Source: a virus. Taken from it: a stretch of 64,000 nt of DNA. Where the stretch lies: positions 5,850 through 69,849 of the IMG/VR virus record IMGVR_UViG_3300037321_000063. One strand, 5' to 3'. The position numbers and the translations under genes are program-made. This document shows positions 1-64,000 of the stretch, piece by piece. Below the pieces are notes generated by a model. It worked only from the letters and a program-made list of their open reading frames with translations, did not search any database and was not told where the DNA came from. Within the stretch, counting starts at the first letter, position 1, and every line of letters starts with the position of its first letter.

Positions 1-1377
1 CAGCCGCTTGTTAATTTCGCCAATCGATTTATCTCGATTTTCGCCAACTAATGCCAACGTATCTTCATCTGGATTTTTAAGATTATCTCGACCACCCAAA
101 AAACCTACTATACTGTCTAACATAGAATCCATCGTACTTGTAATGCTGAACAATAAATTGGATATACTATCAGCAATAAACGTGATAGTATCAGTTATAC
201 CTTTAACCGCATCAAATATAGCGACACCTATCATAGTACCTAGATCCTTAAATATATCTGGATTACCAAATATACCGCCAATCAAATTACCTATAGTTTC
301 ACCAATTTTTACAAATACGCCAAGTATAATCTTGCCAAATTCTTCACCATAATTTTCCCACAGCTCGCCAAACAGCTTCGGTAGATCCTTAAATATACCG
401 CCAATCAAATTACCTATAGTTTCACCAATTTTTACAAATACGCCAAGTATAATCTTGCCAAATTCTTCACCATAATTTTCCCACAGCTCGCCAAACAGCT
501 TCGGTAGGTCGTTTAATCTTTCACCGATGTTCCATTCATCCCACTTTTTATATAAGAATGCGAGTCCAGCTATTAATGCAATTATAGCTAACGTTAATGG
601 ATTTAATAGAAATGCACCCAATGCACCAAGTAACAATGAGGTTTTAATAGTTACAGCCATTCTCGCTAAAAATCCACTAAACATGCCAAGTAAACCAGTG
701 CGCGCTTGTTCCGCTGTTTCTGTTTCTGAATCTGATGTATCACCCATTAATTTATCACTAGCTTTATCTTGGACATCATCGGATTTTTTATCTGACCATA
801 TATCCAATAATCCAGCGGTATTTTCTTCTATCTTAGTTAACATATCCATTTGTTCTGAGCCAGAACTACCCATTGAATCACCCAATTCACTAGCCGGTGA
901 TCCGCTATCCAATAAATCAACTTCACCACCAGTTAAAGAGGGTAGTAATTTACCAACAATACCGATTGCAGATTTACCAAAACCCTTTAAGAAACTGAAT
1001 AGAGGGTTATTTGTTATTTGACCAAGTACGTCACCAAATATACCTTCTACGCCAGATCTCAGATCACCTAAACCATCTTTAATATTGAATATACCTTCTA
1101 CGCCAGATTTCAGATCACCGAAACCATCTTTAATATTGGTAACAAATGTATCTCTGTATTTTTCTAACTTAGACCTATTTGCTTTCAATGCATCGTTAGA
1201 TTCAGTGGCTAGTCTGTTATAAGATTCAGTTAATGCTTCTGGAATTGCCATACCACTTTCTTGTAGGGCATTTATCCTATCTCTTAACTGTCTCATTGTT
1301 TTTATGGATGTGGCTTTATTTGACCGTTCTAATTTAGCCAATACACCAGATACACCACCGTCATTATCTTCTAGCAT
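1..1377 (-). CDS. tape measure / baseplate hub protein (gp29-like), 3' end runs off the window
   Basis: Not in ORF track. Read manually from ATG at 1377 (MLEDNDGGVSGVLAKLERS...), open to position 1. Helical, has a hydrophobic segment (LLLGALGAFLLNPLTLAIIALIAGLAFLY) and internal repeats, and follows gp26/gp51. Confidence 0.7.
   Translation of the reverse strand, partial: MLEDNDGGVSGVLAKLERSNKATSIKTMRQLRDRINALQESGMAIPEALTESYNRLATESNDALKANRSKLEKYRDTFVTNIKDGFGDLKSGVEGIFNIKDGLGDLRSGVEGIFGDVLGQITNNPLFSFLKGFGKSAIGIVGKLLPSLTGGEVDLLDSGSPASELGDSMGSSGSEQMDMLTKIEENTAGLLDIWSDKKSDDVQDKASDKLMGDTSDSETETAEQARTGLLGMFSGFLARMAVTIKTSLLLGALGAFLLNPLTLAIIALIAGLAFLYKKWDEWNIGERLNDLPKLFGELWENYGEEFGKIILGVFVKIGETIGNLIGGIFKDLPKLFGELWENYGEEFGKIILGVFVKIGETIGNLIGGIFGNPDIFKDLGTMIGVAIFDAVKGITDTITFIADSISNLLFSITSTMDSMLDSIVGFLGGRDNLKNPDEDTLALVGENRDKSIGEINKRL
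268..507. repeat. tandem duplication, 123-bp period (41 aa), inside tape measure gene
   Basis: 268-384 is identical to 391-507; encodes DLPKLFGELWENYGEEFGKIILGVFVKIGETIGNLIGGIF twice. Confidence 0.95.
1037..1138. repeat. tandem duplication, 51-bp period (17 aa), inside tape measure gene
   Basis: NIKDGFGDLKSGVEGIF followed by NIKDGLGDLRSGVEGIF. Confidence 0.9.
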
Positions 1378-1540
1378 TTTTTGATTCCTGTTCTCGTTTT
1401 TTATCCAGTTCTTTTATTTGCATTATATAAATTACTCGCTCCCAAGGTAACATCTGCTCTATTTCTGGGATGGAATATTTATAATACTCCTTCATATTAA
1501 AGTTCATTCGGTAATACTCTTCAATAGAGTCATTGATCAT
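1364..1540 (-). CDS. gp51: baseplate hub assembly catalyst gp51 (58 aa)
   Basis: Manual translation MINDSIEEYYRMNFNMKEYYKYSIPEIEQMLPWERVIYIMQI...; YY.NF...KYS..EIE.M.PWER motif; ATGA overlap with gp26. Confidence 0.85.
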   Translation of the reverse strand: MINDSIEEYYRMNFNMKEYYKYSIPEIEQMLPWERVIYIMQIKELDKKREQESKNARR

Positions 1541-2244
1541 AAGGATTCGAAAAAATTTGAAACCCCTTTGATATGCACCGTTTCCTTATGACCGCAATTT
1601 TTGCATTCATATCCAGTGTACAGTTCGATTCTTGGGATCTCTTTAACGTAATTGCTGATCTCTAATAGCTGTTCGATACTAACAGATTCAATCATCTGCT
1701 TTGCTTCATCTTTAGTGAAATCGACTCCGGCTATCATTACTTGATTGTCACTAGTTACCGATTTAATACATACGCCGATAATAGCTAATGTGGAATCCAT
1801 TTCATTTCCTGTACTATCAGTAACTTCAAGGAAGTCTTTAAATGTTGGGCTACCTATAACTATATCAACGCCACTAAATGAAAATATCTTATCATCAAAG
1901 GCAGTGTTAGAAGATTTAATATTTTCCAGATTAATAGGCACTGGATTAACTGTCTCACACTTCGTACAATTAACTTTAAGCATGAATGCTTGTTTTGCTG
2001 TAGATGATGCATGTAACTGAATAAACAAGTACTCAATGTCACACAGTTCCAGATCAGTGACATTTACGCTATCCATTACACAGTTTGATAATACTTGTAT
2101 AATAGCCGTTGGCATATTCGCTGGTGACTCTTTTGCAATCATTAAAATTTTATATTCACTCATAACCATCGAACGCATCTTGATAACTTTACCGCTTGGC
2201 AATTTTACGTCAAAATGTGGGCTACTTAAAATTGGTAAACTCAT
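1537..2244 (-). CDS. gp26: baseplate hub subunit gp26-like
   Basis: MSLP..P...KLPSG N-terminus, DIEYLFIQL, two CxxC pairs; next to gp51. Confidence 0.85.
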   Translation of the reverse strand: MSLPILSSPHFDVKLPSGKVIKMRSMVMSEYKILMIAKESPANMPTAIIQVLSNCVMDSVNVTDLELCDIEYLFIQLHASSTAKQAFMLKVNCTKCETVNPVPINLENIKSSNTAFDDKIFSFSGVDIVIGSPTFKDFLEVTDSTGNEMDSTLAIIGVCIKSVTSDNQVMIAGVDFTKDEAKQMIESVSIEQLLEISNYVKEIPRIELYTGYECKNCGHKETVHIKGVSNFFESL

Positions 2245-2264
2245 TTCAAAATTCCTCTTATATA

Positions 2265-2924
2265 TTAATTTTTATTTATCATATCAACTAAACTAGCTGG
2301 ATTCGCATCTAGTGTGGTTGACCATCTGTATGTGAATTCTACGTCATAGACCATAACTTCGTTATTATTATCAAAACTTAATGCAATTGCACCAAGACTA
2401 CTAGGATAACATTCATGAAAATAGGTTAACGATGTTGGTACACCTTTCCTATTGTATTGATATACGTAAATTCCAGTGACATATTCATCATAATATCCAA
2501 CCAAACCAGTTTGTCTATCAACAATGGAATTCTGCCAATCTTCAAAAAATATTCTATTTGATTGATCGGTATCCGCATAGAATGTTAATGTGAATGGTGC
2601 GAATGTATTATATTTAGGAACGTTTTTAAACGGCTTTATCGATTGATTAACTTCGGTTTCGAGTGATGTACCCGATAGATTCGCACCCTTACAAAGTAAT
2701 CCCAAATCGTAAAAATCTCTTTTAGCTAACTGTTTAGCAGTTCCTATTGCCGCACCCAAACTACCGAATGATGTATCACCCTGAAATAGCTTATCGTTTT
2801 TATCAGCCAATACCTTATAGATAATAGCTGGGTTAATCTGCACCCTAAACAAGTTAGTTCTTGCTAGGTCAGATTCGTTAATTTTTGCTTTAAACTGACT
2901 CATATCTATATTAAATGGATTCAT
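2265..2924 (-). CDS. gp54: baseplate tail-tube initiator gp54 (gp19 fold)
   Basis: DLARTNLF, LTFYAD, FEDWQN, YYDEY, ECYP...VEFTYR motifs. Confidence 0.8.
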   Translation of the reverse strand: MNPFNIDMSQFKAKINESDLARTNLFRVQINPAIIYKVLADKNDKLFQGDTSFGSLGAAIGTAKQLAKRDFYDLGLLCKGANLSGTSLETEVNQSIKPFKNVPKYNTFAPFTLTFYADTDQSNRIFFEDWQNSIVDRQTGLVGYYDEYVTGIYVYQYNRKGVPTSLTYFHECYPSSLGAIALSFDNNNEVMVYDVEFTYRWSTTLDANPASLVDMINKN

Positions 2925-2925
2925 A

Positions 2926-3510
2926 TTACCCTCTACTATCCTTCCAAACTTTACGTGAACTATATCTTTTATTATTTACAACAAATTGCTGTGTTGGCAA
3001 GTATATTGCATTCACCCATTCATTAGGTGGAATAGCCGAAATATTACTTCTAACCTGAGTAAGTAGATACCGCTTGATCATATGTTCGCTGTATGGTATG
3101 CCTTTAACTTTAGCCCAATCAATTTTAAATATCGTATTGTTTCCGATTACTCTTGTATTCGTGTACTTCAGTATCTGCTCTAAAAATATTTCTCGTTGTT
3201 TAGGTGGAATATAATGTAAATTTAACCCTAACCAAGTTCCTTTGGATATATTACCCAGTAGAATGATCAGTGGGAATTTATCATAGTACGGTAATGTTTT
3301 TCTATGTTTAGCCAGATATACATACGTAACCATAGAACCAACTACAGGTTTACTTTTGGATTTATATTTCAGATCTTTAATCTTGGCAACAAACCATTTT
3401 TGAGACTTACTATTTTTATCAGCCTGTGAGTCACGTTTGTTCTTCCGCTTGTTAGCTCGGAATTGATCCAATAAGGATTCTTCCTCTTCCGTTGTTCTCT
3501 TAATCGCCAT
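2926..3510 (-). CDS. gp2: DNA end protector gp2
   Basis: AKHRKTLPYYDKFPLI, GLNLHYIPP, IKRYL, LPTQQF motifs. Confidence 0.93.
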   Translation of the reverse strand: MAIKRTTEEEESLLDQFRANKRKNKRDSQADKNSKSQKWFVAKIKDLKYKSKSKPVVGSMVTYVYLAKHRKTLPYYDKFPLIILLGNISKGTWLGLNLHYIPPKQREIFLEQILKYTNTRVIGNNTIFKIDWAKVKGIPYSEHMIKRYLLTQVRSNISAIPPNEWVNAIYLPTQQFVVNNKRYSSRKVWKDSRG

Positions 3511-3632
3511 TATTTATCTTCTTTAAAAAATTCATCAAATGTCGTATGTCCAACCGAAGTCGCAATTATATCCAGTTCGGTTATAATTATATCAAGATAT
3601 CTCATTATCTTATTAAAATCTGATTCACTCAT
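3510..3632 (-). CDS. small hypothetical protein (40 aa)
   Basis: Manual ORF MSESDFNKIMRYLDII... filling the gap between gp4 and gp2 with overlapping start and stop. Confidence 0.45.
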   Translation of the reverse strand: MSESDFNKIMRYLDIIITELDIIATSVGHTTFDEFFKEDK

Positions 3633-4075
3633 ACCTGTATCCCTAATCGACTTAGACCATGCTCGGTTAATATTACAAACTTAATACCCTTTTTAATGGA
3701 TGCATTATATGCCGCGAGCCATTTATCTTTATTCTTACTATAAGTTAATGCTTCATCCAATAGCCGCTTTTTATTTTTATTCTTGCCGCCTTTCGGTTCT
3801 TGAGTTTGTTTAAATGGCTTAACTTCAAACCAGAATTCTTGACCGCTATCATATTTGACCCAGAAGTCCATAAAATATCTATGCTTCTTACCGTCAGTAC
3901 TCCATACATAAGGAATAACGGTTTCTTCTGAGTTCCACCGGACAACCTTCGGATTATTATCCAAATGTATCATGAATTTTTGTTCCCAAGAAGAACGATA
4001 AGTAATTGCTTGAAAATTTCCTTTATACTTTGCATGGTTCTTTGGGACAAATTTACCTTTATATGTATTGTACAT
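3629..4075 (-). CDS. gp4: head completion nuclease gp4
   Basis: YKGKFVPKN..KYKG, YRSSWE, WNSEE, HRYFMDF, EVKP motifs; late promoter upstream. Confidence 0.95.
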   Translation of the reverse strand: MYNTYKGKFVPKNHAKYKGNFQAITYRSSWEQKFMIHLDNNPKVVRWNSEETVIPYVWSTDGKKHRYFMDFWVKYDSGQEFWFEVKPFKQTQEPKGGKNKNKKRLLDEALTYSKNKDKWLAAYNASIKKGIKFVILTEHGLSRLGIQV

Positions 4076-4079
4076 ACTA

Positions 4080-4087
4080 TATTTATA
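4080..4087 (-). promoter_or_regulatory. T4-type late promoter TATAAATA for gp4-gp2-gp54-gp26 operon
   Basis: Exact consensus 5 nt upstream of gp4 start; gp55 is encoded in the window. Confidence 0.85.
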
Positions 4088-4092
4088 CTCAC

Positions 4093-4118
4093 AAAAAAGC
4101 TAACACGAAGTTAGCTTA
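4093..4118 (-). terminator. intrinsic terminator
   Basis: AAGCTAAC-acgaa-GTTAGCTT hairpin, with a T-run on the minus strand. Confidence 0.7.
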
Positions 4119-4142
4119 TAAGTTATTTTAAGGTTTCAGTTT

Positions 4143-4328
4143 TTAATTATTTAAAATATCTGAAATATTAAGTGAGTCCACACTTAACAATTTATTATCT
4201 ACCCTTAATTTAACTATTAATTTAGTATCAGTACCACCAGCCATACTCATAGATTGATCTATATCCAATTCTACTTGCAGTTCTGAAAGCATATCGTATA
4301 CCATTATCTTAACGTCATTTTCAGTCAT
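4143..4328 (-). CDS. hypothetical protein
   Basis: ORF in tightly packed minus-strand accessory cluster. Confidence 0.6.
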   Translation of the reverse strand: MTENDVKIMVYDMLSELQVELDIDQSMSMAGGTDTKLIVKLRVDNKLLSVDSLNISDILNN

Positions 4329-4625
4329 TTACTCGACTCCCTTTTTAGTTTTATAGTAGTCAAAATCATTTTCATCAATGATCGGAATTATTTCATCTTC
4401 ATTAGCGGCTAATAACTCCTGTTCGATAACATAACGGCTTTTGTCAACGTCCTCGACAAATCCTAAAGCATTGGCAATTTCTATCTTTAGAAGCGCATTC
4501 GCGCGCTCTAATAGAAGGATTCGGTTCTCGGCTATAATCAATTGATCTGTCCTAAAATTATCGAGTTCTTGTAATGATTTTTCGTAATCATTACTTGCTT
4601 TGGTAACACATGCAAATTCGCGCAT
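4329..4625 (-). CDS. hypothetical protein (coiled coil)
   Basis: Abutting ORF in the cluster. Confidence 0.6.
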   Translation of the reverse strand: MREFACVTKASNDYEKSLQELDNFRTDQLIIAENRILLLERANALLKIEIANALGFVEDVDKSRYVIEQELLAANEDEIIPIIDENDFDYYKTKKGVE

Positions 4626-5005
4626 TATTCTGAGTCCTTACGTTCTAGTCGCATTCTAAGTATCTTTATGTGAGCATTATTTACTACAGCTAAGTTCTGC
4701 GCTTTTTTAGCATCTTCAACATAATTATATATCTGCTGTTCTTGCTCTATGACCTTATTAGTTAATTCGTCATTCAAGTCTTTGTAATTAATTGGTGTAG
4801 GATCTGGTATAACTTTAAACTTGAATTCATGATGCGCATGATGATCCCAGAAATGTTTCACACTCACGTATGATTGAGTTTCTGGCATATCGTGGACCGC
4901 AAATACCATACCTTCGCTATTTGAAAATTTGCATATAACAGTGTACTTGCCATAACTTATATGCTCACATATTGTCGGGAACACTTTACCATTCCATATT
5001 TTCAT
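4625..5005 (-). CDS. hypothetical protein
   Basis: Overlapping stop/start with neighbours; AAGGA RBS. Confidence 0.65.
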   Translation of the reverse strand: MKIWNGKVFPTICEHISYGKYTVICKFSNSEGMVFAVHDMPETQSYVSVKHFWDHHAHHEFKFKVIPDPTPINYKDLNDELTNKVIEQEQQIYNYVEDAKKAQNLAVVNNAHIKILRMRLERKDSE

Positions 5006-5175
5006 AATATATTTCCTTCGATTTGTGATTTTAATTTAACACGCCTAACTAAGTATTCTTCTACAGTTATACCATTACCTGTACGTATGAGCAAATAGTC
5101 TTTTTCTAATTCCTCGGCGGTGACTGTAGAAAATAGTTCATCGGCGGCGGCTAAACTTTTATCATATATGTTCAT
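5002..5175 (-). CDS. hypothetical protein (57 aa)
   Basis: Manual ORF MNIYDKSLAAADELFSTVTAEELEK...; ATGA overlaps at both ends. Confidence 0.55.
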   Translation of the reverse strand: MNIYDKSLAAADELFSTVTAEELEKDYLLIRTGNGITVEEYLVRRVKLKSQIEGNIL

Positions 5176-5357
5176 AAATCAACCCAACTAATATAAAGTA
5201 TAGAACCTATCACAGTTGATCCTTTCTTGTCAATATAATCTGCATAGGTAACATTGGCACGATAACCACCGCGCGCCGTATACGGTTCTGTATATTTTTT
5301 AATCAATTTGTTACCAGCACGAAATGGTATTGGCAAATATGGTTTAATAGATGCCAT
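5172..5357 (-). CDS. hypothetical protein
   Basis: ORF in the cluster. Confidence 0.55.
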   Translation of the reverse strand: MASIKPYLPIPFRAGNKLIKKYTEPYTARGGYRANVTYADYIDKKGSTVIGSILYISWVDL

Positions 5358-5670
5358 TTGTATTTACCCATTCACGATATTCTGATAGGTCAACATAACC
5401 GTAACTTATGATACCAACATCTACCGAATTGGAACGTTTCACTTCATTAAAACCCTGTAGGCTGTTTTTAACGATAGATGAACACATTGCTGGAATGACA
5501 TAGGCAACCTCTGGATAGCCACCATTAGCATCTGGTACATTGTCAGTAAAGAAATGGACGGATGAAATTTCATGTTGATGTGGGGTATCGTAATTTTTGG
5601 CAATTGAAAAGTGCGTTACATTCAACGCTATCAATCGGTCTAACATTTTTGAATTTACATAACCTAGCAT
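5344..5670 (-). CDS. hypothetical protein
   Basis: ORF with GAGGA RBS. Confidence 0.65.
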   Translation of the reverse strand: MLGYVNSKMLDRLIALNVTHFSIAKNYDTPHQHEISSVHFFTDNVPDANGGYPEVAYVIPAMCSSIVKNSLQGFNEVKRSNSVDVGIISYGYVDLSEYREWVNTNGIY

Positions 5671-5686
5671 AATATATTCCTCTAAT

Positions 5687-5881
5687 TTATTTGTTCAGGT
5701 ATAAACCGAATGAGTTCGGGATATCAACACCATTGAACTGATCTGGTGCGCTCATAGTTCTAAGGACACCATTAACTAGCGCCGCTGGATTGCCATACTT
5801 ATCCGACTTTAGTTCTCTTACGATGTTTCGTGTGGTCGATGTCATATCGGTTGACGTATGGATTGCGACTTTAATTTTCAT
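5687..5881 (-). CDS. hypothetical early protein (start reassigned to MKIKVAIH)
   Basis: ATG at 5881 lies just downstream of a sigma70-like promoter and AGAG RBS. Confidence 0.6.
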   Translation of the reverse strand: MKIKVAIHTSTDMTSTTRNIVRELKSDKYGNPAALVNGVLRTMSAPDQFNGVDIPNSFGLYLNK

Positions 5882-5904
5882 AATATATTGTCTCTGTAAG
5901 AACT

Positions 5905-5941
5905 GAATACCTATATTAATCGCTAATACAGATATTGTCAA
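5905..5941 (-). promoter_or_regulatory. sigma70-type early promoter with AGGTAYTC start-site motif
   Basis: TTGACA-17-TAATAT-AGGTATTC. Confidence 0.7.
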
Positions 5942-5945
5942 GGAT

Positions 5946-6548
5946 TTATTTTTTTTCAAAAACTAGAAAGTAAGAGTGAAACTTTCTAGCATGTTTTTGG
6001 TTTTTATGATTGTGACCTATAATTCTATTTTTAGCTAATAAAACAAAAATATCCTTTGTATAAAATCCAAGCCTTTCAGCTTCATTTATTATATGAATAT
6101 GAGAAAAGAACTGTTTGCCAGCACTAACCGTATCTTGACATTTGAATATTAAAACACCTTTTTTATTTAAAATCCTATGGAATTCTTCTAAGCATTCGTC
6201 ATACCAAGACCAAACATCCCGCATGTATCTGAATCCATGAAATCTTTCACCCATAATACCTGTAGGCTTATCTTTTGTATAACCCGCAAGAAAAGGTGGA
6301 TCAAACATAATATTTGATATTGAACAATCTTTAAAATCAAGGTCGTTAGCATTAAATTTCAATGTGTCATTAGTTTGTGGGTATAGATCAGATTTATGAA
6401 GGGGTTGATTTATACCTGATTTTTTATAAAAATTACCTTTTGAGTATGTGGGATCAAGATTTATATTCTCACCTTTTAAGTGTAATTTAATGATGTTTTT
6501 TATAATGTCTTGTTGACTGTAACTTATTGTAGATATAATTTCATTCAT
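5946..6548 (-). CDS. DNA amino-methyltransferase (DPPF motif)
   Basis: LDPTYSKGNF SAM-binding-like motif, MFDPPF catalytic motif, RILNKKGVLIFKCQD, HARKFHSYFLVF. Confidence 0.8.
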   Translation of the reverse strand: MNEIISTISYSQQDIIKNIIKLHLKGENINLDPTYSKGNFYKKSGINQPLHKSDLYPQTNDTLKFNANDLDFKDCSISNIMFDPPFLAGYTKDKPTGIMGERFHGFRYMRDVWSWYDECLEEFHRILNKKGVLIFKCQDTVSAGKQFFSHIHIINEAERLGFYTKDIFVLLAKNRIIGHNHKNQKHARKFHSYFLVFEKK

Positions 6549-6760
6549 TAGTTTATTTCATGTGGTGGCATGAGCAGTACAGTTCCTACCGGATAATAAT
6601 CATGCGCACCCATATCTGGATATTCCAGTGAATTCAGTCTTGCAATTTCTACCCATAGATAAACGTCACCCAATGCACGTAATGCAATACCTGATACAGA
6701 TTTGGCGGCGTGTGTTCTGTAGGTATTACTAGCCCAAGTTTTATAATCTTTAGTACTCAT
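6548..6760 (-). CDS. small LysM-like protein
   Basis: SVSGIALRALGDVYLWVEIARLNSL...VGTVLLMP fits the LysM pattern. Confidence 0.6.
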   Translation of the reverse strand: MSTKDYKTWASNTYRTHAAKSVSGIALRALGDVYLWVEIARLNSLEYPDMGAHDYYPVGTVLLMPPHEIN

Positions 6761-6772
6761 ATTTTCATCCTA

Positions 6773-7201
6773 TTATTCAAAGTAAATACGTTTGCAATAT
6801 TTTTCTTTTCTTGATGCGAGATAGGATTTAATTAATCCATCTTCATCGGTTGATGGTGTATCAGCATGAAATTTACGCCTAATAATCTCACCTAACCATA
6901 TACCCAATGCAACGTATGATAACATACCAAAAAATACACTAAGTCCCAATATTGAATCAGTATCGTATTCAATTACCAAAAATACCCAAAGGGGAAATGT
7001 AACCAAACCACTAATTAATAATAAAGCAATAACAAGCGCCGCCGCCGCCGCGCCGCCGCCAAAGAATATAAACAATAAAGGTATTACCGTAACTGCATTA
7101 ACAACTTGCCAAAAGTATATACACAAATTACTTTTTGGGCGTATACTTAACTTCATTAGCCATTTATAATGCCATGCGCTCTTTTTAATTTTCATATTCA
7201 T
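6773..7201 (-). CDS. membrane protein
   Basis: Several hydrophobic segments; NLCIYFW and KYCKRIYFE terminal motifs. Confidence 0.7.
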   Translation of the reverse strand: MNMKIKKSAWHYKWLMKLSIRPKSNLCIYFWQVVNAVTVIPLLFIFFGGGAAAAALVIALLLISGLVTFPLWVFLVIEYDTDSILGLSVFFGMLSYVALGIWLGEIIRRKFHADTPSTDEDGLIKSYLASRKEKYCKRIYFE

Positions 7202-7227
7202 CTTATGTTCCTATTCTGTTGGAAATG

Positions 7228-7380
7228 TCAATCACTGACATCTTGAAAGTCTTCGGCAAGCTCTATGTGATCCCACTCTAACCCTTTAGCTCTATGGGCT
7301 GTAGTGATTATTATGTCAGCATCGACCACCAGCTGTTTGCCTTTGTAATACTTAACCTTGTCTTGCTGTACTGTATTCAT
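7228..7380 (-). CDS. 50-aa ORF carrying only a UvrD/SF1 helicase C-terminal motif (fragment)
   Basis: Manual translation MNTVQQDKVKYYKGKQLVVDADIIITTAHRAKGLEWDHIELAEDFQDVSD; AGGT RBS. Confidence 0.55.
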   Translation of the reverse strand: MNTVQQDKVKYYKGKQLVVDADIIITTAHRAKGLEWDHIELAEDFQDVSD

Positions 7381-7449
7381 AATCTACCTGTTATATTATT
7401 CGTATTACTAAATATGGTATCCATCTTATACTATTCAAAATATAAAGTA

Positions 7450-7457
7450 TATAAATA
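7450..7457 (+). promoter_or_regulatory. late promoter TATAAATA for baseplate operon
   Basis: Exact consensus upstream of gp48 (GAGGA RBS). Confidence 0.85.
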
Positions 7458-7481
7458 ATTTATATAAATCGAGGAATGTAA

Positions 7482-8468
7482 ATGTTACCCAATGTAGAAC
7501 CGACCCCAACTGACGAAGAACCTAAGATATGGGACAAAACTAAAAATGATCATAAAACGGCTATAAGTTACCCTCAAGATGTAGAAACATCAAGAAGTAA
7601 TACATCTTTTTTATCATTTTATGCTGTTCAGCCATTCTCATATTTTGAAATGCACGGCGAAAAAGATGGTAATGCTAAAACTGTAGCTGATAGTTGGAAG
7701 AGATTTAAAACTGAATCACTAGCAAAAGAATTTGATGGTGAAAAAACAGATTCAATTATCCATTTGTATATGCCAAATCTATTGGTAAACACTGCACATG
7801 AATATAACGACACTGCAATGTCTTGGGCTAAGAATATTACCGATGCGGTTGATGCAACTGTAAAAGGTTATAACGATAATGGAAAGGGTATCGATGGTGC
7901 TGGGGTTGGGCTTGAAGAATTGGTTAAATCTGGATTAGGTACACTACAAAAGAACGTACTGTCACTATTTGACAAAGCCGCCGGTGGTGCATTTGAACAA
8001 GCAACCGGTAATGTCGTGAATCCTAAAGCCACAACACTGTACAAAGGTACTGCATTACGCACACAGACATTCACATTTCAATTCAAGCCTAGCAATTTAC
8101 AAGAGGTTGCGGTTACTCATGAAATAATTAAACGATTTAGGGGTTTTTCCAGTGCATCAATAACGGCTGGTAATGTCGGATTTTCAGCCGTAGGAAAGAA
8201 GTCTGATTTTTTGAAGATACCACATTTCTGGTACTTGGAAGAAAAGTTGGCTAATACGAAAGCGGGGTATGCGACACCTAATCGAGATTTATTTAAATTT
8301 GGTCCAGCTGTACTAACCAATGTTCGAACAAACTATACACCCGATCAATATTGGATAATGTTTAAATCCGGTGATCCTGTCAACGTGGAAATGGAATTAT
8401 CATTTACTGAATTAATTGCATTAACCAGAGAAGATATTATGCCTAGCAATGGAGGTTTCAGTTTATGA
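7482..8468 (+). CDS. gp48: baseplate tail-tube cap gp48
   Basis: IHLYMP, VVNP, RTQTFTFQFKP, EIIKRF, FGPAVLTNVRTNYTPD, MELSFTE motifs. Confidence 0.88.
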   Translation: MLPNVEPTPTDEEPKIWDKTKNDHKTAISYPQDVETSRSNTSFLSFYAVQPFSYFEMHGEKDGNAKTVADSWKRFKTESLAKEFDGEKTDSIIHLYMPNLLVNTAHEYNDTAMSWAKNITDAVDATVKGYNDNGKGIDGAGVGLEELVKSGLGTLQKNVLSLFDKAAGGAFEQATGNVVNPKATTLYKGTALRTQTFTFQFKPSNLQEVAVTHEIIKRFRGFSSASITAGNVGFSAVGKKSDFLKIPHFWYLEEKLANTKAGYATPNRDLFKFGPAVLTNVRTNYTPDQYWIMFKSGDPVNVEMELSFTELIALTREDIMPSNGGFSL

Positions 8469-9025
8469 TATTAAAAGAATTCGTTAAAGTTGATTATGAT
8501 GGTGCGCGCGTAGCTGATATTTTTCGCCCATTATCATTCTACAGTGACCAGATAAAGGATAGTTTCATATTCAGTAGTATGAGTATATCGGGTGATGAAA
8601 GACCTGAGTTGTTGGCATTCACGAACGGCGGCAATCCTGAAATGACTTGGCTGTATTTACTCACCAATAATGTCACTGATCCATTTTGGGGATGGGTTGC
8701 CAATGAAACAGCCGTCAGAGAATTGACTATTAGACGTTATGATGATCCTGAAGCAATTCATCATCATCTGAATGTAGCTACTAAAGAAATATGGTATGAC
8801 CTAGTTGAAGATTCAGAAAACTCCGGTACTTATTATGATGTGGGTGATACTGCAAAAGAACGTATTGCCGCACAAGGAAATTTCATACCAGTAACTAACT
8901 ACGAATATGAATTGCAAATCAATGAGTCAAAAAGAAATGTACAAGCATTAACGTCTGGTAGTTTCCTGAATTTTGATAGAATGATGAAGCAAGTTATTAA
9001 AGAGAGTGTCGATGTCAATAAATAA
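8465..9025 (+). CDS. gp53: baseplate wedge gp53
   Basis: DERPELLA, W..LLTNNVTDPFWGW, HHH, PVTNYEYE..INESKR motifs. Confidence 0.9.
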   Translation: MILKEFVKVDYDGARVADIFRPLSFYSDQIKDSFIFSSMSISGDERPELLAFTNGGNPEMTWLYLLTNNVTDPFWGWVANETAVRELTIRRYDDPEAIHHHLNVATKEIWYDLVEDSENSGTYYDVGDTAKERIAAQGNFIPVTNYEYELQINESKRNVQALTSGSFLNFDRMMKQVIKESVDVNK

Positions 9026-10226
9026 TGGTCATTACTTAACTGAGCAATCACATACAATTGAATTCATCAATATCGTTAATAATATAGCCGAAGTGTATGA
9101 CGTAACCGAAAATATGTTATCGATGGATGTATTCGAAGATATTCGCGGCGGTGCTAGTACATTAGACCTAAGTTTATATGATGCTCACGGATTTATTGTA
9201 CAAATGAATTTGAATGGTGGTGAGACAATTAACATATCATTTACATCTGTTGACGAAGATGGTCAGAACTTTCCTAATTATGTCAAATCATTTAGAGTGA
9301 TAGATATAGCCGAAGTCGATGCGCCCAACGGTAAATCATCATTACTTGGATTCAAATGCGTCAGTGAGGTCATTTACAATAATAGTATGCGTACCATAAG
9401 CAAGTCATTTAAGAATCTCACTGTTGATGAAATGATTAGGCAATTAATGACGGACAATTTAGGCGTGGTAGAAAATTTACTATTAGAACGAACCAAGCAC
9501 ACTCGAAATTATATTGTGCCATTCATAAGCCCATTCAGTGCAATCAATTATTTGCTAACGGAATGTACATCGGCGTTAAATGGTACTGCTGATTTTATGT
9601 TCTATGAAAATATTGATGGATGGAATTTGAGATCGTTTGAAGATATGCGTCAAGGTGAGTATCTACCTAAAACACATAAGCTGATAAATACACCGTCTCA
9701 ATATAAAACATACAACTTTAATAATATTGGTGGCTATGCAATCACTAAGCATTTTAGTGTGTGGTCTGATAGTGTGGATGGGTATAATGATATTAATTTA
9801 ACTATTGTCGATCCCTATAATAAAACCTATTCAACCAAATCACACAACATCGATACATATAGACAAAACATAACAAACGTCAATGGCGTGTATACACCAA
9901 AGCCTAAATCGTCATTGCCAATAACTGGGGCGCGCGCAACTGAACACTTTACATTTTTCCCTACGATAAAGGATATGGAAACACAGCGAGTAAGCCGCAA
10001 TTTTGATTCATTTTGCTCCGATGGTAAAGTAGTTGATATTTCTATACCCGCAAACGTGGCTATTAAGTCCGGTGATGTTGTGTATGTGGATATATTGAAT
10101 AACGATAATAAAATAAATGCGAAATTAACCGGTAAATATATTGTGAAGTCACTGAGACATCAAATCTCACGTAGCACAATGTATACGCATTTACAAGTAA
10201 TTAAAGACTCGGAACAGGAAATATAA
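9012..10226 (+). CDS. gp27: baseplate hub gp27-like
   Basis: VFEDI, GGETINISF, FMFYEN, GKYIVKSLRHQI; lies between gp53 and gp5. Confidence 0.75.
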   Translation: MSINNGHYLTEQSHTIEFINIVNNIAEVYDVTENMLSMDVFEDIRGGASTLDLSLYDAHGFIVQMNLNGGETINISFTSVDEDGQNFPNYVKSFRVIDIAEVDAPNGKSSLLGFKCVSEVIYNNSMRTISKSFKNLTVDEMIRQLMTDNLGVVENLLLERTKHTRNYIVPFISPFSAINYLLTECTSALNGTADFMFYENIDGWNLRSFEDMRQGEYLPKTHKLINTPSQYKTYNFNNIGGYAITKHFSVWSDSVDGYNDINLTIVDPYNKTYSTKSHNIDTYRQNITNVNGVYTPKPKSSLPITGARATEHFTFFPTIKDMETQRVSRNFDSFCSDGKVVDISIPANVAIKSGDVVYVDILNNDNKINAKLTGKYIVKSLRHQISRSTMYTHLQVIKDSEQEI

Positions 10227-10227
10227 T

Positions 10228-11211
10228 ATGTATACAGGTGTTGTTGAAAATATAAACGATCCATTGAAATTGGGTAGAGTGCAAGCAAGATACTTTTCTA
10301 TCCATACCGAAAAGAAAGCCAATGGGATTGACTACGGAATACCAACGGCTGATTTGCCTTGGTCTTTTGTTGTATCCCCAACTACATCGGCATCGGTTAA
10401 TGGTATTGGCGATTCTCCTACAGGAATTGTAAATGGATCTTGGGTGATTGCCTATTTTAGAGGTGATGAAATGCAAGATCCAGTGATCATTGGTACACTA
10501 GTTGGCATACCTAGTGCGGTTGCTGATACAGAACGTGGCTTTAATGATCCAGAGGGCGTATATCCCAAAGAAGATTTTATTGGTGAGTCTGATGTAAATA
10601 GATTAGCTAGAAATGAATCGATTGACTCTACTATTGTTCAGGTAAAAATTGACGGCGTTGAAGTGGATATCGAAAAAGCTGATGGATCAATGTGGAGTGA
10701 ACCCATTACCCCATACGATGCAATCTATCCACACAATAAAGTCAATGAGTCAAAATCTGGACATATCACTGAGATTGATGATACTCCGAATGCGGAAAGA
10801 TTACATGAATACCATAGGGCGGGGACATTCAGCGAGATTCATCCTGATGGTTCGAAGGTACTCAAGATAGTAGGTAAGGCATACACAATTATATTAGACG
10901 ACAACAATATCTATATTCAGGGTGATTCTAGTGAAACAATTACTGGTGATAAATTTATCAAAGCCGAAAATTTGAATATAAATATAAGTACGAACGCGAC
11001 TATCAATATTCCGACAACCGATTGGGAAGGTAATATAAATCTTCAGGGCAATATGGTCGTCACTGGCAATGTAACGGCTACTGGTGAAGTCAAGGCATCC
11101 ACTGTTGTCGGTACTACTGAAGTCACTGCTAAAGAGGGTGCTGATAAGGTTAGTCTATCAAGTCATACGCATGGCGGCGGTAATGTACCACCACCAGATC
11201 CTAATACATAA
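10228..11211 (+). CDS. gp5: central spike gp5, short form without lysozyme
   Basis: GVVENINDPLKLGRVQAR OB fold, YPHNKV..SGHITEIDDTPNAERLHEYHRAGTF beta-helix, C-terminal SHTH. Confidence 0.92.
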   Translation: MYTGVVENINDPLKLGRVQARYFSIHTEKKANGIDYGIPTADLPWSFVVSPTTSASVNGIGDSPTGIVNGSWVIAYFRGDEMQDPVIIGTLVGIPSAVADTERGFNDPEGVYPKEDFIGESDVNRLARNESIDSTIVQVKIDGVEVDIEKADGSMWSEPITPYDAIYPHNKVNESKSGHITEIDDTPNAERLHEYHRAGTFSEIHPDGSKVLKIVGKAYTIILDDNNIYIQGDSSETITGDKFIKAENLNINISTNATINIPTTDWEGNINLQGNMVVTGNVTATGEVKASTVVGTTEVTAKEGADKVSLSSHTHGGGNVPPPDPNT

Positions 11212-11222
11212 AAGAGGTAATA

Positions 11223-11588
11223 ATGTTTTCAGATATAGATGATTTATTTGGGAGAAACCCAGTAACCAATGACGTAATTGAAGACGTTGAAGATCAATCC
11301 GTCCGTAACTCAATTCGTTCATTGGTATTAACATCTAAGGGTGAACGACCATTCCTACCATTTATCGGTAGTGATGTCAAATCTTCATTATTTGAAAACT
11401 ACTCCGGTGCAACTGCATACGTAATTGAGCGATCAATAAAAGAGGTTATTCAAAACTTTGAGCCTAGAGTGATACTGAGTCAAATCGAAGTGATCGATGA
11501 AATAGATAGCAATAGATTTACTATTAACATTGGATATCGAATAGTAACCGATACGAATGTTGTTAGAAACTTAACGATGCAAATTTAA
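11223..11588 (+). CDS. gp25: baseplate wedge gp25
   Basis: FSDID, SVRNSIRSLVLTSKGERPF, LFEN, FEPRV motifs. Confidence 0.93.
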   Translation: MFSDIDDLFGRNPVTNDVIEDVEDQSVRNSIRSLVLTSKGERPFLPFIGSDVKSSLFENYSGATAYVIERSIKEVIQNFEPRVILSQIEVIDEIDSNRFTINIGYRIVTDTNVVRNLTMQI

Positions 11589-11603
11589 GGAAATAAAAAA
11601 TAC

Positions 11604-13448
11604 ATGAGTAATTTTAAAGTAGACGCGAGTACATTTGCATCGATTAAGCAAGATCTAATTGATCGGATGAAAGCGAATCCAGCATTTGAAGACTACGATT
11701 TTCTTGGATCACGACTAAACAATCTAATGGATGTCATGGCATATAATACATTGTATGCCCAAGCCTATTCTAATGCGGCGCTGATGGAATCATTTCAATC
11801 TACAGCGCAGAATAGAAACTCAATTATATTGAAAGCTCAGGATTTAGGTTATAAGCCGACCGGTAGAATATCATCTAAGGCAACATTAAACTTAACATTA
11901 TCTTCAGGTGCTGTATTAAATCGGTACTCTACATTTGAAGGTGTGCGTCCAGATGGTCAAACATTTAATTTTGTCAACTGGGATGCCTACAACTTTATAT
12001 CTGGTAGCAACTTTATCGATGATGTTTTGGTTGTTCAAGGTGAAATACGATTTAAGCAATACACATGGTCGGATAATACCACCAGATTGCTAATCAAGGA
12101 CACCAGTATCAATCGAAAGCGTATTAGGCTAACCATTAACGATGTGGAATATAAAGAGTCTGAGAATGCCGCTAGGGTCAATTCAACGGACACTGTATTT
12201 TATACCAGAGAAACTATTGACGGCTTTAGTGAAATATACTTTGGTGAGGGTGAGATAGAAACCAGAGTTGGTCAAGAAGATATTGATCGCTATGTGGGTG
12301 GATTGAAGCCAATTAATAACGATGTGATCAAAGTAGAATATCTATCATGTAAGGGTGCTGACGGTAATGGTTCAACTGATTTTACATTTACAGGTTCAAC
12401 TACACCACAGGTTACGGTCGTCATTAATAATGCAACTGTATCTGCTAGAAGTGGTGCTGATAGAGAAACTAAAGAGCGTATTAAAAGTCTAGCACCAAAA
12501 ATGAGATTTACTCAGAATCGTGCGGTTACTTCTGATGATTATGAGGTGCTGGTGTTACAGGAATTTGGTAGTTATGTTGCATCTATTCTTGCGTGGGGTG
12601 ATGAAAGAAAGCCCGGTTTTGCATTCATATCAATAAAGCCCTCCGATGGATTAACTTTGCCACAAGATGTAAAGCTGAGTATCCAAAAGTACCTATCAAA
12701 ATATAACATTCTAACAATACAAGCATTAGTTGTTGATCCAGATTATATGTTCATTGAGCATAGCATCGAAGTGGATTATCGTATCGATCAGCTAAAGCAA
12801 AATGAGGGTAGCTTAGAGTCAACAATTATTGCGGCAATCGATGCATACTATTCTGTTGGTGTTGAGGAATTCGATAAGAGTTTTCACCTATCTAAGTTGT
12901 TGGCATTTATTGACAATTCTAACCCCGCGATATTGGGAAGTTCTGCCACCATCAAACTCGTTAAAGAGAATGGTGATTGGGTGGATTCTGATGGGGTGAT
13001 TGCATTTAGTAATCCATTAGCCTTACGTGCATTGGTATCAAGTGCCATACCATTTACTGGTCAAGGAAGTTCAGAAGCCATTAGCTTATACCTATTATCT
13101 ACTGATGATTCAAAAGTTATTCTTGGTCCATTCCATGATGATGATGTATTGGCATCCGGTGCGGTCGAATTCACTGACAATACAAAATTCGATAACAGTG
13201 AATATGATTCAACCGATAATAATACATGGTATGAGGTCGGTACGGTAGATTATCTAACAGGTGAATTGGTATATGACATATCATCTATACTAGTAACTGA
13301 TCAGATAAACAGCTTTGGTGATAATACAATACGCCTAAATATGATACCAACTGAATCTGATATATATACTAGTGATGGTCAATTAATCGCTTTTGAAAAT
13401 GACTTGCGACCTGAGTACACAACAATAACACTTGAGGGAATTTCATAA
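11604..13448 (+). CDS. gp6: baseplate wedge gp6
   Basis: FEDYDFLGSRL..MDVMAYNT, QNRAVTSDDY, FENDLRPEY motifs. Confidence 0.95.
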   Translation: MSNFKVDASTFASIKQDLIDRMKANPAFEDYDFLGSRLNNLMDVMAYNTLYAQAYSNAALMESFQSTAQNRNSIILKAQDLGYKPTGRISSKATLNLTLSSGAVLNRYSTFEGVRPDGQTFNFVNWDAYNFISGSNFIDDVLVVQGEIRFKQYTWSDNTTRLLIKDTSINRKRIRLTINDVEYKESENAARVNSTDTVFYTRETIDGFSEIYFGEGEIETRVGQEDIDRYVGGLKPINNDVIKVEYLSCKGADGNGSTDFTFTGSTTPQVTVVINNATVSARSGADRETKERIKSLAPKMRFTQNRAVTSDDYEVLVLQEFGSYVASILAWGDERKPGFAFISIKPSDGLTLPQDVKLSIQKYLSKYNILTIQALVVDPDYMFIEHSIEVDYRIDQLKQNEGSLESTIIAAIDAYYSVGVEEFDKSFHLSKLLAFIDNSNPAILGSSATIKLVKENGDWVDSDGVIAFSNPLALRALVSSAIPFTGQGSSEAISLYLLSTDDSKVILGPFHDDDVLASGAVEFTDNTKFDNSEYDSTDNNTWYEVGTVDYLTGELVYDISSILVTDQINSFGDNTIRLNMIPTESDIYTSDGQLIAFENDLRPEYTTITLEGIS

Positions 13449-16400
13449 TGGTAAAAGCTCCACAAATTACTGGTCTAAAGGCGGCTAACGTATCAGCAAA
13501 CTACATCAATCTTATCTGGGACAATCTGGGTGGATTTTTTGTATATCGCGTTGAGCGTTCATTAACTGGTGCTAACATATTTACCATAGTAGGATCGACC
13601 AGTGATAATAACTTCTGGGATGAAAGTGGTAGTGCAAATCCACTTATTCCAGAAACTGCATATGATTATAGAGTAGTAACTACAGGTGATGGTTTCTTAG
13701 CGTCTGATCCAGTGGCTGTAAATAATGTATTGACATTTGCAACAAACTTATATTCTGTATTATCGGCTAATCGAATCAATCCATATATCTCATTTGTTCA
13801 AGAGAAATTAGTAGAAGATAATGTAAATGATTATGTTAACTTTAATACTGATGAAATTCGTGTGGCATTAACCAATGCGAGTTATGTCTATAATCCAAAT
13901 GATTCAACACTGCAAGCATTAAATTCTACTGGTGGTATATTATCGAATCAGCCGAATCCTAAACGATATGGATTAGTGCCACAAGTATGCACAATTTCAT
14001 ATGGTACACATTCAATTATAATTAAAAATTCACAGTCCGGTAACGACACTCTATTGATATTAGAAGAACGCCAACGAGTCTCATTATCATCTACAGATTT
14101 CGGTGCTGAATGGGCGCGCGCGAATGTAGTAACTGGAAGTGTTATCGGTAATCCTACTAGTAATGGATTGGCATGTGGTGGTGATAATAATACATTCATC
14201 TTAGGCTTCGATAAAATCCTATCCCTATATGATGGTAGTGGAAGTAAATTATATAATGATATTAATGGCGGTACTGTTGAGTCAGATACATTCGACCCAA
14301 GTAAAGGACATCGGTTTTTCTCATATGCCAATTATCCGAACGGTATTGGTGATGGTGAAATACAAGCAATAACGTGTGATCAGAATAGAATATTTGCGGT
14401 AGCCAATGGCATCCTATTTAAAAGTGCGGGTACTGATCCAACATTAACGTCTACTACTTGGGCTAGTGGTATATCCATTACTGATGGTAGCACTGCAATA
14501 AGCGCCGATAGTGCAATAACTAAGATTGAATATTTTAATGGTTATATATTTGCTATGGTAATTGGTCGATTTAATAGTGATGGTGTTATTACACAGTATG
14601 ATAATTCCGCATTAACTATTCCATACCCAGATACAGATACTGAGCAAGGTGAATTATTTGCCGACATTGGATTGTATCGTTATAACATTGCAAGCAATAC
14701 ATGGTTAAAGATGTATGGTGTATCTGATGCCGAAAGAAATAAATTCACACTATCATCATCCATTAGCCGTAGCTCAACCGATATTATAATGAGTTTAGAT
14801 AGTGGTGCGGCTTCAGTTATTAATTTCAATGCGGTTGATGGTGTTGACAATATCGATGTCGATGCAACCGATGCCAATAATCCAGTGTATGAAAATGATA
14901 ATGGATTGGTCAGTAATGGTCGATCATATAGAACCGTTTACTATAGTTCTAATGGTAATGTATTTACTAGGGCTAACGAGCGTTTTAGATTCGAAGAACA
15001 TCATATCTATATTAATGGTGAGAGAACGTGGACAGACTTCAATAGACGTTTTGCACGATTAACGAATAATGAAGTTCAAACGCAGATTATAAACAACCCA
15101 TCGGAAGATTGGAATGACGGTGGATTCAAATTCTTTCTTGATGAAGTGACTATCAATGACTTTACCGGTAGTGCCACAGGTGCGCTAATCTATGCTAAGG
15201 GCGATAATAACCTAGAAGGTAAACTGATAGCCTATTATAGCTTTGGTAGCTTACAACGCTCTACAGCGACTTTATTGTTTCCATTCGATAGAACGATTAT
15301 CGAGGGTGTACTAACAAATAGATCATTAACTGAGGAAGAGATTGCGGTGGTGAACAGCTCACGATATGTTCACGCATCATTAGACCCATTAATTCAGAAG
15401 ATGCTACCGGAAGAATACATTAAAGATTCATCATTGTATGGTGAGTTCATTAAAGAATATTTACGATTCATATCAAATGATAATGACAGTGTATATGGTA
15501 CATTGGATCGCCTATTATGGAATCAAGATGTAAATGAAACTGAGCTATTAGAAAAGTTCTTTGGTGAGTTGTATCAACGTAACATATATGCGAGTGAAGA
15601 AAAACGTCAACTGGTTAATAAGTTTTTCACCAATACCAATAATGATTTTAATAGCATCAAAGGTACATTGGATAGCTACAAGTACATATTCAAATTATTG
15701 TATGATGTGGATATTGAAGTTGGATTAGAATCATCATCTAAGTTTGAGTTCTTTATCAACGTAACAACGAATGACTTTAATGATGATTTAATCGGTAGCA
15801 CGTTAGTTGGTGTAAATGGTAGTGCGAACATAACCTATGCAACAAAGAAATATACTAATGGTGTTGAGTTCTATGAATTCACATTGAATAATATCTTTGG
15901 TGAGATTGGTGATGGTGATGCATTAACATCGGTACAAGTGACTGATTGGAGTGGTCAAGCAACATCGTCAGTTACTGGTAAGGATTCTCCTAGTGATGCT
16001 GATAGCTTTGCGAGTAGATTACGAAGCTATTACACTGTTACAGTAAAGACACCAATTCCAGTCGGCATATACAGAAATACAATATTAAAATATGTTCATC
16101 CACTAGGCTTTAACTTTTTGGGTGTGTACTTAATCATATCCACTGTTAATTCTGGTTTGAGTATTGCACATAATACAACTGAGTTCAGAAGTCTATTCGA
16201 ATATAGATGGTCGTCTGGTGTTCCCGATGTATATCCAACATTAATACCTAACCTTGACGGTAACGGTGATTATAAGTATACGCTCGATCAACCCTATTAC
16301 AGAATTGGATATGAATCTGTTGCACCAAATGGGGGCGGTACTGGTGTTCAGAAAAGTTATCTTGTGAAGTCACCCACTGATTTTACGGCGGGTGTTTCAT

Positions 16401-19400
16401 ATCCATTACCGTCAACTTATTACATTACAGATGATGCAGAAACCGCAGTGGATTACGAAACAAAGTATGACACTATATTGCGTGGTCTAAATTCGGATGC
16501 GCGTAGAGAAACAAAGTCACCAACGTTTGATCAGTCGAATGTTAGGTTCTTTGATTTTGTGGATTGGGAAGGATCAGCTGGTCTAACACGCCTATCAATC
16601 TCAATAACCGCCGACAATGTATCTAAGTCATGTAACATCGCATCCACATTATCACAGTGCGCCAACACATTCGTATTATCATCAACCGTAACCAACGCAA
16701 CCGGTAATGTCGATTATTCGTGGTCTGTTGTAAGTGGGGTTGCTACACTAAGCGATCCAACGGCTAGTTCTACAAATGTTACCGCAACTGGTTCAGAGGG
16801 CGATAGCGATATTATTATTGTCGTATGTTCGATCACTGATGATACATCAACCGATAGCTCTACCATAATGCTCAATAGTAATCACGGTGTTGATTCAAGC
16901 GCGGTATCTGCATCCATCATTACTAATAATAATATAACTGATGCCGCATTGGACCTAGAACAGTTTTCATCATATAGAACAGCGACACCATCTACTAATG
17001 TTCAAGACTCTACCGAAAGTTCAAATTACCTAACGTCTCGTTCTGGTAAAGATGGTAAGTATGTCGCTATGCCATATGTTGATGCTAATGGTCAATCTGT
17101 GAGTGGTACAGGTAAGGTAGTTATATTCAAAAATAATAAAACAGCTGGAACTACCACCGCCGTTCAAACATTATATTCACAGACACCAACTGCTAATGGA
17201 GAATATGGATTAGCTGTAGATATAACAAATGCCGATAGCGCACACAAAATATTTGTAATTGATAAAGGTCATGCCGCCGCTAATGGATTTGGTACGGCTA
17301 TTGATATCTGGACATTAGTAGGGGCTACTTGGAATCGATTACAAACTATATTAACTGATAAATACATTACGTCTCAGGATGGATATTTAACTGCATTCCA
17401 AGATGGTGAGGGATTTGTACTAACAAGCGCATATGCTGACGAATGTACTGTATTTCGTGCAACGGCTAATGATTGGTCTACGTATGATGAATTTAATTTA
17501 CCAGACCCAATTTATTCTGCATCGGCTGTTTCGTATTATGGTGATTATATTATCAAGATAGAAGACCTAAACCCATATACTAATGATAATCATTTAATGA
17601 TCCATAGATGGAATGGTACAGATTACAGTGATAAGGTTGATTTAGGTCCGAACGATGGTGTTCACCCATTAGCAATGTCTATCAATGACGGTGGTACTGT
17701 ATTTGTCGCGGGTGATGGATTGTCTAACGGTGCATATGTATGGGAAGGTGATTACCCAACATATACTAAAACATTATTGGATAGAAGTAATTTAATTAGC
17801 TACGGATGGAATAGTAATAACAATATCGCATTAGGCGCATCGGTAACGAGAAGCGGTAATTTGGTTTCTGTTGGATATAATTCTACTGGTAGCTTTGGCG
17901 AATCTAGTAATGGTGGTGTATTAATCTATACCAAGGATCTTGGAAGTTGGGTGGACCAAGCATACGATATCAGCAATGACAGATTTGGTATTAATCATCA
18001 ACTAAACTCAAATGAACTATCATTAACTCAAGGTAGTGAAATTAATCCTATCGATAAAACGATATTCTATGGTTTGGATGCAATCAACGAACAATATTCA
18101 TCGGATACATTGGTATGTGATTATGTCAGTGGTAGCAACTGTGAAAACCTATTTAGATTTGGTGCTGAAGCGTCAGGTGGTAATGGTGGATATTTGTACA
18201 ACTGGTCAATTGATGATCCCGATTTTAATATTGTGGGTAGTGCGACTGAAAAAATTGTTACACTGACAAGAACCAATAATGTCGATACTGCTGAAACGGA
18301 TTTAGGCAACTTGACATTACGAGTAACTGATGATACAGCAACCGACTTAGGTGATCCATTATTCTTTGATGAAGATAGCTTGGAAATATCGTCTCAACAT
18401 CGGATTGGAATTGATCCACAGTTACAGTTTTCTGGTCAGACATTTGCAAGTCAACGGTGTTATTATACTGAAGGTACTACATGCAATCTAATTTGGCAGA
18501 TAGAATCTAACCCAATTAATGGTGTTGGTCCATATGATATTACGTGGAGTAAAGAAATATCCGATACGGTGTTTAGCTTTAACACAACTACCGGTAATAA
18601 TGTCACGGTTACCGGAACTACTCCGGTCGGTATATCACCAATTTCAGAACAGATAAGTGTCGCGGTCGATGTTACCGATCAAAATTCTGATGGTGAGGGT
18701 AGAGATACAATTCAGCTAAGTGCATTATTCTTGCAAGTAGTGGAAGCTACGATAAGTGCATCAACCGCATCTACTCAATCCTGTAGTTATGCAAGTGGAA
18801 GTTGTACCAATACATGGACATTAAGCGCATTGGCTACTGGTGGATTTAATCAGGGTTATGACTATGCGTGGGAAAAGGTATCTGGTGATGCCGAAGTAAA
18901 TTTAGTAGGCTCACTCACAGGTATAAATGCGACCGTAGAATCTGCTAACCCCACTGATACCGATGGAACATATAGTGCGATATTTAAATGCATAATAACT
19001 GATGCACAGGATAATGCGAATGTTGGTGATAGTGATTCATACACAGTTACATCAACTCACGCGACCAGTGCGACTACTCAAGCCAATTTATCTAGCTTAC
19101 CTACCGGTATAACGGCGGCGGGTCCATGGTTTCAGAATGGTGGTGCTGATGCAACGGCGTATATTGTATTTCATGCTGATGGTACATGGGAAAAAATCAT
19201 CGGTCAGAATGGTGGTGCGAATTCTACATTTAGTTCTGGTACGTGGGCAAGTCCAACGGTTACTGCATCTGACTATGAAATATTTGTAACTCAAACGAAT
19301 ACAAATTTCAGCACCATTATTCAGGATGATGTTGGTCAATGGCTACCGTTAAATTCTGATAGAGTGTATGGTGTTTTTTATGACCGATACGGATTATCTA

Positions 19401-19489
19401 CTAAAGATTATACGGTTGAGATAAGAGAGATTGCAACTCCGACTAATACAGATACAAAATCATTTAATGTTTACATGGAATTGACCTAA
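13448..19489 (+). CDS. gp7: baseplate wedge initiator gp7 with about 970-aa C-terminal extension
   Basis: MVKAP N-terminus, FN3-like start, KGTLDSYKYIFKLLY, YVHPLGFNF, PTFDQS motifs, then Ig-like and propeller-like extension. Confidence 0.88.
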   Translation: MVKAPQITGLKAANVSANYINLIWDNLGGFFVYRVERSLTGANIFTIVGSTSDNNFWDESGSANPLIPETAYDYRVVTTGDGFLASDPVAVNNVLTFATNLYSVLSANRINPYISFVQEKLVEDNVNDYVNFNTDEIRVALTNASYVYNPNDSTLQALNSTGGILSNQPNPKRYGLVPQVCTISYGTHSIIIKNSQSGNDTLLILEERQRVSLSSTDFGAEWARANVVTGSVIGNPTSNGLACGGDNNTFILGFDKILSLYDGSGSKLYNDINGGTVESDTFDPSKGHRFFSYANYPNGIGDGEIQAITCDQNRIFAVANGILFKSAGTDPTLTSTTWASGISITDGSTAISADSAITKIEYFNGYIFAMVIGRFNSDGVITQYDNSALTIPYPDTDTEQGELFADIGLYRYNIASNTWLKMYGVSDAERNKFTLSSSISRSSTDIIMSLDSGAASVINFNAVDGVDNIDVDATDANNPVYENDNGLVSNGRSYRTVYYSSNGNVFTRANERFRFEEHHIYINGERTWTDFNRRFARLTNNEVQTQIINNPSEDWNDGGFKFFLDEVTINDFTGSATGALIYAKGDNNLEGKLIAYYSFGSLQRSTATLLFPFDRTIIEGVLTNRSLTEEEIAVVNSSRYVHASLDPLIQKMLPEEYIKDSSLYGEFIKEYLRFISNDNDSVYGTLDRLLWNQDVNETELLEKFFGELYQRNIYASEEKRQLVNKFFTNTNNDFNSIKGTLDSYKYIFKLLYDVDIEVGLESSSKFEFFINVTTNDFNDDLIGSTLVGVNGSANITYATKKYTNGVEFYEFTLNNIFGEIGDGDALTSVQVTDWSGQATSSVTGKDSPSDADSFASRLRSYYTVTVKTPIPVGIYRNTILKYVHPLGFNFLGVYLIISTVNSGLSIAHNTTEFRSLFEYRWSSGVPDVYPTLIPNLDGNGDYKYTLDQPYYRIGYESVAPNGGGTGVQKSYLVKSPTDFTAGVSYPLPSTYYITDDAETAVDYETKYDTILRGLNSDARRETKSPTFDQSNVRFFDFVDWEGSAGLTRLSISITADNVSKSCNIASTLSQCANTFVLSSTVTNATGNVDYSWSVVSGVATLSDPTASSTNVTATGSEGDSDIIIVVCSITDDTSTDSSTIMLNSNHGVDSSAVSASIITNNNITDAALDLEQFSSYRTATPSTNVQDSTESSNYLTSRSGKDGKYVAMPYVDANGQSVSGTGKVVIFKNNKTAGTTTAVQTLYSQTPTANGEYGLAVDITNADSAHKIFVIDKGHAAANGFGTAIDIWTLVGATWNRLQTILTDKYITSQDGYLTAFQDGEGFVLTSAYADECTVFRATANDWSTYDEFNLPDPIYSASAVSYYGDYIIKIEDLNPYTNDNHLMIHRWNGTDYSDKVDLGPNDGVHPLAMSINDGGTVFVAGDGLSNGAYVWEGDYPTYTKTLLDRSNLISYGWNSNNNIALGASVTRSGNLVSVGYNSTGSFGESSNGGVLIYTKDLGSWVDQAYDISNDRFGINHQLNSNELSLTQGSEINPIDKTIFYGLDAINEQYSSDTLVCDYVSGSNCENLFRFGAEASGGNGGYLYNWSIDDPDFNIVGSATEKIVTLTRTNNVDTAETDLGNLTLRVTDDTATDLGDPLFFDEDSLEISSQHRIGIDPQLQFSGQTFASQRCYYTEGTTCNLIWQIESNPINGVGPYDITWSKEISDTVFSFNTTTGNNVTVTGTTPVGISPISEQISVAVDVTDQNSDGEGRDTIQLSALFLQVVEATISASTASTQSCSYASGSCTNTWTLSALATGGFNQGYDYAWEKVSGDAEVNLVGSLTGINATVESANPTDTDGTYSAIFKCIITDAQDNANVGDSDSYTVTSTHATSATTQANLSSLPTGITAAGPWFQNGGADATAYIVFHADGTWEKIIGQNGGANSTFSSGTWASPTVTASDYEIFVTQTNTNFSTIIQDDVGQWLPLNSDRVYGVFYDRYGLSTKDYTVEIREIATPTNTDTKSFNVYMELT

Positions 19490-19496
19490 TGAATGA

Positions 19497-19504
19497 TATA
19501 AATA
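19497..19504 (+). promoter_or_regulatory. late promoter TATAAATA
   Basis: Exact consensus upstream of gp8. Confidence 0.8.
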
Positions 19505-19522
19505 TTAAAAAGGAAATATTAA

Positions 19523-20500
19523 ATGACAGTATTTAGATCGCTAGTTACATCTGAATTTAGAACAGACAATTTGCTAAACTTCTATAGGCGTGTTTCTGAT
19601 GCGCCTACGGATAATTCACTTTATCTTATGTTTGGTAAGGACACTACTTGGTCTGCTAATGAAGATCTACAAAGCTTTACGCCACCATTGCCGAATGACT
19701 CTAAAGAAGGTCAAGCACAGGTATGGCAAAATGCATTGGGATTCTCAAAAATACCCCAAGCGGATTTAGTACCTAGCATACCCAGAAATGATTGGGAAGC
19801 GGGTGAAATATATTCCACTGGTAGTATTGTGATCACTAATAGTATATCGACCAACATTCCATCAATTGCGCCTAATGGTTATCCAGTTTATAAGTGCATT
19901 AAACAACCCGATGGTGTTGGTGAGGGTAGCTGTAGTATTTCACCCGCATCATATAACACGAAATCATTGTGTTTGAATAATGGCGGTGCATGGACAAGTG
20001 ATGCGGCGAGTGCATTACCAGAAGGTAGTGGAAGTTCTATTGACGGTGGTGATGGATATTTGTGGCAGTATCTGTATCTGATACCCGCAAGTCAAATATC
20101 GTCTAACATATCGAATGATTATATACCAGTGCCTACACCGGAAAATGTTGAATCAAGTTTAGCCGAGTGGGGATTAACTGATATTAGTAATCTGGAAGAA
20201 TACTCACGCATTATATATGAGGTTGAATGTACTACGCTCATATTCACTGACAGATTGGGTTCTGAAATATTAGGTCGATTGGGTGTGGCAACTACATCAT
20301 ACAGACAGATATCATTAATTATCAATCCGATATTGACAAAAGATTTTATTGTTGATCCAGATGTTAAGGCGTTTGAAGAATTTCATGCGGCTGAAGATAT
20401 CATTAGTCAAACTGGTGAAATGATTTATATGGAAAATAGGCAACCGATCACCAAGACTGTTGGACAAGCCGAAGAGTTACGAATTGTAATGACATTTTAG
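19523..20500 (+). CDS. gp8: baseplate wedge gp8
   Basis: VTSEFRTDNLLNF, DGYLWQYLY, YRQISLIINP, GEMIYMENRQPI motifs. Confidence 0.95.
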   Translation: MTVFRSLVTSEFRTDNLLNFYRRVSDAPTDNSLYLMFGKDTTWSANEDLQSFTPPLPNDSKEGQAQVWQNALGFSKIPQADLVPSIPRNDWEAGEIYSTGSIVITNSISTNIPSIAPNGYPVYKCIKQPDGVGEGSCSISPASYNTKSLCLNNGGAWTSDAASALPEGSGSSIDGGDGYLWQYLYLIPASQISSNISNDYIPVPTPENVESSLAEWGLTDISNLEEYSRIIYEVECTTLIFTDRLGSEILGRLGVATTSYRQISLIINPILTKDFIVDPDVKAFEEFHAAEDIISQTGEMIYMENRQPITKTVGQAEELRIVMTF

Positions 20501-20510
20501 GAGAGTCATA

Positions 20511-21125
20511 ATGAAAAATTTAATATTACTACCAGATCAGTTACAGTCTGGATTGAAACCAGATATTCATGAGTACCATATTGATACTCGAACTGGTAGA
20601 GCGATTGTATTACTACCAACTAGTAAGAATCAAGAACGCCCATCGGTCGATGTCGCTATTGGGTGTACAGTAACCATCAATGATTTGTTTGGGTGCTTTG
20701 ATGCTACGGTAGAAATACGCGCACCCAAGGGTGGAACAGTGGACGGTGGATCGTCAATAACTGTTTCAGAAAATAACGCAAATGTCAAATTTACTTTGGT
20801 TGATGAATTAACGTGGGTATCCAACACACTATTTAATCGTAGTTCTGAGGAAGTTGATATAACAGCCAATGTTCCATATGAGAAAGTCATTTGCAACCTT
20901 AACTTTCTTTCACTTTATGACTTTGATTTAACTTTCCACACTAAATATAAGATAGAAAGCATAAACTTAAAAGTCACTGACAAATGTGAATATGAGATAT
21001 CACATATTGGTGAAGACCTAATCGAATACGAAACGGCGTTCAAAGATGGTAAATATATTATGTCAATCGTATCAAAATTTGATGGTAAGTTATTCATTAC
21101 ACCAAATTCGTTATTAAGGAAATAA
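20511..21125 (+). CDS. gp9: gp9-like fibre connector apparently lacking the N-terminal anchor domain
   Basis: Lies between gp8 and gp10; HIDT..G...VLLP...G.TV...D..G pattern of the gp9/gp10 middle domain. Confidence 0.55.
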   Translation: MKNLILLPDQLQSGLKPDIHEYHIDTRTGRAIVLLPTSKNQERPSVDVAIGCTVTINDLFGCFDATVEIRAPKGGTVDGGSSITVSENNANVKFTLVDELTWVSNTLFNRSSEEVDITANVPYEKVICNLNFLSLYDFDLTFHTKYKIESINLKVTDKCEYEISHIGEDLIEYETAFKDGKYIMSIVSKFDGKLFITPNSLLRK

Positions 21126-21128
21126 TTA

Positions 21129-22835
21129 GTGAAGCATAAAATTAAACTAGGCTCTACAGTAGACGACCTAACAGGTGATTATCTACGTATTGGCGGCGAA
21201 AAAATAAATAGTAACTTTAGCGAAATCTATAATGATTTAGGTGACGGTGAAAATTTGTATCCAGCGGGTGCATGGCGAACGCATCTTGGGGGTGAGTCCG
21301 GTACATTAACAGTCGAATTTGGTGAATCGTGGGTAATTGATACCACCGGTGGATCAGTTACTGTGATATTACCGCAAGACCCAACCCCATCCGATTACGG
21401 TAAGGTTATAAAATTACGTGATGTAAAAGGTACGTGGAATAGTAATACGGTTGTAATGCAAGCGGGTAGTGGTGATCATGTTGGTGGTACTTCAGCCGAT
21501 GATGTGGTTAATACACCATACTCAGATGTGACATTGGTATTATCCGATAGCTCATTAGTATCATACGATTTTAAATATATCAAGGGAATTACGATTGATA
21601 GCATTCCTCAAGCGTCCACTGGTGATTCGATTCTAAAGAGAACGTTTCTATTAACATCGGCGCAACAAGATTTTACTGATGTGTTCAACGGCACTAATTA
21701 CAACATCGATAATTTAGAGGTCCATAAAAACGGTAACGAATTATATTATGGTGAAGCGGATACATTACCACCAACGGCTGATTCGGATTATGGATCGATT
21801 GGTGGCGGTACAGCATTAACGGCTCTGAATGGAACGGACGTAAGACTTAGAGTTCAAGGTGAAATAGGTGACGTTATTATGTTTAAAACGTTCCTAGCTT
21901 CGATTGGGGCTACTAAAACGACCTATTCACAATATGGCGTAGTATTAGCCAGTGGTGCGGGTGCAAATGTCAACGGTGAGATACTTTATAACATTGGTTC
22001 GAGTCCGACTATTACAATGGCGCAACTTGGTGCGGGTGGATTGCAGTATAACCCGGGTACTATCGAAGTTTACATAGACGGATTAAAAGTACCTCAGTTA
22101 AATTCTAATGGTGCATCTAACAATGTTTCAGATTACACATACGATATTAGTGATCCATCTGGTGTATTTTCTGAAATATTAATTCAGGGTTCAATCTCCG
22201 GTAATCAGTTATTAGAAATTAGATGGTTAAACGGTAACATTGGTTCGACTTTAGAATTTGAGGGACTTGGTGGAATTAAAGAGTTATCCGATGCCCAGTA
22301 TATGAATACCGCAACCCCAATAGTTAATAGAACTAATAAAATACGGTATCCGAATGCGGGTGTCAATGATTACAGTACCACAGGCGGCGCACCCGCCGAA
22401 ACTGGAATTAGGTTTAGTGATTTTGGTGTTTTGTTTGATACGATATATCCAATTGGTACGATATACAAAAATGCGTCTAATCCAGCTAATCCAGTGGATT
22501 ACATGGGTGTTGGAACTTGGGTGGTTCATTCGGCGGGTAGAGTCGAAATTGGATTTGAAACTGATGACAGTGAATTTGGTGTCCATACTGCAACTGGCGG
22601 TTCAATGGATAAAACATTAACGGCTGATAATATTCCGTTAACAGATTCAGGTTCAGAAAATTATATTAAAGTTGATCCTAATGGTGACATAGATTTGACT
22701 GGCTGTAGTACTGATCCGAATAGCTCACCATTAGTTGTAAAGTCGGTTGTTGCTGAATTTGGAAATGCAAGCCCATCGGCATTAGACATAACCCCATCAT
22801 TTGTAGTGGTGTATTCTTGGAGACGAATAGCATGA
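21129..22835 (+). CDS. gp10: baseplate wedge / tail pin gp10
   Basis: VDDLTGDYLRIGGEKINSNF, DYGKVIKLRDV.GTW, IYPIGTIY...NPANP.DYMG, VYSWRRIA motifs. Confidence 0.93.
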   Translation: MKHKIKLGSTVDDLTGDYLRIGGEKINSNFSEIYNDLGDGENLYPAGAWRTHLGGESGTLTVEFGESWVIDTTGGSVTVILPQDPTPSDYGKVIKLRDVKGTWNSNTVVMQAGSGDHVGGTSADDVVNTPYSDVTLVLSDSSLVSYDFKYIKGITIDSIPQASTGDSILKRTFLLTSAQQDFTDVFNGTNYNIDNLEVHKNGNELYYGEADTLPPTADSDYGSIGGGTALTALNGTDVRLRVQGEIGDVIMFKTFLASIGATKTTYSQYGVVLASGAGANVNGEILYNIGSSPTITMAQLGAGGLQYNPGTIEVYIDGLKVPQLNSNGASNNVSDYTYDISDPSGVFSEILIQGSISGNQLLEIRWLNGNIGSTLEFEGLGGIKELSDAQYMNTATPIVNRTNKIRYPNAGVNDYSTTGGAPAETGIRFSDFGVLFDTIYPIGTIYKNASNPANPVDYMGVGTWVVHSAGRVEIGFETDDSEFGVHTATGGSMDKTLTADNIPLTDSGSENYIKVDPNGDIDLTGCSTDPNSSPLVVKSVVAEFGNASPSALDITPSFVVVYSWRRIA

Positions 22836-23599
22836 GTAGAGCTGACCAACACGCTAGAGATATGGCGCAATTTTTATATTTCGAGAATAGTAGCACACAA
22901 TTTGACGGTGATACCATTCAAGATGCATTGGATAATACGCCACATAAATTAGATGGAATACATACCGGAAACACAATACTGAATTTTATAACCGTAGGCG
23001 CGGGTATAACATTAAAAGATGGTATATTGCGGATTCAGGAAACTGCATCATTGAATGTTGATGGTGATATATTTTCTATTGGTGATAATCAATTTGATGG
23101 TGATAGTAGATTCGGTACTGTTACAATAAATGATGCATTTACAATAAATGGCGATAGTGATTTTACCGATACGACTGTTGATTTTAGTAATGCAACCGTT
23201 TTAGGTTTAAGTACGGAATCAGTATTACCCGCATGGACGCAAGCATATAAATATTCTGGTAGCCCATCATCTGCACCATTTAATACCAGTGTTAGTCGCA
23301 CTTTATTGGAGGGTAAGGAAGTACTAGTTACTGTATACGACCAAAACAATACCGATGAAATGGGTGTTGTAATGTCATACTTTCCAAATATCGGCGGTAA
23401 TATACCCTCAGATCATATAGTAACATTGGGTATTGTACGTGATGATGGTGGAATAAATTACGTTTCATATCAAAACGGTCAAGTGCGCGGTAACGGTATG
23501 CGAGTATTATTAGTACTTTACAGAGACCCAATTATTGCCCCAGTTGGCGGTATATCATTCGACTCTAACACAGCAATATCATGGTCTAACACAATTTAA
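22832..23599 (+). CDS. short tail fibre gp12-like, shortened
   Basis: N-terminus QHARDMAQFLYFENSSTQF...IQDALD resembles the T4 gp12 N-terminus; ATGA overlap with gp10. Confidence 0.5.
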   Translation: MSRADQHARDMAQFLYFENSSTQFDGDTIQDALDNTPHKLDGIHTGNTILNFITVGAGITLKDGILRIQETASLNVDGDIFSIGDNQFDGDSRFGTVTINDAFTINGDSDFTDTTVDFSNATVLGLSTESVLPAWTQAYKYSGSPSSAPFNTSVSRTLLEGKEVLVTVYDQNNTDEMGVVMSYFPNIGGNIPSDHIVTLGIVRDDGGINYVSYQNGQVRGNGMRVLLVLYRDPIIAPVGGISFDSNTAISWSNTI

Positions 23600-23608
23600 G
23601 GAACGACA

Positions 23609-23932
23609 ATGGCTAGAAATTTACCTTTTGCAAGAATACCAGATGCGGCTTATCCCGCGCAAGTTTTGGTTTCATGGTTTTTAAACAGAAACAAATTAAT
23701 CGGTACTGATGTAACTTTGGGTGCTAATGCCCCATTATCTGATGATACACTAAATATACTGGATCATCAACTGTTATGTAATATTGAACGATTATATGAT
23801 TTAACCGCATTACGTGGTGATACTGCATCAAGACCAACTGAATATCAGCATCAATATTTCGACACTGATTTAGGGTTGCCGATCTGGTGGGATGGAGACA
23901 ATTGGGTAAATGCTTCTGGCACAACTGTATAG
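23609..23932 (+). CDS. wac: miniature fibritin (Wac N-terminal domain, 107 aa)
   Basis: LPF..P....Q..VSW..N...L.G.D...G...LN....LL.NIE.L matches the Wac neck-binding domain; directly precedes gp13. Confidence 0.6.
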   Translation: MARNLPFARIPDAAYPAQVLVSWFLNRNKLIGTDVTLGANAPLSDDTLNILDHQLLCNIERLYDLTALRGDTASRPTEYQHQYFDTDLGLPIWWDGDNWVNASGTTV

Positions 23933-23944
23933 GAATAAATAATA

Positions 23945-24832
23945 ATGGCGTTTAATGTCAAAACTGGTATAGAACTAAAAGACCACATATTACGTAGATT
24001 GGGCGCTCCGGTAATTAATATAGAAGTTACCGAAGACCAAGTGTACGACTGTATTAGTAGGGCGATAGAATTGTTTGTCGAATATCATTACGATGGTGTC
24101 GATAAAACATACATCGTTAGAAAATTGTCGGCGGCTGAAGCATCAACCGGTATCATTACATTTGACGAACCTGTATTGGGTATTAGTAAAGTTGAGTCTA
24201 CGCAAAATAATATTCTTGACCAATACAGTGGAAGTGCCGTTGTTACCGATTGGATATATGGGTTAATTAATCATACTGATACCGGTAAATCTTATGGTTA
24301 CGGTGGTGGTATTGGAATTGGAACACAATTTGATATGGTGTCGTGGCAATTAATGAGTTCTAATTTAGAAACCCTTAAAAATCTGGTTACTCCGAATACA
24401 AGCTATCACTACAATGGAATGAATCGACAACTTAAATTGTTTGATGAATTCTTGGAAGGTCAAATCGTATTCCTTGAATGCTATGTTGAAACGGCTGTAT
24501 CTGTATCTGATGCGGCGGGTGCTGGCGGCGGTAATATCGCAAACTTCGCGGGTGCTGGCGGTGCAACATATCAACAATATCCATTGATCGCTGGTGGTGT
24601 TGGGTCTGAACAATTACAAAACGTATATAACGTGCGGTGGGTTAAAGATATGTCAACCGCATACGTTAAATATCAATGGGGTTCTAACCTCAAAAAATAT
24701 GGCAATCAACAATTAGCTGGTGGCGTTACAGTAGAAGGTCAAACTATTTACGATGAAGCTGTAACAGAATTAGCCGAATTACGTGAAGAGTTGATAGCGA
24801 TCGAAGAGCCATTCGGCGTAATGATGGGGTAA
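23945..24832 (+). CDS. gp13: neck protein gp13
   Basis: ELKDHILRRLGAPVINIEVTEDQVYDCISRAIELF.EYHYDG motif. Confidence 0.96.
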   Translation: MAFNVKTGIELKDHILRRLGAPVINIEVTEDQVYDCISRAIELFVEYHYDGVDKTYIVRKLSAAEASTGIITFDEPVLGISKVESTQNNILDQYSGSAVVTDWIYGLINHTDTGKSYGYGGGIGIGTQFDMVSWQLMSSNLETLKNLVTPNTSYHYNGMNRQLKLFDEFLEGQIVFLECYVETAVSVSDAAGAGGGNIANFAGAGGATYQQYPLIAGGVGSEQLQNVYNVRWVKDMSTAYVKYQWGSNLKKYGNQQLAGGVTVEGQTIYDEAVTELAELREELIAIEEPFGVMMG

Positions 24833-24835
24833 TTT

Positions 24836-25588
24836 ATGGCAGTACATAAAATAAGCAATCTAACCTTTGCCACTTTATCGACTCAAGACGGATACGGTGG
24901 TACTGATGGTACTAGAGATAACTGGGCATTGAATCCGCATACTGGTGGATTCACTAATAATGATAACGAAAAAGACCTGTTACATTCTTTAACTATGGAA
25001 TCTATTCAGAAAAATGGTGTAGAGGGTTTCTACATATATCGTGAACACAATGATCCCGATTTATTGTTTGGTGAAGACCCGACTTCTGTATTTGAGGAAA
25101 CTTATAAAATTGCAATGTATGTCGAAAGCTTTGATGAATATGCTGGTGATGGTGACATATATTCAAAATTCGGATATACCGTTAACGATGAATTGAATTT
25201 GGTAGTGAATCCATTTTTGTTTAATCATCAAGTTAACGACAAATCAAATAAACCAAGAGAAGGTGATTTAATATATTTCCCAATGGGAAAGGCGTTATTT
25301 GAAGTGACATACGTTGAGGACGAAAAGCCGTGGTATCCGAGTGGTACATTGCCACAATTAAAAGTGACGGCTCAGAAATTCACGTATAGTAATGAGACAA
25401 TCGAAATGACAGATACGATATTTGGTAGTGATATTGGAGATATTGGTCAGTTGCCACAAAATATAATCGATGATGTTGAATCAATAAATGGCGTAACCGA
25501 TACAGACAAAGTTCAGTATGAACAAGCTGACGATATTGGTGATGAAGCCGATGATATTATTTCGTCAGATGTAAACCCATTCGAATAA
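24836..25588 (+). CDS. gp14: neck protein gp14
   Basis: DLLFGEDP, YSKFG..VNDE, PREGDLIYFPM motifs. Confidence 0.95.
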   Translation: MAVHKISNLTFATLSTQDGYGGTDGTRDNWALNPHTGGFTNNDNEKDLLHSLTMESIQKNGVEGFYIYREHNDPDLLFGEDPTSVFEETYKIAMYVESFDEYAGDGDIYSKFGYTVNDELNLVVNPFLFNHQVNDKSNKPREGDLIYFPMGKALFEVTYVEDEKPWYPSGTLPQLKVTAQKFTYSNETIEMTDTIFGSDIGDIGQLPQNIIDDVESINGVTDTDKVQYEQADDIGDEADDIISSDVNPFE

Positions 25589-25596
25589 GGTAGGTT

Positions 25597-26409
25597 ATGT
25601 TTAATCATTTTTATCACGGAACAACGAGACAGTATATTTCTATATTTGGATCTCTGTTTGACAATATAACTGTTCAGCGCGGTGATGGTAAAACTATTCG
25701 CGTACCGTTGGGGTTTGCCAATAAAGAAAAGTATTTTGCTAAATTGAATAGTGATTTGTTTCAGGATAAATCCGAGTTAGATCCAAACTCTAATGTTACA
25801 CCAAATATAACTTCGGTAGAGTTGGAAACCATATTGCCAAGAATGGGGTATTCTATGAATTCTATGCAATACGATCCAATGAGAAAAACTAACCTAAAAA
25901 ATAAAGTTCAGTTTACTAGGACAGATAGTACAAAATCTGTGGTCATGAATCCAGTACCTTACAACTTGAACTTTGAGTTAAGTGTATTTACTCGATACGA
26001 AGATGATATGTTGCAAATTGTTGAACAGATTATCCCATTCTTTCAACCGCATTTCAACATAACCATAAAAGATCTTGTTAGCGGTACGGACGTTGTAGTG
26101 AACAATAGAGACATTTCTGTGGATCTTGAAGCGGTACAACCGGAAGAAGATTTAGAGGGCGCTGGTAGCCAAAGGCGAATCATTCAGTGGTCATTTACGT
26201 TCATGCTCAAGGGTTATTACTACCCAATGATAAAAGATAACGTTAAGGATATTAAAACAGTTATAAATAATCTATACAACGAATCTATAAATATCACAGA
26301 TGTATCACAGTTGGACGACTTTATTGCGGATTCCAGTGTACGGTGGGACGTTAATCCACTAAGTGCGGCTGAAACAGATGAATATACTAAGGACTCTACT
26401 TGGAGTTAA
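25597..26409 (+). CDS. gp15: tail sheath stabilizer gp15
   Basis: HFYH, ETILPRM, RYEDDMLQIVEQIIPFFQPHFN motifs. Confidence 0.96.
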   Translation: MFNHFYHGTTRQYISIFGSLFDNITVQRGDGKTIRVPLGFANKEKYFAKLNSDLFQDKSELDPNSNVTPNITSVELETILPRMGYSMNSMQYDPMRKTNLKNKVQFTRTDSTKSVVMNPVPYNLNFELSVFTRYEDDMLQIVEQIIPFFQPHFNITIKDLVSGTDVVVNNRDISVDLEAVQPEEDLEGAGSQRRIIQWSFTFMLKGYYYPMIKDNVKDIKTVINNLYNESINITDVSQLDDFIADSSVRWDVNPLSAAETDEYTKDSTWS

Positions 26410-26429
26410 CTTATTGAGTTGAGGAAATT

Positions 26430-29531
<3,102 letters not shown>

Positions 29532-29547
29532 TTACATGAGCTTAGGA

Positions 29548-29620
29548 TTTACGTGTATAAATATAGGTAATTAAGCAAAAAACAATACACCCAAATCGAT
29601 ATAATTTACGTGTATAAATA
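29548..29620 (+). promoter_or_regulatory. two tandem late promoters (TTTACGTGTATAAATA twice)
   Basis: TATAAATA at 29556 and 29613, upstream of gp18. Confidence 0.85.
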
Positions 29621-29669
29621 GTATTATAATTGATTTGATTTAAAATCAAATTTTAAAAAGGAAACGAAA

Positions 29670-31187
29670 ATGGCTTTAATCTCGCCCGGTATAGAATCAA
29701 CTGAAAGTAATCTAACCACTACAATTAACAATGCTTCAACTGGGCGCGCGGCTCTAGTTGGACAATTTTCTTGGGGTGATCCAGAAACTATCACACAAGT
29801 AACAAACGAAACTGAATTAGTTAGTTTGTATGGTAAACCTACGGACACTAACTTTGCAAGCTTTTTTAGTGCATCGAACTTTTTATCATACGGTAACGAT
29901 TTAAGAATTTTGCGCGCCGTTCGAAGTGATGCCACACGCGCTACAGCCGAAGCTTCGACCGACCTTCAAGCTAAATATGTTGGCGCATTTGGTAACAGAA
30001 TTTCAATTGAGATTTTTGAACAAGAAGCAAGCTTTTCAGCATATTCACAATATACAAATTATAAATTAGATTTTGGTCAAAATTTCATAATTGTAAGATT
30101 GGATGGTGCTGTAGTTGAAACTCACACTACTTCAAACGATCCTACTGATAGAGATATCTATAATAATAGTTTATCGGTTGCTACTGTGTTGAGTCAATCT
30201 AGTAACTATATAATGGCAGTTGCCAACTCTAGCCCGAACTTAGGTAGTTTAGAAGATACGTTTATGTCTGGTGGTAATGACGGCGAAGCATCTTTAGAAG
30301 ACGCATATGTTACGGCGTGGGATGCATTCGAAGACCGTTATGAGATTTATGTAAATCTATTCATAGCGGGTGATGCGGCTGAAATTGGTGATTCAGTAGT
30401 AACTAATCTAAGTGATTTAATGGAAAAGAGACAAGATGCAATCGCATTTATATCTCCTAAAAAGGTTGATGTAGTTGATGCGTCTGATGTAGGAACAGCG
30501 ATTACTAATATCACAGATTATAAAACATCTACTATTAACCTAGCATCATCTTATTGCGCATTCGATGGTAACTATAAATATCAATATGATAAGTATAATG
30601 ATACATATCGCTGGATTCCACTAAATGCGGATATCGCTGGTCTATGTGTAGTTACGGATAATGTAGCCGCACCTTGGTTTAGCCCAGCTGGTGTAAATCG
30701 CGGTCAAATTCGCGGTGTTACTAAATTGGCACTTAGTACTAATCAATCGCATAGAGATACTTTATATGAAAATGGAGTCAACCCAGTTGTTGCATTCTCA
30801 GGTCAGGGTTTCTTCTTATACGGTGATAAAACTTCAGCCGTATCCGCAACCGCATTTGATAGAATTAATGTTCGTAGATTATTTAATACATTGAAGAAAG
30901 CTATTAGCGATAGCTCGCAATTTAAATTATTTGAATTGAACGACAACTTTACTAGGGTTAGCTTTAAAGCTGAAGTAGATCAATATTTACAGTCTATAAA
31001 AGCCAAACGTGGAATTATTGATTTTTTAGTTATTGTTGATGAAACTAACAACAATGCTCAAGTTATCGATTCTAATCAGTTTGTTGCCGATATATACATT
31101 AAACCAGCGCGGTCTATCAACTTCATTCAATTAAACTTTATTGCAACCGGAAGTGCGGTAGATTTTAATGAACTGTTAACAAGATAA
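29670..31187 (+). CDS. gp18: tail sheath protein gp18 (compact, 505 aa)
   Basis: MALISPGIE, FLSYGNDLRI, YKYQYDKYND, WFSPAG, FDRINVRRLF, KPARSINFI motifs. Confidence 0.97.
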   Translation: MALISPGIESTESNLTTTINNASTGRAALVGQFSWGDPETITQVTNETELVSLYGKPTDTNFASFFSASNFLSYGNDLRILRAVRSDATRATAEASTDLQAKYVGAFGNRISIEIFEQEASFSAYSQYTNYKLDFGQNFIIVRLDGAVVETHTTSNDPTDRDIYNNSLSVATVLSQSSNYIMAVANSSPNLGSLEDTFMSGGNDGEASLEDAYVTAWDAFEDRYEIYVNLFIAGDAAEIGDSVVTNLSDLMEKRQDAIAFISPKKVDVVDASDVGTAITNITDYKTSTINLASSYCAFDGNYKYQYDKYNDTYRWIPLNADIAGLCVVTDNVAAPWFSPAGVNRGQIRGVTKLALSTNQSHRDTLYENGVNPVVAFSGQGFFLYGDKTSAVSATAFDRINVRRLFNTLKKAISDSSQFKLFELNDNFTRVSFKAEVDQYLQSIKAKRGIIDFLVIVDETNNNAQVIDSNQFVADIYIKPARSINFIQLNFIATGSAVDFNELLTR

Positions 31188-31200
31188 GGAAAGAATAATA

Positions 31201-31701
31201 ATGGCACTTAATATAGATGGGATCAGATCAGCATACGAATCTGGTGACTTTGCAAGACCTAACCTTTTTGCGGTAGAAATACCGTTCTTAGGTCGGAACT
31301 TCGAATTTAAATGTAAAGCCGCGAACATGCCAGCCGGTATTGTTCCTGAAGTTTTGGTTTCATATCAAAACCGAAAGATTAAGATAGCCGGTGATCGTGA
31401 ATTCGATGCATGGACTATTACAGTCTATAACGAAGAAGGTCAAAACACAAGAAAATCTGTGTTGGCATGGATGGAATTAGCCGCCGGTCAAGGTTTAGAA
31501 ATTACTGGTGAACAGCCAGAAGATTACAAAAAGCTTGCAACCGTTAAACGATACAATCGTAAAGGTGAAGAGACTTATAAACAAAAGTTATACGGATGTT
31601 TTCCAACTAGTGTTGGTGAAGTTACTTTGGATTGGGAAGATAATAATACTGTGGAAATGTTCGAAATTACCATAGCATATGACTACTTTGACGAGGATTA
31701 A
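31201..31701 (+). CDS. gp19: tail tube protein gp19
   Basis: SGDFARPNLF.VEIP, AGDREFDAWTITVYN motifs. Confidence 0.97.
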   Translation: MALNIDGIRSAYESGDFARPNLFAVEIPFLGRNFEFKCKAANMPAGIVPEVLVSYQNRKIKIAGDREFDAWTITVYNEEGQNTRKSVLAWMELAAGQGLEITGEQPEDYKKLATVKRYNRKGEETYKQKLYGCFPTSVGEVTLDWEDNNTVEMFEITIAYDYFDED

Positions 31702-31708
31702 ATAAATT

Positions 31709-33238
31709 ATGTTTGATGATGTTAAATTACCGTTTTTAAAATATTTTGCTAAGAAGCAAGATTCAGAGACAACAAGTATTGCAGATGAATCATTTGCAAT
31801 TCCAGCTAATACGGACGGTTCTGTAGATGATATTGTGGATTCTAATTATCCACTACGAAAGGTATATGGATTGACTTGGGATGTTAACACAGATGTTAAC
31901 GATGAAAAACTAATAAATCAGTATAGGCAAGTTGCGGCTAATCAAGAAGTTGATAGGGCGATAACTGAAATTACTGATGATGCGATAGTATACGAAAAAA
32001 ACGTAGAAACCGTTTCCGTTGACTTGTCAGATTCAGACTTTAGTGAATCTGTCAAGTCTAAAATTTTAGAAGAAATGGAAAATATTTTACACCTATATAA
32101 TTTTGAAAACAATGGATGGAGTAAATTCCGTCAATGGTATGTTGATGGTAGACAATATCATCATATTATGATAGGTAAAAATATTAAAAATGGTATTAAG
32201 GAAATAAGAGAATTAGATCCAAGACGTACCAGAAAAGTTAGAGAAATTCATAAACGTAAAGCCCAAGGGCATGTTGAAGTTATCGCTGATGTTGTTGAAT
32301 ATTTTGTGTATTCACAGGATAAAGATGATCCGAGTAAATCGTATACATCTGGCTCGAAGAATATGGTTGAAGTTAAAATCCCTAAAGATGCTATTGTTTA
32401 TACTCATTCCGGTATAACTGGGGCTGATGATAAAATATTATCTAACTTGAATAAAGCCGTTAAAAATGCAAATCAGCTTAGAATGGTTGAAGATTGTTCA
32501 GTAATTTATAGATTGGCGCGCGCCCCAGAACGTAGAGTTTTCTATGTCGATGTTGGTAAAATGCCTAACACTAAAGCTAAACAGTTTATGAAGTCTATTA
32601 TGGATTCATTTAATAATAAAGTTATTTATAATTCATCAACTGGTAAGACCGATACTAAAAATGATGTTAATTCTATCATGGAAGATTATTGGCTACCTAG
32701 ACGCGAAGGTTCAAAGGGTACTGAGATATCAACACTACCCGGCGCACAATCGCTAGGCGAAATTGATGATATCGAATACTTTAACCGAAAGCTATATGAA
32801 GCACTAGGTGTTCCTCAGTCAAGATTTAGTACTGAAGCAACATTTGGCGGTAGAGGTTCAGAAATAACGCGCGAAGAATTAAGATTTGCCAAATTCATCG
32901 GTAGATTACAAAGACGATATCAGGGTACGTTCCTAGAACCGTTAAGAATTCAGTGCATATTAAAGGGTATTATTACCGAAGATGATTGGGCAAATAATCT
33001 TTCACATATAAATATAATATATAACAAAGATTCATACTTTGAAGAACAGAAAGAATTAGAGATATTGGGTATGCGGCTTGAGTCGTTAGAAGCAATAAAC
33101 TCATTTGTGGGTAAATATGTTTCCCATGAATTTGTTCGTAAAGTGATATTGAATCAAACTGATGAAGATATTAAAGACCAAGATGAACAAATTGCCAAAG
33201 AAGCATCTAATAAACAGTATAAGGTTGAAGAAGAATGA
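31709..33238 (+). CDS. gp20: portal protein gp20
   Basis: WYVDGR, YRLARAPERRVFYVDVG, EDYWLPRREG, EITREELRF motifs. Confidence 0.97.
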   Translation: MFDDVKLPFLKYFAKKQDSETTSIADESFAIPANTDGSVDDIVDSNYPLRKVYGLTWDVNTDVNDEKLINQYRQVAANQEVDRAITEITDDAIVYEKNVETVSVDLSDSDFSESVKSKILEEMENILHLYNFENNGWSKFRQWYVDGRQYHHIMIGKNIKNGIKEIRELDPRRTRKVREIHKRKAQGHVEVIADVVEYFVYSQDKDDPSKSYTSGSKNMVEVKIPKDAIVYTHSGITGADDKILSNLNKAVKNANQLRMVEDCSVIYRLARAPERRVFYVDVGKMPNTKAKQFMKSIMDSFNNKVIYNSSTGKTDTKNDVNSIMEDYWLPRREGSKGTEISTLPGAQSLGEIDDIEYFNRKLYEALGVPQSRFSTEATFGGRGSEITREELRFAKFIGRLQRRYQGTFLEPLRIQCILKGIITEDDWANNLSHINIIYNKDSYFEEQKELEILGMRLESLEAINSFVGKYVSHEFVRKVILNQTDEDIKDQDEQIAKEASNKQYKVEEE

Positions 33239-33414
33239 AATATGACGATATGATAGCCGCCGCTAATAACGGTAAATTAACCGAATTTGACAAAGAATTT
33301 AAATCCGCTATGTCCGAAATAATGTCTAGTAAGCTAAATAGCATGAAAGCTGATATTGCTAGTACAGTTCGTATCGATGGTGAAGAGGAATTAGAGGACT
33401 CTAGTAATGACTGA
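33235..33414 (+). CDS. gp67: prohead core protein gp67 (59 aa)
   Basis: Manual ORF MKYDDMIAAANNGKLTEFDKEF...KADIASTVRIDGEEELED; canonical position after gp20. Confidence 0.75.
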   Translation: MKYDDMIAAANNGKLTEFDKEFKSAMSEIMSSKLNSMKADIASTVRIDGEEELEDSSND

Positions 33415-33676
33415 TTTAAAATTAGTAGTTAATGAGGAAGATGAACTTGACGAAAAAATCGTTAAGAAAGTCAATCCAGATGGGTCTATTAAAAAAGTAT
33501 TAGATAAAAAAACGCGCACTCGAAAGGCAACACAGACCACCGGATTATCAAAATCCAAAAGGCGTTTGATTGCTAAGAAAGCCGCAAAAACCAAGAAGAA
33601 AGATCTTGGCGGTCAGAAAAAGGCGCTTCGTAAGCGTAAAAAGACCAACAAGAAACGTAAGAATTTAGGTCTTTAA
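33407..33676 (+). CDS. gp68: prohead core protein gp68
   Basis: DKKTRTRKATQTTGLSKSKRR.IA motif and basic tail. Confidence 0.88.
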   Translation: MTDLKLVVNEEDELDEKIVKKVNPDGSIKKVLDKKTRTRKATQTTGLSKSKRRLIAKKAAKTKKKDLGGQKKALRKRKKTNKKRKNLGL

Positions 33677-33687
33677 AGGGAATAATA

Positions 33688-34272
33688 ATGAAATCGTATC
33701 GAGAATTTTTAGATGAACGACACGAACTAAAAACTGTAGGCGCTCAACTGTCAGAAACAGAATTGCGTCTACATACTCTTATATATCTATCTACATTGGA
33801 AGATATGATCACGGAAAGTGAAGAGTACTTAGCCGAAGGATTAAATGATTACTTAGGTAAGATTGGGTTAAAGGTTCACAAAGCTAAGGGTTTAATTGAC
33901 TACGCTAAAGATATACTGGTTGGTACTGGTAAGTTATTCCTGTTAATAATTAAAGGTGATACTGATGCCGCTAAGGAACTTTTAAAAACTGTTAAAAAAG
34001 AAGATGTTTTAGATTTTCTGTATAAACTTGACCTAGCTACATTACACTTATTCACCGGACCAATTCACTTTATCGATGCGGTTACTGGATGGGATTTAAC
34101 AGTTAAAACTAAGCAAGCCGTTAAGACTTCTACGGACCTAATTAAAGATTTAGTGGCTTCATTAATTAAAATTAAAGAACATGTAAGTGTTGCTTTATCT
34201 GGTAAAAAACAAAAACGCGCGGTAGCTAGTATAAATGCACTAGAAGCCTCAATAATGCCGAAGGGAATATAA
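33688..34272 (+). CDS. putative internal head protein (CTS-like MKSYREFLDE)
   Basis: CTS-like N-terminus; internal ITE and LAE gp21-type sites; inserted between gp68 and gp21. Confidence 0.65.
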   Translation: MKSYREFLDERHELKTVGAQLSETELRLHTLIYLSTLEDMITESEEYLAEGLNDYLGKIGLKVHKAKGLIDYAKDILVGTGKLFLLIIKGDTDAAKELLKTVKKEDVLDFLYKLDLATLHLFTGPIHFIDAVTGWDLTVKTKQAVKTSTDLIKDLVASLIKIKEHVSVALSGKKQKRAVASINALEASIMPKGI

Positions 34273-34274
34273 GT

Positions 34275-35090
34275 ATGTCATTTATAGTAGAAAGTCAAGT
34301 TGAAATGTTTGAAGTTAAAACTAAGGGTAATGAACTGTACATCGAAGGTGTTTGTATGGTTGCAGACGTTATCAATAAAAATAAGCGTCTTTATCCTAAG
34401 AGCGTAATGGAAGCCGCCGTAGCCAAATATAATTCTTCTCATGTAATGGAAATGAAAGCGTTGGGTGAATTGAATCATCCAGCTAGACCAAATCCAGATC
34501 CAGCCGAAGCTAGTCATATAATCGTTGAAATGAAAATGGTTGGCGAAAAGGTTTATGCTAAGGCTAAAGTACTAAATACCCCAAGAGGTCAAATTCTTAG
34601 AGGTTTGGTTGAAGGTGGCTGGCGCGTTCAGACAAGTTCAAGAGGACTTGGTAATCTACAGGAAAAAACCTTGAATGGTCAAAAGTTCAATGAGGTAACT
34701 GACTTTAATATTACCGTTGGGTTTGATGTTGTTCAGGATCAGTCAGCGCCGGGCGCGACAATGACAGGCGTATACGAATCAATCGGAAATGACTACGTAA
34801 ACATTCAAGAAGTCGGCGAACAAAATGCCGATGAATGGAATAACATATTCAATAAAATGGAAACGTTAACTGAAGCTAAGACAATTAATATGGTAGCCGA
34901 ATTGCAGAAGATTAATAACCACTTAAGCAAAGCCGCTGATATGGCTGATAAGCTTTATACTAAAGTTATGCGGTTAGATAGCGGTGACGATAAAATGGAA
35001 AGAGTCGCAAAGAATTACAAAGTAGATCTCAATAAGTGGGCTGATATGGCAAGTAGAATAGCACGAACATTTGAAAAGGAAAACCGATGA
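34275..35090 (+). CDS. gp21: prohead protease gp21 with C-terminal helical extension
   Basis: LYIEG, NKNKRLYPK, ALGELNHP, SSRGLG, DVV..SAPGA motifs. Confidence 0.93.
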   Translation: MSFIVESQVEMFEVKTKGNELYIEGVCMVADVINKNKRLYPKSVMEAAVAKYNSSHVMEMKALGELNHPARPNPDPAEASHIIVEMKMVGEKVYAKAKVLNTPRGQILRGLVEGGWRVQTSSRGLGNLQEKTLNGQKFNEVTDFNITVGFDVVQDQSAPGATMTGVYESIGNDYVNIQEVGEQNADEWNNIFNKMETLTEAKTINMVAELQKINNHLSKAADMADKLYTKVMRLDSGDDKMERVAKNYKVDLNKWADMASRIARTFEKENR

Positions 35091-35440
35091 TATCATTCAA
35101 AGAATACTTAATACAAGAATCTAGTATACCAATGCACAAAAAGTACGTTGCTTTACTAGATGCCGTCAGACAAGGTAAATCGAAAAATGGTAGTATTCAA
35201 CTACCTAATGGTTTTTCAGTCAAGGTTGTATCTACACCGTATGCCGAAAATGGTAATAAGTTTGGTGCTGAAAGCTATCTATACAAAGGTTCTTCTAAAA
35301 TATCCAGTATCTATTATGAATACGAAATGGGTGATTACTTTGGGCTATCTGATGTTAGAAATAATGATGAATACGGTTATTTAAATACGTTTGATTATAT
35401 AGATGATCTAGCTAACAAGATTAAAAAGGGTAAAAGGTGA
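35087..35440 (+). CDS. putative internal head protein (CTS-like MISFKEYLIQE), paralog of 50378 gene
   Basis: CTS-like start; lies between gp21 and gp22. Confidence 0.7.
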   Translation: MISFKEYLIQESSIPMHKKYVALLDAVRQGKSKNGSIQLPNGFSVKVVSTPYAENGNKFGAESYLYKGSSKISSIYYEYEMGDYFGLSDVRNNDEYGYLNTFDYIDDLANKIKKGKR

Positions 35441-35661
35441 AATCATATAAAGAATTTTTATTGGGGAAGAATTTAGTTAATGAATCTATCCCTAGAGGAA
35501 TGGATAAGGATATCTACGATTTTGTCGTTAAAGCAGATAAAAATCAATTACTTAAAATTAAAAAAGCATTATCTAGTGAAATTAATAACGGTACATTAAC
35601 GGATAATAAGTATAAAGCAGAATTACGATTAGTCAATAGCAGACTAGCAGATATTAAATAA
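35437..35661 (+). CDS. putative internal head protein (CTS-like MKSYKEFL..VNE)
   Basis: CTS-like start, GTG initiation overlapping the previous stop. Confidence 0.65.
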   Translation: MKSYKEFLLGKNLVNESIPRGMDKDIYDFVVKADKNQLLKIKKALSSEINNGTLTDNKYKAELRLVNSRLADIK

Positions 35662-35718
35662 CTATAACATTATTTTATACTTATATAACATTATTTTGAA
35701 ATGTAGTGACATTTGGAA

Positions 35719-35726
35719 TATAAATA
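35719..35726 (+). promoter_or_regulatory. late promoter TATAAATA for gp22-gp23
   Basis: Exact consensus; preceded by the direct repeat TATAACATTATTTT twice (35663-35697). Confidence 0.85.
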
Positions 35727-35754
35727 TAAGTGTAGAACGAAATTGGAGAGTCTA

Positions 35755-36585
35755 ATGAGCGATTTAAAAAAGGAACTTACTGAAAGATATAATCTATTGG
35801 TTTCAGAAAGTTCAGATCAAATTTCAGAAGAAGTTTCCACCTTATTCGAAGGAACATCTATAACTGAAACGAATCAGAAGAAATTTCTACATATTATCGA
35901 AGCATCCGTTGCATCTAAAGCATTATCTATTGCCGAAGATTCAATTAATGAACTGAATGACAATGTAGAAGAATATGCTGAGTACGTTAAAGAATCTTTA
36001 GAAGTTAAAGCCAACGATTACGGTGAATATATTAAAGAAATTTTTAGTAATAATATTAATTCATATTTAGAATATGTTGCAGACGAATATATTAAAGAAA
36101 ATAAATTAGCGGTAACTAATGGATTAAAAGCAGAAATGTTCGAATCATTAGTTATGTCAATGAAAGAAATATTTGTTGAAAACCACATTGTCGTACCAGA
36201 AGATGGTGTTGACATTGTTGCTGAGTTACAAGAAGAAGTTAATGAGCGTGATGTGTTGAACGATAAATTGTTGAACGAAAACGTATCATTAAAATCTGAA
36301 ATGACTTCATTCAACAAAAATAAAGAAATTTCTGAAGCGTGTTTGGATTTAGCAGACACACAGAAAGAAAAAGTTTTAGATTTGTCTGAATCTCTGGAAT
36401 ACAACGATGAATTTGCTAGTAAGCTTAAAAATATCGTTGAGTTTGCATCTAAAAAGAATACCCCAAGGGTAGACGTTTCAGGACAAACGATTAACAAAAC
36501 CAATATTACTGAAAATGTGAAAGACGTAGCAAACGTAAGTGACATCAAAATGAATGCCTATCTAAAATCGGCTTCAGGTAATTAA
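35755..36585 (+). CDS. gp22: prohead scaffolding protein gp22
   Basis: ENKLAV..GLKAEMFES, FVENHIVVPE..VDIVAEL motifs; ATG at 35755 with GGAG RBS. Confidence 0.93.
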   Translation: MSDLKKELTERYNLLVSESSDQISEEVSTLFEGTSITETNQKKFLHIIEASVASKALSIAEDSINELNDNVEEYAEYVKESLEVKANDYGEYIKEIFSNNINSYLEYVADEYIKENKLAVTNGLKAEMFESLVMSMKEIFVENHIVVPEDGVDIVAELQEEVNERDVLNDKLLNENVSLKSEMTSFNKNKEISEACLDLADTQKEKVLDLSESLEYNDEFASKLKNIVEFASKKNTPRVDVSGQTINKTNITENVKDVANVSDIKMNAYLKSASGN

Positions 36586-36605
36586 ACTTTTAAAGGAAAA
36601 ATAAC

Positions 36606-38240
36606 ATGAGTGTACAATCAAGAAAAGTTCTGGCTAACAAATGGAAGCCACTCTTAGAAGCTGAAACTCTACCTGAAATTGTTTCTTCTGGTAGAAAAGA
36701 AATTACTGCTGTAATTTTAGAAAACCAAGAACGAGACCTAGAGCAAACTGGCTATATGTCTATTGCCGATGCGCCGCGCGTATTAGGTGAAGCTATGGTT
36801 CAAGGTAGCTATACAAGTGCAGATGGTGGATCTGACAATGATATTGCCGCTGGTATTGCCGCTGGTACTACCGATGCTGGTATAGTTGGTGTCGGTCCAG
36901 CAATTATGGGTATGGTTCGTAGAGCAATCCCTAAGTTAATGGCATTTGATACCGTTGGTGTTCAGCCAATGACCGGACCTACTGGTCAAATCTTTGCAAT
37001 GCGTACAATTTACGGTTCTGATCCGACAAATGGTTCGGAAGCTTTCGCACCGGGTGTTGCACCAAACGTACATTGGTCTGGTAGCCCTAGCAAGTCAGGT
37101 GCAAGCACACAAGCATTAATTGCAAGTTTGCCTGTATTGACAGATGCTGGTTTAGCTGGCGCAACTGCTCTAACTCAAGGCGATTTTTATAAAGTCTTGT
37201 TCAGTGAAATTACTGGTTCTGCCGCTATCGGTATAATTGGTACTGATTCAGATGGTGCTGGTGCTGGTGACGATGGTGAATACTACGTATTCCAAGCTAC
37301 TTTAAGTGCCGTTGGTGGTACTTATGATACAGTAGAACTCGCTTTAGCGGCGGGTGCATTGTATAAAGCGGGTACAGGTATTTTAACCTCAGTCGCTGAA
37401 GCTATGGAAGCGTTTAACGGTACTACAGGAAATCCATTTAACGAAATGACTTTCCGTATCGACAAGCAGACTATCGAAGCTAAATCTCGTCAGTTGAAAG
37501 CTCAATACTCTATTGAACTTGCACAGGACTTGAAAGCTGTACATGGTTTGGATGCTGATGCCGAATTATCTGCTATTCTTTCTAACGAAATCTTAGTAGA
37601 AATCGACCGTGAAATCATAAACTTCATCTTGGTTCAATCACAAGTAGGTGCTTCGGGTAAAACTGGCGGTACAACTACTACTGGTGTATTCGACCTAACA
37701 GATGCGAATGATATCAAAGGCGCTCGTTGGGCTGGCGAAACATATAAAATGTTGCTAGTACAAATCGAAAAAGAAGCTAACGAAATCGGTCGTCAAACTG
37801 GTCGCGGTGCTGGTAACTTCATCATTGCTACACGCAATGTTGTTTCTGCACTTGCAATGGTTGACACTGGAATTACCTACGGCGCTCAAGGTTTGCAATC
37901 TGCAAGCATGAACACTGACACTAACACTTCGGTATTTGCCGGTGTATTAGGTGGTAAGTTCAAGGTCTATATTGACCAGTATGCTGAAAACGATTACTTC
38001 GTTGTTGGTTTTAAAGGCGCAACTGAAATGGATGCTGGTGTTTTCTATAGCCCATACATTCCTCTTACACCTTTGCGCGGCGCAGATGCGAAAAACATGC
38101 AACCTGTAATGGCATTCAAGACACGTTACGGTACTCAAGTTAATCCGTTTGTCGCAATGACCAACAAGCAAATCATGTCCGGAATGAGAGGAATTGGTGC
38201 AAATCAGTATTTCCGTAAAGTCGAAGTAACTGGTCTGTAA
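36606..38240 (+). CDS. gp23: major capsid protein gp23
   Basis: ILENQE, MVRRAIP, GVQPMTGPTG, AKSRQLKAQYSIELAQDL, FKTRYG motifs. Confidence 0.98.
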   Translation: MSVQSRKVLANKWKPLLEAETLPEIVSSGRKEITAVILENQERDLEQTGYMSIADAPRVLGEAMVQGSYTSADGGSDNDIAAGIAAGTTDAGIVGVGPAIMGMVRRAIPKLMAFDTVGVQPMTGPTGQIFAMRTIYGSDPTNGSEAFAPGVAPNVHWSGSPSKSGASTQALIASLPVLTDAGLAGATALTQGDFYKVLFSEITGSAAIGIIGTDSDGAGAGDDGEYYVFQATLSAVGGTYDTVELALAAGALYKAGTGILTSVAEAMEAFNGTTGNPFNEMTFRIDKQTIEAKSRQLKAQYSIELAQDLKAVHGLDADAELSAILSNEILVEIDREIINFILVQSQVGASGKTGGTTTTGVFDLTDANDIKGARWAGETYKMLLVQIEKEANEIGRQTGRGAGNFIIATRNVVSALAMVDTGITYGAQGLQSASMNTDTNTSVFAGVLGGKFKVYIDQYAENDYFVVGFKGATEMDAGVFYSPYIPLTPLRGADAKNMQPVMAFKTRYGTQVNPFVAMTNKQIMSGMRGIGANQYFRKVEVTGL

Positions 38241-38278
38241 GACTCTTAGTAACTGAATGTTCCCAACAAGGAACTGAC

Positions 38279-38307
38279 AAAAAGCCGACTATTTAGTCGG
38301 CTTTTTT
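38279..38307. terminator. bidirectional intrinsic terminator after gp23
   Basis: AAAAAGCCGACTA-tt-TAGTCGGCTTTTTT. Confidence 0.9.
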
Positions 38308-40008
38308 AATTCTTTCGTATACATATTTTATATTTCCACAATCCCATATTCGTCTATATCCATTCATATACATATTTTCGTATTCGGTTAATTCTGGATT
38401 GAATACATCCAATAACTTACTTAACTTATGTTTTTGGAATTGCACTCTATTATTCAATACCAATGACCTCTTACCGTCCCAATAATAATATGATGGTTTG
38501 GTTACACTATCTAACAAGAATCCATTAGAATTGTATACGTTTCCCATAGATAATCGTCTATTCGCATAACTTATGATTTTATCATAACTAGAATGTTTTA
38601 ATAGTTTACTAAACCCACCAACAACAACATATCCACTTTTGGTACAAGATCTAAGCAATTCAATTCCCTCTGTGTATCTAGCAATTCCGAAAGTCATTAA
38701 GCTCACCAATTCACCATTATACATTAGACCAATTTTACTAGATGCATTAACATTACCCTGTATATGATTTTCTATACAAAACATCTTAGAATCCTTTGAG
38801 GAAACAACCACAAATTTACATTTTCTAGCATATATGCGTTTAGATAATCCTAATTTATTTCGAATCATCGACTTCCATATTTCTCGTTTGTTTGGTTCTT
38901 CCCACTCATTTTCGAATATATGAAATAGCTGTATACCTTGACCTTCACACATGTTTGTTTTTAATAAGTGTTGTTTAGACCACTTACTATCGTCTTCAAC
39001 ACAACCGCTTGAATGCCAATATAAGCCATTAAATTCTATAGCTAGGTTATGCGAAGGAATGTAAAAATCAAGCTCGTATGGATTAATTACTTTGCGCGTA
39101 GTTTCGAATTTTACACCAAGATCACTTAAAAAATCTGAAATTTCTTGCTCTTGTCTACTACGGTATAATAATTTATCTGGTGGTGAGTATATACCATAAG
39201 ATATAGACAAATAGTTTATGACGTTATCAGGTAATTCATTGTTGGGGTATTGCTCTAAAAATACACATTTATCTAAAAGTGTTTTATCAATTGTATATTT
39301 TGTAACATAAGTCGATTTGACAACGGATAACCTATAATTTTCAATACTACCGTATTTATCAATTTTGGTAGATTTAGACTTTTTGTGATGTTCCTCATTC
39401 CAATAGCTACCGTATTTTTCCTTTCTAGTGGATTTAATCTTATCTTGAATATGTGAAATCGTGCCTATATTTTCTGTACCATATCTACAAAAAGTTGTAG
39501 ATTTAATCTTATCGCTGTTCCTACTAGTACCATACTTATCAATGCCAGTATTATTTCTAATAGATTGCTGATTTGAGTTTAACGACCTACATTTAGACGA
39601 ACAGAATATATTTCCAAATTTAATAGCAATTCCACATTCTTCACAAGTAGGAAAAACACAACCGTTGTTAATAATCCTTACTCTATCAGTTAACGAATAA
39701 TCATACTCCACTCCACCTTTGAAAAAAGTCGATGGTAATTCTTTTGTTAGATTTAGTATTTCATCAACTAAGTGTATATTATTAGATAATATTATTTTAA
39801 TATTTGGATTTATTTTACCATTACTGAGAATTAAATCCTCAATAGATAAGATTACATCGTCTAGTTCTATAAATGAGTAATTTGTATATTTTTGGGAATC
39901 TAATTTTCGCTTAACAACTTTAATACCTTCACCAATAGCGGTAGACGCTTTTGATATTGATTTATATATAACCCCATAGATAGATACAGGTCTTTGTTTA
40001 TTACTCAT
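38293..40008 (-). CDS. free-standing homing endonuclease (Hef-like, PD-(D/E)XK-type)
   Basis: N-terminal VIYKSISKAS DNA-binding motif, CxxC...FCSSKC, KYG repeats, YELDFYIPSHNLAIEFNGLYWHS, C-terminal RIYARKC...GGFSKL...RIWDCG. Confidence 0.8.
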   Translation of the reverse strand: MSNKQRPVSIYGVIYKSISKASTAIGEGIKVVKRKLDSQKYTNYSFIELDDVILSIEDLILSNGKINPNIKIILSNNIHLVDEILNLTKELPSTFFKGGVEYDYSLTDRVRIINNGCVFPTCEECGIAIKFGNIFCSSKCRSLNSNQQSIRNNTGIDKYGTSRNSDKIKSTTFCRYGTENIGTISHIQDKIKSTRKEKYGSYWNEEHHKKSKSTKIDKYGSIENYRLSVVKSTYVTKYTIDKTLLDKCVFLEQYPNNELPDNVINYLSISYGIYSPPDKLLYRSRQEQEISDFLSDLGVKFETTRKVINPYELDFYIPSHNLAIEFNGLYWHSSGCVEDDSKWSKQHLLKTNMCEGQGIQLFHIFENEWEEPNKREIWKSMIRNKLGLSKRIYARKCKFVVVSSKDSKMFCIENHIQGNVNASSKIGLMYNGELVSLMTFGIARYTEGIELLRSCTKSGYVVVGGFSKLLKHSSYDKIISYANRRLSMGNVYNSNGFLLDSVTKPSYYYWDGKRSLVLNNRVQFQKHKLSKLLDVFNPELTEYENMYMNGYRRIWDCGNIKYVYERIKKAD

Positions 40009-40027
40009 ATAAATAATTTTACCTTAA

Positions 40028-40056
40028 TAAAAAGCCGCTAAATTAGCGGCTTTTTT
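40028..40056. terminator. bidirectional intrinsic terminator
   Basis: AAAAAGCCGCTAA-a-TTAGCGGCTTTTT. Confidence 0.88.
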
Positions 40057-40058
40057 GT

Positions 40059-40334
40059 TTACTTGTTATAATCAAATACGTACTTTGGGTTACTTACATC
40101 AATGAAGTCACCATAACTAGCAAGACCTAACATTTCACTAGTATATTGTCTAAAGCAAACGGCTTCAACAATTCGGTAATCATCTTCTAACAATCGGTAT
40201 TGTGGTAATTCATTCTCTTTTTCATATCCGATATCCATATCTCGACTATGTTCATAGATTACAATCTTACCACCAACAAATTCATAGGCTAATGTCCATA
40301 CACTATCTAATAAACGGCGTGTCGCGTATTTCAT
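40059..40334 (-). CDS. hypothetical early protein
   Basis: ORF downstream of the early promoter at 40361-40398. Confidence 0.65.
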   Translation of the reverse strand: MKYATRRLLDSVWTLAYEFVGGKIVIYEHSRDMDIGYEKENELPQYRLLEDDYRIVEAVCFRQYTSEMLGLASYGDFIDVSNPKYVFDYNK

Positions 40335-40360
40335 AATTTAAATCTCACTGTTTTACTGAA

Positions 40361-40398
40361 TAAGTACCTATAATGCCAGATTAAATGGGGATAGTCAA
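40361..40398 (-). promoter_or_regulatory. early promoter with AGGTAC motif
   Basis: TTGACT-17-CATTAT-AGGTACTTA. Confidence 0.6.
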
Positions 40399-40405
40399 GG
40401 TTTAT

Positions 40406-41380
40406 TTATTCTCTATTACCCCTTTTATCAAAGATAATCCACCAGCTATTCCAGTTACTTCTAACCATTAGGTATCCTTGGTCCTCCCAAAGTTTTTCCA
40501 ATGTGGCGGCGAATTGTAAATGTAGCGGCGCAACATTTGCGTTAATACATTCATCAACTAAATCCTTTATACCATACTTATATAGAAGATCGCAAATTTC
40601 TTTATCTAGTCGAGTTATTCTTCGTTGGTCTTTTCCATTAGTACCAAACATATATTTTCTGATATCAATAAGCTTAATAGACTGTCGAGTTTCGTTTAAT
40701 ATTACCACATTTGATAATCGTTTCGCTAGTAAATTTACATCTTCATTTTCATCTTCGGGATGATCATCTTCATTTTCGACATTGGTATCAGATCGTTCAT
40801 CTTCGGGATGATCATCTTCAAATTCAACATTGGTATCAGATTCTTTAACCGTTGGTAGATTCTTCAAGTCCTCTTCGGTCAAACTTCGCAGATAATCAAA
40901 TTCATTATCTTCTACTTCTTCATCATCTTCACCTAACAAGTTTCCAATAATCTCTTCTGGTACACCCATAGATGAATATATTTCATTTTTAGTTTTCTCA
41001 ATAACTTCCACTACTGGCTCATATTCATCATCGAGAACTTCCAATGTGGGTGTATTTGGCGAAACCATAGTAACTTCATCGGAATTATAGTATATGTCTA
41101 CATCGGTTGGGTATTCTAAACAAATCAATTTGATGATTTTTTCATTCAACATACGCTTATCAACTTTTACACCCAATGATTTACCAAGTGTGACAAGTTC
41201 GTCTTTATCCATATTACTCAAATTTTCACCATCAAGAGAGTATGAAATGTCTTCATATTCACTTAAAATAATCGCATCAATCAACGATGATTCTTTCATT
41301 CTAGCATTAACTTTAAGACCTAGTGATTTTCCTAATTCTATCAAGTCTGCTTTGTTCATTTCATTTAATTTAATTTTCAT
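40406..41380 (-). CDS. inh: inhibitor of prohead protease Inh-like
   Basis: Divergent from uvsW as in T4; two N-terminal K..LIELGKSLG.KV..RM repeats, acidic middle, C-terminal G.L.VR...NS. Confidence 0.6.
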   Translation of the reverse strand: MKIKLNEMNKADLIELGKSLGLKVNARMKESSLIDAIILSEYEDISYSLDGENLSNMDKDELVTLGKSLGVKVDKRMLNEKIIKLICLEYPTDVDIYYNSDEVTMVSPNTPTLEVLDDEYEPVVEVIEKTKNEIYSSMGVPEEIIGNLLGEDDEEVEDNEFDYLRSLTEEDLKNLPTVKESDTNVEFEDDHPEDERSDTNVENEDDHPEDENEDVNLLAKRLSNVVILNETRQSIKLIDIRKYMFGTNGKDQRRITRLDKEICDLLYKYGIKDLVDECINANVAPLHLQFAATLEKLWEDQGYLMVRSNWNSWWIIFDKRGNRE

Positions 41381-41400
41381 TTTTAATCCTAAATTGGTTG

Positions 41401-41408
41401 TATAAATA
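41401..41408 (+). promoter_or_regulatory. late promoter TATAAATA for uvsW
   Basis: Exact consensus upstream of uvsW. Confidence 0.75.
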
Positions 41409-41435
41409 TTTATATATGATAATATTGAGTAACTT

Positions 41436-42917
41436 ATGAATAATGTAACTGTAACTAAAATAAACGATGTATGGCTAAGTGTTGACGCAAGTATTTCAAT
41501 AAAAATGGAACTAAGCGACTACTTTGCATTTTACGTTGATAACTATAAATTTAATCCTAAATTCAAACAAAGAATATGGGACGGTAAAATACGCCTATAT
41601 CAATCATACACACGTTTATTGCCTATTGGATTATATTCACACCTTTTAACATTTTGTGAGCAGTACGGCTATTCAGTGAACAATATAGACGACTTTAAGA
41701 CAGAAGACAAGCATTTTGATGAATGGGTCGATAAATTACCACTAACTACCGGCGGTAATAAAATTAAACCAAGAGGTTATCAACTAGAATGTGTTAAAAA
41801 AATGTTGTTTGATAAAGCTACTGGTTTAATGGAATGTCCAACTAGCTCTGGTAAATCATTAATGCAATACATTACCGCTAGATATGCATTAGAAAACTAT
41901 GATCGTAAAGTGTTAATCACTGTTCCAACTACGGCATTGGTTTTACAGATGCAAAGTGATTTAATCGATTACTCTTCAACTGATGATAATTTTTCTTCTA
42001 AAGATATTCATATTATTATGTCCGGTAAAGAGAAAGATTCGGGTGATGTTAGAGTTGTAATATCAACATGGCAATCTATTGGCAAAATGCCCAAAGAGTG
42101 GTTTGATCAGTTTTCTTGTTACATGGCAGATGAAGCTCATTTGGCTACGGCTAAAAATCTAACAAATATTATTCAAAACCTAACAGATTGTCCAATTAAA
42201 TGTGGATTATCTGGAACTTTTAAAGAATCTAAATCCCATTTATTGGCGCTGATCGGTCACTTCGGAAATGTATTTAAACCAGTGACCACAAGAGAACTCA
42301 TAGACGCTGGTACGGTGTCCAATTTAAAAATCAAGGCGCTGATAATACAATATCCTTTAGATGTCTTAAAAGAGCGTAAGGGCTTGCCATATCAATCAGA
42401 AGTAGCGGCGATCACCGGTGATGTTAAGAGAAATGTAAAACTTTGCAAATTAGCGCATGGAATAGCCAAGCAAGGTAAAAATGTAGTGCTTATGTATAAG
42501 CATATAAAGCATGGTAAGGAACTTAAGTTAATATGTGATAAATTGCACGATAAAGTTCATATAGTCAATGGTGGAACTGATGTGAACGAGCGTGACGCAC
42601 TTAGAGCTATAGCTGAAGAAGAGGGTGGTTTAATTATTATTGCGTCCATCGGCGTATTCTCCACTGGTATAAGTATAAAGAGGTTGCATGTTATTATAAT
42701 GACGCATCCACTGAAGTCTAAAATTATCATTTTACAGACAATTGGTAGAATATTGCGCAAACATGACTCTAAAGCACAGGCAACATTTATCGATATTGTT
42801 GATGAATTGAAATGGGGCAAAAAAACTAAGTCCTATAGTTTAAAACATGCAGTTGAGCGTATTAAGCTTTATAATAGCCAACAATTCGATTACACAATTA
42901 ATAGGATAGCATTATGA
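41436..42917 (+). CDS. uvsW: UvsW SF2 helicase
   Basis: WDGKIRL, PTSSGKSL, DEAH, GLSGT, FSTGISIK, QTIGR motifs. Confidence 0.96.
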   Translation: MNNVTVTKINDVWLSVDASISIKMELSDYFAFYVDNYKFNPKFKQRIWDGKIRLYQSYTRLLPIGLYSHLLTFCEQYGYSVNNIDDFKTEDKHFDEWVDKLPLTTGGNKIKPRGYQLECVKKMLFDKATGLMECPTSSGKSLMQYITARYALENYDRKVLITVPTTALVLQMQSDLIDYSSTDDNFSSKDIHIIMSGKEKDSGDVRVVISTWQSIGKMPKEWFDQFSCYMADEAHLATAKNLTNIIQNLTDCPIKCGLSGTFKESKSHLLALIGHFGNVFKPVTTRELIDAGTVSNLKIKALIIQYPLDVLKERKGLPYQSEVAAITGDVKRNVKLCKLAHGIAKQGKNVVLMYKHIKHGKELKLICDKLHDKVHIVNGGTDVNERDALRAIAEEEGGLIIIASIGVFSTGISIKRLHVIIMTHPLKSKIIILQTIGRILRKHDSKAQATFIDIVDELKWGKKTKSYSLKHAVERIKLYNSQQFDYTINRIAL

Positions 42918-43105
42918 GCGATTTAACTACAAAATTAGAATTATTAATGAAGGATTTGAACGAAGATATTCAGATATGTAAGGTTTGTAAGAATAAATGC
43001 AATTCTAGCTCGAATTACAGAGGTAAGGACGGTGCTACTTTATGTTGCCATGAATGCAGAGTCGCACATGACAACATGGATAAACCAAAGTTACTTATCG
43101 AATGA
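42914..43105 (+). CDS. small Cys-rich (zinc-finger-like) protein
   Basis: CKVC...CCHEC; ATGA overlap with uvsW. Confidence 0.6.
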   Translation: MSDLTTKLELLMKDLNEDIQICKVCKNKCNSSSNYRGKDGATLCCHECRVAHDNMDKPKLLIE

Positions 43106-43324
43106 TTCGTCTACATATTTGGCTTTAATTACTCGAAGTTCTTCTTGATAATCCTGATAGATGCTTGAAATATCTTCTGATATTTTACCAGACTTTATTA
43201 GCTTATCAATTTGTTCTTCTGTGGCGAAGTAAAGGCAACTATACTCACCGTTATTTAAATCGGCAACTATCGCTTTTTGTGTAACTTTTTTTTCATTTTC
43301 AACTAACGTTTCAACATAACCCAT
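43091..43324 (-). CDS. hypothetical protein
   Basis: ORF with GAGG RBS. Confidence 0.65.
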   Translation of the reverse strand: MGYVETLVENEKKVTQKAIVADLNNGEYSCLYFATEEQIDKLIKSGKISEDISSIYQDYQEELRVIKAKYVDESFDK

Positions 43325-43396
43325 AATACATACCTCAAATAATTAAAAAGAATTTTCTCAAACAACACAGACATAATATCATGTTGTTTGAGGAAG

Positions 43397-44185
43397 TCAA
43401 ATAAAATTATCAATCGAATATTGATTTATTCTATCACTGGCTATTTTAAAATAACCCTCGTCTAGCTCTATGCCGATGAATGACCTGTTTAGGTTTTTAG
43501 ATGCTACTCCTGTAGTTCCTGAACCCATAAATGGGTCAAGCACAGTATCACCCTCTTTGCTCCAACTTATAACGTGATCATTGGCTAATTGCCAAGGAAA
43601 CGCGGCTGGGTGACCAGTTTTATGATTCCCTTTGTTTGTTACTAATTTCCATATATTCCATCTTGCGCCAAATTCTTTTATTTTATTGCCATAGCAAGAT
43701 GCTTTATTTAGTGCTCCGCTTGCCGATCTGTTAGTTCCAGTAACTTTTCGACCAAAAGAAAGATTAATTCTGTCATGTATAATATTCCTTGCTTTGGGCG
43801 CGCCTTTGCTAAATACAAACATATACTCAAAGCAACTTTGATATCTATTTTTATCTGGAAATGATATAGCGTCTTTTTCATAAATCATCGTATCGTGCAA
43901 CCTAAACCCACACTGCATTGCCCACAAAGCTTGCTTGAAACTTGTGCCTGTCTCGCTACCTTTTACAGTGGCATCGCCAACAACCCAGACAACAACACCA
44001 CCATCCTTAGTAACTCTATACAATTCTGCAATAACGGACTTCCATACATGTTCACCCCATTGTTCATTATTACCGTTGTAACTTCTTAAGTTATCATATG
44101 GTGGGCTTGTTACAGTTAAATCAACCGAGCCGTCTGGTATTTCTTTCATACGTTCAAGACAATCACCTTGCATTAGATTAATCAT
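43397..44185 (-). CDS. DNA amino-methyltransferase, beta class (SPPY, probably N4-cytosine)
   Basis: TSPPY, HPAAFP, VLDPFMGSGTT motifs. Confidence 0.92.
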   Translation of the reverse strand: MINLMQGDCLERMKEIPDGSVDLTVTSPPYDNLRSYNGNNEQWGEHVWKSVIAELYRVTKDGGVVVWVVGDATVKGSETGTSFKQALWAMQCGFRLHDTMIYEKDAISFPDKNRYQSCFEYMFVFSKGAPKARNIIHDRINLSFGRKVTGTNRSASGALNKASCYGNKIKEFGARWNIWKLVTNKGNHKTGHPAAFPWQLANDHVISWSKEGDTVLDPFMGSGTTGVASKNLNRSFIGIELDEGYFKIASDRINQYSIDNFI

Positions 44186-44934
44186 ATAAAATCATCAATA
44201 GAAAATTGATTTATTCTATCACTCGCTATTTTAAAATAATCTGGATCTAGTTCAATGCCTATAAAAGACCTATTTAAATTCTTAGCCGCTACGCCTGTTG
44301 TTCCGCTACCCATTGTAAAGTCTAAAACGGTTTCGGTTTCGTTCGTGTAGGTTTTAATTAGGTATTCCATTAATGCTACTGGTTTTTGTGTTGGGTGGAA
44401 TTTAGCCTTACTATCTACTGTATGTTTTGTTATTGATAAAGGGTAGTTTGTGTGAGTCTGAATAGCATCCCTATTTGCTGGTCCGTAACACTCTCCACTC
44501 GATCCAACCCCTATCCTACCCCTATCCCCTTTTGAGATTGTAGGAAAGTCTTTTTTAAGTAATGCCTGAGGGTTATATGTACATTGTTTCCCATAAAAAA
44601 CTACAATATCCTCATGCTTAACTAGTGGTCTTTTCTTAGCATTAAGATGTCCAGTTGCTTTAGATTTTTCCCATATCCAACAATACTTAAACATTTTGTA
44701 ATTAGAGCTAATCAAATTGGTCGTAAAAGGCTGTGATGCTGTCATAACTATCGCACCACTAGGTTTTATAATTCTTTTCAACTGCTCCCACATTGGTTCA
44801 AGCGGTATAATTGAGTCCCATGTGCATTTTGTCGTACCATAAGGTGGATCAGTCAAAACCATATCAACTGAACCATCTGGTATTTCTTTCATGCGTTCTA
44901 AGCAATCGCCTTGCATTAGATTAGAAGTCAACAT
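44182..44934 (-). CDS. DNA amino-methyltransferase, beta class (DPPY, probably N6-adenine)
   Basis: TDPPYG, HPTQKPV, VLDFTMGSGTT motifs. Confidence 0.92.
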   Translation of the reverse strand: MLTSNLMQGDCLERMKEIPDGSVDMVLTDPPYGTTKCTWDSIIPLEPMWEQLKRIIKPSGAIVMTASQPFTTNLISSNYKMFKYCWIWEKSKATGHLNAKKRPLVKHEDIVVFYGKQCTYNPQALLKKDFPTISKGDRGRIGVGSSGECYGPANRDAIQTHTNYPLSITKHTVDSKAKFHPTQKPVALMEYLIKTYTNETETVLDFTMGSGTTGVAAKNLNRSFIGIELDPDYFKIASDRINQFSIDDFI

Positions 44935-45400
44935 TTTTTACAAATCCAATCCAATTCTCTTGAAACTCATGCAATGTGGCTTTACCAAGATGTGTATTCC
45001 ACACTCGCTTATACATTGTCCACATACCATCAAAGTCGTTAAAATCTGGCATAGGCTCACTATCTCGCCAGTATTGCATTCTAGCAATGGCGGTAGAGTA
45101 GTAATTATTACCAACAAGTTCAATTTTATCTGATATGTTGATAATGTTAAAATTTTCCACTATACGTTCTTGACTTGGATGAAAGTATAAATAATTTTCA
45201 TAAAGATCATTTAGTGTTGGTTTTTCCATTTGATAGAGTCCAAGCGCCGGACCTTTAACTTGCTTTGCATAAAAACCGCAGTGACTTTCTTGCGCGGCTG
45301 TAGCTAACAACAATTGCCTTGCGGCTTTTGTATTATATTTGCTACCCATATGTTCAAGAACTGGTTTAATGATATAATCGTGTAATATTTGCGGTCGCAT
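44921..45400 (-). CDS. lysozyme-like fold protein (candidate endolysin)
   Basis: LLLATAAQES..G...Q..GPALGLYQME and YKRVWNT..GK resemble lysozyme/transglycosylase-like phage proteins. Confidence 0.6.
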   Translation of the reverse strand: MRPQILHDYIIKPVLEHMGSKYNTKAARQLLLATAAQESHCGFYAKQVKGPALGLYQMEKPTLNDLYENYLYFHPSQERIVENFNIINISDKIELVGNNYYSTAIARMQYWRDSEPMPDFNDFDGMWTMYKRVWNTHLGKATLHEFQENWIGFVKNVDF

Positions 45401-45661
45401 AATTTAACTCCTTAAAATTCGATCAGTCCAGATATATGAACCCATCCATTCTACGTTATATTTATCTACGTATCTAATTTCGGTTGTTTTTCAGTATCCA
45501 TGACAACTCGCTTTTTCGACTTCCTTTTTAAGATCGTACTCGATAGATAGAACAACTGGAATTAATTCGCGTTGTTCAGCTGAATTTAGCGTACCACCGG
45601 ATATAAGTCTTAATAATAATCTTGCTTCAATTTTATCTAAATTTAGGTACATGGTATTTCC

Positions 45662-45925
45662 TTAGTAGCCAGCCGGAATGATCGCGGTGCTATTGTTTAA
45701 ATATTCTAATCGCCGTTGGTATTCGGCTTCGTATGCGGGTTTTAATTCAGCCCATTTCTTACGGAAAAAATCATTATCCTGTCGTTCCTTTAGAGTGTAT
45801 TTATCATAAACCCCATCGGATTCTAAAGCGGCAATGACATCGGTAGTTAACTTATCCGCATAGGGTCGGTAATCTGGATTGAATGGTGCTGGTGCATTAT
45901 TGTGCCAGTAATCAAAGAGAGCCAT
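45662..45925 (-). CDS. hypothetical protein
   Basis: ORF with GAGGTG RBS. Confidence 0.65.
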   Translation of the reverse strand: MALFDYWHNNAPAPFNPDYRPYADKLTTDVIAALESDGVYDKYTLKERQDNDFFRKKWAELKPAYEAEYQRRLEYLNNSTAIIPAGY

Positions 45926-46095
45926 TATAATTGCACCTCACCGTGAATAAGCTGATAATAACTTTCTTTACTTATTTCGTAATATCGAACACACTTATGA
46001 CCCGCGAAGTCAAACTTAATTGTGTCCTTAAGATCATCTTCTGACACCCAGATTCCGCGTTTATTTTGTAACGATTCAACAATATAATATTTCAT
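45925..46095 (-). CDS. hypothetical protein (56 aa)
   Basis: Manual ORF MKYYIVESLQNKRGIWV... downstream of TTGACA-17-TATTGT. Confidence 0.55.
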   Translation of the reverse strand: MKYYIVESLQNKRGIWVSEDDLKDTIKFDFAGHKCVRYYEISKESYYQLIHGEVQL

Positions 46096-46457
46096 AATTT
46101 AATTCTCACTTTTTGCTAGGGAATTAGTACAATAATCTATTTTCAGATTTTTGTCAAGAGTTATTTAATTTTTAAAATTTCTGTTATCTTTCATTTTAAA
46201 TTTGTTAAATGGGTGATTCCGCTTAACTACAGAAACCTCTTTATATTTAAAATCACGATTGTACCCATAACTTGGATTAATTACAATTACGAATTCATCA
46301 TTAGTTGAATTTATCATAAGTACACCATTTGGAAAATGTTCATAAATATAAGGTTTTCATGTTGGTATATTTATCGCACGTATCGCCGCACGTTCTAATC
46401 CGGTTAATTTGAAACCGTCATAATCTACATAATCAATTTCAAGTTCTGGTAATTGTT

Positions 46458-46640
46458 TCATAATTTATCCTTATAATGTACCCATATAGCTAAACGCCAT
46501 ATTACAATTCGATTTACTATCGTATCTACGCGCACTTCTTCAGCATCAAGTTTTCGATAATCAAAAAGACCGCAATCCCAACCAGCCCAAGTTGGGCATA
46601 TTATGGTATAAATTGTATATTTTTTAAAATTAAGTCTCAT
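46458..46640 (-). CDS. hypothetical protein
   Basis: ORF with AAGGA RBS. Confidence 0.55.
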   Translation of the reverse strand: MRLNFKKYTIYTIICPTWAGWDCGLFDYRKLDAEEVRVDTIVNRIVIWRLAIWVHYKDKL

Positions 46641-46649
46641 GACTGTCCT

Positions 46650-46877
46650 TTATGCGGCTATTAACACCGCTAATTCTTTAAACACTTTCGAAACTTTCGA
46701 TAATTCACTTAGGTTATCGAAGAATCGAATTTTTGGATTAAAGGACAAAGACTTTCTTTGACTCCATACTTCAAACTCATTCGGCTTTTGAAATATGGTG
46801 TAATCAGTACCGCGACTTTCGAAACTGTAAATTGTAACATTTTCGTCATATTCGGAAATTTCACTTTTTATCATCAT
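46650..46877 (-). CDS. hypothetical early protein
   Basis: First gene after the promoter at 46911-46946. Confidence 0.65.
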   Translation of the reverse strand: MMIKSEISEYDENVTIYSFESRGTDYTIFQKPNEFEVWSQRKSLSFNPKIRFFDNLSELSKVSKVFKELAVLIAA

Positions 46878-46910
46878 ATATTTCTCGCTTATTTGGTTAA
46901 TTGCCTAACT

Positions 46911-46946
46911 GAGTACCTATATTATCATACCGAACGGCAAATGCAA
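46911..46946 (-). promoter_or_regulatory. early promoter with AGGTACTC motif
   Basis: TTGCAT-16-TAATAT-AGGTACTC. Confidence 0.6.
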
Positions 46947-47050
46947 TCTTTTTATGAAAATACAAATGTGTAATGTTTTTATATAGAAATTGGCAAATTT
47001 TCACAAATATATTTGGTAGTAACTTTAATTTAACCAAATGTAGCGGTATA

Positions 47051-47292
47051 TTATACACCCATTAAATTAAAGTTATTAACACACTCCACATGATTTTTGA
47101 TTGTCTCACAGTGGCATTTTTTTGGAAAGCAATAGCAACCTAATGTAATATCGTCATACTCATGCAATGCTACCATATATCCAATATACCTACTGAACTT
47201 ACTATCTGAGTCTTTAAGTTCTTTATTAAACCACAGTAAAAATAATTAATTTTTGGAATTTGCTGATTAGATATATTAATAATGTTAATCAT
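47051..47292 (-). pseudogene. DUF4326-like gene with internal deletion and frameshift
   Basis: One frame gives MINIINISNQQIPKINYFYCG; a shifted frame gives WFNKEL...ITLGCYCFPKKCHCETIK; the central GNPF part is missing. Confidence 0.7.
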
Positions 47293-47507
47293 TTGTCTAT
47301 AACGAAATACGTGTTGTATTCCCTTCCCTTTTTGATAGGGCTACGTTCTGCCCAATTACCAGCTATGCCAAGAGTACCGAATTGATACGTATCACCAAAT
47401 TGTTTCATAATATCACCGCCGCATGTTACGGCACTCAATACTCGATACTTTTCTTTTCGTCTACCCATGTGATTCAGGGTGTATGTGTTCGACTTACTTA
47501 TTTTCAT
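47289..47507 (-). CDS. hypothetical protein
   Basis: ORF with ATGA overlaps at both ends. Confidence 0.55.
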   Translation of the reverse strand: MKISKSNTYTLNHMGRRKEKYRVLSAVTCGGDIMKQFGDTYQFGTLGIAGNWAERSPIKKGREYNTYFVIDK

Positions 47508-47866
47508 AATGTATATCCAATTATTCTGGTTTCGATTCCGCGATCATTCGCAATATCAATCATATTTTTAGTACCATCCGATAACCCATCCCAAAATGCT
47601 ATTAAGTGAGAGCCATTATCGGCAAGTTCTAAGTTTCGCTTAAATCCCGCCGAAAGTCCATATTTTTTCCAATTTGCTTTCTTAATTATTTTTTGAAGAT
47701 TATGTTCATCCGCATAATCTTCACCTAAAGTATCAGCGCCTAGTGCATGACCGGATACTATAATAGCATCAAATGGGCAATAGATTTCAGCTATAAATTT
47801 ATCAACTTCAAACTTCAATAATTCATAATCGATAAAATCTCTACCACCCGCTATGATTAAATTCAC
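47504..47866 (-). CDS. SLOG-superfamily (YspA/DUF2493-like) protein
   Basis: IIAGGRDF, VSGHALGADTLGE, AGFKRN, LIAFWDG.S.GT motifs. Confidence 0.85.
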   Translation of the reverse strand: MNLIIAGGRDFIDYELLKFEVDKFIAEIYCPFDAIIVSGHALGADTLGEDYADEHNLQKIIKKANWKKYGLSAGFKRNLELADNGSHLIAFWDGLSDGTKNMIDIANDRGIETRIIGYTL

Positions 47867-48273
47867 ATTAAGCCTAATTCGATTTTCCGCATTTCTACAG
47901 CCGACTTTAAATTAAAACCTCTATTGATAAATGATTTACATGCATCTTCTATCTGTTTAACTTTAATATCGTTCATATCTATTTGAGATTGAATCCTGAT
48001 CAAATTCATATCGGTATCCAACATCATCTTTATTTCGGTTTTGTCTAATACAAATTCATACGGTTCGTCAGATCTACCACTATAAAACATCCAACTTTTA
48101 CGTTTTGCTATAGCTAATTTATTGACTAGAATCTTACTTTCGATCCTGTGATCAGCCAACATATTAATAAATCTACCATGCCTTAAACAATTATCTAGTA
48201 ATTCATGTTCGATCTTTTCTGGATCTATATACAACTTTTCTTCTATAAGTAATTTTATTTCGTCTAACTTCAT
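47863..48273 (-). CDS. uvsY: recombination mediator UvsY
   Basis: ID...IEHE, FYSGR, KTEIK..LDTD, RGFNLKSAVEMRK motifs. Confidence 0.9.
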   Translation of the reverse strand: MKLDEIKLLIEEKLYIDPEKIEHELLDNCLRHGRFINMLADHRIESKILVNKLAIAKRKSWMFYSGRSDEPYEFVLDKTEIKMMLDTDMNLIRIQSQIDMNDIKVKQIEDACKSFINRGFNLKSAVEMRKIELGLM

Positions 48274-48290
48274 ATTTTAATCTCAACTAG

Positions 48291-48445
48291 TTTTCACCGG
48301 AGGTGGATTCACCGTAGGTGACTTATGTGAAATGACCTGTATGATCCCTTAAGATATATTAAAGGAATTAAACAGGTCATTTTTTGGTATTATATAGATT
48401 ATAGATTCACCGTTAGGTGAAATTACATTCACTTCGTTCATTCCA
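48291..48445. repeat. intergenic cluster of three CACC-N3/4-GGTG palindromes and a 10-bp inverted repeat
   Basis: Palindromes start at 48295, 48310 and 48408; AATGACCTGT (48331) pairs with ACAGGTCATT (48372). Confidence 0.75.
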
Positions 48446-48630
48446 TAAAACATTTTTGTTTATATATAGATTATAAATATTATATATATCATCTGGCGGC
48501 TGAATTGCATTTAGGGTAGCATATAAATATTAAATAGTAAACACTTTCGTAAAATAAATTTATATTTTTTACTTTTACTAAATAATAATGGTATAATATT
48601 CGAACTATAATCAACTAAGAGGTTTATATT

Positions 48631-49332
48631 GTGAAGACACTATGTATATGTGGGAAAAAGCGAAGTGGTAAGGATACAGTAGCGGCAATGGTTAAATCAT
48701 TATATCCATCTATTTCTTATGGTTTAGCTTATCCGGTTAAAGTTGCATTAGCGGCTGGGTTCTCTGGAATAAAGACTAATCAAGGTTATTTAGATTATGA
48801 TGCGTTTGATGGAACAAATGAAAATATTGATCGGGAAGCTATTTTAGATATTGATTTTAACGTAATCATTAAATCGATATCTATGGGCTTTAAAGTTATT
48901 GGGCGAGACCTACAGGAAGAATTGGGTGCGAAAGCCGTCTCAGAGCTAATGAGGGGTCTTTCTGTAGAGTATAATAAGAATGATGGGTTCAGTATGAGAC
49001 AACTAATGCAAATTGTCGGTACTGATATTGGGTGTAATGTATTGGGTAAGGATATCTGGCTAAACTTTATGCTTGATGTTTGGATCAAATCACTACAGAA
49101 GGGTATTTATGAATATTTTATAGTTACTGACTGTAGACAATCGCACGAAATACAAATGTTTAGGGCAATGCAAGCTAATATCTTGCACGTTAATAGAACG
49201 TGTATAAATAGTACTGATACTCATATTACAGAAGTAGGTATTGAACCACTTAAAAATGAGCAAATTATTGAAAACAACACTACGCTTGACGATTTATACG
49301 AGAGCGTTAAACAATCAATTTACAGGAATTAA
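48631..49332 (+). CDS. gp1: deoxynucleoside monophosphate kinase gp1
   Basis: GKKRSGKDT, RQLMQIVGTD, VTDCRQ.HE, HITE motifs. Confidence 0.93.
   Translation: MKTLCICGKKRSGKDTVAAMVKSLYPSISYGLAYPVKVALAAGFSGIKTNQGYLDYDAFDGTNENIDREAILDIDFNVIIKSISMGFKVIGRDLQEELGAKAVSELMRGLSVEYNKNDGFSMRQLMQIVGTDIGCNVLGKDIWLNFMLDVWIKSLQKGIYEYFIVTDCRQSHEIQMFRAMQANILHVNRTCINSTDTHITEVGIEPLKNEQIIENNTTLDDLYESVKQSIYRN
49203..49210 (+). promoter_or_regulatory. late promoter inside gp1, upstream of internal-protein genes
   Basis: TATAAATA about 130 nt upstream of 49338. Confidence 0.6.
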
Positions 49333-49337
49333 GAAAT

Positions 49338-49862
49338 ATGAAAACATTTGACCAGTTCGTAGTAGAGCAAGATGATATTGATGAAAATGTCAATACATCT
49401 TCCATATTTAAGTCAATGTCTAAAGATAAAGGTTCAGCGATAGCTAATAGGGTTATTGTAAAGGCATTTAAATCGAATGATCAGATGCGAAAATTTATGA
49501 ATAGTGGTGATAATGCTACTCAATGGAAGGAAACTGAACAAGAAGGTCTTAAATCTGGTAAATATAAAATATCAATGTCAAAAGGTTCAGATGGTAAAGC
49601 TAAAAAAGAATTTGTAAAAGTTTCTGAATCTGATGAAAATCAGTACGTATCAGAAAGCGATATGAGCCATAAGTTTATTCGAGAAAAATTTGCAGAAGTA
49701 GCAAGACATCTTATAAAGGGAATGGATTTAGCAGACGATTTTGCCAATGAAGCCCAAGATGATCCAAAATTAAAATCCGCAATAGATAAACTTATGGTAC
49801 AAATAGCCAAAAGTAAGCAATTATGTGATTCTTCACATAACGCATTTAAAAGTTACAAATAA
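49338..49862 (+). CDS. putative two-domain internal head protein (MKTFDQFVVE)
   Basis: CTS-like start; internal VSE sites; C-terminal domain resembles the gp21 extension. Confidence 0.7.
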   Translation: MKTFDQFVVEQDDIDENVNTSSIFKSMSKDKGSAIANRVIVKAFKSNDQMRKFMNSGDNATQWKETEQEGLKSGKYKISMSKGSDGKAKKEFVKVSESDENQYVSESDMSHKFIREKFAEVARHLIKGMDLADDFANEAQDDPKLKSAIDKLMVQIAKSKQLCDSSHNAFKSYK

Positions 49863-49890
49863 CTAATCCAATTTACAGGAATCAAAAAAT

Positions 49891-50301
49891 ATGAAAACAT
49901 TTGACCAGTTCGTAGTAGAGCAAGAAGCACTTGATTTAATCGAAGCCGAAAAGAAAAAGAAATTAGACCCAGTTGGTAAAGCCGATGGTGATATTGACAA
50001 CGATGGTGACGAAGACGAATCCGATGAATATCTAGCAAAGAGACGTAAAGCTATATCAAAAGATATGAAAGAAGAAGATGAAGACTACGATGATGAAGAC
50101 GATGAAATGTCTGAAGAAATGAAAAAGAAAAAACGCATGGCTGAAATGAAGAAAAAGAAAATGGCTGAAGAATATGAAGACGATGATGAAGAAGACGATG
50201 AAGAAGACGATGAAGAAGACGATGAAGATCAAATGTCTGAAGAAATGAAAAAGAAAAAACGCATGGCTGAAATGAAAAAAAGAAAAGACGGTAGTTATTA
50301 A
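49891..50301 (+). CDS. acidic/basic repetitive internal (core-like) protein (MKTFDQFVVE)
   Basis: CTS-like start, LDPVGKADGDIDNDGD motif, repeated MSEEMKKKKRMAEMKK. Confidence 0.7.
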   Translation: MKTFDQFVVEQEALDLIEAEKKKKLDPVGKADGDIDNDGDEDESDEYLAKRRKAISKDMKEEDEDYDDEDDEMSEEMKKKKRMAEMKKKKMAEEYEDDDEEDDEEDDEEDDEDQMSEEMKKKKRMAEMKKRKDGSY

Positions 50302-50321
50302 TTAATAGTTTAAAATAAAAC

Positions 50322-50360
50322 CATCAACTGGGTGTTATTCATCCAGTTGATGTATAAATA
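50322..50360 (+). promoter_or_regulatory. 13-bp hairpin abutting a late promoter
   Basis: CATCAACTGGGTG/CATCCAGTTGATG, then TATAAATA at 50353. Confidence 0.7.
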
Positions 50361-50377
50361 GAAGTAGGTAATATAAA

Positions 50378-50734
50378 TTGAAATCATTCATTGAATTAAA
50401 ACATAGCTTAAATGAAGCATCTAAGCGATTTGAATCCGATTATATTAAAAAATTAAAAATGGTTGCTAATCGAAAATCTGAATCTGAAGATGTTAACTTG
50501 GTCAATGGCTTTGTAATTAAAGTTACCAAGTTAAAATCTGAATTATTTCACAAAGGTAATTTGGTTAGTGTGATTGATAAAGCCAACGGTTTAATTAACG
50601 ATGGTTATCAGTTACCAAATGTTAGACCATTTAGTGAATACGAAAAGATACAAAATTTTGAAGACCTTGACCAGTTGGTTAAGATGATAAAGTTAGGAAA
50701 AACCAGACAGCAAATTGTCTGGAATAAATTATAA
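50378..50734 (+). CDS. putative internal head protein (MKSFIEL..LNE), paralog of 35087 gene
   Basis: TTG start after late promoter; shares motifs with the 35087 protein. Confidence 0.65.
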   Translation: MKSFIELKHSLNEASKRFESDYIKKLKMVANRKSESEDVNLVNGFVIKVTKLKSELFHKGNLVSVIDKANGLINDGYQLPNVRPFSEYEKIQNFEDLDQLVKMIKLGKTRQQIVWNKL

Positions 50735-50753
50735 TTTCTTGAAGGAACGTAAG

Positions 50754-51113
50754 TTGAAAACATTTGCAGAATTTGTAAAAATGAAAGATGATCCATGTTG
50801 GAAAGGGTATAAGATGGTGGGTTCTAAAAAGCTCAAAGGTAAAACCGTTCCAAACTGTGTTAAAGAAACTGACGTTAAAGAAAGGTCAACTTCACAATTA
50901 GCCGGAAATTTACTTTCTCTAATGGCTGATGATACTACATTTGACGAAGTTAAAGATAGTATGCGTAAAGTTGTCGTTAGTTCTCCGCTATTTCAAGTAA
51001 AAAATTCCTTGGCAAAAAGAACAATATTAGTCGATATAGATAAGGCTAGAAATGTTAGAGACTTTGAAAAAGTTACTAAAAAATATAATTTAGAAGCACT
51101 ATTAGTTACATAA
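50754..51113 (+). CDS. putative internal head protein (TTG start, MKTFAEFVK; PCWKGY..VPNCV motif)
   Basis: AAGGA RBS at 50742; CTS-like start. Confidence 0.65.
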   Translation: MKTFAEFVKMKDDPCWKGYKMVGSKKLKGKTVPNCVKETDVKERSTSQLAGNLLSLMADDTTFDEVKDSMRKVVVSSPLFQVKNSLAKRTILVDIDKARNVRDFEKVTKKYNLEALLVT

Positions 51114-51161
51114 ACTAGACGGCTTAATAAGCCCAAATAAAGTATAAAATGAGGGACCAAA

Positions 51162-51422
51162 ATGGAGACATACCATTACGTTACAATAGGATTAGGAATT
51201 GTTAATCTTTTTTTAGTGGCAATAATTTATCCAATGCACGTTTCTATAAAAGACGTAGATTCGGACGTTAAAATAATTGAAAGGGATGTTAAAGAGCTAC
51301 GTACTATGGTTCAGACAGAATATATGTCTAAATTAGACTTCAAAGACCATTTAGAAAGAATTGAAAAAAGTTTAGATGAAGTCAAGGCAATGCTAATACT
51401 TCATAATAAGAACAGTGGGTAA
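51162..51422 (+). CDS. single-TM plus coiled-coil protein (holin-like)
   Basis: N-terminal hydrophobic helix followed by heptad repeats. Confidence 0.5.
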   Translation: METYHYVTIGLGIVNLFLVAIIYPMHVSIKDVDSDVKIIERDVKELRTMVQTEYMSKLDFKDHLERIEKSLDEVKAMLILHNKNSG

Positions 51423-51427
51423 TTATC

Positions 51428-51664
51428 ATGCCTAAATCTGTATTAATGATTGATAACAAAATTTATCTTGAAAGTATATCAGCAAGATTAGATGGGTTAA
51501 TGCTATCAGATACCGATAGATGTATGCGTAAATCTATAAAATCTAACTTATCAATTAACGAAATGCAAAAATTTATTGATAATGAGTTTATGATAAATTC
51601 GATAGATAAAGCACTATTAAGTATATCGAATTTAAAAATTGCAAATTGCTACAATAAAAAATAA
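51428..51664 (+). CDS. hypothetical protein
   Basis: ORF in operon. Confidence 0.5.
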   Translation: MPKSVLMIDNKIYLESISARLDGLMLSDTDRCMRKSIKSNLSINEMQKFIDNEFMINSIDKALLSISNLKIANCYNKK

Positions 51665-51678
51665 ATAAGGGTTAACAT

Positions 51679-51975
51679 ATGTTAGATTTAAGTGGAACTG
51701 ATGCAAACGGTGACTACGAAATTAGTGACTACGAAGCGAAGAAAAGTGCTATAGCATATTCTTCGCAAAGAGCTATACGATACTATGGAACATTTTCAAG
51801 TGCAACAATGCAAATTGGATTTAGAGGTAGAGACGGTCAAGGTCACTTTGACCCTGTAGAATATGATGCCGATGGGAGTCAAATTGTTGTTGTTGGTAGA
51901 ACCGGTCGAGTTATGGTAAGAGTTGCCAATGCAACCAGTTCGACCGTATTATATATAGATGAATTATTTATATAA
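51679..51975 (+). CDS. hypothetical beta-rich protein
   Basis: ORF with AAGGG RBS. Confidence 0.6.
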   Translation: MLDLSGTDANGDYEISDYEAKKSAIAYSSQRAIRYYGTFSSATMQIGFRGRDGQGHFDPVEYDADGSQIVVVGRTGRVMVRVANATSSTVLYIDELFI

Positions 51976-51984
51976 CAGGGGATT

Positions 51985-52827
51985 ATGATGGTTAACTATA
52001 TCACAAAACCCATATATTCATTTACTGCTAATTGGGTAATTAGTAATATTTCTGTAGAGTCTAATATTTTCAACATACTGAATTTATTCGCAAATGGTGA
52101 GAAAGGCGCGTGGTATGACCCTAGTGATATATCTACACTGTTCCAAGATGCCGCAGGTACAATACCTGTAACAGCAGATGGTCAACCCGTTGGTTTAATG
52201 TTAGATAAATCCGGCAATGGTAACCATGCGAGTCAATCAGTATCTAGTAAACGTCCTACTTATAGAGATGTAGGTGGGGTTCAGTGGATAGAAGCTGACG
52301 GCATAGACGATTTTTTAACTACGTCACCAGTAGCCGGTATCGCTAACGACGCTGACGGCATGAGCCTGATGATGACTGTTAGGTCAACGGGCAGTAGAGC
52401 TGTTTTAGTTAGTCAGTATGACACCATCGGTAATAGTAGAAACTTTTCAAGTGTAGTAAGCACAATGAGCAATAATTTTGAATTCGGAGTGCAAAATAAC
52501 AGCAGTTTTAACGTAAATGTGAACACTTCCGTCTCGGCAAATTATGGTAATGACTCTACTTTTATAGGATTGCATGAAGGTTCTGGTGGTCGTGCAATGT
52601 TAACAGTTAATGGAGTTAGTTCTTCATCTAATCAACAACTATCGTCTGTAGGTAGTGCAATAAACCAAGAGATAATGCTTTTTACTATCTCAGGGAGGGA
52701 GATTTTTTCAGAGGGTAGAATTTACGGACTGATTATAAGAGGTAAGCAATCCAACGAGCAAGAAGTCACAAACACAGAGGAATACTTAACCGCGTTAACT
52801 GTACCTGTGGTAGATCTAGAACCGTGA
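51985..52827 (+). CDS. ConA/LamG-like virion-associated protein
   Basis: GAWYDPSD.STLFQDAAGT.PVTADGQPVGLMLDKSGNGNHASQ...RP...DGIDD...GRIYGLII motif set. Confidence 0.7.
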   Translation: MMVNYITKPIYSFTANWVISNISVESNIFNILNLFANGEKGAWYDPSDISTLFQDAAGTIPVTADGQPVGLMLDKSGNGNHASQSVSSKRPTYRDVGGVQWIEADGIDDFLTTSPVAGIANDADGMSLMMTVRSTGSRAVLVSQYDTIGNSRNFSSVVSTMSNNFEFGVQNNSSFNVNVNTSVSANYGNDSTFIGLHEGSGGRAMLTVNGVSSSSNQQLSSVGSAINQEIMLFTISGREIFSEGRIYGLIIRGKQSNEQEVTNTEEYLTALTVPVVDLEP

Positions 52828-53064
52828 ATTTTAGTAATAGATTTTAATATTGAAATTGATAAGTCTATAAAAGTTGTACAAATTGACGTAGACTTAGTGG
52901 CGGCTAAACGCGCACAGGTAATGCTAAGAATCAACGACAGCACAGCAAGCCCGAATGTTATTGCGGTGATATTGGGAGACAGGCTAGAGTCAGCGCAAGA
53001 CCACATAGCGGCACTAGGGTTAACGCAAGTAGATCAGGAAATAACAGTCACAGGAGGATTTTAA
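52828..53064 (+). pseudogene. start-less remnant paralogous to the C-terminal half of the next gene
   Basis: VDLVAAKRAQ...ASPNVIAVILGD...ALGLT versus IDMNAALRAQ...AMPNKITACLGD...LMGL. Confidence 0.6.
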
Positions 53065-53066
53065 TT

Positions 53067-53432
53067 ATGAGAATAACAGCGGCATGTCCAGAACTATTAC
53101 AATTAGACGCTAATCAACTCGCAATGTGTTTAGCACTTGGACCATATGACATAAACACGTATAATGGTTTAAATTGGCAAGACTCAGAAGGTAATTTATA
53201 CTCATGTGCTAGTTGGATTACATATGATCAATGGATAGCTACGGCACAAGATACACTTGTAAGACCTGAATGGGACACCGATAACATAATTGATATGAAT
53301 GCCGCACTTAGGGCGCAAGATGCCTTAGCTTTCAGTGAGAGTGCTATTCAGGCTATGCCTAACAAGATAACAGCATGTTTAGGTGATGATGGTGTATATA
53401 CGCTCAAATTAATGGGATTATTAACATTATAA
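53067..53432 (+). CDS. hypothetical protein downstream of the LamG-like gene
   Basis: AGGAGG RBS; MRITAACP...DANQLA...WQD..GNLY. Confidence 0.7.
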   Translation: MRITAACPELLQLDANQLAMCLALGPYDINTYNGLNWQDSEGNLYSCASWITYDQWIATAQDTLVRPEWDTDNIIDMNAALRAQDALAFSESAIQAMPNKITACLGDDGVYTLKLMGLLTL

Positions 53433-53451
53433 AAATAAATATTAAATAATG

Positions 53452-53480
53452 TTTACTTTTGACAATGTTTAGTGTATAAA
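53452..53480 (+). promoter_or_regulatory. sigma70-type promoter for tRNA leader
   Basis: TTTACT-17-TATAAA; a TTGACA is also present at 53459. Confidence 0.55.
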
Positions 53481-53514
53481 ATAGAAGTGTAGAAATTAAA
53501 TAACAGGAATTAAA

Positions 53515-53595
53515 ATGACACCCAAATATAAAACGTCTAACATAAATAAATCGATAACGTGGTCGAATTATTCATGCGCGCGTGGGGTTTCTTAA
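53515..53595 (+). CDS. putative attenuator leader peptide MTPKYKTSNINKSITWSNYSCARGVS
   Basis: AGGA RBS at 53505; last codons overlap the anti-terminator strand. Confidence 0.7.
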   Translation: MTPKYKTSNINKSITWSNYSCARGVS

Positions 53596-53654
53596 ATTAA
53601 TTTATAACTTAATTATTTAAAAAAAGCCCCACAGAAATGATGGGGCTTTTTTTT
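53582..53654 (+). promoter_or_regulatory. mutually exclusive anti-terminator/terminator (attenuator)
   Basis: GTGGGGTTT (53582) pairs with AAGCCCCAC (53624); that same strand forms the terminator AAGCCCCA-loop-TGGGGCTTTTTTTT. Confidence 0.75.
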
Positions 53655-53667
53655 ATGTTTAAAATTT

Positions 53668-53739
53668 GCTGGTTTAGCTCAGTTGGTAGAGCATTTGTTT
53701 TGTAATCGAAGGGTCGAGGGTTCAAGTCCTTCAATCTAG
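53668..53739 (+). tRNA. tRNA-Thr(UGU), degenerate
   Basis: Good D arm and GTTCAAGT T arm, anticodon TGT; acceptor 3' strand broken, no CCA, runs into tRNA-Ser. Confidence 0.6.
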
Positions 53740-53826
53740 GAAGGTAGGGCGTTGTGGTACGCAACTGGTTTTGAAAGCCAGCCCAACGTGAAAACGTTGA
53801 TGGTTCGACTCCATTACTTCCCTCCA
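53739..53826 (+). tRNA. tRNA-Ser(UGA)
   Basis: CTGGT-TTTGAAA-GCCAG anticodon arm, long variable arm CAACGT-GAAA-ACGTTG, TTCGACT loop, encoded CCA. Confidence 0.85.
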
Positions 53827-53843
53827 AATTAGTTGGAATTTTG

Positions 53844-53851
53844 TATAAATA
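53844..53851 (+). promoter_or_regulatory. late promoter TATAAATA
   Basis: Exact consensus upstream of the DUF1353-like gene. Confidence 0.7.
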
Positions 53852-53880
53852 GTGGTGAATTAATTAAAAAAGGAAGTAGC

Positions 53881-54315
53881 ATGATAATCACACCACATTC
53901 AAAAAATATGTATAAGTTAGCTGAGTCGTACATGTTTCAATTAGATAATGTTAGATTTTTAATACCGAAGGGATTTGTTAGTGATGGGGCGAGTATACCC
54001 AATGCGTTTTGGAAGTTTATAGGTACGCCGTTTTCACCCGCATACATCAAAGCGGCTTTTGTACATGACTATTTAACATGTATAAATTATGATGGAAAAT
54101 CGACAGATAAGTATTTTTTAGAGTTATTGCTAAAAAATGGTGTGAGTAGAATTAAAGCAAACCTAATGTATGCGGGAGTTGTTTTATATAGAAAATATTT
54201 AGAAAAAAAGAACTTGTATAATGTAACTATGTTATGTATAGTGGTTTTATTGTTAGTCGCTGGAATAATTACACATGATCAAATCATTCAATGGGGATTA
54301 TCGTTTTTTATCTAA
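53881..54315 (+). CDS. DUF1353-like protein
   Basis: IPKGFVSDGASIP..FW...AAFVHDYL motif; C-terminal TM segment. Confidence 0.8.
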   Translation: MIITPHSKNMYKLAESYMFQLDNVRFLIPKGFVSDGASIPNAFWKFIGTPFSPAYIKAAFVHDYLTCINYDGKSTDKYFLELLLKNGVSRIKANLMYAGVVLYRKYLEKKNLYNVTMLCIVVLLLVAGIITHDQIIQWGLSFFI

Positions 54316-54703
54316 CTTTGTAGAATGTAAGGTAGTTTTAGATGGTGAGGAATATAGTTCTGTAGAACATGCCTATGTTGCGGCTAAAACTGTAGACATA
54401 GGCATTAGGAAGGAAATACAAGTATTACCCTATGCGGGGCAAGTTAAGCGATTTGGTAAAAAAATAGAATTGCGTAAAGGTTGGGATAATTTAAAGTATT
54501 CTATAATGTTTGATCTGGTTGAGCAAAAGTTTAATCAAGAACCTTATAAAAGTTTGCTATTAGAAACCAGTGGTGATATCTTCGAGGGTAATATGTGGGG
54601 TGATAGATACTGGGGCGTTGTTTGGGATGAAGACGATTCATATAGTGGTGAAAATAATTTAGGCGAGATTATTATGTTTATTCGTAGTGATCTTTCGAGA
54701 TAG
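54275..54703 (+). CDS. NADAR (YbiA-like) family protein
   Basis: FLSNF, SVEHAYVAAK, KF.Q, LL.T, WGDRYWG, GENNLG motifs. Confidence 0.9.
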   Translation: MIKSFNGDYRFLSNFVECKVVLDGEEYSSVEHAYVAAKTVDIGIRKEIQVLPYAGQVKRFGKKIELRKGWDNLKYSIMFDLVEQKFNQEPYKSLLLETSGDIFEGNMWGDRYWGVVWDEDDSYSGENNLGEIIMFIRSDLSR

Positions 54704-54710
54704 TAGTTTT

Positions 54711-54785
54711 GGTTGTTTAGCTCAGTGGTAGAGCGATAGATTGTTAATCTATGGGTCGGTGGTTCAAGTCCATCAACAACCGCCA
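54711..54785 (+). tRNA. tRNA-Asn(GUU)
   Basis: Complete cloverleaf, GGTTGTT/AACAACC acceptor, anticodon GTT, encoded CCA. Confidence 0.93.
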
Positions 54786-54790
54786 AATTT

Positions 54791-54866
54791 GGATGTGTAG
54801 ACACGTATGGATCGTGTTCGGGTTGTAACTCCGATCCGCAAGGCAACATAGGTTCGATTCCGATGA
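54791..54866 (+). pseudogene. tRNA-Tyr(GUA) lacking acceptor 3' strand; orphan T-arm at 54901-54917
   Basis: TCGGG-TTGTAAC-TCCGA arm, variable arm and GGTTCGATTCC present; no CACATCC or CCA. Confidence 0.65.
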
Positions 54867-54936
54867 AATTATGGTAAACGTAAATCCACAATGCTTAGAC
54901 ACTGGTTCGAATCCAGTTAAAATAATTAAATAAGTG

Positions 54937-54973
54937 TTGACTTATATAAAATGATTGGTTACACTAGGTTCAT
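54937..54973 (+). promoter_or_regulatory. early promoter with AGGT motif
   Basis: TTGACT-17-TACACT-AGGTTCAT. Confidence 0.65.
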
Positions 54974-54999
54974 CGAGTCAATGCATAGAGAAGTATATT

Positions 55000-55353
55000 A
55001 TGAATAAAGAAAATAACAGTTATATTAGTCAAGAATGTAGTGGTATTGAAAAAATTGACCATTATATTAGTCAAGAACTCCACGATACAAATAAGTTTTG
55101 TGAAGATGGTGAACGTATAATTGTAAAGGTTTACTTTATAATTGCCCAGTATAAATCTGGTAAAAGACTTCGCCATTGTGCTACATTGGAGTGTGCTGAT
55201 CCATTAAGACATATTTTAATAAAAATAGCTGATAATAAAATACCAGATTATCAAAATCATTGGTATGAGGTACATCCACAATATGGATCTCCTTATCATG
55301 CTAAAATTGGTGACTATCATTTATACGATAAAGATGATAGAAATGCAAGATGA
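55000..55353 (+). CDS. hypothetical early protein
   Basis: ATG at 55000 after the promoter; duplicated YISQE. Confidence 0.6.
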   Translation: MNKENNSYISQECSGIEKIDHYISQELHDTNKFCEDGERIIVKVYFIIAQYKSGKRLRHCATLECADPLRHILIKIADNKIPDYQNHWYEVHPQYGSPYHAKIGDYHLYDKDDRNAR

Positions 55354-55470
55354 TATCAATGGCTGTAAAATATCAGCTAGGTTGACCAAAGCCTATTATA
55401 ATGATGGTAGTTTAAGTACCGTAAGGGGTGAACCCCAACACTACTATTTATTTTGTTTTAACCTCTATTC

Positions 55471-55497
55471 AAAAAGCGACCAAATTGGTCGCTTTTT
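55471..55497. terminator. intrinsic terminator
   Basis: AAAAAGCGACCAA-a-TTGGTCGCTTTTT. Confidence 0.85.
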
Positions 55498-55519
55498 ATT
55501 GCCTTCAAAAAGTTTAATG

Positions 55520-55579
55520 TATAAATATACGTATAAATAGATGAAATTAAAATCATAGTAGTATATAATAGGTACTCAA
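55520..55579 (+). promoter_or_regulatory. two late promoters plus an early-type -10 with AGGTACTC motif
   Basis: TATAAATA at 55520 and 55532; TATAAT-AGGTACTCA at 55564. Confidence 0.75.
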
Positions 55580-55600
55580 TTGGTTAACAGGGGTTTTAAA

Positions 55601-56059
55601 ATGAAAAGTTTTTCAGAATATATGACAGAATCGGTAGATGTTAAAAATTTACCAAAGACGGTACATATCGCTCAATACAACGGTCAAGCGGGTAACTACA
55701 CCGGATTTACTGGGGCGGTCGCGTCAATACATCAAAAGCTTGCAAAGTCAGACCAAGCCATATTTCAGGTCGATTCCTACGATAGAAAGGAATTTGGTAA
55801 GGTTCTCAAGTCTGGTGACATTTTATGTAGAATGTCTTCGCCAATGTCAAGTAATACCAATGAAGAAAACCGAACTATTTGCATTATAAATATAAAGAAT
55901 GCAAATGTTAAATTTATCAATCAAGATAAATATAATGATGGTATCATTGCGGTTGATAGAGCGTTGAAGTTTAAGTTTTTAACCATCGACCCAAAAGTTA
56001 TGCAATATTTCGAAATCTCTGGTAAAGCTGAAGACTACGTTAAACCAATTACCTACTAG
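55601..56059 (+). CDS. putative internal head protein (MKSFSEYMTE)
   Basis: CTS-like start at 55601 with AGGGG RBS. Confidence 0.72.
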   Translation: MKSFSEYMTESVDVKNLPKTVHIAQYNGQAGNYTGFTGAVASIHQKLAKSDQAIFQVDSYDRKEFGKVLKSGDILCRMSSPMSSNTNEENRTICIINIKNANVKFINQDKYNDGIIAVDRALKFKFLTIDPKVMQYFEISGKAEDYVKPITY

Positions 56060-56072
56060 GAAAAACACTTAT

Positions 56073-56336
56073 ATGAAAACATTCACAGAATTTCTTTCGG
56101 AAGAATCTGGTGCGCCCAAGCTATCAGATAATGGGTGGAAAGGGTTACTTATCTGGACTAAATATAAGTCAGCATTTAGAAAGTCAGCGGCTGAACAATC
56201 TGATGTTGATTTAGAAAGTGCAAAATTGGAATTCACTAAATTGGGTATTATGAAAAGTGGTAAAATGAAAGACTTAAAAAAGATGTATAAGTTAGCTAAA
56301 AATAAATTTCCAAATTCTGAAGGGGACTTTACATGA
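56073..56336 (+). CDS. putative internal head protein (MKTFTEFLSE)
   Basis: Near-consensus CTS; basic mature part. Confidence 0.75.
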   Translation: MKTFTEFLSEESGAPKLSDNGWKGLLIWTKYKSAFRKSAAEQSDVDLESAKLEFTKLGIMKSGKMKDLKKMYKLAKNKFPNSEGDFT

Positions 56337-56725
56337 AATCGTTTACAGAATTTCTTTCAGAAGAGTTATCAAGATCTGACATCGGTGTAGTAGAAAAATT
56401 TGCGGATAAGTTATTTGCCGCCGTTGGTGTAGACATTGATTTGTCTGGTAAACACTTTAGAGATAGAGTTAATGATCCCAGAAATGGTGAGCCGATTACC
56501 ATCGTAGAATTAATGAGTATGTTTAAAAAGGTATTCGCAAAGCATGGTCCGAGGATCGGTGGAATGAGTCCCGGTATTGAAGCCGTCATGTTTGACATAA
56601 ATTCAAACATCAATATTCCATTTATGGTGAAATACGATAATCAAAATGATGAATTGGATGTGATAGCCAAGACTACCATGCGCAAGCGCGACTTTAAAAC
56701 TAGAACAGCTAAATTAACAGTTTAA
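56333..56725 (+). CDS. putative internal head protein (MKSFTEFLSE), possible RelE/BECR-like fold
   Basis: Near-consensus CTS; HFRDRVNDPRN and IAKTTMRK motifs. Confidence 0.72.
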   Translation: MKSFTEFLSEELSRSDIGVVEKFADKLFAAVGVDIDLSGKHFRDRVNDPRNGEPITIVELMSMFKKVFAKHGPRIGGMSPGIEAVMFDINSNINIPFMVKYDNQNDELDVIAKTTMRKRDFKTRTAKLTV

Positions 56726-56730
56726 ATAGC

Positions 56731-56768
56731 TTGCATTTAGCCGTCTAGCCGTCTATAATAGGTACTCA
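56731..56768 (+). promoter_or_regulatory. early promoter with AGGTACTC motif
   Basis: TTGCAT-17-TATAAT-AGGTACTCA. Confidence 0.75.
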
Positions 56769-56794
56769 TTCAGTCACTAAGCGAGAAATATATT

Positions 56795-57091
56795 ATGAAA
56801 GACTTAAATGTTCGTTGGTTTAAAGACATACTATTTTTATTTTTGTGCCGCGATCGCTCGTTTTCCAAAGACGAAGCTACGTTTGAAGTTAATCTAATTA
56901 TTAACTTGGGAATGGCTAATCTTATAGAGTCTTCTAAAACGTCTAAACTTGAAAATGATTTATACATTAGAACTTCGCGCATTGGTGCTACCAAGACGCT
57001 GAATAGACAAGCTAGAATCGGCATTGCAATGTCAATTAATAAAGCGATAAATCATTCTGAGTTTGGTGGCGTAACTACGCCGTATAAATAG
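56795..57091 (+). CDS. hypothetical early protein inserted in the internal-protein array
   Basis: Has its own early promoter; no CTS; late promoter TATAAATA at 57083 in its 3' end. Confidence 0.6.
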   Translation: MKDLNVRWFKDILFLFLCRDRSFSKDEATFEVNLIINLGMANLIESSKTSKLENDLYIRTSRIGATKTLNRQARIGIAMSINKAINHSEFGGVTTPYK

Positions 57092-57102
57092 AGGTATATA
57101 TC

Positions 57103-57288
57103 ATGACAATAAAGAAAATATTTGCAAAATTACCGAAGGGTTCAAAGAACTCTAAGAATGGTACTATATTCGCCACTGGCAACTTAGCGGTTGCTTTGGG
57201 TGTAAATGATTATGATACCGTGGATATTAAAACTATATCGGCTGTGCAAATACAGAAATTGTCAAACTTACTAGGGGTAACAAATTGA
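57103..57288 (+). CDS. hypothetical late protein
   Basis: GAGG RBS after late promoter. Confidence 0.6.
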   Translation: MTIKKIFAKLPKGSKNSKNGTIFATGNLAVALGVNDYDTVDIKTISAVQIQKLSNLLGVTN

Positions 57289-57551
57289 TATCATTTAACG
57301 AATTTTTATTAGAAGCCGAATTTCCAAAAATCCTTAAAGATTTTACAAGTGCTACTGGATTGGATAAATTTAATTTAACCGATTATAAAGTGGTTGGAGA
57401 TCCTAAAAACTATTGGATCGCTTACGCTAAAAATAATAACAATCCGAAGAATAAGGCAAAGCCATATTCTGCATTAGACTCAACTGGTGAAATATGGGAA
57501 AACAAAAGCTTAGTTGAACTAAAGAAAGTAATCGTAGACCAAGGAATATAA
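57285..57551 (+). CDS. putative internal head protein (MISFNEFLLE)
   Basis: CTS-like start (TTG). Confidence 0.68.
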   Translation: MISFNEFLLEAEFPKILKDFTSATGLDKFNLTDYKVVGDPKNYWIAYAKNNNNPKNKAKPYSALDSTGEIWENKSLVELKKVIVDQGI

Positions 57552-57553
57552 AC

Positions 57554-57916
57554 ATGAAAACATTTAACACATTTATGAATGAAGCATCTAGGTATAAAAA
57601 GCCTAAAAACGCATTTCCACAAAGTAGAAAGTAGTTTAGTAGTTCTAAAGCCGCTTTAAAGGCGGGTAATGTTGTTATGGATGCTAACCCAGATGTTACA
57701 GAAAAGGGAACTTTGGCTATTGCTATGTTCAAAAATTCTAAAAAATTCATTGTAGTTTGGGTTTCTGTTAGTGGTGGTAGTATGGGTGCAATGGGCGCAA
57801 AGTTCGTTGATGCGGGTCACTCGGTAACGACTACGGCGCTAATAGATGCCGCTACAGAACAAGGTACAGAAGATTGGGAAGCTGGCGGGGACTATGTGTT
57901 ACAATGGAAAATGTAA
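57554..57916 (+). pseudogene. CTS-tagged gene (MKTFNTFMNE) interrupted by in-frame TAG at 57632
   Basis: AAGGA RBS; the same frame continues FSSSKAALKAGNVVMDANP... to 57916. Confidence 0.7.
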
Positions 57917-57946
57917 TTAAAAACGAAGAAGATTGGGGAAGTAATT

Positions 57947-58524
57947 ATGAAATCATTTGAAGATTATATTAAAGAGTCTAGTTTAAGTCGTATTAAGTCT
58001 AAAATAGACTCTCACGCCACTGGTGCTATTACAGCATTCAGGGGTTCATTTACGAAGTCGCAAAATCAGCAACGTAATAAAAATTACTGGCTATGATTCT
58101 GCGTAGGGGTTTTCAAGTAACTACCGTCAAAGGTAGTTATATCGAAGATTTTGGAACTGATAGCGCAAAGGAAGTTGGTGAAACATCATTCTTTGTTGTC
58201 AACCCACAAGAGGGTAATGACGGCGGCGCATTGGAAAATGAATTAATTAAGTATGGTAAAATGTTTGATCAAGATTCCATTTTATCAGTACCATTTAAAG
58301 GCGCGGCTAAGTTGATTGGAACTAATGGTTCAGACTTCCCCGGTTATAACAAATCCGTTCCAGTTGGTTCGGCTGGCTACGGAAAATCTGGTGAATTCTT
58401 TAGTCGAGTTAACGGTCGGTCTTTTAATTTTTCTGAGGGTGAGCATATTGCATCATCTAGTAAAAATGGTAGATGGGCTTTAAATCAAATAGCCGAATCG
58501 GACTGGCAAAATATAGATGTATAA
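57947..58524 (+). pseudogene. CTS-tagged SAM-lyase-like gene (MKSFEDYIKE) with frameshift in A-run at about 58079-58083
   Basis: Adding one A joins ...ITAFRGSFTKSQNQQRNK to KLLAMILRRGFQVTTVKGSYIE...ETSFFV...FDQDSIL. Confidence 0.7.
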
Positions 58525-58549
58525 ATAGATGATAGGGGTATCAAATAAT

Positions 58550-58873
58550 ATGCAATCATTTATGGAATTTGTTCAAGGTGGTAATCTTAATGGAATTTCT
58601 TTACCACAATTAAAGCGAGAAATAAAAAACGGCGCTGGTTTAGAAGTATCTACACATAAAACTATCAATATGGGAAGTCATGCTGGTATAAAATTAGACT
58701 ATGGTAATGGTGTAGCAGATGATTCATTTAAGATTCAAAGGGTCAATGGTAAGGAATTTAATATCGAAGTTCATAATAATAACCAAGAAATTATGAACAA
58801 AATCGAATCCTATTTAAAAACTACCGGATACGAAATCAGTAGAAGTGCTTTCAAGTTGAAGGTGAGCGTATAA
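58550..58873 (+). CDS. putative internal head protein (MQSFMEFVQ)
   Basis: Late promoter at 58520; CTS-like start at 58550. Confidence 0.6.
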   Translation: MQSFMEFVQGGNLNGISLPQLKREIKNGAGLEVSTHKTINMGSHAGIKLDYGNGVADDSFKIQRVNGKEFNIEVHNNNQEIMNKIESYLKTTGYEISRSAFKLKVSV

Positions 58874-58877
58874 ACCT

Positions 58878-59342
58878 ATGATGTTGTCATACAAGCGATA
58901 TGTACAAGAATCTGTATATAAGTTGACTAGGCAAAAAGCTGGTGTATTTAAGGTACTAGATACTAAGTTAAATGAAACTGGTGTAACTCTGAATCAAAAT
59001 ATGAGTTTTGGTAAAGATTGGGATCTTGTAATTGGTGGCGTATCTAAGGGTTCATTTGAAACTAAACACGATGCAACATGTTTCATCGAAAAATCCCCAG
59101 AATTATTGGATGAAGCATATTCTTTCATATTCGTGGATACTGATTTAGTTAGAAATGAATATGTTGATCAGTTGTGGGAATTTGTAAAATCTAATAATTC
59201 TGAGATAAGAGAATCCATAAAATCTAAAAAATCATTACTCAATGAATCAAAATATTGGAAACTTAATATTAAGGACAATGTAATAATATCCGCTTCTATC
59301 TTTAAAGATAGGGGTACTAGAAAACTAATAGCGAAATTATAA
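58878..59342 (+). CDS. putative internal head protein (MLSYKRYVQE)
   Basis: Degenerate CTS; internal LDE and LNE sites. Confidence 0.55.
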   Translation: MMLSYKRYVQESVYKLTRQKAGVFKVLDTKLNETGVTLNQNMSFGKDWDLVIGGVSKGSFETKHDATCFIEKSPELLDEAYSFIFVDTDLVRNEYVDQLWEFVKSNNSEIRESIKSKKSLLNESKYWKLNIKDNVIISASIFKDRGTRKLIAKL

Positions 59343-59581
59343 TGCACATATTATATGGTATAGTTTGTAGAAATTTTCACATAGCCGAAAGAGAGTTATT
59401 GGGTGTGGGTATCATTGTGAAAAAAATTGCATACTCAAATGATGTTAAAGCCTACATAGAAAATGATTCAAAACAGCGCGCACAATTCCCATCATTATTT
59501 TACAATAACCAGTGGTACATCGGTATTTCACAAATATTTAATTTAATAAAATCCAAAAAAGAACTTGATACCTCCTTATAA
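59342..59581 (+). CDS. degenerate glutaredoxin-like protein
   Basis: ILYG..C and FPSLFY....YIG resemble the glutaredoxin fold, but CxxC is incomplete. Confidence 0.4.
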   Translation: MHILYGIVCRNFHIAERELLGVGIIVKKIAYSNDVKAYIENDSKQRAQFPSLFYNNQWYIGISQIFNLIKSKKELDTSL

Positions 59582-59626
59582 CTAGTGTATTCTATCTGTC
59601 AATAAATCAATCAGACAGAGAATATT

Positions 59627-60772
59627 ATGAGTGAAACTGTAACATTAGTTAAGTTTACCAAACTTGGAAAAATTCAAGAATGGAAATGTTGGAGAGAAGA
59701 TTCCACCGTCTTTGCCGAATACGGTCAACAAGATGGTAAAAAGACTTTATCTAAAGTTGAAGCAAAAACCACTAACATCGGTAGAGCCAACGAACGAAAT
59801 CCAACCCAGCAAGCCGAATTTGAAGTTGATGCGGCATATGAAGCTCAAATTGCAAATAAGCATTATCGACACACTGTTGCCGAAGCTGAAATTGTTGCCA
59901 ATAGTTGTAGCATTCCAATGAAAATTAATAACTACAAAGATCATGGTCAAAAGATTAATGATAACTGTTTTGCCCAGCGTAAATTCAATGGTAGCCGTAG
60001 AACTGTCATAAATGGCGAATTCATTGCAAAGTCCGGTAGAGTTGAAGAATGCACTATTCCAGAAATTCAAGAACAGGTTGACCAATTGGGGTTAGATTTT
60101 GATTCTGAAACTTATGCTCATGGATTATCATTACAGCGCATTCGTAGCGCATGGTTAAGCCCTACGGAAGATAGAATCAATAAGAGGGGTCAAAACTCCT
60201 ATAAAGATTCAAAGCTCTTAAAACTCGTTATATTTGATATTCCGGTACAGGGTGTAACATTTCGAGATAAAGTTGAAATGTTATATGCTATTAAAGATAA
60301 AATTTCCTTATTAGGGTTACATCGATTGGAAGTGGAAATTCCGCAATATTTGACAAATAGACAAAGCCATGATGATTTTTTTGATAGAGCCTTAACTGAC
60401 GGTTTTGAAGGTGTGGTGTACAGAAATCTGGATAGTACGTTTGAATTTGGTGTGCGTAGTTACCAGACTCAGAAGCGTAAGCCTAGATACGATGCAGAAG
60501 CCAAAGTCCTCAGTGTAACGGCTGACAAGAAGGGTAACGGCGTTTTAACCGTACAATCTTGCGATAGCATGGATAACGTTAAATTCAAGTGTGTGATGAA
60601 GGTTACACGCCGTGACGGTAACGATTATCCAAAAGATCTCGATGCTATGTTGCTATTAGTTGGTAAATGGATTACATTCAGCTACGAAGAATTAAGCGAC
60701 AATGGCATTCCTACAAAACCAGTTGGTGAAATGGAACGCGAATGTGATGAAACCGGACAACCATTAGTTTAG
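59627..60772 (+). CDS. ATP-dependent DNA ligase
   Basis: QRKFNGSR motif I variant, FDSETY, IFDI, GFEGVVYR, KRK, TFSYEELS..GIP motifs. Confidence 0.85.
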   Translation: MSETVTLVKFTKLGKIQEWKCWREDSTVFAEYGQQDGKKTLSKVEAKTTNIGRANERNPTQQAEFEVDAAYEAQIANKHYRHTVAEAEIVANSCSIPMKINNYKDHGQKINDNCFAQRKFNGSRRTVINGEFIAKSGRVEECTIPEIQEQVDQLGLDFDSETYAHGLSLQRIRSAWLSPTEDRINKRGQNSYKDSKLLKLVIFDIPVQGVTFRDKVEMLYAIKDKISLLGLHRLEVEIPQYLTNRQSHDDFFDRALTDGFEGVVYRNLDSTFEFGVRSYQTQKRKPRYDAEAKVLSVTADKKGNGVLTVQSCDSMDNVKFKCVMKVTRRDGNDYPKDLDAMLLLVGKWITFSYEELSDNGIPTKPVGEMERECDETGQPLV

Positions 60773-60782
60773 GAACAATATT

Positions 60783-61826
60783 ATGGAAATGATTAAATAT
60801 CAATCAATCGATCAATATAGACATTTTGTTAAAAATACTATTGCATCGGTTAGATACACCCACACGGATGAAGAAGGTCATGCTCAATTTGATAAAAATA
60901 TCGTATTGCCCACTATACCCATTTATGGAACTGTTAAATTACATGGAACTAATGCCGCAATAACTTATGATTGTGTAGACCGTATTAGATTCCAAAGTAA
61001 AAATAACATTATTACGCCCGAAAATGATAATGCGGGGTTTGCAACATATATGATCGATCATACAAAGGATTTAGAATTCTACTGTAAATCGATTATGTAT
61101 AATGCTAATGCTCATGGTATTAGGGTTTATGGTGAATGGTGCGGCGGTAACATTCAATCTAATGTAGCCATAAATGGATTACCTAAAATGTTTGTGGTAT
61201 TCGATATATTTGTATTTTTAAATAATAATTGGGTACGATTCAATGTTGATGAACATATCAGAAATGTGCAAATAATTAATTTTACTAAATTAAATATTTA
61301 CTCTATCTACAGGTTTCCAATTTATACACTTGCCGTTGATTTAGCAAATCCAACGACAATCACAGAAAAAATGGAATCATTAACTTTACAGGTTGAAAAT
61401 AATTGCCCAGTTGCGGCGAAGATAAGGGAAAATCTTAAAATTATTCTTTCACCATGTAAAACTGGTGAGGGAATTGTGTGGTCAACGTTCGATAAGAGTG
61501 AATCATTTAAAGTTAAGGGTGATAAGCATTCATCTTCTAAAGTTAAAAAATTGGTTACTATTAGCCCAGAAGTTCTAAAAAATATTGGTGAGTTTGTCGA
61601 TTATGCTTGTACAGAAAATAGACTTCAGCAAGGTTATACTGAATTATTTGGTGATTGGGAATCTGTGCCAGATATGTGCAATATTAGCTTATTTATTAAG
61701 TGGATGATGAAAGACATTGGTAAAGAGGAAACCGATGTACTAGTTGAATCAAATTTAACTATGAAACAGGTTCAATCTCAGATATTAAATAAAATTAGGA
61801 ATTTTTATACCAATAAGATAAAATAA
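60783..61826 (+). CDS. RNA ligase, Rnl2 family
   Basis: VKLHGTN, YGEWCG, FDI, GEGIVW, FKVKG motifs. Confidence 0.85.
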   Translation: MEMIKYQSIDQYRHFVKNTIASVRYTHTDEEGHAQFDKNIVLPTIPIYGTVKLHGTNAAITYDCVDRIRFQSKNNIITPENDNAGFATYMIDHTKDLEFYCKSIMYNANAHGIRVYGEWCGGNIQSNVAINGLPKMFVVFDIFVFLNNNWVRFNVDEHIRNVQIINFTKLNIYSIYRFPIYTLAVDLANPTTITEKMESLTLQVENNCPVAAKIRENLKIILSPCKTGEGIVWSTFDKSESFKVKGDKHSSSKVKKLVTISPEVLKNIGEFVDYACTENRLQQGYTELFGDWESVPDMCNISLFIKWMMKDIGKEETDVLVESNLTMKQVQSQILNKIRNFYTNKIK

Positions 61827-61834
61827 CCAAATAA

Positions 61835-61865
61835 TATAACTGTAACCTTAGCAGTTACAGTTATA
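61835..61865. terminator. 12-bp hairpin between RNA ligase and gp55
   Basis: TATAACTGTAAC/GTTACAGTTATA; followed by TTTACT-18-TATACT promoter. Confidence 0.55.
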
Positions 61866-61962
61866 AAAATCTAATTTAATGTTTACTATAGCTATATAGC
61901 CGTGGTATACTTTAGTATGTCTAAATTTAAAGACACACGAAAGTATTAAATTAGAGAATACT

Positions 61963-62457
61963 ATGGCTAAAACCGATGTAGAACCAAATAAGAAAAAACG
62001 AAACAATACTGTTAACAACCCCAAGTTATATGCAGACCTTATTGATTGGCATGATCGTAAGCAAGCCGCACCGGAAGGTCAAAAAGTTGAAATGGGTGAC
62101 TACACTGCTAAGTGTATTATTGAAGTTAGTAGGAAGTTAGCGTTTCATTATCGGTTTATAAACTATACTTGGAAAGATGAAATGGTTTCCGATGCCATAG
62201 AAAATTTAATTTTAGCAATGCCAAACTACAATATTGAATACGAAAACCCACATGCATATATGTCGATGGTTGCATTCAACGCATTTATCCGTAGAATTAA
62301 AAAAGAAAAGCGAGAAGTTGCCAAAAAATGTAAATACTTTGTTACAAATGTTTATGATGTTAGTCGAGAAGATGATAATAGTGGTGATATGGAAGAAACC
62401 TCATATGAGTTTTATATAAACATGATCAACAAATTAGAAGAGTATGAAGAAAAATGA
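61963..62457 (+). CDS. gp55: late transcription sigma factor gp55
   Basis: VNN..LY, FINYTWKDEMVSDAIE, NPHAY, FNAFIRRIKKEK motifs. Confidence 0.95.
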   Translation: MAKTDVEPNKKKRNNTVNNPKLYADLIDWHDRKQAAPEGQKVEMGDYTAKCIIEVSRKLAFHYRFINYTWKDEMVSDAIENLILAMPNYNIEYENPHAYMSMVAFNAFIRRIKKEKREVAKKCKYFVTNVYDVSREDDNSGDMEETSYEFYINMINKLEEYEEK

Positions 62458-62684
62458 ACTCATTAAATACAAGAATTGACGTATGTATATCATTTACGGA
62501 GTTTGTTGAATATCCACCTTACATGGCACTATACTTAATATCAGTTAAATTAATTGAGCATGGTATTCCAATTATATTAAACTTGACGGATATAATGGAT
62601 TCACCTAAGATAGAATCTGGTACATTAAAATGTTATGAAGATTTTAATAATGGTACACTAGTGTATAGATGGGTAGGTACATAA
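62454..62684 (+). CDS. conserved hypothetical protein (resembles T4 a-gt.5)
   Basis: ALYLI...L...GIPIIL...GTL; position next to gp55. Confidence 0.55.
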   Translation: MNSLNTRIDVCISFTEFVEYPPYMALYLISVKLIEHGIPIILNLTDIMDSPKIESGTLKCYEDFNNGTLVYRWVGT

Positions 62685-62854
62685 TGAAGTTAAGAAAATA
62701 TTTGCAAAAAAAGCGCGCCGATAGACTTACTAAAATTTTTCATACAGCGATTATAAACCGAGACGCTGTAAAGGTATACGAAATATCGGTTATGATGGGA
62801 TTGAATTTTACGGATACGCAAATTCAAGACCTTTTTAATAAGAAGCACGATTGA
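62684..62854 (+). CDS. hypothetical protein
   Basis: ATG at 62684 overlapping the previous stop. Confidence 0.55.
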   Translation: MKLRKYLQKKRADRLTKIFHTAIINRDAVKVYEISVMMGLNFTDTQIQDLFNKKHD

Positions 62855-62864
62855 GGAAATAATA

Positions 62865-63887
62865 ATGGATAATCTAGTATTTCTAGGTGATTTACATTTT
62901 GGTCAAGCTAAGTCTGAAAAGTGGACTGAAGATAATCAAAAAGCATTGATAGATGATTTATATGAGTATTGCAAGCTGAATAAGGTAACTAGAATTATTC
63001 AGGCTGGTGATTTTTTTGATAACCGTAAGGGTTTAAAACATACTACTCTGAATTTTGTAAGAGAAAATGTGGTAGCTAAATTTGCGGCAATTGGTGTAAA
63101 TTGGGATGTAATTGTGGGTAATCATGATATGTTCTATAAGACCAACGTAGTGCCTAACGCCTGTGATGAAATTTTAGGTAGCTATGATAATTATACTATT
63201 CACAGTAAACCAACCACAATTAATATTGACGGTCTGGATATCGATATGATTCCTTGGATGTGTCAAGACAATAACGAAGAGATTATGGAATTTATTAAGA
63301 ATACCAAATCCAAGTTATGTATAGGTCACTTCGAATTATCTGGATTTAAATACAATCAATCTATTCCATCAAACGGTGTGGATGCAAACTTCCTAGAGTC
63401 ATATTTCAAAGTTATTTCCGGTCATTTTCATACTCAGTCAAATAATGGTACTGTATATTATATCGGTACACCATATCAATTAGATTTTAATGATGCGGAT
63501 GATAAGCGTGGGTGGTGGGTAATGAATACCGACACCACAGAAATGAAATTTGTTGATAGTGGACATAGGCATTATACAAAATTAAAGTATGATGAATTTG
63601 AAGGCGAATTTGAATCATTAACTAATATGCGAGTACGATTGTATACTGATGTTGAAGACGACAACTTTAAATTATTTGTATCGCAAATCTCTGAGGTTGT
63701 TGATTCACTTGATATAGTTTATAACAATGATGTGAAATTAGCGTGTGTTGATGAATCGGATGATGTGAATCTGGAAGACACTAGATCGCTAGTTGTTAAT
63801 ACTATCAATAATTTAGACGTTGACGATAGCGATAAAACGTTTATAATTGACCATTATGATGATTTATATAGTAAGGCTATGGAATAA
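62865..63887 (+). CDS. gp47: recombination endonuclease subunit gp47 (Mre11-like)
   Basis: GDLHFG, GDFFD, GNHD, GHFE, SGHFH phosphoesterase motifs. Confidence 0.96.
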   Translation: MDNLVFLGDLHFGQAKSEKWTEDNQKALIDDLYEYCKLNKVTRIIQAGDFFDNRKGLKHTTLNFVRENVVAKFAAIGVNWDVIVGNHDMFYKTNVVPNACDEILGSYDNYTIHSKPTTINIDGLDIDMIPWMCQDNNEEIMEFIKNTKSKLCIGHFELSGFKYNQSIPSNGVDANFLESYFKVISGHFHTQSNNGTVYYIGTPYQLDFNDADDKRGWWVMNTDTTEMKFVDSGHRHYTKLKYDEFEGEFESLTNMRVRLYTDVEDDNFKLFVSQISEVVDSLDIVYNNDVKLACVDESDDVNLEDTRSLVVNTINNLDVDDSDKTFIIDHYDDLYSKAME

Positions 63888-64000
63888 TGTTAAATTTTAA
63901 TAAAATAAGCTACAAAAACATATTGTCAGTTGGTAATAGTCCGGTAGAAATTGTATTTGATGAATTCAAAAAGACATTAATCACTGGTACAAATGGCGGC
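63887..64000 (+). CDS. gp46: recombination endonuclease subunit gp46 (Rad50-like), partial
   Basis: MLNFNKISYKNILSVGN...KTLITGTNGG, start of Walker A. Confidence 0.9.
   Translation, partial: MLNFNKISYKNILSVGNSPVEIVFDEFKKTLITGTNGG

What the first reader, a model, noticed from the sequence alone, without database searches (positions are those of the whole stretch)
53452..54920. Attenuator-controlled tRNA cluster whose leader peptide samples the encoded tRNA species
Seen: promoter, RBS and a 26-codon leader whose last codons (GTGGGGTTTCTTAAATTAATT) can pair with AATTATTTAAAAAAAGCCCCAC, the 5' arm of a strong terminator ending 13 nt before the first tRNA. Thirteen leader codons are Thr (ACA, ACG, ACG), Ser (TCT, TCG, TCG, TCA, TCT), Asn (3) or Tyr (2), matching the downstream Thr(UGU), Ser(UGA), Asn(GUU) and Tyr(GUA) genes. 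Known: in trp/his/thr attenuation a ribosome reaching the stop allows termination, while stalling favours the anti-terminator; host anticodon nucleases deplete tRNAs. Inference: a phage sensor that turns on replacement tRNAs only when host tRNAs are cleaved or uncharged. I do not know of this being described for a phage tRNA array, but could not search.
Basis: partly seen in the sequence, partly recalled or inferred. Interest (0 to 1): 0.88.

Follow-up and report, generated by a model that had tools for sequence, protein, structure and literature searches.

The report
Leader-peptide attenuator before phage tRNAs
A T4-like phage from a salt lake puts a tiny translated reading frame and a switchable transcription stop directly in front of its tRNA genes, probably so that they are transcribed mainly when ribosomes are slow; a cultured Antarctic relative has the same layout, so the idea can be tested at the bench.

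Summary
The anatomy is real. A promoter-like site, an AGGA ribosome site, a 26-codon frame (53515-53595) and a strong terminator lie 14 nt before tRNA-Thr and tRNA-Ser. The frame's end, stop codon included, pairs with the terminator's 5' arm better than shuffles do (4-7 of 2000).

The only syntenic relative found, Paraglaciecola phage PANV1, has the same layout with a different terminator. Its frame end matches that terminator (3-11 of 2000).

Codons read by the downstream tRNAs are enriched in the window's frame: 9 of 25 against 12.7% background, p=0.003. In PANV1 the enrichment is weaker (p=0.05, or 0.007 if its CAU tRNA reads ATA).

Not confirmed:
- The Tyr gene is a decayed remnant.
- The window's tRNA-Thr lacks its 3' acceptor end; sister strains carry 173 more bases there.
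- tRNA-Ser has an acceptor mismatch.
- The two phages differ in what the untranslated leader RNA is predicted to do.
- There are no RNA data.

Best reading: a ribosome-dependent attenuator of a tRNA operon (about 0.55). Codon-specific sensing is less sure (about 0.35).

Six literature searches found no paper describing this control for tRNA genes. Unchecked notes of this scan report the same design in many other uncultured phages.

The parts
53451..53480 (+). Promoter-like site: -35-like GTTTAC (53451-53456), 18-nt spacer counted from GTTTAC (17 from the TTTACT hexamer), -10 TATAAA (53475-53480)
   Evidence: Both boxes are identical in PANV1 while the spacer has diverged. In PANV1 and in sister strains (one A fewer at 53478) the -10 reads TATAAATA, a motif over-represented in the window (30 against 16.3 expected). 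The consensus scan did not list this site. Promoter class is inferred.
53505..53508 (+). Shine-Dalgarno AGGA, 6 nt before the ATG
   Evidence: Read directly. Sister strains have one extra A in the spacer.
53515..53595 (+). Leader frame of 26 codons, MTPKYKTSNINKSITWSNYSCARGVS, stop TAA at 53593-53595
   Evidence: The start codon aligns with that of the 19-codon PANV1 frame. Both substitutions seen in sister strains are synonymous.
53541..53576 (+). Hairpin inside the frame (-8.5 kcal/mol); possible RNA polymerase pause hairpin
   Evidence: No counterpart in the PANV1 folds. The pause role is inferred only.
53582..53602 (+). Region 2: 5' strand of the antiterminator, containing the last four codons and the stop codon
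   Evidence: Duplex with region 3 is -15.8 kcal/mol; 5 of 2000 shuffles reach it. It is fully covered by a ribosome footprint placed at the stop codon.
53611..53633 (+). Region 3: strand shared by the antiterminator and the terminator
53619..53654 (+). Intrinsic terminator: 13+2 bp stem, GAAA loop, run of 8 U
   Evidence: Present in both the MFE and the centroid fold; -19.0 kcal/mol.
53669..53740 (+). tRNA-Thr(UGU), 3' acceptor end lost
   Evidence: ARAGORN. Rfam scores it 45.6 bits against 73.4 for Asn. In the alignment with N4-like and G001 Thr tRNAs the terminal AGC-A-CCA is missing. Contigs of runs X3 and X4 have 173 extra letters at 53736|53737.
53739..53826 (+). tRNA-Ser(UGA) with an A3.C70 acceptor mismatch
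   Evidence: ARAGORN. Not found by Rfam's tRNA model, while the PANV1 ortholog scores 32.4 bits. Sister strains carry 53820 C>T, which by my reading restores the pair.
53844..53851 (+). TATAAATA, late-promoter-like box before the DUF1353 gene
   Evidence: Conserved in PANV1. That TATAAATA is the T4 late consensus is recalled, not from a call.
53881..54315 (+). DUF1353 protein gene
   Evidence: PF07087, 69.1 bits.
54275..54703 (+). NADAR-domain protein gene
   Evidence: PF08719, 69.7 bits.
54711..54785 (+). tRNA-Asn(GUU)
   Evidence: ARAGORN; Rfam 73.4 bits.
54791..54870 (+). Decayed tRNA-Tyr-like remnant: GUA anticodon arm (GTA at 54825-54827) and a T arm, no acceptor pairing
   Evidence: Not called at default settings. 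At the same position after Asn, G001 has a Tyr(GTA) tRNA called at a relaxed ARAGORN threshold.
54871..54920 (+). Second T-arm remnant
   Evidence: Read directly. A similar piece lies at the same place in PANV1.

Best explanation
This is a ribosome-dependent transcription attenuator in front of a small phage tRNA operon: tRNA-Thr, tRNA-Ser, a DUF1353 gene, a NADAR gene, then tRNA-Asn.

Transcripts that start near 53488 carry a 26-codon frame.
- If a ribosome runs through to the stop codon, it covers region 2 (53582-53602). Region 3 then pairs with region 4 and the strong terminator stops RNA polymerase 14 nt before the first tRNA.
- If the ribosome is slow or absent, region 2 pairs with region 3 (-16.9 kcal/mol). 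The terminator cannot form and the tRNA operon is transcribed.

Half of the frame's codons are Thr, Ser or Asn codons, including the rare ACG and TCG. The most likely signal is therefore slow decoding of the codons that the downstream tRNAs read. That would give feedback of tRNA supply on tRNA gene transcription.

Shown: the anatomy, the alternative pairing and its statistics, the codon enrichment, and the recurrence in PANV1. Inferred: the promoter class, translation of the frame, its coupling to RNA polymerase, and the nature of the signal.
For: 1. No separate promoter is possible. Only 14 nt (window) and 12 nt (PANV1) separate the U-run from the first tRNA, and no + strand promoter-like site lies between 53596 and 53668. 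The tRNAs can therefore only be made by reading through the terminator.

2. Alternative pairing. In the nascent RNA up to 53640 the region 2:3 hairpin is the MFE, with core pairing probability 5.95 of 6. With a footprint at the stop codon it disappears and the terminator forms.

3. The pairing is unlikely by chance.
- Window: 4, 5 or 7 of 2000 shuffles reach the observed duplex energy, depending on how the arm is defined.
- PANV1: 3 or 11 of 2000.
- Among 17 terminator-like sites of the window and 50 kb of PANV1, the two leader terminators rank 1st (1 of 300) and 3rd (12 of 300).

4. PANV1 (major capsid 78.7% identical) has a conserved promoter, an aligned ATG, a 19-codon frame, a different terminator stem (GCCGC instead of GCCCC), and a frame end (GGTGGC-TGA) complementary to that stem. 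The stop codon again lies inside region 2. The upstream genes differ, so the unit starts at the promoter.

5. The peptide itself is hardly conserved: about 3 of 19 positions by my reading. This fits a frame whose translation matters rather than its product.

6. Codon match in the window.
- Strict cognates 9 of 25, p=0.0026.
- ACG+TCG 4 of 25 against 1.5% background, p=0.0005.
- {Thr, Ser, Asn} is the joint best of 1140 amino-acid triples, with 0 better and 3 tied at the top score.

7. Codon match in PANV1: 4 of 18, p=0.05; 6 of 18, p=0.007, if its CAU tRNA reads ATA.

8. Sister strains. The three one-base indels in the leader all lie outside the frame, and both substitutions inside it are synonymous. 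The chance of that is about 0.09.
Against: - Only one diverged relative has the leader. A more distant relative, G001, drives its 18-tRNA cluster from a promoter directly before the first tRNA, without a leader.
- In Pseudomonas phage Milchi, 21 of 22 tRNA blocks have no terminator within 45 nt upstream. The one that has (a 44-codon frame before it) shows no significant alternative pairing, 239 of 2000.
- The regulatory codons are scattered, not in runs as in the classical leaders.
- PANV1 keeps tRNA-Ser but has a single Ser codon. It has a Thr codon but no Thr tRNA. Both frames hold three Lys codons with no tRNA-Lys in view.
- The two leaders are homologous, so their codon statistics are not independent.
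- The predicted default differs. Naked window RNA forms the antiterminator. Naked PANV1 RNA pairs region 2 with its 5' UTR (-11.6 kcal/mol, about 98%) and terminates, and a ribosome stalled at codons 4-12 does not free region 2 in the model.
- The PANV1 leader as a whole folds no better than shuffles: z = -1.61; 17 of 200 do as well.
- With a different arm definition the window's pairing is only 12 of 300.
- In this record tRNA-Thr is truncated and tRNA-Ser is mismatched, and the -10 box has an extra A. The copy in the window may therefore be a relic.
- tRNA-Asn lies 1 kb downstream, behind its own late-promoter-like box.
Confidence: 0.55

Rival explanations
1. Leaky, unregulated terminator. 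The hairpin ends the short transcript and any transcripts coming from the upstream genes. The tRNAs are made from a constant fraction of polymerases that read through. The frame is incidental, and the likeness of its end to the terminator's 3' arm is a leftover, for example half of an older terminator.
For: The PANV1 terminator stem (AAAGCCGCTA/TAGCGGCTTT) is a stock element. It is used at three or more other places in the two genomes: window 40029, PANV1 10797 and 11630. In both phages region 2 followed by a U-rich stretch looks like a terminator 3' half. Related L002 ends its gene block with a similar A-run/GCCCC/T-run hairpin. Milchi has a frame-terminator-tRNA arrangement without significant alternative pairing.
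Against: It needs two independent coincidences: complementarity at the 0.2-0.6% level in two phages with different stems, each overlapping the stop codon of a frame with an aligned start. It does not explain the codon enrichment. A 13-bp stem with 8 U is a poor choice if constant expression is wanted.
Confidence: 0.22
2. The short transcript is itself the product, either a 26-residue peptide or a ~165-nt small RNA with its own terminator. The tRNAs merely lie downstream.
For: A promoter, a ribosome site, a frame and a terminator make a complete small gene. Phages of this type carry many tiny genes; the PANV1 annotation lists several of 40-60 codons nearby.
Against: The peptide differs in length (26 against 19 residues) and in nearly all residues between the two phages. 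The PANV1 leader as an RNA is not unusually stable. No Rfam family reaches its threshold. The tRNAs would still have no promoter of their own.
Confidence: 0.12
3. An attenuator that senses general translation capacity or transcription-translation coupling, not particular codons. Any loss of ribosome activity opens the tRNA, NADAR and DUF1353 operon.
For: In the window the antiterminator forms whenever no ribosome covers region 2, so no particular stall site is needed. The codon match in PANV1 is weak. Lys and Ile codons without matching tRNA genes are as frequent as some matched ones.
Against: Strictly cognate codons, and above all the rare ACG and TCG, are enriched in the window (p=0.0026 and 0.0005). 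Eight of the nine strict cognates lie at codons 2-18, where a stalled ribosome leaves region 2 free.
Confidence: 0.2
4. Chance: an AT-rich spacer that happens to hold a frame and a G-rich hexamer.
For: Frames of 18-40 codons are common: 319 ATG frames in the window.
Confidence: 0.05

Closest known systems
Multivalent leader-peptide attenuators of enterobacterial amino-acid operons (thr leader for Thr+Ile, ilvGMEDA leader for Ile/Leu/Val; also trpL, hisL, pheL)
   Same: A short translated frame near the promoter, an intrinsic terminator before the regulated genes, and an antiterminator whose 5' strand is covered by a ribosome at the stop codon. The regulatory codons cover more than one amino acid.
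   Different: The regulated genes are tRNA genes, plus two protein genes, of a phage; they are not biosynthetic enzymes. The codons are scattered, not in runs. The window has no clear 1:2 hairpin, so untranslated RNA is predicted to read through, where the trp leader terminates. Rfam's Thr and Trp leader models score only 21.7-27.6 and 20.3 bits against cut-offs of 55 and 41, through the terminator alone. The properties of the classical leaders are recalled; for pheL I read passages of PMC3082878.
T-box leaders of aminoacyl-tRNA synthetase genes
   Same: They link the state of the tRNA pool to read-through of a terminator through an antiterminator.
   Different: T-boxes bind uncharged tRNA directly and need no ribosome. 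No T-box match at E<=1. Here a ribosome and a frame are the sensor.
tRNA gene clusters of T4-type and other large phages (codon-usage supply; replacement of tRNAs cut by host anticodon nucleases)
   Same: A T4-like genome with tRNA genes among early-region genes, and an RNA ligase gene nearby.
   Different: I recall no attenuator for those clusters, and searches found no paper describing one. Relatives G001 and Milchi mostly drive their tRNAs without a leader. The anticodon-nuclease work is recalled, not read here.
Leader-peptide attenuators gating phage tRNA clusters, as noted earlier in this scan on other DNA (for example e1-3411523, e1-6169757, e1-5368892, e1-5791789)
   Same: The same design: a tiny frame written in the codons of the tRNAs behind it, followed by a switchable terminator.
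   Different: Those are unchecked AI notes on uncultured phages, mostly of Bacteroidota or giant phages with several large tRNA blocks. I could not see their DNA. This case is a T4-like phage with only three tRNAs, a weaker codon match, and a cultured relative.

Membership tests
Ribosome-mediated (leader-peptide) transcription attenuator | Short frame with a ribosome binding site in the 5' leader, downstream of a promoter | tested here: met
   ATG frame at 53515-53595 with AGGA 6 nt upstream. The promoter boxes are conserved in PANV1. Translation itself is not shown.
Ribosome-mediated (leader-peptide) transcription attenuator | Intrinsic terminator between the frame and the regulated genes | tested here: met
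   -19.0 kcal/mol hairpin with 8 U, 14 nt before the tRNA. PANV1: -14.2 kcal/mol, 12 nt before its tRNA.
Ribosome-mediated (leader-peptide) transcription attenuator | Mutually exclusive antiterminator whose 5' strand is masked by a ribosome at the stop codon | tested here: met
   Folds with and without a footprint. Shuffles reaching the observed pairing: 4-7 of 2000 (window), 3-11 of 2000 (PANV1). In silico only.
Ribosome-mediated (leader-peptide) transcription attenuator | Regulatory codons cognate to the product of the regulated genes, enriched in the frame | tested here: inconclusive
   Window: 9 of 25, p=0.0026. PANV1: 4 of 18, p=0.05, or 6 of 18, p=0.007, depending on the CAU tRNA. The codons are scattered, and the Lys and Ile codons are unmatched.
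Ribosome-mediated (leader-peptide) transcription attenuator | A 1:2 hairpin (pause, anti-antiterminator) that a stalled ribosome disrupts | tested here: inconclusive
   PANV1 has a 7-bp pairing of region 2 with the 5' UTR (-11.6 kcal/mol), but it lies upstream of the frame. The window has none: the 2:3 pairing forms at 99% in naked RNA.
Ribosome-mediated (leader-peptide) transcription attenuator | Read-through depends on translation of the frame in vivo | not testable with these tools
   No RNA run is listed for this DNA.
Rfam Thr_leader (RF00506) and Trp_leader (RF00513) | Score at or above the family's gathering threshold | tested here: not met
   27.6 bits (minus strand) and 21.7 bits (plus strand) against 55; 20.3 against 41. 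The alignment covers the terminator only.
T-box leader | Match to the Rfam T-box model | tested here: not met
   No such match among the 11 listed at E<=1.
   Not called by ARAGORN or Rfam. At a relaxed threshold ARAGORN gives only a poor 'Thr(cgt)' model over this stretch.

The most novel reading that the evidence does not exclude
Phages carry a demand sensor for their own tRNAs. A leader peptide measures how fast ribosomes decode the codons that the phage tRNAs read, and it opens transcription of the tRNA operon only when decoding is slow. Here that operon also carries a NADAR and a DUF1353 gene. Slow decoding could come from heavy late-gene translation or from host nucleases that cut tRNAs. 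The design would then exist in a cultured T4-like phage-host pair (PANV1 and Paraglaciecola IceBac 372) as well as in the many uncultured phages noted by this scan.
Probability: 0.35. Interest if true: 0.85.

Novelty: new variant of a known kind. Interest (0 to 1): 0.6.

Why it matters
Leader-peptide attenuation is textbook for amino-acid operons. I found no paper that describes it for tRNA genes, of phages or of cells, in the searches. Those searches cover open-access papers and bioRxiv only, so older subscription papers are not covered.

If it is real, phage tRNA genes are not simply constitutive codon-usage helpers. They would be a regulated response to the state of the translation machinery. 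That bears on the open question of why phages carry tRNAs at all: supply for their own codon usage, or replacement of tRNAs destroyed by host defences.

The particular value of this case is PANV1. It is an isolated phage with a known host (PMC9239159; passages read) and it carries a homologous leader. The idea can therefore be tested with ordinary reporters and RNA end mapping.

Tried and rejected
Search for more relatives
- Exact terminator pattern in IMG/VR: 0 hits.
- tRNA-Ser pattern: 0.
- Conserved leader pattern: 0 in IMG/VR and 0 in genome contigs.
- Upstream gene: 1 locus (L002), which has no tRNAs there.
- NADAR gene: 26 loci at 50% identity or less. 24 of 26 have no tRNA or tmRNA gene, one has 3 tRNAs, one has a tmRNA, and none is syntenic.
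- DUF1353 gene: 0 loci in IMG/VR; 11 metagenome loci at 48% or less with 0 tRNAs; 0 in genome contigs; 45 cultured-phage records, of which only PANV1 exceeds 50%.
- Capsid relatives at 94% identity (L047, L048) are fragments that do not reach this locus.
- PANV1 leader against cultured phages: only PANV1 itself.
- PANV1 gp35: 0.
- This scan's index of look-alike stretches: none.
The 173 letters that sister strains carry between tRNA-Thr and tRNA-Ser therefore stay unread.

Expression
- No RNA holder is listed for this DNA.

Rejected ideas
- The TTGACA at 53459-53464 as the -35 box: only 10 nt from the -10 box, and not conserved in PANV1.
- A recurring promoter family of this exact form: 5 matches against 7.4 expected, and one regex match per genome.
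- My vague memory that E. coli tRNA-Phe genes have an attenuator: pheV of K-12 has a promoter directly before the tRNA and no leader.
- Low divergence of the leader in sister strains as a sign of selection: 3 of 236 sites against 52 of 1125 downstream, Fisher 0.017. The low-divergence block also covers the upstream gene, so it is more likely a recombination mosaic.
- Identity of the PANV1 CAU tRNA: of the 30 listed look-alikes, 3 are annotated Ile, 20 Met and 7 carry no annotation. Unresolved.

Not done
- Astolliot and nt-1 were located but their tRNA blocks were not analysed.
- Supplements of PMC9239159 were not seen.
Full report
WHAT THE WINDOW IS

The window is 64 kb of a 69.8-kb IMG/VR virus record, estimated 46% complete. 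It encodes T4-type tail sheath, portal, major head protein and helicase, a late sigma factor and an RNA ligase. The closest cultured relative is Paraglaciecola Antarctic GD virus 1 (PANV1, MW805361.1, 150,766 bp), whose major capsid protein is 78.7% identical. Its paper (PMC9239159; passages read) reports 4 tRNAs and the host Paraglaciecola IceBac 372. Six salt-lake metagenome runs hold the DNA or parts of it, and one of them may be the source.

THE OBSERVATION

The 236-nt spacer at 53433-53668 holds the following, read:
- A -35-like GTTTAC (53451-53456) and a -10 TATAAA (53475-53480).
- AGGA at 53505-53508.
- A 26-codon ATG frame at 53515-53595.
- A hairpin of 13+2 bp followed by 8 U (53619-53654), which ends 14 nt before the first tRNA.

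ARAGORN calls tRNA-Thr(UGU), tRNA-Ser(UGA) and, after a DUF1353 and a NADAR gene, tRNA-Asn(GUU). The stretch 53490-53670 folds better than all 200 shuffles (z = -3.43), and the terminator is present in both the MFE and the centroid.

The stretch 54791-54870 keeps a GUA anticodon arm and a T arm but has no acceptor stem. The more distant relative G001 has a Tyr(GTA) tRNA at that place after Asn, so the window holds a decayed copy.

THE SWITCH

The last codons and the stop codon (53582-53602) pair with the 5' arm of the terminator (53611-53632).
- The antiterminator hairpin is -16.9 kcal/mol; the terminator is -19.0.
- In the transcript up to 53640, before the 3' arm exists, the antiterminator is the MFE and its core is about 99% paired.
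- A 30-nt ribosome footprint at the stop codon removes it, and the terminator forms.
- A footprint at codons up to about 18 leaves region 2 free.

The duplex between the leader and the terminator arm is reached by 5, 4 or 7 of 2000 dinucleotide shuffles, depending on how the arm is defined. As a control on real DNA I scored 17 terminator-like sites of the window and of 50 kb of PANV1 in the same way. The two leader terminators rank 1st (1 of 300) and 3rd (12 of 300, with a shorter arm), and the typical site sits near the median of its own shuffles.

THE RELATIVE

PANV1 has the same unit.
- The two promoter boxes are identical while the spacer between them has diverged.
- The ATG is aligned, and the frame has 19 codons.
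- A terminator lies 12 nt before a tRNA with a CAU anticodon. tRNA-Ser(UGA), DUF1353, NADAR, tRNA-Asn(GUU) and the same T-arm remnants follow.
- The genes upstream of the promoter differ between the two phages, so the unit begins at the promoter.

The terminator is a different sequence (stem GCCGC against GCCCC). The end of the PANV1 frame, GGTGGC followed by TGA, is complementary to that different stem; 3 or 11 of 2000 shuffles do as well.

The peptides share almost nothing beyond the start.

PANV1 also differs in ways that matter:
- Its region 2 pairs with the 5' UTR next to the ribosome site (-11.6 kcal/mol), and in naked RNA this pairing wins at about 98%.
- Its antiterminator is weaker (-10.3 against -14.2 kcal/mol for the terminator).
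- In the model, a ribosome stalled at codons 4-12 does not free region 2.
- Its leader as a whole is not unusually stable (z = -1.61; 17 of 200 shuffles do as well).

CODONS

In 64 long frames of the window (17,546 codons), the six codons strictly read by the three anticodons (ACA, ACG, TCA, TCG, AAC, AAT) make up 12.7%. In the leader they are 9 of 25.
- Binomial tail 0.0026.
- 38 of 15,946 gene windows of 25 codons reach this count.
- 2 of 319 small ATG frames reach this fraction.

The rare ACG and TCG are 4 of 25 against 1.5% (p = 0.0005). They also lie in or next to a local hairpin (53541-53576), which could explain them in another way. {Thr, Ser, Asn} is the joint best of 1140 amino-acid triples.

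In PANV1 the match is 4 of 18 (p = 0.05). It becomes 6 of 18 (p = 0.007) if the CAU tRNA reads ATA. That tRNA resembles tRNAs of Stx phages, which 3 of the 30 listed records annotate as Ile and 20 as Met, so its identity is unresolved. Three Lys codons in each frame have no tRNA gene to match. Because the two leaders are homologous, these tests are not independent of each other.

SISTER STRAINS

Contigs of runs X3, X4 and X5 cover the leader. Between 53433 and 53668 they differ from the window in six ways:
- Three substitutions: 53489 G>A; 53526 A>G (AAA to AAG); 53577 C>T (TGC to TGT).
- Three one-base indels: 53478, 53511 and 53647.

Both changes inside the frame are synonymous, and all indels lie outside it. 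The chance of two synonymous transitions is about 0.09. No change touches the stems.

The indel at 53478 turns the -10 region into TATAAATA, as in PANV1. That octamer is over-represented in the window: 30 against 16.3 ± 4.3, and 0 of 100 shuffles reach 30. It often lies just before genes. I recall it as the T4 late-promoter consensus, so the unit may be transcribed late, or both early and late.

DAMAGE IN THIS RECORD

X3 and X4 carry 173 extra letters exactly at 53736|53737. Aligned with N4-like and G001 Thr tRNAs, the window's gene ends in AATC and then runs straight into the flank of tRNA-Ser, where the others have the last acceptor bases, the discriminator base and CCA. Three of seven acceptor pairs are lost, and Rfam gives the gene 45.6 bits against 73.4 for Asn.

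tRNA-Ser has an A3.C70 mismatch and is missed by Rfam's tRNA model. Sister strains have 53820 C>T, which by my reading restores the pair.

The copy in the window may therefore be partly a relic, or an assembly variant. The design is better judged on the sister strains and on PANV1.

HOW GENERAL IT IS

- G001 is 70% identical in the upstream gene. It has 18 tRNAs called at default settings, and its first tRNA follows a promoter directly.
- In Pseudomonas phage Milchi, 21 of 22 tRNA blocks have no terminator within 45 nt upstream. The one exception follows a 44-codon frame with 5 Phe codons before tRNA-Arg and tRNA-Phe (my count of the codon list), but its alternative pairing is not significant, 239 of 2000.
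- Among the T4-like phages I examined, the unit is thus confined to the window's lineage.
- Unchecked notes of this scan describe the same design in many other uncultured phages. I could not see that DNA and count it only as a prior.

LITERATURE

Searches for leader-peptide attenuation of phage or cellular tRNA genes found no such paper. For the papers they returned I saw listings and abstracts. I read passages of PMC2965389 and PMC3082878, and neither describes it. E. coli pheV has no leader.

VERDICT

- The anatomy and the alternative pairing are real and replicated.
- A ribosome-dependent attenuator of a phage tRNA operon is the best reading, about 0.55.
- Codon-specific sensing of the encoded tRNA species is plausible but less sure, about 0.35.
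- The link to anticodon nucleases is untested.
- Translation of the frame and regulated read-through remain to be shown. PANV1 and its host make that a feasible experiment.

Noticed in passing
window 53736-53740: tRNA-Thr(UGU) lacks its last acceptor bases, discriminator and CCA, and runs directly into tRNA-Ser. Contigs of runs X3 and X4 have 173 extra letters exactly here. This is either a deletion in this strain or an assembly collapse. What the 173 letters contain could not be read.
   Followed up: partly
window 53739-53826: tRNA-Ser(UGA) has an A3.C70 mismatch and is missed by Rfam's tRNA model, while the PANV1 ortholog scores 32.4 bits. Sister strains carry changes at 53818, 53820 and 53821 that by my reading restore the acceptor pairing.
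   Followed up: partly
window 54791-54920; L029 4335-4455; L035 7188-7272: After tRNA-Asn lie a decayed tRNA-Tyr-like piece and a second T-arm piece. Both sit at the same place in PANV1. G001 has a Tyr(GTA) tRNA there, followed by Phe and Cys. The lineage seems to have lost most of a large ancestral tRNA cluster.
   Followed up: partly
window, 30 sites, e.g. 7450, 19497, 29613, 41401, 50353, 53844, 55532: TATAAATA is over-represented (30 against 16.3 expected; 0 of 100 shuffles reach 30) and often lies just before gene starts. A late sigma factor gene is at 61963-62457. This points to T4-type late promoters.
   Followed up: partly
window 53881-54703 and 60783-61826: A DUF1353 gene and a NADAR gene sit between the tRNAs and would be co-transcribed with them. 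An RNA ligase gene (PF09414, phrog_548) lies 6 kb further on. Together this may be a module for RNA or nucleotide repair or for counter-defence. That is speculation.
   Followed up: no
window 40029; MW805361.1 10797, 11630, 22435: The same terminator stem (AAAGCCGCTA / TAGCGGCTTT) is reused at several places in both phages, including the PANV1 leader terminator.
   Followed up: no
window 38293-40008, minus strand: A 571-residue homing or HNH endonuclease gene lies directly after the major head gene. PANV1 has a shorter endonuclease gene at that place.
   Followed up: no
MW805361.1 23559-23726 (gp38): The annotated hypothetical protein gp38 of PANV1 overlaps tRNA-Asn and the tRNA remnants and is probably not a gene. 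The 19-codon leader frame is not annotated.
   Followed up: no
L029 4460-4680: PANV1 has about 200 nt of non-coding sequence after the tRNA remnants, ending in a terminator-like hairpin. It has no counterpart in the window and could be a small RNA.
   Followed up: no
PQ464597.1 about 74326-74513 (reverse complement of L056, 5988-6175): Pseudomonas phage Milchi has a 44-codon frame with 5 Phe codons (my count of the codon list). Its terminator abuts tRNA-Arg(ACG) and tRNA-Phe(GAA). Pairing of the frame with the terminator arm is not significant, 239 of 2000.
   Followed up: partly

Follow-up and report, generated by a model that had tools for sequence, protein, structure and literature searches.

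In T3-like phages, SAM lyases are familiar as counter-defence enzymes that are expressed early, and IPI* of phage T4 is an injected anti-restriction protein. On T3 infection, the SAM lyase is made before all other proteins (PMC8406200); it has been described as a monomeric nine-stranded barrel in a complex with MetK (bioRxiv 10.1101/2023.02.27.530186). For another SAM lyase, Svi3-3, a role of G56 and Y58 in the SAM pocket has been reported (PMC7877911); mutant data have been presented for Svi3-3 E69 and T3 E68, and the same two sources also cover the Q-D residues of T3 and the Q-E-S residues of Svi3-3 (PMC7877911; bioRxiv 10.1101/2023.02.27.530186). In the ten-residue leader of T4 head proteins, residues 4 and 7 are described as targeting the protein and residues 8 and 10 as directing its processing by gp21, which cuts after L/I-x-E (PMC9026906). 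In the Synechococcus phage S-CREM2, gp6 is listed as 'S-adenosyl methionine hydrolase (virion protein)' and was detected with 19 unique peptides by mass spectrometry of purified virions, and its authors proposed that, entering the host along with the DNA, it counters restriction (PMC10665884). Thus, a virion-borne SAM lyase is already in print; the same authors point out that non-structural proteins, if abundant, might be purified along with the virions (PMC10665884). The terms 'capsid targeting', 'CTS', 'internal protein' and 'prohead protease' do not occur in the main text of that paper (PMC10665884), and none of the literature matches listed connects a capsid targeting sequence with a SAM lyase.

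Here, we analysed a locus in a T4-like phage from a salt lake, within a window (the whole stretch of DNA that was analysed) of 64,000 nucleotides. The reading that we favour, and hold to be reasonably probable, is that the locus is a T3-type SAM lyase gene whose product, when intact, is head cargo carrying a T4-type tag, and that in this strain the gene is dead by a strain-specific mutation. Its features are the following.

57935..57941, plus strand: Shine-Dalgarno-like GGGGAAG, read from the sequence, 5 bases 5' of the start codon
57947..57976, plus strand: codons of MKSFEDYIKE, a T4-type capsid targeting sequence with the I-x-E cutting motif at its end
57947..58096, plus strand: first-half ORF of 49 aa, residues 1-45 in the family frame and the last 4 residues out of frame
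58079..58083, plus strand: A5 run in the K-K codons, one base fewer than in all intact relatives
58093..58524, plus strand: second-half ORF of 143 aa, family residues 50-192, carrying the PF23780 core
58132..58140, plus strand: codons of G63-S64-Y65, the Gly-x-Tyr of the SAM pocket, with G63/Y65 aligned to T3 G55/Y57
58171..58173, plus strand: codon of E76, invariant and aligned to T3 E68 and Svi3-3 E69
58270..58278, plus strand: codons of Q109-D110-S111, aligned to T3 Q94-D95 and Svi3-3 Q104-E105-S106

One protein of ~192 aa is split here into two halves, a 49-aa ORF (57947-58096) and a 143-aa ORF (58093-58524). An earlier note on this DNA had described such a split gene, broken by one base in an A-run, and its coordinates, the A5 at 58079-58083 and the sequence proved to be as described. 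Both ORFs match a single PHROG, phrog_30877, collinearly (profile positions 25-65 and then 70-184 of 209). From the ATG at 57947, frame 0 runs to QRNKNYWL and a stop at 58094-58096, which overlaps the ATG of the second ORF at 58093 in an ATGA. An alignment with 16 intact homologs, together with the window contig, confirmed the one-base break: the intact relatives read QRNKKLLAM(I/L) across the join, so that one additional base in the A-run would restore the family frame. An uninterrupted single frame is absent from the window contig and present in 44 homologs of 187-205 aa as well as in contigs of three other samples. According to the model of a relative that is 94% identical, the first half contains the leader, an N-terminal helix, strand beta1 (GAITAFR) and part of helix alpha1. 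The 143-aa half is 94% identical to the intact relative P0001, and it is devoid of the tag, strand beta1, most of helix alpha1 and a ribosome-binding site of its own, no Shine-Dalgarno-like element being readable in the sequence before the ATG at 58093.

The overlap of the first stop with the second ATG, which encodes a conserved internal Met of the family, might suggest two working genes: one would yield a small tagged peptide and the other, through translational coupling at the ATGA, a lyase without a leader. Every pocket residue also lies within the second ORF. We find this arrangement barely credible, given that the second ORF has neither strand beta1, nor most of helix alpha1, nor a Shine-Dalgarno-like element, that the mutations A13V and R14C, in the corresponding N-terminal part of Svi3-3, are reported to disable that enzyme (PMC7877911), and that a short form occurs in only one of 45 matches (P0045, 139 aa). 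The other 44 sequence matches are intact, 187-205 aa in length and contain PF23780.

The broken gene belongs to Pfam PF23780 (S-AdoMet lyase). Against a cut-off of 28, the 143-aa half from the window itself scored 29.3 bits, all five intact homologs tested scored 46.6-65.8 bits, and T3 gp0.3 scored 143.2 bits. Because both the window half and the intact homologs lie above the cut-off, the likeness to the T3 SAM lyase, judged at the level of sequence, is more than chance; a pairwise profile alignment to T3 alone by hhalign was weak (E 0.0051, probability 7%). The five motifs named in the earlier note were all found in the order given there (ITAFR 28-32, N40..R43, G63.Y65.E67, E79.S81..V84 and QDSIL 109-113), and the T3 counterparts that it had listed (VSAFR, N..R, G.Y.E, E.T..V and QDCVL) are indeed present in T3 gp0.3 and align to them. 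Altogether the family comprised 2158 representatives at E <= 0.001; one homolog, AEI88246.1, is from phage IBB_35. A profile of the 44 homologs gave no match at E <= 1 to PDB sequences, which leaves Pfam and the comparison of folds as the ties to SAM lyases of solved structure. No matches were returned by megablast of 57000-59500 against a phage collection or by PADLOC scans of P0001, PANV1 GD1_46 and eight cargo ORFs of the window, and a literature text search for DUF3293, PF11697 and PF23780 returned 0 papers.

The fold was examined on an AF2 model of P0001 (pLDDT 74.8; low confidence at residues 146-164). With this model, the top five Foldseek rows were all phage SAM lyases, the best at E 2.8e-3 and none at E <= 0.001. 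In VIA-align the model matched the T3 SAM lyase best (7ock_A, Z 11.6, rmsd 3.1, 130 of 151 residues aligned; 8bb1_E, Z 11.2), followed by Svi3-3 (Z 7.0-7.4), with the best unrelated chain at 5.7. Taken with the Pfam scores and the intact homologs, this comparison, which the earlier note had suggested as a check, upholds the assignment to the T3-type SAM lyase family. The residues G63, Y65, E76, Q109, D110 and S111 were invariant in 44 of 44 homologs and are all encoded in the second ORF; the pocket residues of the window protein align to G55, Y57, E68, Q94 and D95 of T3, positions covered by the published mutants (PMC7877911; bioRxiv 10.1101/2023.02.27.530186).

SAM-AMP lyases, a group of type III CRISPR ancillary enzymes and the AcrIIIB4 candidate, have their fold and catalytic Glu and Gln in common with SAM lyases, and a substrate cannot be set by sequence alone. 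The substrate might thus be a SAM-derived signal such as SAM-AMP, in which case the protein would be a packaged anti-CRISPR and no anti-restriction enzyme. The model is far closer to the T3 SAM lyase (Z 11.6) than to the SAM-AMP lyase of C. botulinum (9gad_E, Z 4.9), a difference in structural score that does not decide substrate choice. A published account finds only the Glu and the Gln structurally conserved between the two enzyme types, and in the present family the SAM-lyase element Gly-x-Tyr does not vary; we therefore regard a SAM-derived signal as an unlikely substrate and continue with SAM itself.

In front of the enzyme stands MKSFEDYIKE. T4 IPII and IPIII start with MKTYQEFIAE, and the window leader fits the T4 signal, with aromatic residues at 4 and 7, I at 8 and E at 10. 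The motif fits 10 of 2685 Met codons in the six frames; all ten are starts of plus-strand ORFs, one being merely the second Met of an MM start, and there is none elsewhere in ORFs. It heads about ten other ORFs in the window, three of which lie in the head module and flank the protease gene. The earlier note had called the protein behind this decapeptide capsid-targeted, and the likeness of the decapeptide to IPII and IPIII and its confinement to ORF starts support a T4-type capsid-targeting sequence. In the PANV1 locus the tag occurs on 7 of 32 ORFs, the ortholog of the window gene among them, and starts resembling the tag are also seen in homologs from Microcystis, Alishewanella and Campylobacter phages. 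The main text of the PANV1 paper contains no mass spectrometry and no mention of gp48, the homolog. Residue E10 is part of an E-S-S-L-S-R helix that is conserved whatever precedes it, and its invariance is therefore no evidence of cleavage.

It is possible, though on balance we think it unlikely, that the decapeptide is no packaging signal and that the intact protein acts in the cytoplasm like T3 gp0.3. The tag pattern fits only 10 of 150 family representatives, leaving 140 without the motif as defined by the pattern used; one subgroup, although found in tag-using phages, begins only 4-5 residues ahead of the conserved helix; and carry-over might explain the S-CREM2 detection, a caution voiced by its authors (PMC10665884). 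On the other hand, the motif is limited to ORF starts and also heads ORFs of the head module on either side of the protease gene, the leader matches an experimentally defined T4 signal at positions 4, 7, 8 and 10, and the sole homolog with a proteome has such a leader and was seen with its 19 peptides in virions (PMC10665884). The idea of a virion-delivered SAM lyase, which the earlier note had put forward, gains outside support from this S-CREM2 homolog, and the accompanying remark 'not packaged', made there of the T3 SAMase, is outdated where this family is concerned (PMC10665884).

The genes that would serve head cargo are present in the window, and signals for late expression were looked for around the locus.

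34275..35087, plus strand: gp21-type prohead protease, by which the leader is expected to be removed (phrog_207, head maturation protease, E 1.1e-52)
35713-36582: scaffolding core gene (phrog_237)
57083..57090, plus strand: T4 late-promoter-like TATAAATA, the closest one upstream of the gene on its coding strand, at 864 bases
57554..57916, plus strand: neighbouring tagged gene, starting MKTFNTFMNE and broken by an in-frame TAG at 57632-57634

The element TATAAATA, which we take to be the T4 late consensus, occurs 30 times in the window, compared with 16.3 +/- 4.3 times in shuffled sequence; none lies directly upstream of the gene, the nearest being that at 57083. Sigma-70-like sites were no commoner than chance, and no terminator-like site was found in 54800-59700. 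Neither Pfam nor PHROGs supplied names for the other cargo proteins.

Taking these observations together, we propose that in the intact relatives the protein would be made late in infection and that its first ten residues would bring it into the prohead's scaffolding core, where the gp21-type protease probably removes the leader after I-K-E10. The resulting enzyme of ~20 kDa would be ejected together with the DNA and, ahead of all phage gene expression, would split SAM into methylthioadenosine and homoserine lactone; SAM-dependent defences, e.g., type I/III restriction and BREX, would thereby be blunted. In the window strain, A5 in place of A6 or AAAAAG in the K-K codons ends the tagged N-terminal piece after 49 residues. 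The break would then be a loss-of-function mutation in a dispensable cargo gene, beside a second cargo gene with an amber stop.

The evidence for the break is at the level of contigs, with a depth of about 9 in the source sample. Both assemblies of that sample, the window and a Logan contig (depth about 9), have A5. Contigs of three other samples carry an extra base at the site. In that of sample X2 it is an A behind 58078, giving A6 where X1 has A5, in a contig of 191 bases with a depth of 2.6 and 0 other differences over 190 bases; in those of X3 and X4 it is a G behind 58083. The neighbouring gene shows a different pattern, as its TAG is common to X1 and X2 and position 57632 is C in the X3 and X4 contigs; its PANV1 ortholog, GD1_46, is intact. 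Recoding of TAG was considered as the cause of this amber codon and rejected because TAG ends 4 of 59 long ORFs and none of three tRNAs is a suppressor (in a record that is 46% complete).

The break lies within a homopolymer, all 44 homologs of 187-205 aa are intact, the near-identical X2 contig has A6, and the comparison is one of contigs whose sequencing platform is not on record. These facts would also fit a frameshift produced by assembly or sequencing, with an intact gene in the phage of the source sample. We judge such an artefact improbable, since A5 recurs in the two source-sample assemblies and the neighbour's TAG, shared by X1 and X2, is a base substitution and no homopolymer artefact. 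In addition, the window contains 323 A/T runs of at least 5 and yet its long structural genes, including an ORF of 2013 aa, are open, which indicates that there is no systematic homopolymer error. Plain loss of the gene in one strain is the most likely explanation of the break, and assembly error a less likely one. As the gene is still whole in the relatives, the break has the look of an ordinary loss at strain level and not of a switch.

A switch was what the earlier note had entertained: a selected or reversible off state that would spare SAM for three methyltransferases of the phage. In such a scheme the K-K homopolymer would be a reversible on/off point of an injected SAM lyase, operating by phase variation or by -1 ribosomal or transcriptional slippage and holding the enzyme off, or at a low level, for which we see very little probability. 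Equally remote, in our view, are its two extensions, namely that A5 (off) and A6 (on) follow the host's SAM-dependent restriction or the SAM need of the phage's own methyltransferases, and, with just as slender a chance, that the A5/A6 difference between two near-identical populations is a snapshot of the process. A5 and A6 do occur in near-identical strains of two samples, a -1 shift at the AAA codon would yield the exact family sequence N-K-K-L-L, the downstream RNA is more stably folded than its shuffled versions (z -2.72; equalled by 0 of 200 shuffles), and two complete DNA methyltransferases are encoded in the window.

Against this, the run is not conserved. In 20 related loci the site reads A6 in 1, AAAAAG in 11, AAGAAA in 5 and AAAGAA in 3, a count from which 11 further loci are absent as the site was not found in them by pattern. 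With its five A, T AAA AAT is neither an X XXY YYZ heptamer nor a homopolymer of at least 8. As a rule, efficient transcriptional slippage or phase variation needs a run longer than five A. The small hairpin arises from the T-T-V-K-G-S codons, and the intact PANV1 gene has it too (z -1.74), for which reason the downstream structure was rejected as a specific frameshift stimulator. Moreover, the neighbouring gene is dead by an ordinary amber codon. The reversible off state is thus not borne out.

The same applies to the supposed conflict with the methyltransferases. Two of the three that the earlier note had counted are complete, whereas the third is a truncated remnant, and intact homologs coexist with DNA methyltransferases in three of the four complete phages as well as in S-CREM2, where the methyltransferase is two genes from the lyase homolog. 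Family searches found a Dam-type enzyme in PANV1 and in the Alishewanella phage Slicko01, both of them cultured relatives, several N6/N4 enzymes and one C5 enzyme in Mel-JY01, and no DNA methyltransferase in CC_R7; a search of PANV1 with the window's methyltransferase protein gave no match.

We therefore return to a tagged SAM lyase gene lost in one strain. The broken copy itself is of little consequence. What it points to is that the enzyme family known from T3 may also serve T4-like phages as pre-made head cargo, here as in S-CREM2, and that such a lyase would act before any phage gene is read, as does T4's IPI*. A clear T4-type address tag on the enzyme would provide a mechanism for the published proteomic detection, and the tag is found on family members of Paraglaciecola, Alishewanella, Microcystis, Campylobacter and Synechococcus phages. 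Two adjacent cargo genes broken in one strain suggest that such genes are dispensable and quick to decay.

Among the known systems, T3 gp0.3 (7OCK, 8BB1) shares Pfam PF23780 with the window protein and is its best structural match, and the SAFR/TAFR, G-x-Y-x-E, Glu and Q-D motifs of the two align, although their identity is only 17-18%. The window protein has in addition a leader of ~10 residues, the E-S-S-L-S-R helix before the Pfam domain and a C-terminal helix of ~28 residues, and it shows no visible counterpart of the MetK-binding N-terminal tail described for T3 (bioRxiv 10.1101/2023.02.27.530186). Whereas the T3 enzyme is early, the window gene lies within a run of tagged, probably late genes, and unlike T3 gp0.3 this copy is frameshifted. 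Svi3-3 (6ZM9, 6ZNB) has the ferredoxin-like core and the conserved Gly, Tyr, Glu and Gln in common with it, but forms a trimer whose active sites lie at the interfaces, and is a weaker match (Z 7.0-7.4) than T3. S-CREM2 gp6, which falls in the family (hhalign probability 98%, E 1.3e-13; PF23780 70 bits), is likewise from a T4-like phage and starts with MKDFDSFLEE, in which L-E-E is followed by SSLSRL, similar to the window leader; it differs in its length of 414 aa with a long basic C-terminal extension, in its identity of about 30% and in being intact.

With T4 IPI, IPII, IPIII and Alt the window protein shares the ten-residue leader, with aromatics at 4 and 7 and L/I-x-E at 8-10, and the window phage has a gp21-type protease and a scaffold, as T4 does. 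Packaging and cleavage, features of the T4 internal proteins, are predicted for the window protein. As with the T-even internal proteins, which have been described as arrays sharing a leader (PMC3012670), the window contains unrelated small genes that have the leader alone in common. The nature of the cargo sets the locus apart: IPI* is a stoichiometric nuclease inhibitor and Alt an ADP-ribosyltransferase, whereas the cargo here is predicted to be an enzyme that degrades a small molecule.

The locus is a predicted SAM lyase of the T3 type that carries a candidate T4-type head-loading tag and has been inactivated in this strain by the loss of one base. Its two overlapping reading frames are a single broken gene:

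57947-58096, + strand: ORF1, 49 aa
58093-58524, + strand: ORF2, 143 aa

ORF2 is read in the -1 frame with respect to ORF1, with ATGA as the overlap. Searching with the 143-aa half brought up 45 proteins, 44 of which are 187-205 aa long and contain PF23780, the other being a 139-aa short form. The homologs align to ORF1 residues 1-45 plus the entire ORF2, the nearest relative, P0001, with 94% identity. The earlier note had placed a one-base slip in the A-run, which lies exactly at 58079-58083. This is borne out by the collinear matches of ORF1 (25-65) and ORF2 (70-184) to phrog_30877 (profile length 209) and by the homologs, which read through the join (QRNKKLLAM vs QRNKNYWL-stop in the window); with one base added to the run, the frame becomes continuous.

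The Pfam S-AdoMet lyase family PF23780 scored 29.3 bits on the window's own half (cut-off 28), 46.6-65.8 bits on intact homologs (five out of five tested) and 143.2 bits on T3 gp0.3. Searching PDB sequences with a profile of the 44 homologs gave nothing at E <= 1. A weak hhalign match to T3 alone (E 0.0051, probability 7%, 116 columns) pairs TAFR with SAFR, G63-x-Y65-x-E67 with G55-x-Y57-x-E59, E76 with E68, and Q109-D110 with Q94-D95, and all five T3 motifs listed in the earlier note were found in the T3 sequence retrieved. Svi3-3 G56, Y58, E69, Q104 and E105 are described as substrate-binding (PMC7877911) and the T3 mutants E67Q, E68Q, Q94A and D95A are reported (bioRxiv 10.1101/2023.02.27.530186). 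The residues aligned to these pocket positions are invariant in all 44 homologs.

An AlphaFold2 model was made for P0001 from the 44-sequence alignment (mean pLDDT 74.8; residues 146-164 poor). None of the Foldseek rows for this model reached E <= 0.001, but the top five were all phage SAM lyases (2.8e-3 to 9.6e-2). When 989 chains were re-aligned, T3 SAM lyase ranked first (7ock_A, Z 11.6, rmsd 3.1, 130 residues; a further chain, 8bb1_E, Z 11.2). Svi3-3 reached Z 7.0-7.4, no unrelated chain exceeded 5.7, and a SAM-AMP lyase scored 4.9. This ranking supports the SAM-lyase fold that had been proposed. The break falls within helix alpha1 of the model, so strand beta1 and the greater part of alpha1 would be missing from ORF2. 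The family numbers 2158 representatives at E <= 0.001. Among the best 150 of these (P0049-P0195), 50 are longer than 260 aa; a Pfam scan of 13 long representatives found two tandem SAM-lyase domains in five, and many other long forms have an unnamed N-terminal region of about 150 residues in which the motif W-[IV]-S-P-x-G...H-I recurs. In nearly all representatives, an E-S-[SG]-L-S-R helix lies ahead of the Pfam domain.

Contigs of four sequencing runs were aligned to 57600-58900. Run X1, the likely source, gave one contig identical to the window (depth about 9). X2 gave a 191-base contig that differs only by one extra A (A6; depth 2.6), and the strain in X3 and X4, which shares about 96% identity and matches P0001, has one G more after position 58083 (AAAAAG); at contig level, the frame is therefore open in all three other samples. 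In the X3/X4 strain, 37 other letters also replace three bases at 57938-57942, in the ribosome-binding region upstream of the lyase start. There are 323 A/T runs of at least five bases in the window and the long genes are open, so nothing suggests a systematic homopolymer error. The upstream neighbour is broken as well:

57554-57916, + strand: gene whose start (MKTFNTFMNE) resembles a capsid-targeting leader, cut at 57632-57634 by an in-frame TAG

At this codon the intact ortholog GD1_46 of the cultured relative phage PANV1 has Thr, and the X3/X4 contigs have CAG. TAG terminates 4 of 59 long ORFs and is a genuine stop in the window. That two neighbouring cargo genes carry different lesions points to decay rather than regulation.

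The earlier note had suggested that the slip might be a selected or reversible off state, since late expression would conflict with three SAM-dependent methyltransferases. The RNA downstream of the run folds better than shuffles (z -2.72), but the PANV1 gene, which is intact, has the core hairpin too (z -1.74). The run is not conserved: in 20 related loci (the site pattern missed 11 further ones), A6 occurs only in PANV1, the others having AAAAAG (11), AAGAAA (5) or AAAGAA (3). T AAA AAT at the site is not a canonical slippery heptamer. With the neighbour dead by an amber codon and methyltransferases coexisting with intact homologs, we regard a switch as very improbable. As to the enzymes themselves, two are complete and the third is only a truncated remnant:

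43400-44934: two complete N6/N4 methyltransferases
5949-6548, - strand: N6/N4 methyltransferase-like ORF (profile positions 4-107 of 221) ending at an A8 run

Same-frame read-through of the latter meets five TAA stops, and it is probably a decayed gene. Of the four phages that have both a complete genome and an intact homolog, three encode DNA methyltransferases, namely PANV1 and Slicko01 (a Dam-type enzyme each) and Mel-JY01 (one C5 enzyme and several of the N6/N4 type); a search of CC_R7 for three methyltransferase families found none. The T4-like cyanophage S-CREM2 likewise encodes a DNA adenine methylase two genes upstream of its virion-detected SAM hydrolase on the same strand (locus L044, 405-1295 and 1459-2703). 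Coexistence thus being the rule, no off state is forced, and decay remains our reading.

The viral record (69,849 bases, estimated 46% complete) comes from a salt-lake metagenome, and the window is that of a T4-like myovirus, with PHROGs naming, in the order known from T4, the genes for baseplate, sheath, tube, portal, prohead protease, scaffold and major capsid protein. Its large terminase is split over two overlapping ORFs (26893-27990 and 27963-29528, + strand), and in the second the Terminase_6C nuclease domain is preceded by about 280 N-terminal residues that include a NUMOD3 motif (homing-endonuclease-type); a mobile element may have inserted in this gene. An HNH/homing endonuclease of 571 aa (38296-40008, - strand) immediately follows the major capsid gene, the position of segD in T4, and a TnsA-like endonuclease N-domain ORF (3632-4075, - strand) lies close to the baseplate genes.

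The first ten residues of the lyase, MKSFEDYIKE, resemble the leader of T4 IPIII and IPII (MKTYQEFIAE, translated from the T4 record). According to the review PMC9026906, ten N-terminal residues of IPIII are sufficient to direct loading into the head, targeting involves residues 4 and 7, processing involves residues 8 and 10, and gp21 cleaves after L/I-x-E. The lyase leader shows F4, Y7, I8 and E10, agreeing with the capsid tag claimed earlier. When all six frames were scanned, a loose form of the motif fitted 10 of the 2685 Met codons, all of them + strand open-frame starts (one only as the second Met where the start reads MM) and none elsewhere in ORFs. A slightly different pattern marks 11 ORFs; three belong to the head module, where they flank the gene for the protease. 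This gene and the array of ORFs that share the start are at:

34275-35087: prohead protease (PHROGs)
33688, 35087, 35437, 49338, 49891, 55601, 56073, 56333, 57285, 57554, 57947, 58550, 58878, + strand: M-K-[ST]-[FY]-x-x-[FY]-[ILMV]-x-E starts

Most ORFs of the tagged array, otherwise unrelated to each other, received no name from Pfam, PHROG or PADLOC. At the PANV1 locus the motif is on 7 of 32 ORFs, including the lyase ortholog GD1_48. Distant homologs start with MQFKQYILGE/SSLSRI (Microcystis phage Mel-JY01), MNFEQLLE...LSE/SSLSRI (an Alishewanella phage) and MKFKDHIQG...NE/SSLARL (a Campylobacter phage, with neighbours starting MKFIDYLKN and MTFKEFILEQ). The E-S-S-L-S-R helix is kept whatever precedes it, so the invariance of E10 is no sign of cleavage. 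The tag pattern fits only 10 of the best 150 of the 2158 representatives (several near-misses fall outside this count), and one subgroup, in phages with tagged genes, starts only 4-5 residues ahead of the helix; with the helix kept regardless, the tag appears to be an add-on in some lineages.

The window is enriched in TATAAATA, the consensus of T4 late promoters (30 observed vs 16.3 +/- 4.3 expected), and this sequence precedes several structural and tagged genes. The copy nearest to the lyase gene lies at 57083, and no terminator-like site separates the two. We infer late expression.

A SAM-lyase-family virion protein has already been published for S-CREM2 (PMC10665884), whose ORF6 ('S-adenosyl methionine hydrolase', 3837-5081) was detected in the virion proteome with 19 unique peptides and 26.3% coverage. 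Its authors suggest that ORF6 enters the host and guards the DNA from restriction, cautioning that its detection is possibly carry-over; the main text nowhere mentions a capsid targeting sequence. Our tblastn match H28 falls within ORF6, whose protein matches the lyase family (hhalign probability 98%, E 1.3e-13; PF23780 70.1 bits) and starts with MKDFDSFLEE FDRDQESLEE/SSLSRL. A T4-type tag is a likely mechanism by which such SAM lyases are packaged.
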